The notes: generated from the letters alone by a model not told the origin. A stretch of 30,390 nucleotides of DNA from Vitrella brassicaformis CCMP3155 (GCA_001179505.1 CDMY01000689.1:1-30390), one strand, 5' to 3'; positions 1 through 30,390 are shown, counted from the stretch's first letter. Translations and numbers: made by a program.

Positions 1-2001
1 CAGGTGTGTGGGTGGGTGGGTGGCTTACAGGTGGTCGGCCGACAGGCGAGCAGGCGCACTCTGATCCATAGATCCATGGAGAGATGGATTGACATTGATT
101 GACACAGTTCATAGACACATGTCAGGTGTGTGTGTGTGTGTGTGTTGTGGTTGCGGCTGGCTTACGTCGAGTGTGTCGATTTCCTTGGCGATTTGTTTTA
201 TCTCTTTGTTGATTTGGTGTCTCTTCTCGGCGAGTTCCGCCCTGACGGCTGCCACCTCCCTCTCTGTCTCGACGGCCTCCTTGCGCAGCTTGAGCTGACC
301 CTCCAGCTTTGCACTCTCCCTGGTGCCCTCGGCCGCCGCCAACTCGCGCTGATCCACCGATCCATCCAATCAGAACACACACACACAGAGAGGGATTGGC
401 TGCAGAAGTATATGGAGTGGCGTACGTTGAGGAGTTCCTTCTGTTTGTTGACGGCCGTCTCCTGTTGGATGACGTCCGTGTCGGCCGCCACACCCACACG
501 CTCGCCAGACACACGAGCCTGGTCAGACAAACACACACACACCACACTGATCCATGTGTGTGCGCCCATCCCGTCTGTGTGTGTGTCGATTTGTGTGCCT
601 GGAGCTGTTTGAGTTGGTCGTGCATGGCCTTCTCGTCGGCGACCACCTGCACCGACTTGGCCACCAGACTGACCAGCGCCGCCTGCTGCTCGCGGATCTC
701 GTCGGCATCGATCAGCTCGCCGCTCTCCATGGCTTTGCCCAGCTCGTGGGCGCCGATCGAGGCCGACCGCAGCAGCCGACTCGACGCCAGCAGCCCCGCA
801 CTCTCCAGCTCGCTCGACGCCCGCAACAAGTCACGAGCCACCTCGTGCTGACCGACACACATGGATGTCGGTGCCTTGTGTTGTTGTGGTGCCTCCCTCC
901 CTCCCTCCCTCCCTGTCTGTCTGCCTGTCTGTCTGCCTGTCTGTCTGTCTCACTGCTCACTTGTATCTCTCCGGCCTTTCTGGGTTTGCCTTGCGCGACA
1001 AGCGAGTCGACGGCCGACTGGACGAGCGAGGCGGCCTGTCGGTGGTAGGCGGCGGCCGTGACGTGGTCGCCAAGGTGAGAGGCGTGTGTGGCCTTGATTG
1101 ACAGGGAAATGGCGTCGAGGGCGAGTGTGGGGCCGACCGCCGCCGACGAGAGCACCGGGGCGGCCTCGAGCAGACGCGCCGACATCTCACTGTACGTCGC
1201 CGCATCTGTTTGTATGTGTTTGTGTGAACACACACACACAGAGAGAGGGTGGAGGGAGGTGGCCAGTGTGTCTGTCTCTTGTGTTGTGTTGTGTGCCTGA
1301 TGTCTGTGTGTGGGCGCTGTCGGGGTCGTCGACGGCCGCGAAGCGCGAAGCCAACATGTCACACAATGACGACGCCTCTATGGATGGAAAGGAGACACAC
1401 ACACACACACACATAGAGAGAGAGAGAGATCGACAGCTCTGTGTGTGTGTCTCTATTGTGTGTGTGTGTGTGTGTGTGTGACCTTTGAAGACGGCGGCGG
1501 CGTCGGTGGCGCTTCGCTCCTTCACGTAGAGCAGGGCGGCGTGGTTCAGATGATACCTGACACACAATGCAATCACACGACAGCCATCAGACAGATGGAC
1601 AATGAGTGTCCCTCTCTCTCTGTTCATCTGTGTCATGACTGACACACCAACTTACTTGGCGTGGAGGTCTTCGTCGATGGCGGCTTGCAGGTCGCCGGCC
1701 GCGGCCATGTCGTCGGCCTGTCTGGCGAGTTGGAATGCCTTTGCCAGCGCCACCTCGGGCACATCGCCGCTGTCGTATGCGTTGGCCTTTCGCTGTGCCG
1801 CGGCGGCCTTGTTGCGGAATGTGTGCGCGGCGGGTGCGTCGGTGCCGGCGGCCTCGTACGACTGGGCGATGGCGAGGTAATCGCTGACGGCCTGCCGCTG
1901 TGTCTTGGCGGCGGCCTGTGTGAGGCCGTCCAGCGCCTCCTGCACGGCGATGGCCTCGCGCAAAGCACCCGCGTTGTCCAACGATGACACACTCGACGGA
2001 C
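1..2001. repeat. Direct segmental duplication, copy A (partner 22679-24661)
   Basis: Base 1 (caggtgtgtgggtgggtggg) aligns with 22679. Colinear through actcgacggac at 1991-2001 / 24651-24661, with scattered substitutions and microsatellite length differences. Confidence 0.95.
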
Positions 2002-2044
2002 CATACCATCTGAGAGGCAAAACCGACACAAATGGCCGCTCCAT
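1..2044 (-). CDS. Secreted-type helical/coiled-coil protein, copy A: 5'-truncated paralog, 3' end runs off the window
   Basis: Multi-exon. Exons such as SLDNAGALREAIAVQEALDG...DEDLHAK, YHLNHAALLYVKE, HEVARDLLRASSELESAG and RELAAAEGTRESAKLEGQLKLRKE are near-identical to 22679-24661. Similarity stops at about 2001, before the signal-peptide exon of copy B. An in-frame start codon is available at 2044 (MERPFVSVLPLRWYG). Confidence 0.7.
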
Positions 2045-2375
2045 CTGTCTGTGCAGTCAACTAGTTCTTGGTACAGTTGTGCATCGCAGATGGCATGTGT
2101 GACGCTATGTGTGGGTCGACGACAGTAATTAAATAAGGAGCGGTTGACGGGAAAAAAGGCACTCAGTGTCTGTTCACACTCACTCACAGAACGCGTCAGT
2201 CAGCAGCGACTACAAAAAGCCATCGACATGCACACACACAAACACACACACACACACACGTGCACGCTCACAATGGTCCTCTACAACCGCCGCTCCCCTG
2301 CCCCTGCCCCTCCCCCCTCCCTACTCATCAGTCACATCCCATCCCATTCCAAGGTGTGAAGTCACATCGATTCGA

Positions 2376-2856
2376 TCACAGGATTCTCGCATAGTCGTGC
2401 TTGTACCCCCCTCCCAGCCCCATATCCGTCCCCCGCCCTATCACCACCGCGTCAGCCTCGTCGAGGCCAAACTCGTCGTCACCCAGCTCAAACCTGTTGG
2501 CCTTGCCCACCAAGGACGAGTATTTGTAGCTGGTCAGCCGGGGACGGACGAACCGCATCCACACAAACACGCACACGGCCACCACCACCAGCAGCACCAC
2601 AGCCAGCCCGAAGCCGCCTGACGAGGAATGGCCAGATGGGGGGCTCAGCGGGGGAGGCGGGAGGGCGTCTGCTTGGCGGAGAGTGACGTTGCCAAGAGAT
2701 GCCTCGGCGTCTTTGGGAAGCCTGCAGCGATGAAGTCACACAGGCACACGCAACACGCAGGGGTGACCGGCGGGAACGCAACGCAATGCATCGATGTCAT
2801 GCGCGAATCTGGCCTCCTGCGCTTTGTGTGTTGCTTGCTCACTTGGCGAGACTCAT
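2376..2856 (-). CDS. Small single-pass membrane protein (~120 aa), two exons
   Basis: Exon 1 MSLA-AA|gtgagc (phase 2) joins ctgcag|G-CTTCCC at 2721 in frame. Product: MSLAKLPKDAEASLGNVT...GFGLAVVLLVVVAVCVFVWMRFVRPRLTSYKYSSL...ELGDDEFGLDEAD...YARIL*. Hydrophobic helix followed by basic residues. Confidence 0.7.
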
Positions 2857-3066
2857 GATGAGATACGAGCGAAAGATGAAAGCTGACGCTATGCGCGACT
2901 GAATAAAAGGAGCAATGGCTCTGTCGCGCGAGCTCAAGCGCGAGCTTGATCTCTGGAGATTCTGTCTTCCACCGCAAGTGAGGCTGTTCTGGCTCTGCTG
3001 AGGACTGTGGACATGTGAGGAAGGCTGTATCTTGAAAGATCGGACGAAGAACGGTCTCCCGTGGCG

Positions 3067-5098
3067 ATGGCCTTCATCCTCGGCACCTGGGCGCTCGTCC
3101 TCGCCATCCTTTTCGCGTTTGGGGCGGTGTGCATCTCCTCGTACAACATCTTCATGCACCTGGTCAACTACAACCGGCCGCTGATGCAACGATACGTCGT
3201 GAGGATTCTGCTCATCGTGCCCATCTACTCAGGCAAGACAGGCAGACAAGGGCCCTCACGATAGGGGGGGCACAAAGCGGTCTGTTCACTCGTGTGTGTG
3301 TCTGTTGTCTGTCGGTGCCGCCCGCAGTGATGTCGGTCTTGTCGCTATCCTTTCCCCGAGCGCATCTGTATTTCGACACGCTGAGGGACATTTGGGAAGC
3401 GGTTGTCATATACTGCTTCTTGGTGCTCATCCTAGAGGTGAACAAGCCACACACACTCTCACGCTCCCACCCATCCACACACTCACACACAGGTATCCTG
3501 CCTGCTGCCTGGTGCCTGTCGTCTGTCTGACAGTATTGCGGCGGCGAGAGCGGGTGCGTGACGTCCATCAGTCAGTACCCCGGCTCCATCCCCCACATCT
3601 GGCCCCTCTCTATGGTACTGCAGCCAATCGCACTCACAGCCCGGTTCCTCAAGGGCTGCAAGAGGTGGACCCTCCAGTTTGTGGTCATCAAGCCGCTCAT
3701 GGCCCTCGTCAGCCTGATTCTCCACACCCAGAGGCTCTATGACGACCCGGTGTATCAGGTCTTCCTCGTTATTATCTATAACGTGTCGGTGTTTGGGGCG
3801 CTGTATGCCCTGCTGCTGTTCTATTTGGCGACGAGGAGCCACTCGGGGCTGGTGGGGAAGAACGCTATACCGAAGTTCTTGAGCGTCAAGACCATCATCT
3901 TCGCCACCTACTGGCAAGGGCTGCTGATCTCAATCTTGCCTAACATTGCTTCTGACAGGAGACAGGTCAGCCACATAGTGCATAGTGCACATGAGGCCTT
4001 TTCCCCACCCCCCTGTGTTGTCCTGTATGTGACCGACTCCGACAGATGTGGAACAGCTTCATTCTCTGCCTGGAGATGCTGTTCTTCGCCATCCTGCAGC
4101 TGCACGCCTTCCCCGCCAACGAGTTCCGCTCCCCCCCTCCCCGCGCGTCAGGATCCAGCGTCCCCAGCCCACCAGTCGTCCCCATCGGCAAGGCATCGTC
4201 AGCCGCTCTCAGAAACGTCAAGGACGCCGTCAACATGAAGGACGTCGTCAAAGACGCCTACTACAACTTTCACACCAAGTATCGGGCGCATGTGCGGCTG
4301 CAGGAAGAGCATGACAGGCACGAGGCCGACGGCGACTCGCCGCGTCGGCAGCACTCGTCGCACTCACTCTCACCAGAAGAGCCGACCACCGGTGCCGCCT
4401 TCCCGCCCATCAGCGTGAGGTCACCGAGGACGACAGAGTTCGACCTCCTCGACCTGTCAGGGAGGCCGAGCGACCCCCCCACAGCCTCCGCCTTCCCTCC
4501 CCGCCTCTCGCGCTTCGCCAGCACAGAAAGCGCTGGCAGGCCACACAACGACCTGCTCTCCGGCTCTCAGCCGCATGTCGACAACGGCCATCATCATCCC
4601 GTGTCAAATGGCGTCTATCGGCCAGCAACAGCAGCAACCAACGGCTCGCGGCACCATCACAGGAGTGGTGGTGGTGGTGCTGGTGGTCTGCCGCTGGCAG
4701 AGGACAGTCCGCCTACTGTGCGGAGTGCGGAGAGCTTCGAGGACATGGACCTCAGCGCCGTGGTCGACGTCGGCCCCCTCGAAGAGCTCAGGCCGCCATC
4801 GTCCTCAGAGCAACCACGGCGGCAATCGGATGTGCTGCCGGCTATGGGTGCCCCCGGCCCTCTGGTGAGCTCCTTCACCCAGGACCACGAAGACGGACAG
4901 CCAGCAGGACGGCAAAGAGGTGTCATCGACGCCCTGACGAGTGTCTTCTCGCGGCAACGGAGGTCGGCAGGGGAGGCGAGCAGGCGGCTGCAGATCGACA
5001 TGGTCGAGGAGGCCCCTCCCAGGCCGCCCACCCCGCCCACACACACTATGCGGCGCACTCTGTCTGCTGGGAAGGACCTCGACAGCGTGTTTGCCTGA
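3067..5098 (+). CDS. TMEM184: TMEM184/OST-alpha (Solute_trans_a) family multi-pass membrane protein with long disordered C-tail
   Basis: Exons 3067-3232, 3328-3437, 3534-3965, 4046-5098 join in frame. Family motifs QRYVVRILLIVPIYSVMS, YFDTLRDIWEAVVIYCF, CKRWTLQFVVIKPL, PKFLSVKTIIFATYWQG, FILCLEMLFFAILQLHAFP. The first intron is GC-AG. Confidence 0.92.
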
Positions 5099-5703
5099 GT
5101 AATGAAGAGAGAGGGAGGAAAGGGGGGGGAGGGGGCCGGCGCTTTTGGGGCAGGGCAACGTGTTGAGGGCAACCCAATTGAGTGTGTGCGTGTTGGTGCA
5201 ATGAATGGTGTTGGTTGAGCCTTTTCCCTTCTTCCTTTCCTCGATCGACTCAGCTTTTTCCTCTGTTGGTTGGTCCCTTCCTTTATCGTAGGTGTGTGGG
5301 CACTGTGGGGTGTGCAGCCGTGGGGGTCAGTCTGTTTGGGGGGCTCTCTCGCTGAGAATGCACGGCGGATGGACACACACGGTGTGCGGTGCGTGGATGT
5401 GTGTGTGGATGTGCATGTGTGTGCGCGGCGTGCAGCTTTTTTTGAACATGTGCTGTGTGGTGGATGGTCGGTTGCGTGTATAGGCTCGTAGCAGCTGTGA
5501 TGACCGACAAGAAGCCAGGCAGACAGACAGGCGGACAGGCGGACAGACCTGCACTGATGAGTGCATTCAGTTATTCAGTCAGTTAGTCATTGACAACAAC
5601 CAATCGCCGAAGTCTCACTTCCCCACACCCCCAACTCACACACAGAGAGAGCTATCTCACAATGGCTGCATTTGCACAGTCCACAGGACCCCACCAACCC
5701 TCC

Positions 5704-6952
5704 CTATGACGACACCAGCAGCCCCTCCAGCCCATAACGAGCCAGCAGCGGCCGGACTACAGACGCAGAGATGGGGAACCGATCAGCCACGCCACTCATG
5801 CCGCCCACCTCCCTCTCTGTTGTGCACAGAGCGATCCGCGTGCCGAAGAGCATCAGGTACACAGCCATTTTGTCGGCAACCCCCTGGCCCATCAGCAGGA
5901 TGATCCTCCTGGTCTCTTTTCCGTCTGATGATTGGAAGCGCAGCACCGTCGCGCCACGCATCGCTGCCTCGCTGTCTGTGCGGAGGGCGTGGTACTTCTG
6001 ATCCTCCCAGTTGACGTGGTACAACAAGGTCACCTCCCGCTCGTTGACGCCCTCCTGAATACACACACACACATAGATGGGTGGGAGTCCACTCACTGCG
6101 TCTCATGGCTTGTGTGGTGTCTGTCGTGGGACGTACCTGATGGTACCATGTCGTCAGAACAATGGTCTTCATGAACGCAGAGAACGAAGGGTACAGCAGC
6201 GACCGGCACCGAATCACCGGGTCATCCGCACTGTAGCCGCTCAGATACGGATGCCCCTCGGGCAGATCCTCCCGCGCCACCGTCTCCAAGCCCTCCCCCC
6301 TCACCATGAACCGCTGCCTCGGCCCCTTCTGCCCCTCCCACTCCTTCTCAACGGCCAAGCTCTTGCCCTTGAAGGCCAGATGGTGACCAAACGCGCAGTA
6401 CTGGGCGATGGCCCCCGGGAGGCGGTGGTAGGCCGACTTGCTGGGCAGATGCCGGTCCACCCACCCTGGGGTGATGATAAGGGGCAGCCTGACCTCGTTG
6501 AGCAGACGGTAGATGATGGCCAGCCGCAGGAATCCCGCCAGGTCGCCCACGATGCTCTCCAGGACGTATGCGCATCGGGTGAGGTAGTGCAGGCGCGACA
6601 TGCCGGCAGTGAGGCCGGCAGGTTGAGGACTGCGATCCACGTCCACCAGCCCGATCAGCGAGTGGACCGTCAGAGCACTGTCGATGCGGCGCAGCACAAA
6701 GGGGACGTTGACGAGAGGCGGGCCTAAGACAGTGCTGGTGGCCCTCCCCAGCGCCACGGCCTTGTCGACATCCAGAAAGGTGAAGAAAGCATGGACGTAC
6801 ACGTCAGGAGGGACCCTCATCTCCTGCAGCCGCATCTCTTGGTGCTCGCCGGGGGATTCATCATTCGTCATGTGGTCCTTCTCTGGGACAGGCGGGAGGG
6901 GCTGTGTTCGTCGGGAAGGGGAAGGGGAAGAGGGTGCTTGTGGCTGCTGCAT
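5704..6952 (-). CDS. Lineage-specific hypothetical protein with N-terminal F-box-like motif, two exons
   Basis: Long open exon ends WYHQ|gtacgt (6137) and splices in phase 0 to attcag|GAGGGC (6054), stop at 5704. The start is uncertain (ATG 6952 or 7081; the ORF is open to 7351). The motif VPPDVYVHAFFTFLDVDKAVAL resembles an F-box. Confidence 0.75.
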
Positions 6953-7256
6953 GTGGTTGTGGTTGCGGGTGGATGTGCCTGAGCGGTGCGACAAGTAGCG
7001 GTTGAGCGTGGTTGTGCAGAGCGCCTCAGGTCCGAGCGGCTCCATGGGTGAAGACGGATGCAGACGAGTCAACTTGGACATCTTGGTTCTGGTCTTGTGG
7101 TCAAAGCAGCGGTTTTCTTCCAACGCCGCGATCCGCTTGCGAGCTTCGCTCAGAGGGGCGGAGGCACAGAGATCAATTGAGCGAGATAGCGGAATAGCGG
7201 ACGTGCACAACCCCACACAAATACGGCAGCTCTTATTCATCCAGTTGCGACTCGCA

Positions 7257-9681
7257 ATGGCTGAGTCGTCCACGTCGTCTGGTGGCGTGTTCTCGTCATG
7301 CAATCTGTATTTCGTCAATCGGGGCGCCTTGAGTCTCTCCCGCATCAACACGATGAGTCAGCGCGTGAGGGAGAAGGGCGGGCAGGTCATCGAGGACATC
7401 ACCAGCACAGTCATCGACGAGCAAGGCCGGGAGGAGAAGGAACTCCACCCGGCTATCACACACATCGTCGTGGCCAACACCCTAAGCAGAAAGGTGCGCT
7501 GAATGAATGATTGCGGATTGTATCTCTGTGTGTGGCTGCCAACTGTGTTATGCACTGTATGGGCGTTCAGGTGTTCCTTCGTTTTCTCCAGGCCAGTTCC
7601 CTGACAGAGGAGTCCATCAGCGCTGGTCGGGCGAAGGTGCTGCATGACGAGTGGGTGACCAAGTCATCTGGGACGGGCAAACGACAAAACGATGAAGGTG
7701 GGCAGATCCCATAGAAAGAATGAATCTGCACCTGCAACCCCCCGTCTGCACGCCTTTCTGTGTGTGTGTGTTCAGCCTACCTGTATCAGTTCAACGAGAG
7801 CGCGCCAGGCGCGCCCTCGTCCGCCTCTGCATCTGCTGCCGCATCATCGCAGGCACAGCGCAGCAGACCGCGGGCTTTGATGTCTGCGAAGGAAGAGGAC
7901 GAGCCTGCGAAGAAAAAGGTGAAGCACCAGGCAGATGCCAAACCTCCCATCTCTCCCATCTCACATGCGGTTTGCGGATGGCTCCAGGCGCGGACTGGTG
8001 GCGGGGCGGAGAGCGCCTCTGCATCTGCTGCCGCATCATCGCCGGCTTTGAAAGTCCTCACCTGGTGACCACACACGACACATGACTGACATGCATCGCA
8101 TCGCATTGCATTGCATGGTGCGCTGTATATGGGTGGTGTCTTGTGTGTTGCAGGAACATCGACGTTGACATCGACGAGGAGCGGCTGAAGGCACTGGTCG
8201 CGCTGATTCGGAAGGAAAAGCCGGACATCGTGTGTCTGCAGGAAGTCACACCTGACAGGGCGGTAAGGGCCACTCTCTGTGTGCGCGCGTGGCTGGCTGG
8301 CTGGCTGGCTGGCGGTCTACGCATTTCTGCCTGTATTGTATGCGTGAATTCAGACACACTTGAGTGCGTGGGGCGGCGAGCACTCCCTCGAAGACGAATA
8401 CCATGTCCTCCGCGGTGGCACGAGGGGCGGGAGTACGCCAGCACATGCCATGCAGACACATGACATGACGGCATACGCAGTGAGTCCACTGGCGTCCCTG
8501 CCTGTCTGGCTGCCGGCAGAGTTGACCCTCAACGTGACGTTGGTGTTTAAGCGATCGCTTACTGTCATCGGTGAGCGGGGGAGGGAGGGAGGGTGGCTGG
8601 GACGGAAGGCGGCAATTGGACCAGTGATGTGCATGTGTCGTGAATGTAGACGGCTCGCTCGATACTCATTGGTACCCGCGCGGGCAGATCGGCAAGAGGG
8701 GCGACGAGAAGCTCCGGTCAGTCAGTCAGTTATGCCAGGGATGAAGACAGACAGCCAAAGGGATCACGCCCAGCTGGTTTCTGTGTGGGTGCAGGCACCT
8801 CTGCCATGTGCGGGTGAGGCCGGTTGACGGCACCAGTGGCGGCACGGAGCTGCTGCTGTGCAACACACACCTCGACAGCGGCAGCCCCAGCAATGAGTGA
8901 GTGAGTGAGTCAACCACACACCAGCCGAGCCGACCCCAGCACCCACACTGCAGTCAATGCACCTGCAGCAACCAGTTCCGGCGAGAGCAGCTGAAGGACC
9001 TTGGCCAGACCATCATCAAGTGAGATGAGCAGCCAGGAGAGGATGGATGTATTTGATGTATTTCACCTGGCTCTCTTGTCTGTCTGCTCACGCCTGGCTC
9101 TTTTGTCTGTGTACGCGTTAAATGGCTGGATGACCGCTCGAAGTTTCCCGATCTCGGGTCCGTTATCATGGCCGGGGACCTCAACATTCGCAAAGAGGAA
9201 GAATCAGGTGTCTGTGTGTGTGAGCGACACAGACACATACACACAACATGACACACGTGGCATGCGCGTCTGTGTTGCTGTGTCTGCCTTGCGGTACATG
9301 CAGAGCTGCCTTGCGGTACATGCCTGTCGGATGTGTACTCGCAGCTGCGCTGCCCAAAGAAGTGCCGCTACACCTGGGAGCCGTCCAAGAACGTCAACAT
9401 AGAGGACTGGATCGACGAGGAAAACATCCAGAAAAAACTGTGGCCGTAAGCAAGCTAAGCACTGCACACCCACCTCCACCGTCCGGATGGATGGATGGAT
9501 GCTGTGTGTGTGTCGGCCAGCCATCGATCGGTTCGATCGTGTCTATGTGGCCAGTCGTGATAGGTGTCAGCGGCCGTTGGAGCCAGAGCGGATGGAGCTG
9601 GTGGGCCGCGAGAAGCTGCCCAGTGGCCGGCACGTGTCGGACCACTGGGGCGTCATGGTGCGATTCAAGTGGGGCTATTGA
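7257..9681 (+). CDS. TDP2: BRCT-domain + EEP-family phosphodiesterase, TDP2-like (about 11 exons)
   Basis: BRCT-like N-terminus (GGQV...ITHIVV...KVLHDEWVTKS). EEP motifs across spliced exons: LKVLTW|NID, DIVCLQEV, CNTHLDS, IMAGDLN, KCRYTWEPSKN, RFDRVYV, SDHWGV, matching the known TDP2 motif order. Two junctions do not close canonically (see findings). Confidence 0.85.
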
Positions 9682-10582
9682 TTGGGGATCAAATCGCTTT
9701 TCGTGTGTGTGTAGACACGGACAAGTGTGCGTTAGTTATGTGACATATCTCCATGCACCTACTGCCTGTCCGGCTCTCTATTGACATGCACACGTCTTAG
9801 ATATCTTTTGTGCGCAGTCAGCCGCACAAGACGACCACATTATGACGACACAGTTCACGACGGGTGCATTCACTCACTCACCCATTTGCCAAAGCGCCAC
9901 ACTCACCCACCACACTGCTAACTACACATCACGGCACCGTCAACAAACGGCCCTCTCTTCGTTCCCTATCCCGCCCGCCTGTGTTATCTGCTGCACTTTG
10001 CACACACTAACCATTATTCACTCATGACTTCGCATCATCTCCGCATGCGACTGGAAACACGCAACCACGACAAGAATTCAGGCAGGCAGACAAGCAGGCA
10101 GAGAAGTCAGGCAGCTAGGGTACAACACACATCAGATACGCACACACAGACGCGGAAGACGTGCCAGTTCGCTCCTGTTATTGATCGTCTCATGCCTGCA
10201 AAACACCACACCACCGCGGTCACAGCACCGAGGTGACAGCCACGGTGGCTGCAATCCACGCACACATGATCCATAAGTACACACATACACGGGTTCACAC
10301 ATTTCTGAAGGCCTTTGCATTGATGGGACTGGGGATCGAAGCATGTGACGGCGAAAACCTCATGCTGTGTCTCCTTCAGCCTGTGTTGATCTGCGTGCGT
10401 GTTTCGTGGACACACACAGACCGATAGAGCTATAATGTTTTCTGCCAATCTCGGCATCACGAGACAGTCACCCAGAAGGGCATGAAGTCAGTTCGTCTGC
10501 ACGTGCACGGCGGGGCGCACACTGACAGATACGAAGAGCAGAGCGGTTAACCGCTTCACTGTAATCGCGTCTCTGTCTGCTG

Positions 10583-10645
10583 TCCATGGTCGATCTTAAA
10601 AGAGCCAATCGGGATATAAAATGTAGACAGCGATTCCAAGGGAAA
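10583..10645. repeat. Dispersed ~55-65 bp non-coding element, copy 1
   Basis: tccatggtcgatcttaaaagagccaatcgggatataaaatgtagacagcgat aligns to 12824-12876 with 5 substitutions and 1 indel over about 53 nt. Confidence 0.85.
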
Positions 10646-11604
10646 CGCCTTCCTCCTTCCACACACACACACATACACACAGAGAGAGAGAGAGAGAAAG
10701 AGATGCAGACACAGATGGGGAACGGGTTTGTGGGTGCGTACGTGGGGTCCTTTGAGGACGGCTTCATTTTCCTCGACCATCTCCGTCTCTTTTTGGCCGC
10801 CCCAACCCCCCCAGACGGGCGGCGGGATCTTGATGAGCACCGCCTCCTCTGGCTGGCTGCCCGATTGACGGCAACCGCCGATACGCCAAGCCGCTGCCGT
10901 CAATCAAGTACCAGTGGTTGGCTTCTCTCCGACCTTTGCGGCGTGTCCCGCTGACGGCATCATCCGCCGAGAGATGCAGCGGCGGCTGAATGCGCAGATG
11001 CTGTTTCGGCTGTAGCTGGATCGGGACAGCCGAACAGCTGGTGTATGGCGGCGACGTCGCTGAGTCTGTTGAGGCCGAAGGGCAGTGTCCAGTCCCAAGA
11101 TGCCCGCACACACCAGAGGATGAGAGGACGTCCGTCTGTGGTCACTCTTCCGTGTTGTCTCACCGCGATCATGACGTCTGACGGTTGGTACGTGTGACAT
11201 CTCACTCCCTCTCCACCCGTCTCGAGGTGCTGATGACAGACCTGCACAACACACACACGGATTCATCATGCTGCTCTCGAGCAGACGAGTGCTGTTGGTG
11301 TGTGTCGTGCTGACCTGTTGGCTGTCTCCCCTTCGCCTCTCTGGTCTTCTGGCGGCTTTCTAGTGAGCCTCTCTCGCTCTCTTCGCCTTCTAGTGGGCAC
11401 TGCAGACAGACAGACCACAGAGGGGCGGGGGACAATCCACGCAGTCATCTCACACACTCACACTCGGGCAGACCAGCCAGCCAGCCACACGACCAGACAC
11501 ACACACGACACTCAGACCCTCTCGCACTCAGCCATATTATAGAAATGACGACAAGAAACTGACTAGAGTGCGGGCATGCACGTGTGCGGCCGGCATCGCC
11601 GCTC

Positions 11605-11680
11605 TCTCTCTCTCTCTCTCTCTCGCCATCCACACACACAGACACACACAGACACACACAGACACACACACACACAGACA
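11605..11680. repeat. Compound (CT)n/(CA)n/(CAGA) microsatellite
   Basis: Directly visible: ctctctctctctctctctc followed by cacacacacagacacacacagacacac. Confidence 0.9.
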
Positions 11681-12823
11681 CCTTCAGGGCCCATTCGTTG
11701 GGCGATTGAGAAAGTTACACTCACAGAAATGACAGTAAAAAGTCGACTAAAGGGCATAGGGCCTTGTGTGGCTCGCCATGCCGGGAGGGGAGAGGGGCCA
11801 GCGGTGCAGGAAGGCATCCGGGCAGCCAGGCAGCAAACAAAACCCACTCGCCACACACGGGTCGTACAAATGTTTTCGAGAGGCCGTGTAAGGCTTACAC
11901 GAGCCCCCCCTTTTATGCTTTTTTTTGGTACTATATGGTACACCTGCCCCTGGCCTCTCTCCCCCTCCAATTCGGTTGTCTCGCTACCACCACGAACCAC
12001 ACACATCCACACCATCCGCAAGGCGACCTCGCGCAACGCCTGCGGGCCTCCTGACTGTTGATCCTGATGGAGTTCCAGAGGCTCCCAGAAGGCTGAAGAA
12101 CTCCGCCGCCCATGAGGCCGCCTCTCACTGGGCGACGCCCTGGAACGCAAACCTTCTGCATCCACATATAGACACGCACATTAGGGAGAACTGACGCACG
12201 CAGCCTCCTGCCTACCGCGAGAGTCCGGTGTCCCAGCTCGGTCTACGTGCGTCGGGTTGGTGGTCTCTGGCGGGTCGTGTTCATCCCCTGGACACACCAC
12301 AACACGCGCACGCATTTTTCCCTGTGTATCTCCTCTTTGTGGATGACTGTCTGACTGTCTGTCTGTCTGTCTATCTATCGATTATGTTGAGTGGTACCTA
12401 TTTTGACGTTGTAGTCGTAGTCGCAGTCGCCGCTTGCCTTCTCGAACACCAAAATGCAAGGCCTCCGCACGCTTGTCGTTGGGCGAGCGGTGGGGTGGGC
12501 AGACAGACCACAAATGCATCTACATTCACGCAAATGGCAGACAGCAGGTCAGACACACACACAAATGGCACTCCATCCACTCCACACAAAGACGCTCTCC
12601 TCTCCACTCACATGGAGCCAGCATGGAAAAAGAACAAAGATCACGGCTCCCCTCCCTGAGAGCAACACGCAGTCCGACCATCCACCACACACACAGGCGC
12701 TCTCATGGCTCACACACCCCCTCCCCTCTCCCTCCCACGCGCAGCGCTGCTGGCTCAGAAGGTGTGGCGTGTTGTGCGCTCGAGATCCATCTGCATCGTC
12801 ATCTCGAGACACATACTGACAGA

Positions 12824-12886
12824 TCCATGGGTCGATTTGAAAAGAGCCATCCGGGATATAAAATGTAGCCAGCGATCAAGGCAAAC
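12824..12886. repeat. Dispersed ~55-65 bp non-coding element, copy 2
   Basis: tccatgggtcgatttgaaaagagccatccgggatataaaatgtagccagcgat, flanked by a 17-bp direct repeat cgcagcgctgctggctc (12740-12756 and 12886-12902). Confidence 0.85.
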
Positions 12887-13469
12887 GCAGCGCTGCTGGC
12901 TCGTTAGGTGTTGTGGCGTTCCTCCGCTCCCCTAGGCACCTCCTGTCGTGGGCGTGACGCTCACTCATTTGGCGGGGCGGGCGGGGCAGCAGCAGCAGTG
13001 GCCGCAGCCACACAGGGGGTTGACCCACGAGGGGCAGATCTTGTTCTCCTGGCCTGCGCCCGCCTCCTCCCCCTCGATGACGACCTCCCTGGCCTGCGGC
13101 GCGGGTGCCTGGCTGTTGGTTGTTGCTGGTGTGCTGGGAGGGCTCCTGGGGCGTGTGCTGAGGGGTCGTGGGGGTGGTGTCGCCGCCGCTGCTGGAGGGG
13201 TGGGCCTCGATGAAGGCGTCGATGGCGACGTTGACAGCCATGCCTCCCACCTTGAGCTCCGCCTGCAACAACGCCATCTTCTCGGCCATCTTCTGGGCCC
13301 CCTCCTCCTGCGCCCTCTCGAAGTCCCGGATCTCCTGCCGCGTCTTCTCCGCCCGCTCCTCCCGCTCCCGGAGCTCCTGCCGCGTCTTCTCAACTGCGGC
13401 CTCCTGAGCCTTCAGCTTCTCGAGCTGCTCCTGGCAAGTGGCACGACGGGCCTTGCGCTCCTTGGCCAG
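12876..13469 (-). CDS. J-domain/coiled-coil array gene, copy 1 (3' part only; 5' exons lost in the gap)
   Basis: Coiled-coil exon LAKERKARRATCQEQLEKLKAQE...LLQAELK (13469-13251) and AREVVIEGEEAG exon (from 13093) are near-identical to copies 2 and 3. The end is either read-through to 12965 (CGCGHCCCC tail) or splicing to the stop at 12876. Confidence 0.65.
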   Translation of the reverse strand: MAKERKARRATCQEQLEKLKAQEAAVEKTRQELREREERAEKTRQEIRDFERAQEEGAQKMAEKMALLQAELKVGGMAVNVAIDAFIEAHPSSSGGDTTPTTPQHTPQEPSQHTSNNQQPGTRAAGQGGRHRGGGGGRRPGEQDLPLVGQPPVWLRPLLLLPRPPRQMSERHAHDRRCLGERRNATTPNEPAALRLP

Positions 13470-13518
13470 CTGCAAGCCAGATGGACACCCAGGGAGAGAA
13501 CAGGGAGAGAAGGCACAC

Positions 13519-13818
13519 NNNNNNNNNNNNNNNNNNNNNNNNNNNNNNNNNNNNNNNNNNNNNNNNNNNNNNNNNNNNNNNNNNNNNNNNNNNNNNNNNN
13601 NNNNNNNNNNNNNNNNNNNNNNNNNNNNNNNNNNNNNNNNNNNNNNNNNNNNNNNNNNNNNNNNNNNNNNNNNNNNNNNNNNNNNNNNNNNNNNNNNNNN
13701 NNNNNNNNNNNNNNNNNNNNNNNNNNNNNNNNNNNNNNNNNNNNNNNNNNNNNNNNNNNNNNNNNNNNNNNNNNNNNNNNNNNNNNNNNNNNNNNNNNNN
13801 NNNNNNNNNNNNNNNNNN
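13519..13818. other. Assembly gap (300 N)
   Basis: Run of N; identical length to the second gap suggests a placeholder size. Confidence 1.
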
Positions 13819-13871
13819 AGAGTGAGGCTCTCGGCAAACAGGCAGCAATGGCGGCGAAAGTGCCGTGCTGA
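13819..13871 (+). CDS. Last-exon fragment of a third, inverted copy of the secreted coiled-coil gene
   Basis: Reads SEALGKQAAMAAKVPC*, identical to the C-terminus of copy B (stop 21728). 13819-13982 is the reverse complement of 21614-21780, including the 3' flank. Confidence 0.7.
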
Positions 13872-14279
13872 CTGATGGACTTATCGATGATCGACAGCAG
13901 ACAGACAGACAGACATCTCTTGACTCTGGTGGTAGTGGTGGGTTGAGAGACTGAGTGTCTGCATGTGATGTCAAGACGTACAGCTCTCACTCATTAATGA
14001 AATCTCTGATATGTTGTCCGTCCAGACGAGAGGAAAGATTGGATGGGCTGAAGTGTATTATTCACATGTGTCCCTCCCCTCCCCTCCCCTCCCCTCCCCC
14101 TGCACGAACCATCCTTCAGAGTCAGGCCACGCCGCTGCACAGTCAATCAGTTCACTCGACCCTCTCCCTCCCTCCCTCCCTCCCTCCCTCCAAATGGCAT
14201 CACCCTAGCTACTTACATGCTCCCACACCTGCACTATCATCGACCCACTCCCTCATAGTGGAACCGTATCACTATCTCT

Positions 14280-15395
14280 CTACACCGGCGCGGTCTGCTG
14301 CTCCTCCTGCCCCTCGTCGGCCTCTGTTGCCGCGGTGGTCTCGATGGTCGTCGATCTGCTGACACGGGCTCGCCCACGCGTGAGCCATTGGCGCGGCTCG
14401 GTCGTCACCGCACGCCTGACCGACACACAGCACAGCACAGCACAGCATAGTCCAGCCAGACGCCATCGATGGTTGCATCTTGTCATGTATGCGCACATCT
14501 TGAGTATCTTGCCGAAGAATGCAAAACACTGGTCTGACCTACCAGGGGCGCATCTTGCTCTCCTGGCCTCCGCCCGCCTCCTCCCCCTCGATGACGACCT
14601 CCCTGGCCTGCGGCGCGGGTGCCTGGCTGTTGGTTGTTGCTGGTGTGCTGGGAGGGCTCCTGGGGCGTGTGCTGAGGGGTCGTGGGGGTGGTGTCGCCGC
14701 CGCTGCTGGAGGGGTGGGCCTCGATGAAGGCGTCGATGGCGACGTTGACAGCCATGCCTCCCACCTTGAGCTCCGCCTGCAACAACGTCTTCTCGGCCAT
14801 CTTCTGGGCCCCCTCCTCCTGCGCCCTCTCGAACTCCCGGATCTCCTGCCGCGTCTTCTCCGCCCGCTCCTCCCGCTCCCGGAGCTCCTGCCGCGTCTTC
14901 TCAACTGCGGCCTCCTGAGCCTTCAGCTTCTCGAGCTGCTCCTGGCAAGTGGCACGACGGGCCTTGCGCTCCTTGGCCAGCTGCAAGCCAGATGGACACC
15001 CAGGGAGAGAACAGGGAGAGAAGGCACACACACAGATCTTTCACTTGCGCATGCATCCCCGCTCTCATCGCCATCTGTACCGGGTGTGGGCGTCCGAAGC
15101 ATCCCTTGGCCCCCTCCTCCCACTTGTGCACCCTCTCGAGCAGGTCGCGGGCATCCTTCAACGCTATAAACGCGCTGCCGTCACCGCCCTTATCGGGGTG
15201 TTTGTAGTCGCCGGACTGCACACACAGCCAGCACATTCAGCCAGCCACCAGCTCTCACGCCCGCCCCCAGTGCACGTGTGGACGTACCAGCGCCTTTTTC
15301 TTGTAAGCCTTCTTGGCCTCCTCCCACTCCGTGAACCACTTGACGCCCAGCGTCTCGCTGGCGGCCTGGGCGCCACTGAGGTCTCCTGGGCCTTC
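14280..15395 (-). CDS. J-domain/coiled-coil array gene, copy 2 (HPDKGG; native N-terminus replaced)
   Basis: Exons ~15395-15288 (LGVKWFTEWEEAKKAYKKKAL), 15215-15081 (SGDYKHPDKGGDGSAFIALKDARDLLER), 14980-14765 (coiled coil), 14607-14543 and 14415-14280 (TTIETTAATEADEGQEEQQTAPV*) give consistent phases. Confidence 0.75.
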
Positions 15396-15492
15396 AGCTC
15401 CTCCCGCATCTTCTGGGCCCGCTCCTCCTGCGCCCTCTCGAACTTCCGGAGCTCCTCCCGCGTCTCCGCAATCGCGGCCTCTTGGGCCGTCA
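15380..15492 (-). repeat. Diverged extra coiled-coil exon fragment fused to copy 2
   Basis: TAQEAAIAETREELRKFERAQEERAQKMREELKAQE resembles the coiled-coil exon but abuts the J exon directly. Confidence 0.75.
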
Positions 15493-15792
15493 NNNNNNNN
15501 NNNNNNNNNNNNNNNNNNNNNNNNNNNNNNNNNNNNNNNNNNNNNNNNNNNNNNNNNNNNNNNNNNNNNNNNNNNNNNNNNNNNNNNNNNNNNNNNNNNN
15601 NNNNNNNNNNNNNNNNNNNNNNNNNNNNNNNNNNNNNNNNNNNNNNNNNNNNNNNNNNNNNNNNNNNNNNNNNNNNNNNNNNNNNNNNNNNNNNNNNNNN
15701 NNNNNNNNNNNNNNNNNNNNNNNNNNNNNNNNNNNNNNNNNNNNNNNNNNNNNNNNNNNNNNNNNNNNNNNNNNNNNNNNNNNNNNNNNNNN
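15493..15792. other. Assembly gap (300 N)
   Basis: Run of N. Confidence 1.
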
Positions 15793-16747
15793 AGCCAGAC
15801 GCCATCGATGGTTGCATCTTGTCATGTATGCGCACATCTTGAGTATCTTGCCGAAGAATGCAAAACACTGGTCTGACCTACCAGGGGCGCATCTTGCTCT
15901 CCTGGCCTCCGCCCGCCTCCTCCCCCTCGATGACGACCTCCCTGGCCTGCGGCGCGGGTGCCTGGCTGTTGGTTGTTGCTGGTGTGCTGGGAGGGCTCCT
16001 GGGGAGTGTGCTGGGGGGTCGTGGGGGTGGTGTCGCCGCTGCTGGTAAGGGTGGCCTCTATGAAGGCGTCGATGGCGACGTTGACAGCCATGCCTCCCAC
16101 CTTGAGCTCCGCCTGCAACAACGCCATCTTCTCGGCCATCTTCTGGGCCCCCTCCTCCTGCGCCCTCTCGAACTCCCGGATCTCCTGCCGCGTCTTCTCC
16201 GCCCGCTCCTCCCGCTCCCGGAGCTCCTGCCGCGTCTTCTCAACTGCGGCCTCCTGAGCCTTCAGCTTCTCGAGCTGCTCCTGGCACGTGGCACGACGGG
16301 CCTTGCGCTCCTTGGCCAGCTGCAAGCCAGATGGACACCCAGGGAGAGAAGACACACACACAGATCTTTCACTTGCGCATGCATTCCCGCTCACATCGCC
16401 ATCCGTACCGGGTGTGTGCGTCCTAAGCATCCCTTGGCCCTCTCCTCCCACTTGTGCACCCTCTCGAGCAGGTCGCGGGCCTCCTTCAACGCTACGAACG
16501 CGCTGCCGTCCCCTCCCTCATCAGGGTGCTTGTAGTCGCCGGACTGCACACACAGCCAGCACATTCAGCCAGCCACCAGCTCTCACGCCCGCCCTCATTG
16601 CACATCCGGACTTACCAGCGCCTTCTTCTTGTATGCCTTCTTGGCCTCCTCCCACTCCGTGAACCAGTTGACGCCCAGCTTCTGGCTAGCGGCCTGGGCG
16701 CCACTGAGGTCTCCTGGCTCGAGCTGAGGGCTGCTGCAGTTTCCCAT
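15793..16747 (-). CDS. J-domain/coiled-coil array gene, copy 3 (MGNCSS start, HPDEGG; last exon presumably in the gap)
   Basis: Exon 1 16747-16616 = MGNCSSPQLEPGDLSGAQAASQKLGVNWFTEWEEAKKAYKKKAL|gtaagt. Exon 2 from 16543 = SGDYKHPDEGGDGSAFVALKEARDLLER. Coiled-coil exon 16319-16101; next exon 15946-15882. Confidence 0.8.
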
Positions 16748-17022
16748 GATGCTTTCGGCAATCGGAGCCGTGTTTCACGGGCGCGAGCCAAGCCGCTAGA
16801 GAGAGAGGCGCCATGTCTGTCGCCCAGCGGTCTCGCTGCTGCATTCTTCTCCACCCTCCATCGTTCCTTCCTCACTTCAATCTCCAACGAGCCATCCATC
16901 CATCTCGGAGTCCGCTGTCCACATGCCGTGTTTGCATCTTCTTCTGCTCGGCCCGTCCATCTCCCTTCGTTCGTGTGGTTGCAGCTCAGCCCCAAAGAGG
17001 ACTAGATCACACAGCCGCCGTC

Positions 17023-18904
17023 ATGTCGAAGCTGGTCCTGTTGGCCCTCGCTCTCGCGACCTCTGCGGTGTCATCGGTAAGTGACTGACAGCAGCTGAGG
17101 GAGGCCTGCTGTACAGTACACCTGTCCTGATGATTGATTTGTGTGTGTGGCTCTCATTTCTCACTCAGGCACCCGCTCTGGGCGGGAACCTCGCAAGCTG
17201 CAATTTGGCATCCCTACCTAGCATCCCTCCCCCCAGCATCCCCAACATCGACAGATCGGTGAGCGACATCGTCAACGACGCCGCCCAGGGGGTCCGGGAT
17301 GCTGCTGAACGAGCAAGACAAGAAGTCGCTGAGATACGCGAGCCGCAGCAAGAGGTCCAGGAGGCGCCGCAGGCAGTGCGGGACGCCGTTGACCGAATCA
17401 ACCCGTTCCGGAGGCTGCAGTTCGGAGGCGTCTCTATGCCTTCGGTCCCTGCGCCTTCGTTCTCTGTGCCTGGTCCCCCTTCCGTCAATGACGTGGTCGA
17501 CGCTGCGCGGGACGCCACGCGGCCTGTGGGGGAAGCAGCAGAGAACGTTGTCGACGGGGCGCGGGATGCTGCTAATGCTGCCAACGACGTCCGCTCAAGA
17601 GCGCAAGACCGCCTTGCAGAAGTTCGCGACGAGCTGGTGGACGTCACTAAATTCGACGACTTTGTGCGGGAGTGCACGAATCGGGCGGAGGTCAAGGCGG
17701 ACGTCAATGGGAGATACGAGCCGCGATGCAGTGCTGATGTTGGAAGCTTTCCATGCGGCGAAGTCTTCTGGAGTGAGGGAGGGAGGGAGGGAGGGAGGGG
17801 CACACCAGACAGACGGCTCATGTCACCACATGAGGTGTGTGTGTGTTTGTGTGACTGTGTGGTGGTGTAGGTGATGTGGTTGAGTACGACGACTACCTTG
17901 GTGGAGTGGACGCCGTCGTCAAGGACGTGTTGGGCGGCATGGGGGCCTTCACGATCGCCTGGATGGTGCAGCAGGTGCAGCAGCAGATCGAGACCATCTC
18001 TCGCAACATGGGCGAGAGGGCCGACGGGCTCATCGACTACATCACTGACGACTTCATCGAGGACCTCGTCAAGAACCCTGGCCAGATGATGGAGCGTGTG
18101 AGGCAGAATATGAAGATGGACATCGTGTTTGAGGTGGCGACCTACAACAAGGGGCAGTGCATCTCCGTCCCTGCGGTTCCCGGTGTGAGGATGCAACGGA
18201 GGAGCGCATTCCAATGCCGAACATTTGGCCTTCTGGATCTATCACGAGTAGAAGTAGACGATGGTGGATCGTTGTTTGTTCATGTGGCTGACCGGCTGGT
18301 GCTCCAGCCGGCCGGGATTGTTTGTACGTGTCTGTCTGTCTGTTCATTTGGTTGTCATATCTATCGTGCGGGTGTTTAATCTTCGTACGTATCGACGGCG
18401 GCCTTTTCTTTCCGCCGGTGCGTGTTGTGTCGTGTGGTGTTGTGGGTGGCTGGCGAGGCAATCTGGCCACGAGATCGATCAGCCCACCCATGTGTATTCC
18501 GTGCAGTTAGGCACCTCGTGTGATTTATGGGTGTGTTGTGTGGCTTGGACGTTCGTACAGTACCGTTGTTGTAGAGACAGCTGAGCTGGCCCGGCCCATC
18601 CAAGAGAAGAGCGGTTGCGGCACGCGTGTCCGCCCCGCCCTCCCCTGTGTGTGTCGTACTGACTGTCTGAATGGCTGTCTGTGGTTGCTGTATGTGTCTT
18701 GTCGTACGTGTACGTGCCTATCACACCTGCGCCTCGTGTGTGTCTATCTGTTCAGTGCCTAAGTGCGTGGCATACTTAAGAGAGGGCATCCCTCCATGGC
18801 CCTCGCTGCCTGACGTGATCGATCGCAGTGCGTGTGTGGGGACTGTGGGTGTGCCTGGACTGGAAGTGCCGTCCATCTGCTGCATGAGTGATGCTCTTAT
18901 GTGA
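17023..18904 (+). CDS. Secreted hypothetical protein: signal peptide, two Pro-rich + amphipathic helical repeats, Cys-containing C-terminal region
   Basis: Exon 1 17023-17076 MSKLVLLALALATSAVSS|gtaagt; exon 2 from 17169 in phase 0; exon 3 from 17871 (DVVEYDDYLGG...GQCISVPAVP). Exons after ~18180 and the stop at 18904 are tentative. Confidence 0.75.
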
Positions 18905-19598
18905 TTCGTGAGATAGGTGGCTGATAGCTAGTGTCATCTCCATGTGCTGCTGGATCTCGTCTGTCTGTGGAATGCGAACCTGGGACCTTGAGACGACCAT
19001 CAATACATCGATCATAATTATCGCTCTCTGTCACTGTTGCCAATGCGTTAGGTGACCACAACAAACACAGAATCTCTCTCTCATCTGGCCATCGCTGCAT
19101 TCATTCACTCACCGCTCCTTCGTCGGCTGCCTGGGAAGGTACGTGTCTGCTTCGTGTCTCCTTGCTTGTCTATTTCAGTCAATGCATCATTGGTTTGTGT
19201 CCCGCTGCTCGCCAGCGTGGTACTAGCTACGGCCCACCCATTATCCCTACGTTCAATTGCATGATAGTGCTCGTCAGGGCGCGTCCATCGCCACCACCAC
19301 CCAAAAACCCGGCGGACGACAGACACCTAATGGCTCATTTGATTGCATCATAATTCTAGCTGTGCACGTGTGTGTGTGTGTGTCCCGCGGGGTGTCAGGT
19401 TGTCGGGGAGTGTGACCATTTGTTATTGTTGACCAGCCAGGAGCTACAAGTGAATGGGTGGGGTGTGCGTGACACATGAAGACCCATCTATGCACTCACT
19501 GTTGACATGGAGGAGTTGCCTTGACGCACAGACCGTCCATTCACTCGTGGCACTGATCTACATCTATGGTAGGTATCAAGAAGGCTGTGGAATGTCCG

Positions 19599-21286
19599 TC
19601 ACTCGTCAGTCAGCTGGGACACCCACGCCTCTGTGCATAGGCAGGGAGGTGGCATCTCCTCCGGAATTCCACCACCCTGCAGCACAACCTGCACACAAGC
19701 GCAACACAACAAGCGCCATTCATCCGCCGCACATGTCAGATTGTGTGTGGTTATGTGTGTCTCACTGCTCTCACGTACTGGGAATGGTGTGCTGGCGGCG
19801 ATGTTGCGCTGGGCCTCTCCCCCTATGCCAACCGGTGTCTCGCCGCCTGCGTGCAACAGGGCCGCGTAGTCAGGTTTCTTGGCCTGGGGTGTCTCCCCTG
19901 GCTGCGTCCCCGGCGGCGTCTGACGCCACACGGCCGTCAGTCCCTTGGCTAGATTTCCCTTCCCCTTGGCGCTGATGTTGCTACCCACAACCCGTCCCTC
20001 CTGCCCTTGCTCGAGTGTCTTCGCTCCGCCGTGTGGTGGGAAGATCTGCCTTCGCCCCTGGCCCCCCCTGTGTGCCTTCCGTGGTTTGCCCTTCTTTCTG
20101 CCGATGCTGCTGGTCGTTTTGTGGTGGTTGGCTGCGGGAATGGGAGGGGCGGCTGCGTCGTTGAATGGTGTGCTCGGGAGTGTGTCGGTCTGTGTCTGCT
20201 GTGTGCCGTTGGTCTTGGCGTCTCCCGGTGTGATGTCGGTCTGGTTGGATGCACACAGCACCGGACCCCCACTTACACTCGAGCCGGCGCCAGCGGAATG
20301 AACAGACAGCTGACATACAAAACAATACAAGCCAAAAGATGTGTGCACCCACCACCAACGGCCCCGTGTGTCGTCTGTGTGGCGTACCTGGTAGGTAGGC
20401 GACGGCAGGAGAGACGGGGCGTCCCCAACGACTCCGACACCAACCATCCCCACTCCCAACCCCCTGCCCCTCCCGCCACTCGCACGAGCGGGCCCACGCC
20501 ACCCACCACGCGGAGGGGGTGGAATGGGAGGACGTTTCGTCTTGAATGAGGGTAGGTTGGTGATGGGACGCTTGGCGGTGGTGGTGGTGGAGGTTGATAG
20601 CACCTTCCCCTGAGACACAACGCGACAGAACACACATGTTGCCCAACCGACAACCAAAGCCCTCTCTTTGGTGGATGCCGTGGAGTCGTTACATGGGGGG
20701 GTGCCGCTGCAGCGAGCACGTCGGTATAGGCCTTGGCCGTGGCTGCAGCGACGTCAAGGCCCACCTCGCCAACTCCTCCTTTCGCCTCTCCACCGCCCTC
20801 GGGAGGACTGACCGCAACGCTGCAGATGGTGATGGTGGTGCTGCTGCTGGTGGTGCGGCGCGTCAATACGTGCGTCAATGGCAGGTTGGGTGTGGTGAGA
20901 CCCGAGGTGTCGGTGGGTGTGGGGGGCGTCTTCAAGTTGAGATGCTTCAGAACCTGCCGATGGAGCAGCCCCGCGGTCTGCATCACCTTGACGGGTATCA
21001 GATCCGTCAGCTCAATCGCGGCCTTGCATAGCGAACAGGTGCGGGAAGGGGGTGGCACGCTTGTTCCCCCCCCCTTCCCGCACACCTTGCACTTTGAACA
21101 GGTGATCTGCCCGCCGCTCTGTGGCTGCTTGAGCTTCTTGCCGATGCACTCGACGTGATAGGTCGCGTCGCAGCACTTGGGCCGGCAGATCTCCTGATCG
21201 GCCTTCTTGTCCTCAGCCATCCCCACAACGTTGCTGGCCTTCGTGTCGGTGGATTGGCACAAACGGCAAAGGGGCGGCGGCGGCAT
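19599..21286 (-). CDS. C4HC3-type (RING-variant/PHD-like) zinc-finger protein with long low-complexity tail, four exons
   Basis: CRLC...CRPKCCDATYHVEC...CSKC/CSLC at the N-terminus. Exons 21286-20648, 20609-20388, 20309-19779 and 19688-19599 are all multiples of 3 with GT-AG ends. Confidence 0.78.
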
Positions 21287-21613
21287 GGTGAGGAAAGAAT
21301 CCTGAAGAAAGAGCGAGGTGATCTCCTTGAAAAACCGATTCCGTTTACAAGAATCTTGGCCGAATGATACGCGCGCTGCATCGTTTCCCTCTCAATGACT
21401 ATGGCGCATTGGTCGGCGTCACATCACACACGTACTGACCGGTCCATCTGGCTATGCAATGCGCACCTTGCCCGCCACTTAAGCTTCAAAGTTCAGCGCG
21501 CTCGCACTCAACACACCAGCAAACACAGCAGAGGGCTCCTCTGTTCACCTCCACATTGCCATTCTGCACATGCTCTGTGTGTGTGTGTGTGCGTCTTCGG
21601 TTGTCAGGGAGAG

Positions 21614-21780
21614 TGTACGTCTTGACATCACATGCAGACACTCAGTCTCTCAACCCATAACCACCACCACCAGAGTGAAGAGATGTCTGTCTGTCTGTCT
21701 GCTGTCGATCATCGATAAGTCCATCAGTCAGCACGGCACTTTCGCCGCCATTGCTGCCTGTTTGCCGAGAGCCTCACTCT
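21614..21780. repeat. Inverted repeat partner of 13819-13982
   Basis: Reverse complement matches agagtgaggctctcggcaaacagg...gtcaagacgtaca with few differences. Confidence 0.92.
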
Positions 21781-24068
21781 CACTCGAATGCTCAGCCGCC
21801 ACACCTTATCGACACACACGCACACACAGAGAGAGACATCCATACCATCTCACGTCAGTCGGTCAGTGTGGTGCAGGCTGGTTCCCTCCCTCCCTGACCC
21901 ACTTACCCTGTTGCTGCCGGATGGCGTGTTTGCCTTCGTTGATGAGGTCGGTGGTCTGCTTGTGGGCGGCCGCCTTGTCGGCGAGCTCCCCTTCCTCGGC
22001 CTCCTCTGCACTGCCCTCCTCGGCAATCAACTCGTCCGCCAACGACCCACCTCACACACACACAAACAGACATCGACACATACACACATATTATATACCA
22101 GCGGTGTGGCCTAACATATGTCTGTCTGTCTGTCTGTCTGTGTGATGGGATTGTGATACCTTCCTGTGCGGCCCGTTCGGCTTTGATGGCGAGTTTGGCG
22201 AGTCGCTTCTTGTGGGCAATGTCCCGCTCGACGGTCGCCCTTCGCTTGTCGTGAGCCGCACTCTCCAACGACGCCACACTCACAGCCAAACCTGTAGACA
22301 CACACAGCACAGACATCCCTCTCCCTCTCTGTCTCTCTGCCTGCGTCTCTGGCTGACTGACCGTCGACTCGGCTGGCCATCTTGTCGACGTCACCCTCGA
22401 GCGCTGCGATCTGCGTGTCGAGAGATGCGGGCGGGCCGACTTGCTGGGGCGGCGCGAGGCCTCGGGAGGGATCAGCTGGGTGAAGCGGTGAGTGGGGGCC
22501 GACTGGGGGGCGGCTGGGTGTGTGTTGGCGTGAGTCACCAACAGGTCCTCCTCGGCTATCACGTTGCCAATGCGAGTGTCGAGCTCGCGAAGACGCCCAC
22601 GCAGCTCACCCACACGAGACACACTGACCGACAGGACATCATCACACCACACACACGAGTGCATGTTAGGGCTCATGTCAGGTGTGTGGGTGGGTGGGTG
22701 GCTTACAGGTGGTCGGCCGACAGGCGAGCAGGCGCACTCTGATCCATAGATCCATGGAGAGAGGAAGGGATTGACATTGATTTACACTCATAGACACACA
22801 TCAGGGGTGTGTGTGTGTGTGTGTGGGCTTACGTTGAGTGCGTCGATTTCCTTGGCGATTTGTTTCATCTCTTTGTTGATTTGGTGTCTCTTCTCGGCGA
22901 GTTCCGCCCTGACGGCTGCCACCTCCCTCTCTGTCTCGACGGCCTCCTTGCGCAGCTTGAGCTGACCCTCCAGCTTTGCACTCTCCCTGGTGCCCTCGGC
23001 CGCCGCCAACTCGCGCTGATCAATCGACGTATCCAATCACTGCACACACACACACACACACACACAGAGGGATTGGCTGCAGAAGTATATGGAGTGGCGT
23101 ACGTTGAGGAGTTCCTTTTGTTTGTTGACGGCCGTCTCCTGTTGGATCACGTCTGTGTCGGCCGCCACACCCACACGCTCGCCAGACACACGAGCCTGAT
23201 CAGACAAACACACACACACCACTGATTCATGAGTGTGTGCCCATCCCGTCTGTGTGTGTGTCGATGTGTGTGCCTGCAGCTGTTTGAGTTGGTCGTGCAT
23301 GGCCTTCTCGTCGGCGACCACCTGCACCGACTTGGCCACCAGACTGACCAGCGCCGCCTGCTGCTCGCGGATCTCGTCGGCACCGAACAGCTCGCCGCTC
23401 TCCATGGCTTTGCCCAGCTCGTGGGCGCTGATCGAGGCCGACCGCAGCAGCCGACTCGACGCCAGCAGACCCGCACTCTCCATCTCACTCGACGCCCGCA
23501 ACAAGTCACGAGCCACCTCGTGCTGACCGACACACATGGATGTCGGTGCCTTGTGTCGTGTTGTGGTGCCTCCCTCCCTCCCTCCCTCCCTCCCTGTCTG
23601 TCTGTCTGTCTGCCTGTCTGTCTCACTGCTCACTTGTATCTCTCCGGCCTTTCTGGGTTTGCCTTGCGCGACGAGCGAGTCGACGGCCGACTGGACGAGC
23701 GAGGCGGCCTGTCGGTGGTAGGCGGCGGCCGTGACGTGGTCGCCAAGGTGAGAGGCGTGTGTGGCCTTGATGGACAGGGAAATGGCGTCGAGGGCGAGTG
23801 TGGGGCCGACCGCCGCCGACGAGAGCACCGGGGCGGCCTCGAGCAGACGCGCCGACATCTCACTGTACGTCGCCGCATCTGTTTGTATGTGTTTGTGTGA
23901 ACACACACACACAGAGAGAGGGTGGAGGGAGGTGGCCAGTGTGTCTGTCTCTTGTGTTGTGTTGTGTGCCTGATGTCTGTGTGTGGGCGCTGTCGGGGTC
24001 GTCGACGGCCGCGAAGCGCGACGCCAACACGTCACACAATGACGACGCCTCTGTGGATGGAAAGGAGA

Positions 24069-24104
<36 letters not shown>

Positions 24105-24969
24105 TATCGACAGCTCTGCGTGTGTGTGTGTGTGTATGTGTGTGTGTGTGACCTTTGAAGACGGCGGCGGCGTCGGTGGCGCTTCGCTCCTTCACGTAGA
24201 GCAGGGCGGCGTGGTTCAGATGATACCTGACACACAATGACACGACAGCCATCCAGGCACATGGACAATGACTGTCCCTCTCTCTCTCTGTTCATCTGTG
24301 TCATGACACACAGACTTGGCGTGGAGGTCTTCGTCGATGGCGGCTTGCAGGTCGCCGGCCGCGGCCATGTCGTCGGCCTGTCTGGCCAGCTGGAATGCCC
24401 TTGCCAGCGCCACCTCGGGCACATCGCCGCTGTCGTATGCGTTGGCCTTTCGCTGTGCCGCGGCGGCCTTGTTGCGGAATGTGTGCGCGGCGGGTGCGTC
24501 GGTGCCGGCGGCCTCGTACGACTGGGCGATGGCGAGGTAATCGCTGACGGCCTGCCGCTGTGTCTTGGCGGCGGCCTGTGTGAGGCCGTCCAGCGCCTCC
24601 TGCACGGCGATGGCCTCGCGCAAAGCACCCGCGTTGTCCAACGATGACACACTCGACGGACACAGAGATCTCGAGGTGGTGGCCGATGGGCGTCCCTCTT
24701 CCTCCAAACGAGCTGCCGCCTCACGCAGACGGACAAGACGATCAGACTCAGCACCAGACACCGACGGCACCGGCGAAGAAGCAACTGACAGACAGAGACA
24801 CAGAGGCACAAGCAAGCATCATCATGAACATGTCTCTCTCTTCGATGTGCGTCTGCTTGCCTTGCTTCTGCTGCTGTGGCTCAGTGTTCGAGCGGAGTGC
24901 AGCTCCCTCACACCAAAGCGGAGACAGGATGAGAGCGAGGCAAAGCAGACAGAGACGCGTCACCATCAT
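21728..24969 (-). CDS. Secreted alpha-helical/coiled-coil protein, copy B (full length, about 13 exons)
   Basis: Exon 1 24969-24861 = MMVTRLCLLCLALILSPLWCEGAALRS... (signal peptide) with GC donor, joining 24784 in phase 1. Later exons include LDTQIAALEGDVDKMASRVD, DKRRATVERDIAHKKRLAKLAIKAERAAQE and ADELIAEEGSAEEAEEGELADK; the last exon ends AAMAAKVPC*. Confidence 0.8.
22679..24661. repeat. Direct segmental duplication, copy B (partner 1-2001)
   Basis: Colinear with 1-2001, including introns. Confidence 0.95.
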
Positions 24970-25388
24970 GACTGACTGATCACTTGCTTTGCTTGCTTGG
25001 CGAAAAAAGGAGAGAAGAGTGAGACTCGCAAACAAGAATCAGTGGATGGAGAAGCGAGTGAAGAGTGTGCTCGATCGCGATCGTTTGTCTGTGTCAATTT
25101 GTCTGTGTACAAAACACGATCGATCCCCATACACGCACATGTACATGTACACACAGTGATGTACGTTTGCGTGTCCGTCACTGTCCGTCGTCTGTCATGT
25201 GGTGTCTCTGCTAGCCCGGCAGCTGCCTCCGGGCCCGCACACACAGCCTCCCTCCCACACGGATAGTGACAAAAATAATGTACAGAATGCATGTGCGGTC
25301 AGCTGTCCGATGCACTTGAAAAAAACATCACCAGGGACGCAGACAGACATGCATCGCACATACGCAAAGAGCCTTATGGTCCTTCTCT

Positions 25389-27248
25389 TCATGCACTGGA
25401 TGGTGTGTCCCCTGCGCCCAACTCCATCCTGTCCTTGCTCGAGCTGTCAATGCTCGGCCTGCTCGAGTTGAGCGCGTTGAGGGGCACACTCAGACACAGC
25501 TGTGCCTGCTGCTTTTCGTCGCCCACGGGGGACAAAGCCACGGACAGCCGCACATACTGGCTGTTCGGAGGGGATGACCCCTCATCGCTGACCGTGGCCG
25601 ACTGCTGCTGCAGCCGAATCATCGACGGCGATGAGTGACTTGTCCTGAGACGGGCAGCCACCTGCAGAGGGCTCTCCGGCGAATGGGGCGTGAAGGCGCT
25701 CTCTTCGGGAGCGATGACGCTACGCACAGGGGAGCGCCCGGCCTCACTCGCAATGCTAATGCTCGAGTTGCGCTGGTGGCGCATCAACGGCGGCAGCTCT
25801 CTCCCTCGTGTCGGCTTGGCGGGTGAGGGGGGGTGCTCGTTTGTGGTGGCAATGGGAGGGGAGTTTTGCTGCTTGATGGTGTTCCCCGAGTGTGAGTGGG
25901 GCGGTGACGACCAGTTGTAGTCTTCGAAGGATGTGTTGTGCGAGTGGACCGACACGTTCTCTGGCTCATTGTTGCCGGCCGGCTGGAGACCTTGTGCCGC
26001 GGCCAACTCAAATAGACTCTCCAGCTCCCGGAAGGTCATCTTGGGCCTGTAACCAGAGACACACATCGCATACGCACACAGATGTGACATCAAGCACAAT
26101 TTCCATGCTGCCTTTCTCACTTGGCGTGGTGCTGTCTGAAGTCCGTTCTCAGCCCCCCCGGCACAGCAGACGCCGCGCCCCTCAGATTCCGTTGTGAGCT
26201 GTCCGGCGACGGCCGCCTGAAAGTGATTCTCGGATAGCCTGCTACGGTGCGATGGCTGGCCTGCCGTCCCCAGCGTATGATTTGTATGTCTCCCAGCATG
26301 CTGCTAGACGCATGGGGGCTGTGCGAGCGCTGTTTGGCCAGCATGGTGCCGACTGCCGGTACAATGGGGCAGGTTGTGATGGGATGGTATGCGGCTTCCT
26401 CTGTCAGCAGCTGCTGCTTGGGGCTGTGGTGGGCTTCTGGATCGTCGCTCAACTGAAAGGAAGACAGTGTGCGTCTTGGCGTCGTCGTCGTGATTGCTTA
26501 CCTCAGGATCTTCCTTTGGAAGCCGACGGCAACACGGGAAACCTATACGAGCCCTCTTGCCCGACGCCTGCATCCAACATAGCGTCACGAGCCGTTCGTT
26601 ACTCACAGATGAAAGCCTTGTGTATGCCACCTTTGGCGATCTCCCTCGTCCAAACGCAGACCATCGCCTTGAAGTTTCCTGTTCACCCCTCTCGCCCTCA
26701 GATTGATGGGGGAAGGCAGAGCCGTCCGCCGGCGCAGTGCTGGGCCGAGTGGGTGCCGTCGGGCCGCCCGAAACCGTCGGAGCTTCTGGAAGGATGTTTG
26801 GGGGAGCATCTGCGCAGAAGAAGGCGATGTTCAGTACGTGCGTTCTTGTGTGTTGGTTGTGTAGCTAACCCTCAATGTCGGGAGTGGACGGCTTCTTGGT
26901 GAGGAGACCCTGCGAGTCCGGCCCCTTCCGACGGTCTCTGGAATCACGACGCACGTGGCTTAGAAGCGCTGAAGCCCATCAGCAAACGTACGAACGCCAT
27001 CGCCATAGTGTTCTTTCTGCTTTCAAGCTGCTCTCACCATCAGACTCGGTTACCAGCTGCACCTCTCCCTGGGAGGACTTTGAGAAGTCCTTCTCGCCTT
27101 CGACAGAACCAAGATGCTTCACACCGCCCTCACCCGGCAGGCCGAATGTCGCTGACACTGCGAATGAGGCGGGAGCCGATACCTGGCCGATGGGTGCCGC
27201 TGATTCGGGAATCAAGGCCGTTTGCTTGCTGGTGGGAGTGAAGGACAT
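25389..27248 (-). CDS. Hypothetical Ser/Pro-rich, largely disordered protein, about 5 exons
   Basis: Phase-consistent chain: MSFTPTSKQ...ESD|, LLSHVRRDSRDRRKG...PDIE|, DAPPNILPE...KVAYTRLSS...FPCCRRLPKEDPE|, LSDDPEAHH...QHHA-AA|G-PKMTFRELESLFELA...TPSSA*. The first intron is the least certain. Confidence 0.65.
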
Positions 27249-27347
27249 TCGTGACAACTCGGTGGAGAACGAGCGGAGTCCTGGGCGCCCCCATTTGGCC
27301 CCCAGTCTCCGAGAAACGCGAGCTCGGGCTAGCCTCGTGAGGTCACA

Positions 27348-28201
27348 ATGGCCAGCCCATTTGCCGTGTTCGACAGCAGCGCCAAGCTGAGCCTCGTCAA
27401 ACTCTGCAAGGCGTGGGGGGGCATTCACGCGGCGGAGGAGTCTGTTTTCGGCAGTAGCAAGTGCAACCATCACGACGCCCTCAAGGTGCTCGCCACCAAG
27501 CCGCTGGACGAGCAGAAGCGCCACCTGCAGGAGCTCAAGGAGGAGGCCAAGGCCGCCGCCAAGAAGATGGGTGAGATGGAGAAAGAGCTGGCGGAGGAGC
27601 GTGGAGCGATGCAGATCTTCGTCAAGACACTCACTGGTGAGGCCGAAGCGTTCTGATATCCATGTCACTGATTGCAAGAGATCTGTGTGTTCGTTGTGTC
27701 ATGCAGGCAGGACTTTCACCATGCGTTGTGATCCGGACGAGTCGGTGTCTGCCGTCAAGCTCAAGCTGCAGCTCACGTCCGGCGCCCCTGCCGACCAGCA
27801 GCGCCTGATGTTCGCCGGCAGCCAGCTGAAGGACGACCGCATTCTGGAAGACTACAAGATCCCCCGCGAGGCGGTTCTTCAGCTGGTGCTCAGGTGAGGA
27901 GAAGCGGGCATTCATCGACATGGTGCCCGGTGTATGCACATCTGTTGATGCATGCATGTCTTGTAGACTTCGTGGTGGCATGTTCCACGCCACCAGTGGC
28001 CGTCATGGCTTCGAGGCGAGCAGCGGTGTGTCGGCCGAGGAGGAGGCGGTGCTGGCGGGCATGGAGTGGCACGGGGAGTCGCTGGTGGTGGCCTGGGGCG
28101 GCAGCGAGGAGATGCTGCAGCTGGTGGACGAGGTGACCCAGGCCTTCGAGGACATGGCCAACATGAGCAACATCCTGCTCAAGAAACTCAAAGCCAACTG
28201 A
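27348..28201 (+). CDS. Ubiquitin-like fusion protein: N-terminal helical extension, internal 76-aa Ubl ending LRLRGG, C-terminal tail starting MFHATSGR
   Basis: Exons 27348-27636, 27707-27893 and 27967-28201 join to [10 protein letters not shown]|[11 protein letters not shown]...[11 protein letters not shown]...LQLVLR|LRGG. 45/76 residues are identical to canonical ubiquitin by hand alignment. Confidence 0.9.
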
Positions 28202-28261
28202 TCACACCAACATGTGAGAAGAAAGAGCGTGATAGATTTTGAAGGGTAGGTGTTGCATGCC

Positions 28262-28345
28262 CGTGTGTCTGTGTGTGTGTGTGCGTGTGTGTGTGTGTGT
28301 GCGTGTGTGTGCGTGTGTGTGCGTGTGTGTGTGTGTGTGTGTGTG
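28262..28345. repeat. Long (GT)n/(GTGC) microsatellite
   Basis: Directly visible tract downstream of the Ubl gene. Confidence 0.95.
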
Positions 28346-29572
28346 ATGCGCAGACATCGCTCTGACGACGGACAGTATCTGTAGCTACTGCAGCGGTGGA
28401 ATGCATCAACACAGCGATACCGAGAGGAATACACATACACACACAGAATAGATATGTACATACACACAGACACACAGACACACATACACACAGACACACG
28501 GACAGACGGACAGACAGACAGGCAGACAGCGGTAGCCTTTCAGACATGTAGCGCTGCTGAGAGCTACACGTTGGAGTCGTTGGACAAGGTCGGAACGACA
28601 TCTGTCTGCACAGAGAATCGCTTCGACATTGCCCGACGACCGAAACGTGCAGCTGCGATGGATGGATGGATGGACGGACGGACGGACAGACAGACAGTCA
28701 GATTCTGGATGAGTGAATGAGTGAGTGAGTGGTCGCACAGGGGCTCTTCTGCTGCCTGAAGGGCCCTCGTAGCTGCCCTGTTGATACTCATGGCTACCCT
28801 GGTGCTCTCTCTTGTGCTGCCTTGCCACTTCCGCCTATCTGCAATTCTATCCGACAACCCGCACTATTTGTCACTGTAGGGATGCGGCGAATGGAGGGAG
28901 AGAGAGAGAGAAGCACTCTCGTCTCTTGTCGCTACATCTCTGTGTGCGAGTCTGTGTGTGTGTTCGGAGTTATTGCAATGCATCACCCTCGCCCAATCTG
29001 ATAGCTATGGCGCATGTGCATCGGTGAAGAGAGAGATGAGTGCATATGTTTGGTGTTGCCTCCCCATCCTGACAGCTGTATGTGGTGGGCGTCAGGCAGC
29101 ATCGTGGCGATGAGAACCGTTTCGACGTCGTCTGAGGACCGATGCGTGCAGCTGCGGTGGATGGGAGGGTGTGTGCATGGCTTGTACAAAGACCGTTCTT
29201 CCGACTCGTGGACACATCCATGCGCTCTGTGTTCCATGTGTCAAATCGCATGTTGGAGTGAACCGCATCACCTTGTCCAACACGCATTCACGCAGCCAAA
29301 CAGCAGACTACCACCACACCAGCCCAGAGGCCTCCACACATTGTCCATCAGAACAGCAGCACTCATCCCCACACACTTCACCCTCCCCTCTCTACGTGCG
29401 TCTCTCTGCACAGCTGTGGTCTTCATTGTCTTGGTCTTCTTGCCTGCCTCTCCCTCCTTCCGTCCATCCCTCCAGCCAGCCGTTGTGTTGTGTTGTGTTG
29501 TGTGTTTGCGTGGCGTACGTACCTCTCCCCTCTCGGGAGCCGCCGGTGGCCGGACGCACCGCATGCATCGTG

Positions 29573-30100
29573 CTAGCGTTCGACTAGCACTGTCGGGGCC
29601 ACCGCACGAGCTGCCTCCATCGAGGCCTTGCCAGAACAGTGACGCACCGACATGCCCATCAATCGTACGGCTTCTCTGCTGGCGAGGTTACGCCGCCTGC
29701 CACCTCTCTCGGTGCGCACGACGCTCGTACGTCGCCTTGTCGGCTGCTCGACCCCGCTGACCATACACACAGGCAAATCCACCACACACCAACAACAAGC
29801 ACACATCCATCCATCAGACACGTCAAGTGAGTGGCGGCGGGCGTCGTGTGATGCGCTTACGTGCCCGAGGCGATCCTGCTTTCCCACTCGGCTCCCTGCT
29901 GGCCAGGGGCGGTGCGGTTGCCGGCGCATGCTGCCTCCATCGAGGCCTTGCGTGCACCAGCGGCTGTCTGATTCGGTGCGAGATGCGCATCTCGTCTTGC
30001 CTGCCTGCGAACCTTGTGCCACGTGTTGTCACGCGACAGTTCGCCTTGCTTAGCACGGTGTGCGATGGGCACTCTGCCTATCTCGTCCGCCACCGCTGCA
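29573..30100 (-). CDS. Possible two-exon hypothetical coding region with a twice-repeated KASMEAA motif
   Basis: GGCAC|gtaagc donor and ggtcag| acceptor join in phase 2 so that both copies of a 21-bp repeat read KASMEAA. Another frame is also open and the start is not defined. Confidence 0.3.
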
Positions 30101-30390
30101 CACACCACACCGACGCACCAGCAAAAGACACGACACGTGAAGTGGTGGAAGTGGGGAGTGCGGGACACGGTGCTGGCTGGAGGGAGGGAGGGAGGGCGGA
30201 AGGAGGGAGGGGCAGGCGCCAGCAAAGCTCCTTCGGACCCTAAAAGTGAACACGCACAAGAAGAATGGGAACAGTCGCGTCTCACATTTTGGCCTGCGTG
30301 CGCCACTCACCTTGAAGGCCCGAATCGAGAGGAAGAGACGTGTTTTCGGGGAAAAAATAGAATGATGGTAGGGGTTTTAGGGTGGGGGGG

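What the first reader, a model, noticed from the sequence alone, without database searches (positions are those of the whole stretch)
12876..16747. Tandem array of membrane-anchored J-domain + coiled-coil genes
Invisible in the ORF track because the J domain is split by an intron. Spliced, it reads LGV.WFTEWEEAKKAYKKKAL|SGDYKHPD(K/E)GGDGSAF(I/V)ALK(D/E)ARDLLER, i.e. helices I-III with the Hsp70-activating HPD. Copy 3 starts MGNCSS, the MGxxxS myristoylation consensus with a palmitoylatable Cys. A ~70-aa coiled coil and copy-specific tails follow. At least three full or partial copies plus a fourth fragment sit within 4 kb. Inference: a rapidly diversifying family of dually acylated Hsp70 co-chaperones, reminiscent of J-protein expansions in apicomplexans but with an architecture I do not recognise.
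Basis: partly seen in the sequence, partly recalled or inferred. Interest (0 to 1): 0.75.

Follow-up and report, generated by a model that had tools for sequence, protein, structure and literature searches.

The report
Divergent J-domain gene array in Vitrella
This stretch of the alga Vitrella brassicaformis holds several near-identical, intron-split genes for a divergent J-domain (Hsp70 helper) protein with a charged helix and changeable tails; it is a species-specific offshoot of an ordinary chaperone family, and the claimed lipid anchor is not a conserved feature.

Summary
The sequence features are real. On the minus strand sit copy A (16747 to the gap at 15792), copy B (15392 to about 14270), copy C (13518 to about 12968) and a coiled-coil fragment (15492-15393). 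The genome is Vitrella brassicaformis CCMP3155.

The intron-split domain is a true but divergent J domain:
- Each exon alone picks J domains as its best match, at adjacent profile positions.
- Public spliced models and transcript ORFs of paralogues have DnaJ as top Pfam hit. One domain scores 16.6 bits (below cut-off); a two-domain model scores 28.3 (cut-off 27.8).
- The intron lies where canonical Vitrella J genes have one.

Dual acylation is not conserved: two of four N-termini, and the expressed transcript, start MANCS. Only the J exons show constraint (dN/dS 0.13-0.53); helix and tails evolve neutrally. Several copies carry frameshifts or a dead splice donor.

Neither gap is continuous or in frame. 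Contig C482 shows that the "fourth fragment" is the end of a further copy (F), fused to B in public model CEM16725.1.

UniRef already names the C252 paralogue "J domain-containing protein". This is a new member of a known kind, of modest interest.

The parts
16616..16747 (-). Copy A exon 1: MGNCSS N-terminus plus J-domain helices I-II, ending ...KKAYKKKAL
   Evidence: Translation. Its 5-copy profile hits the DNAJA1 J domain as best PDB match. It aligns to columns 4-26 of a Vitrella J-domain profile.
16544..16615 (-). Copy A intron 1 (72 nt, GT..AG, phase 0), splitting the J domain after profile position 26
   Evidence: Sequence. The same junction is used in the public model P0001 and the transcript ORF P0007. 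The position and phase match canonical J genes C333 and C408.
16409..16543 (-). Copy A exon 2: SGDY insertion, HPD loop (HPDE in A, HPDK elsewhere) and helix III
   Evidence: Translation. The profile hits Tim14 as best PDB match and profile columns 28-53. Library-wide hits are J-domain proteins.
16320..16408 (-). Copy A intron 2 (89 nt)
   Evidence: Removed in transcript ORFs P0002 and P0007, which read ...GRTHP|LAKERK.
15882..16319 (-). Copy A exon 3. It holds a 73-aa charged helix (16319-16101), then AIDAF and a Thr/Pro/Gln-rich segment. The structure downstream of 16101 is unresolved, and the 3' end is lost in the gap.
   Evidence: 114 of 114 residues are identical to transcript ORF P0007 up to ...QHTS.
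15493..15792 (.). Assembly gap. It is not continuous, more than 300 nt is missing, and no reading frame crosses it.
   Evidence: Flank alignments. C482 overlap.
15393..15492 (-). The 'fourth fragment': the 3' end of the truncated coiled coil of a further copy (F). The rest of F lies on contig C482:473-977.
   Evidence: C482:1-472 is 100% identical to window 15021-15492. The public model P0001 reads through it in another frame.
15288..15392 (-). Copy B exon 1, without its own ATG (GPGDLSGAQAASETLGVKWFTEWEEAKKAYKKKAL)
15081..15215 (-). Copy B exon 2 (SGDYKHPDKGGDGSAFIALKDARDLLER...)
   Evidence: 45 of 45 residues are identical to residues 175-219 of P0001.
14543..14980 (-). Copy B exon 3 (charged helix, AIDAF, Thr/Pro-rich segment). 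A possible last exon lies around 14415-14270; this is unverified.
13519..13818 (.). Assembly gap. The 5' half of copy C (at least about 390 nt) is missing or absent.
12968..13518 (-). Copy C: the end of intron 2, exon 3 from 13469, and a Cys-rich tail ...CPSWVNPLCGCGHCCCCPARPAK* (13093-12968). The tail is in frame only if a 157-nt GT..AG intron (13250-13094) is removed.

Best explanation
The region is part of a small family of class C (type III) J-domain protein genes, found so far only in Vitrella. There are 5-6 J units on three scaffolds.

Each unit encodes these parts in order:
- a short M(G/A)NCS N-terminus;
- a divergent three-helix J domain split by a phase-0 intron, with an invariant HPD, a basic helix II, three extra residues before HPD, and no helix IV;
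- a charged helix of about 73 aa with internal 14-aa repeats;
- a variable tail.

The family descends from ordinary Vitrella J genes of the 'HPDKGGD..AF' type that carry the same intron. It has spread by tandem and block duplication, with unequal crossing-over and gene conversion.

Inferred working: the J domain docks on an Hsp70 and triggers ATP hydrolysis through HPD. The helix and tail decide where or on what this happens. Several units (B, E, F, and the tails of A to C) look damaged or fused, so only some are likely to make a working protein.
For: Identity of the genome:
- Its size and scaffold number match Vitrella brassicaformis CCMP3155 exactly.

J-domain homology, tested exon by exon:
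- The exon 1 profile has the DNAJA1 J domain as top PDB hit (E 0.15). The exon 2 profile has Tim14 as top hit (E 0.031).
- hhalign against 10 canonical Vitrella J domains places exon 1 on columns 4-26 (P 3.8e-5) and exon 2 on columns 28-53 (P 6.2e-5).
- The exon 2 profile searched against 1.84 billion proteins returned six hits. Two are Vitrella's own proteins, two are bacterial J-domain proteins (E 8e-5 and 1e-4), and two are repeat-protein hits (E 5e-17 and 6e-6) that I take as spurious.
- Exon 2 compared with canonical Vitrella J genes gives z of 7-10.6, with 0 of 200 shuffles reaching the score.
- The intron position and phase are shared with those genes.

Whole products, taken from public records:
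- P0001 scores 28.3 bits for DnaJ (E 2e-6; cut-off 27.8).
- P0007 scores 16.6 bits and P0009 16.7 bits (E about 0.008). DnaJ is the top family in each.
- The AlphaFold model built with an alignment has pLDDT 77-92 in both J units. Nearly all listed Foldseek PDB hits, including the top six, are J domains or J-domain proteins.

Constraint and expression:
- HPD is invariant in all copies.
- dN/dS of the J exons is 0.13-0.53 in all 10 pairs.
- An MMETSP transcript ORF (P0002) and the spliced ORF P0007 have intron 2 removed (P0007 also intron 1). P0007 is 114/114 identical to copy A exon 3.

Copy number:
- Only six J units were found genome-wide.
Against: - The single-domain product is below Pfam's cut-off (16.6 vs 27.8 bits).
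- Single exons give no Pfam DnaJ hit. The genome-wide exon scan with PF00226 did not list these loci.
- The fold match depends on an alignment that contained canonical J domains. The single-sequence control was of low confidence (pLDDT 54) and its J-domain hits were weak.
- There is a 3-residue insertion just before HPD, and helix IV is absent.
- Many units are defective. B has no ATG. F has a 5-nt deletion in exon 2. E has a GT>TT donor and a 1-nt deletion. The Cys-rich tail is out of frame in A to C.
- The helix and tails show dN/dS of about 1.
- The transcript contigs are mosaics of D-like and A-like sequence, so they may be assembly chimeras.
- No Hsp70 interaction has been tested.
Confidence: 0.72

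Rival explanations
1. The copies in this window are mostly decaying duplicates or pseudogenes, in part artefacts of short-read assembly. At most one family member, such as D on C252, would make a functional protein.
For: - B lacks a start codon and abuts a coiled-coil fragment in another frame.
- F has a 5-nt deletion.
- E has a GT>TT donor and a 1-nt deletion.
- A 4-nt indel puts the Cys-rich tail out of frame in A to C, and A and B carry TAG in that frame.
- dN/dS is about 1 in the helix and tails.
- No public gene model was found for the window copies in the 121-768 aa range.
- There are two N gaps, and a contig end (C482) overlaps the scaffold.
Against: - The J exons have dN/dS of 0.13-0.53 and HPD is invariant in 6 of 6 units.
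- A-specific exon 2 and exon 3 sequence is present, spliced, in transcript-derived ORFs.
- Copy A has an intact start, both J exons and intact splice sites.
Confidence: 0.3
2. It is a J-like domain that keeps the fold but no longer activates Hsp70, in the manner of Tim16/Pam16-type or pseudo-J proteins. It would serve instead as a helical interaction module.
For: - The Pfam score for a single domain is below the cut-off.
- There is a 3-residue insertion between helix II and HPD, and helix IV with its RxxYD motif is missing.
- Copy A reads HPDE instead of the usual HPDK.
Against: - HPD itself, the basic helix II and the helix III Phe are all kept.
- Tim14, a working J domain, also lacks helix IV and is the best PDB match for exon 2.
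- Proteins that carry DnaJ Pfam matches show the same spacing between Tyr and HPD. These are P0008 (KGDY) and the C244 family.
Confidence: 0.2
3. It is a dually acylated (N-myristoyl plus S-palmitoyl), membrane-anchored co-chaperone family.
For: - Copies A and F start MGNCS(S/N), with Cys4 and Ser/Asn6.
- Copies C and E also carry a Cys-rich C-terminal string that could be palmitoylated.
Against: - D, E, the expressed ORF P0007 and the model P0009 start MANCS, with no Gly2.
- Pro at position 7 fails the PROSITE-type pattern, which I recalled from memory.
- The Cys string is out of frame in the present assembly unless an unverified intron is assumed.
Confidence: 0.15
4. The resemblance to a J domain is due to chance.
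For: No single exon reaches significance in Pfam.
Against: - Two independent halves hit adjacent parts of the J profile.
- The library-wide hits are J proteins at E of about 1e-4.
- Shuffle z-scores reach 10.6.
- DnaJ is the top Pfam family for three public products.
- The intron position is shared with canonical J genes.
Confidence: 0.03

Closest known systems
Canonical Vitrella J-domain genes of the 'HPDKGGD..EAF' type (G000:C333:102049-102404 and C408:209-587)
   Same: - A phase-0 intron lies directly after '...AL' of helix II.
- Exon 2 begins just before HPDKGGD..AF.
- Exon 2 similarity gives z of 7.7-10.6.
   Different: - The window family has three extra residues (SGD) at the start of exon 2.
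- It lacks helix IV (RxxYD).
- It carries the charged helix and its own tails.
Class C (type III) J-domain proteins, e.g. DNAJC8-like 'J domain plus charged helix' layouts (recalled from memory)
   Same: - The J domain is the only recognisable domain.
- There is no G/F region, zinc finger or DnaJ C-terminal domain in Pfam.
- A long Glu/Arg/Lys-rich helix follows the J domain.
   Different: - No sequence relative outside Vitrella was found beyond the J domain itself.
- The J domain sits at the extreme N-terminus.
Tim14/Pam18 (mitochondrial import motor J protein, PDB 2guz)
   Same: - It is the best PDB sequence match for exon 2 (E 0.031).
- It is the second-best structural match (rmsd 1.7 A over 59 columns).
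- It is also a three-helix J domain without helix IV.
   Different: - The window family has no transmembrane segment or mitochondrial targeting features.
- Its helix II is longer.
- Similarity is confined to HPD and helix III.
Cysteine-string protein DNAJC5 (recalled from memory)
   Same: It combines a J domain with a C-terminal run of cysteines. Copy E reads CGCGHCCCCCC and copy C reads CGCGHCCCC, both possible palmitoylation sites.
   Different: - The string is shorter.
- It is out of frame with the upstream exon in the current assembly.
- It is absent or interrupted in A, B and D.
- No homology outside the J domain was shown.
Public records for paralogues: CEM16725.1 (P0001, on C482) and the 568-aa C252 model that UniRef names 'J domain-containing protein' (P0009)
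   Same: - They belong to the same family.
- P0001 residues 175-219 are identical to copy B exon 2.
- They use the same exon junctions.
   Different: - They are fused or partial models (F+B and D+E).
- No separate model for window copies A, B or C was found.

Membership tests
J domain (Pfam PF00226 DnaJ) | His-Pro-Asp tripeptide in the loop between helices II and III | tested here: met
   HPD is invariant in all six units (A, B, D, E, F and the C482 copy of B) and aligns with the HPD of canonical J domains.
J domain (Pfam PF00226 DnaJ) | Whole-product score at or above the Pfam gathering cut-off (27.8 bits) | tested here: inconclusive
   - The one-domain public products score 16.6 bits (P0007) and 16.7 bits (P0009). 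DnaJ is the top family, at E of about 0.008.
- The two-domain model P0001 scores 28.3 bits (E 2e-6).
J domain (Pfam PF00226 DnaJ) | Collinear profile similarity across helices I to III | tested here: met
   - Exon 1 aligns to columns 4-26 and exon 2 to columns 28-53 of a Vitrella J profile (P 3.8e-5 and 6.2e-5).
- The best PDB sequence hits are J domains for both exons.
- Library-wide hits are J proteins at E of about 1e-4.
J domain (Pfam PF00226 DnaJ) | Helical hairpin fold (helices II and III antiparallel, with HPD at the tip) | tested here: inconclusive
   - The model built with an alignment has pLDDT 77-92. Nearly all listed Foldseek PDB hits, including the top six, are J domains or J-domain proteins (rmsd 1.7-1.9 A for the best two; E only about 0.25).
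- The alignment contained canonical J domains, so it may bias the model.
- The single-sequence control had pLDDT 54 and gave only weak J hits.
J domain (Pfam PF00226 DnaJ) | Helix IV with the (K/R)xxYD motif | tested here: not met
   It is absent. After helix III the sequence reads ...ERVHKWEEGAKGC.GRPHP. Tim14 also lacks helix IV, so the family does not strictly require it.
J domain (Pfam PF00226 DnaJ) | HPD-dependent stimulation of Hsp70 ATPase | not testable with these tools
   This needs a biochemical assay.
Class A/B (type I/II) DnaJ | G/F region, CXXCXGXG zinc finger and DnaJ C-terminal domain | tested here: not met
   Pfam finds no such matches in P0001, P0007 or P0009. The family is therefore class C.
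Dually acylated (N-myristoyl plus palmitoyl) proteins | Gly at position 2, conserved across the family | tested here: not met
   Gly2 is present in A and F only. D, E, P0007 and P0009 have Ala2.
Dually acylated (N-myristoyl plus palmitoyl) proteins | Permissive residues at positions 3-7 (PROSITE-type pattern recalled from memory: G-{EDRKHPFYW}-x(2)-[STAGCN]-{P}) | tested here: not met
   MGNCSSP and MGNCSNP pass up to position 6 but have Pro at the last position.
Dually acylated (N-myristoyl plus palmitoyl) proteins | Cys next to the myristoylated Gly | tested here: met
   Cys4 is present in all four complete N-termini.
Dually acylated (N-myristoyl plus palmitoyl) proteins | Actual lipid attachment and membrane location | not testable with these tools
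   This needs labelling and localisation experiments.
Cysteine-string protein (DNAJC5-like) | A cysteine string in frame downstream of the J domain | tested here: inconclusive
   - Cys-rich ends occur in copies C and E only.
- In C the string is in frame only if an unverified 157-nt intron is removed.
- In E it follows a 1-nt deletion.
- A and B carry a stop codon in that frame.

The most novel reading that the evidence does not exclude
The ancestral gene encoded a lipid-anchored co-chaperone: a J domain, a charged spacer helix and a C-terminal cysteine string, in some copies with an added N-terminal MGxC acylation site. That would be an independent chromerid invention of the cysteine-string-protein layout known from animals. 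It would now be turning over by birth and death, with tail swapping between tandem copies.
Probability: 0.12. Interest if true: 0.5.

Novelty: new member of a known kind. Interest (0 to 1): 0.25.

Why it matters
J-domain proteins decide where and on what Hsp70 works. Lineage-specific expansions of them are a theme in the apicomplexan relatives of this alga. This family shows how such expansions can start: an ordinary J gene acquires a spacer helix and new tails, then multiplies by tandem duplication, unequal crossing-over and gene conversion.

On present evidence it is a small offshoot, found so far only in Vitrella, with uncertain function. Its value is mainly for annotation. Copies A to C appear to lack public gene models, and two public models are fusions of neighbouring copies. 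It also flags a misassembly-prone locus.

Tried and rejected
- Pfam on single exons gave no DnaJ hit even at E<=10.
- The genome-wide PF00226 exon scan listed 150 of 151 matches (one was not listed) but none at C689, C252 or C482. The halves are too short and divergent for that route.
- A word search with the exon 3 ORF found nothing.
Whole-product tests used only public proteins that the searches returned (P0001, P0002, P0007, P0009).
I therefore could not fetch the 2,111-nt contig behind P0007 to confirm that it is cDNA.
- The single-sequence AlphaFold control was too weak to be independent fold evidence.
- Two hits of the big search are repeat-protein artefacts: P0003, an adhesin-like repeat protein, and P0004, a coiled-coil repeat protein.
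- I rejected the reading that the coiled-coil fragment at 15492-15393 is in frame with copy B's J exon. It is one base out of frame. The public model instead reads the fragment in a Gly/Ala/Arg-rich alternative frame.
- Pfam on ten long ORFs elsewhere in the window gave no useful context.
- Earlier scan notes held nothing on this family.
- The literature search found no paper on Vitrella J proteins.


Full report
**Source and nature of the DNA**

The window is the whole of scaffold C689 of a 72,700,666-bp assembly in 1,064 scaffolds. These are exactly the figures published for Vitrella brassicaformis CCMP3155, a photosynthetic relative of apicomplexans assembled from short reads with mate-pair scaffolding (PMC4501334). 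The region is eukaryotic, about 60% G+C, with short GT..AG introns.

**Checking the observation**

On the minus strand, copy A reads as follows:
- Exon 1, 16747-16616: MGNCSS...KKAYKKKAL.
- Intron 1, 16615-16544.
- Exon 2, 16543-16409: SGDYKHPDEGGDGSAFVALKEARDLLER...
- Intron 2, 16408-16320.
- Exon 3 from 16319, opening with a 73-aa helix-prone segment that is 49% charged.

Copy B repeats this at 15392-15288 (no ATG), 15215-15081 and from 14980. Copy C begins inside intron 2 at 13518. A coiled-coil fragment occupies 15492-15393.

**The gaps**

Neither gap is continuous or in frame.

- Gap 15493-15792. The upstream flank corresponds to the 3' part of a unit. The downstream flank lies in the middle of a coiled coil.
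- Contig C482 starts with 472 nt that are 100% identical to window 15021-15492. It then runs on into another complete 5' half-gene, copy F (MGNCSN, J exons, truncated coiled coil, C482:473-977), and from there into unrelated DNA.
- The 'fourth fragment' is therefore the end of copy F. Together with the missing 3' end of copy A, well over 1 kb must be absent where 300 N are written.
- Gap 13519-13818. Copy C lacks at least about 390 nt of 5' gene.
- A-B adjacency rests on scaffolding only. F-B adjacency rests on contiguous sequence.
- A second array lies on C252: D at about 53003 and E at about 51516.
- Only six J units exist in the genome.

**Is it a J domain?**

I tested them separately.

- Single exons give no Pfam DnaJ hit. 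A genome-wide exon scan with PF00226 did not list these loci.
- A five-copy profile of exon 1 has the DNAJA1 J domain as its best PDB sequence match (E 0.15), aligned to LGV...KKAYRKLAL.
- The exon 2 profile has Tim14 as best match (E 0.031), aligned over HPDKGG..F....EA.D.LE.
- Against a profile of ten canonical Vitrella J domains, exon 1 maps to columns 4-26 and exon 2 to columns 28-53. The pairwise P values are 3.8e-5 and 6.2e-5.
- The exon 2 profile was searched against 1.84 billion proteins and returned six hits. Two are Vitrella's own proteins. Two are bacterial J-domain proteins with HPD(K/R)GGDxxAF (E 8e-5 and 1e-4). The other two (E 5e-17 and 6e-6) are repeat-protein hits that I take as spurious.
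- Exon 2 is strongly similar to exon 2 of canonical Vitrella J genes of the HPDKGGD..EAF type (z 7-10.6; 0 of 200 shuffles reach the score).
- Two of those genes (C333, C408) have a phase-0 intron at exactly the same place, right after '...AL'.

**Whole products from public records**

The big search returned public whole products, which I scored as they stand.

- CEM16725.1 (P0001) is the annotators' partial model at the C482 end. It scores 28.3 bits for DnaJ (E 2e-6; cut-off 27.8), summed over two domains.
- P0007 is a 439-aa ORF from a 2,111-nt JGI/IMG contig. Both introns are removed, so I take the contig to be cDNA. It scores 16.6 bits (E 0.0087), with DnaJ as top family but below the cut-off.
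- P0009 is the 568-aa C252 model that UniRef calls 'J domain-containing protein'. It scores 16.7 bits.
- An AlphaFold model of P0001, built with an alignment, has pLDDT 77-92 in both J units. Nearly all listed Foldseek PDB hits, including the top six, are J domains or J-domain proteins: Sis1, Tim14, DNAJA1 and the polyomavirus T-antigen J domain. The best two align at rmsd 1.7-1.9 A over 54-59 columns, though E is only about 0.25.
- The alignment contained canonical J domains. The single-sequence control was weak (pLDDT 54). The fold evidence is therefore supportive, not independent.

Taken together, homology to J domains is secure, and the domain is divergent. Compared with canonical J domains:
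- It has three extra residues (SGD) at the start of exon 2, just before HPD.
- It lacks helix IV.
- HPD, the basic helix II and the helix III Phe are kept in every copy.
- The same longer spacing between Tyr and HPD occurs in a DnaJ-bearing protein from an unknown eukaryote (P0008...CLKGDYRHPDKGGD). It also occurs in another Vitrella tandem J family on C244.

**Expression and constraint**

- P0002 is an MMETSP transcript ORF. P0007 is its longer cluster mate.
- Both have intron 2 removed. P0007 also has intron 1 removed. P0002 starts inside intron 1, so that intron is retained or the transcript is truncated.
- P0007 is 114/114 identical to copy A's exon 3 up to ...QHTS, and it shares A-specific residues in exon 2. 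Its exon 1 and its tail are D-like.
- A-type sequence is therefore transcribed and spliced, although the contig may be an assembly mosaic.
- Counts summed per exon give dN/dS of 0.13-0.53 for the J exons in all ten pairs. The pairs are not independent.
- The charged helix, the AIDAF/Thr-Pro-rich segment and the tails show pN about equal to pS in every frame.

**Damage and turnover**

- B has no ATG and abuts F's coiled-coil fragment one base out of frame.
- F has a 5-nt deletion at the end of exon 2. This is why the public model reads the coiled-coil DNA in a Gly/Ala/Arg-rich frame to reach B's J domain.
- E has a GT>TT donor and a 1-nt deletion. The public model skips its exon 1 and fuses it to D.
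- The helix contains 42-nt (14-aa) internal repeats and differs in length between copies.
- Intron 1 groups A with D and B with E and F. Exon 3 groups A, B and C against D and E. This mosaic points to block duplication plus gene conversion.

**Tails**

- Copies C and E end in a Cys-rich string (CPSWVNPLCGCGHCCCCPARPAK* and CPWWVNPLCGCGHCCCCCCPARPAK*). It occurs nowhere else in the genome.
- In E the string is in frame with the AIDAF segment.
- In A, B and C a 4-nt difference puts it out of frame. A and B also carry TAG in that frame.
- A candidate GT..AG intron of 154-157 nt, placed after ...AELK, would restore the frame in C.
- However, the transcript ORFs retain that segment.
- The 3' gene structure is unresolved.

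**Acylation**

- A and F start MGNCS(S/N). D, E, the expressed ORF P0007 and the model P0009 start MANCS.
- Gly2 is obligatory for N-myristoylation (established knowledge).
- Both Gly2 copies have Pro at position 7, which the PROSITE-type pattern (recalled from memory) excludes.
- There is no transmembrane segment.
- 'Membrane-anchored, dually acylated' is thus at best a property of some copies.

**Mechanism**

Shown: a divergent J domain with an intact HPD, under moderate constraint, transcribed and spliced.

Inferred: it binds an Hsp70 and triggers ATP hydrolysis, as class C J proteins do. The charged helix would act as a spacer or dimerisation element; its heptads have only one consistently hydrophobic position, so a coiled coil and a single alpha-helix are both possible. 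The tail would set location or client.

Rival readings, with my confidence in each (they are not mutually exclusive):
- Most window copies are decaying duplicates (0.3).
- The domain is J-like but inactive (0.2).
- Chance resemblance (0.03).

**Comparison and verdict**

This is a class C J-domain family, found so far only in Vitrella and derived from the alga's own HPDKGGD-type J genes. No relatives outside Vitrella were found beyond the J domain itself. A paralogue is already labelled 'J domain-containing protein' in UniRef. Copies A to C seem to lack public models.

It is a new member of a known kind. Its interest is modest, mainly for annotation and for showing how J-protein expansions begin. 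The cysteine-string idea is the only reading that would raise the interest, and it needs RNA evidence.

Noticed in passing
window 1-2001 and 22679-24661: A 2-kb direct duplication at 94% identity within the same scaffold.
   Followed up: no
window 13819-13991 and 21606-21780: A 173-nt inverted match at 96% identity that directly abuts the gap at 13519-13818. It could be a dispersed repeat or a sign of a scaffolding problem.
   Followed up: no
window 10314-10757; L007:5927-6368 (C252:49926-50367): A 445-nt element at 92% identity lies downstream of both J arrays. This suggests that the two loci arose by block duplication.
   Followed up: partly
L019 (C244:55664-57506) and L020 (C244:36370-36748): Another tandem J-domain gene family (…AYRKVCRQ|HPYLHPDKK…) with a 1,449-bp spacing. 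It also has 10 rather than 7 residues between the helix II Tyr and HPD.
   Followed up: partly
G000 genome-wide: There are at least 151 exon-level PF00226 matches. Many J genes are split by an intron near profile positions 25-28, so half-domain exons are the rule in this genome and ORF-based scans will miss them.
   Followed up: partly
Alignment A1, introns 1 and 2 of copies A, B, D, E, F: The introns are less diverged (0.035-0.137) than synonymous sites of the flanking J exons (0.09-0.30). This fits gene conversion or a constraint on the introns.
   Followed up: no
P0009 (C252) and P0001 (C482): Both public gene models fuse two neighbouring family copies into one protein (D+E and F+B). P0009 skips E's exon 1, whose donor is TT.
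   Followed up: yes
P0008 (Logan contig, unknown eukaryote): A DNAJA-like protein fragment reading KKAYKKACLKGDYRHPDKGGD. It has the same 3-residue insertion before HPD as the Vitrella family.
   Followed up: no
window 4046-5098 (+): An ORF with a weak Pfam hit to the end of the organic solute transporter Ost-alpha family (E 0.0013, below the cut-off).
   Followed up: no
I did not examine it.
   Followed up: no
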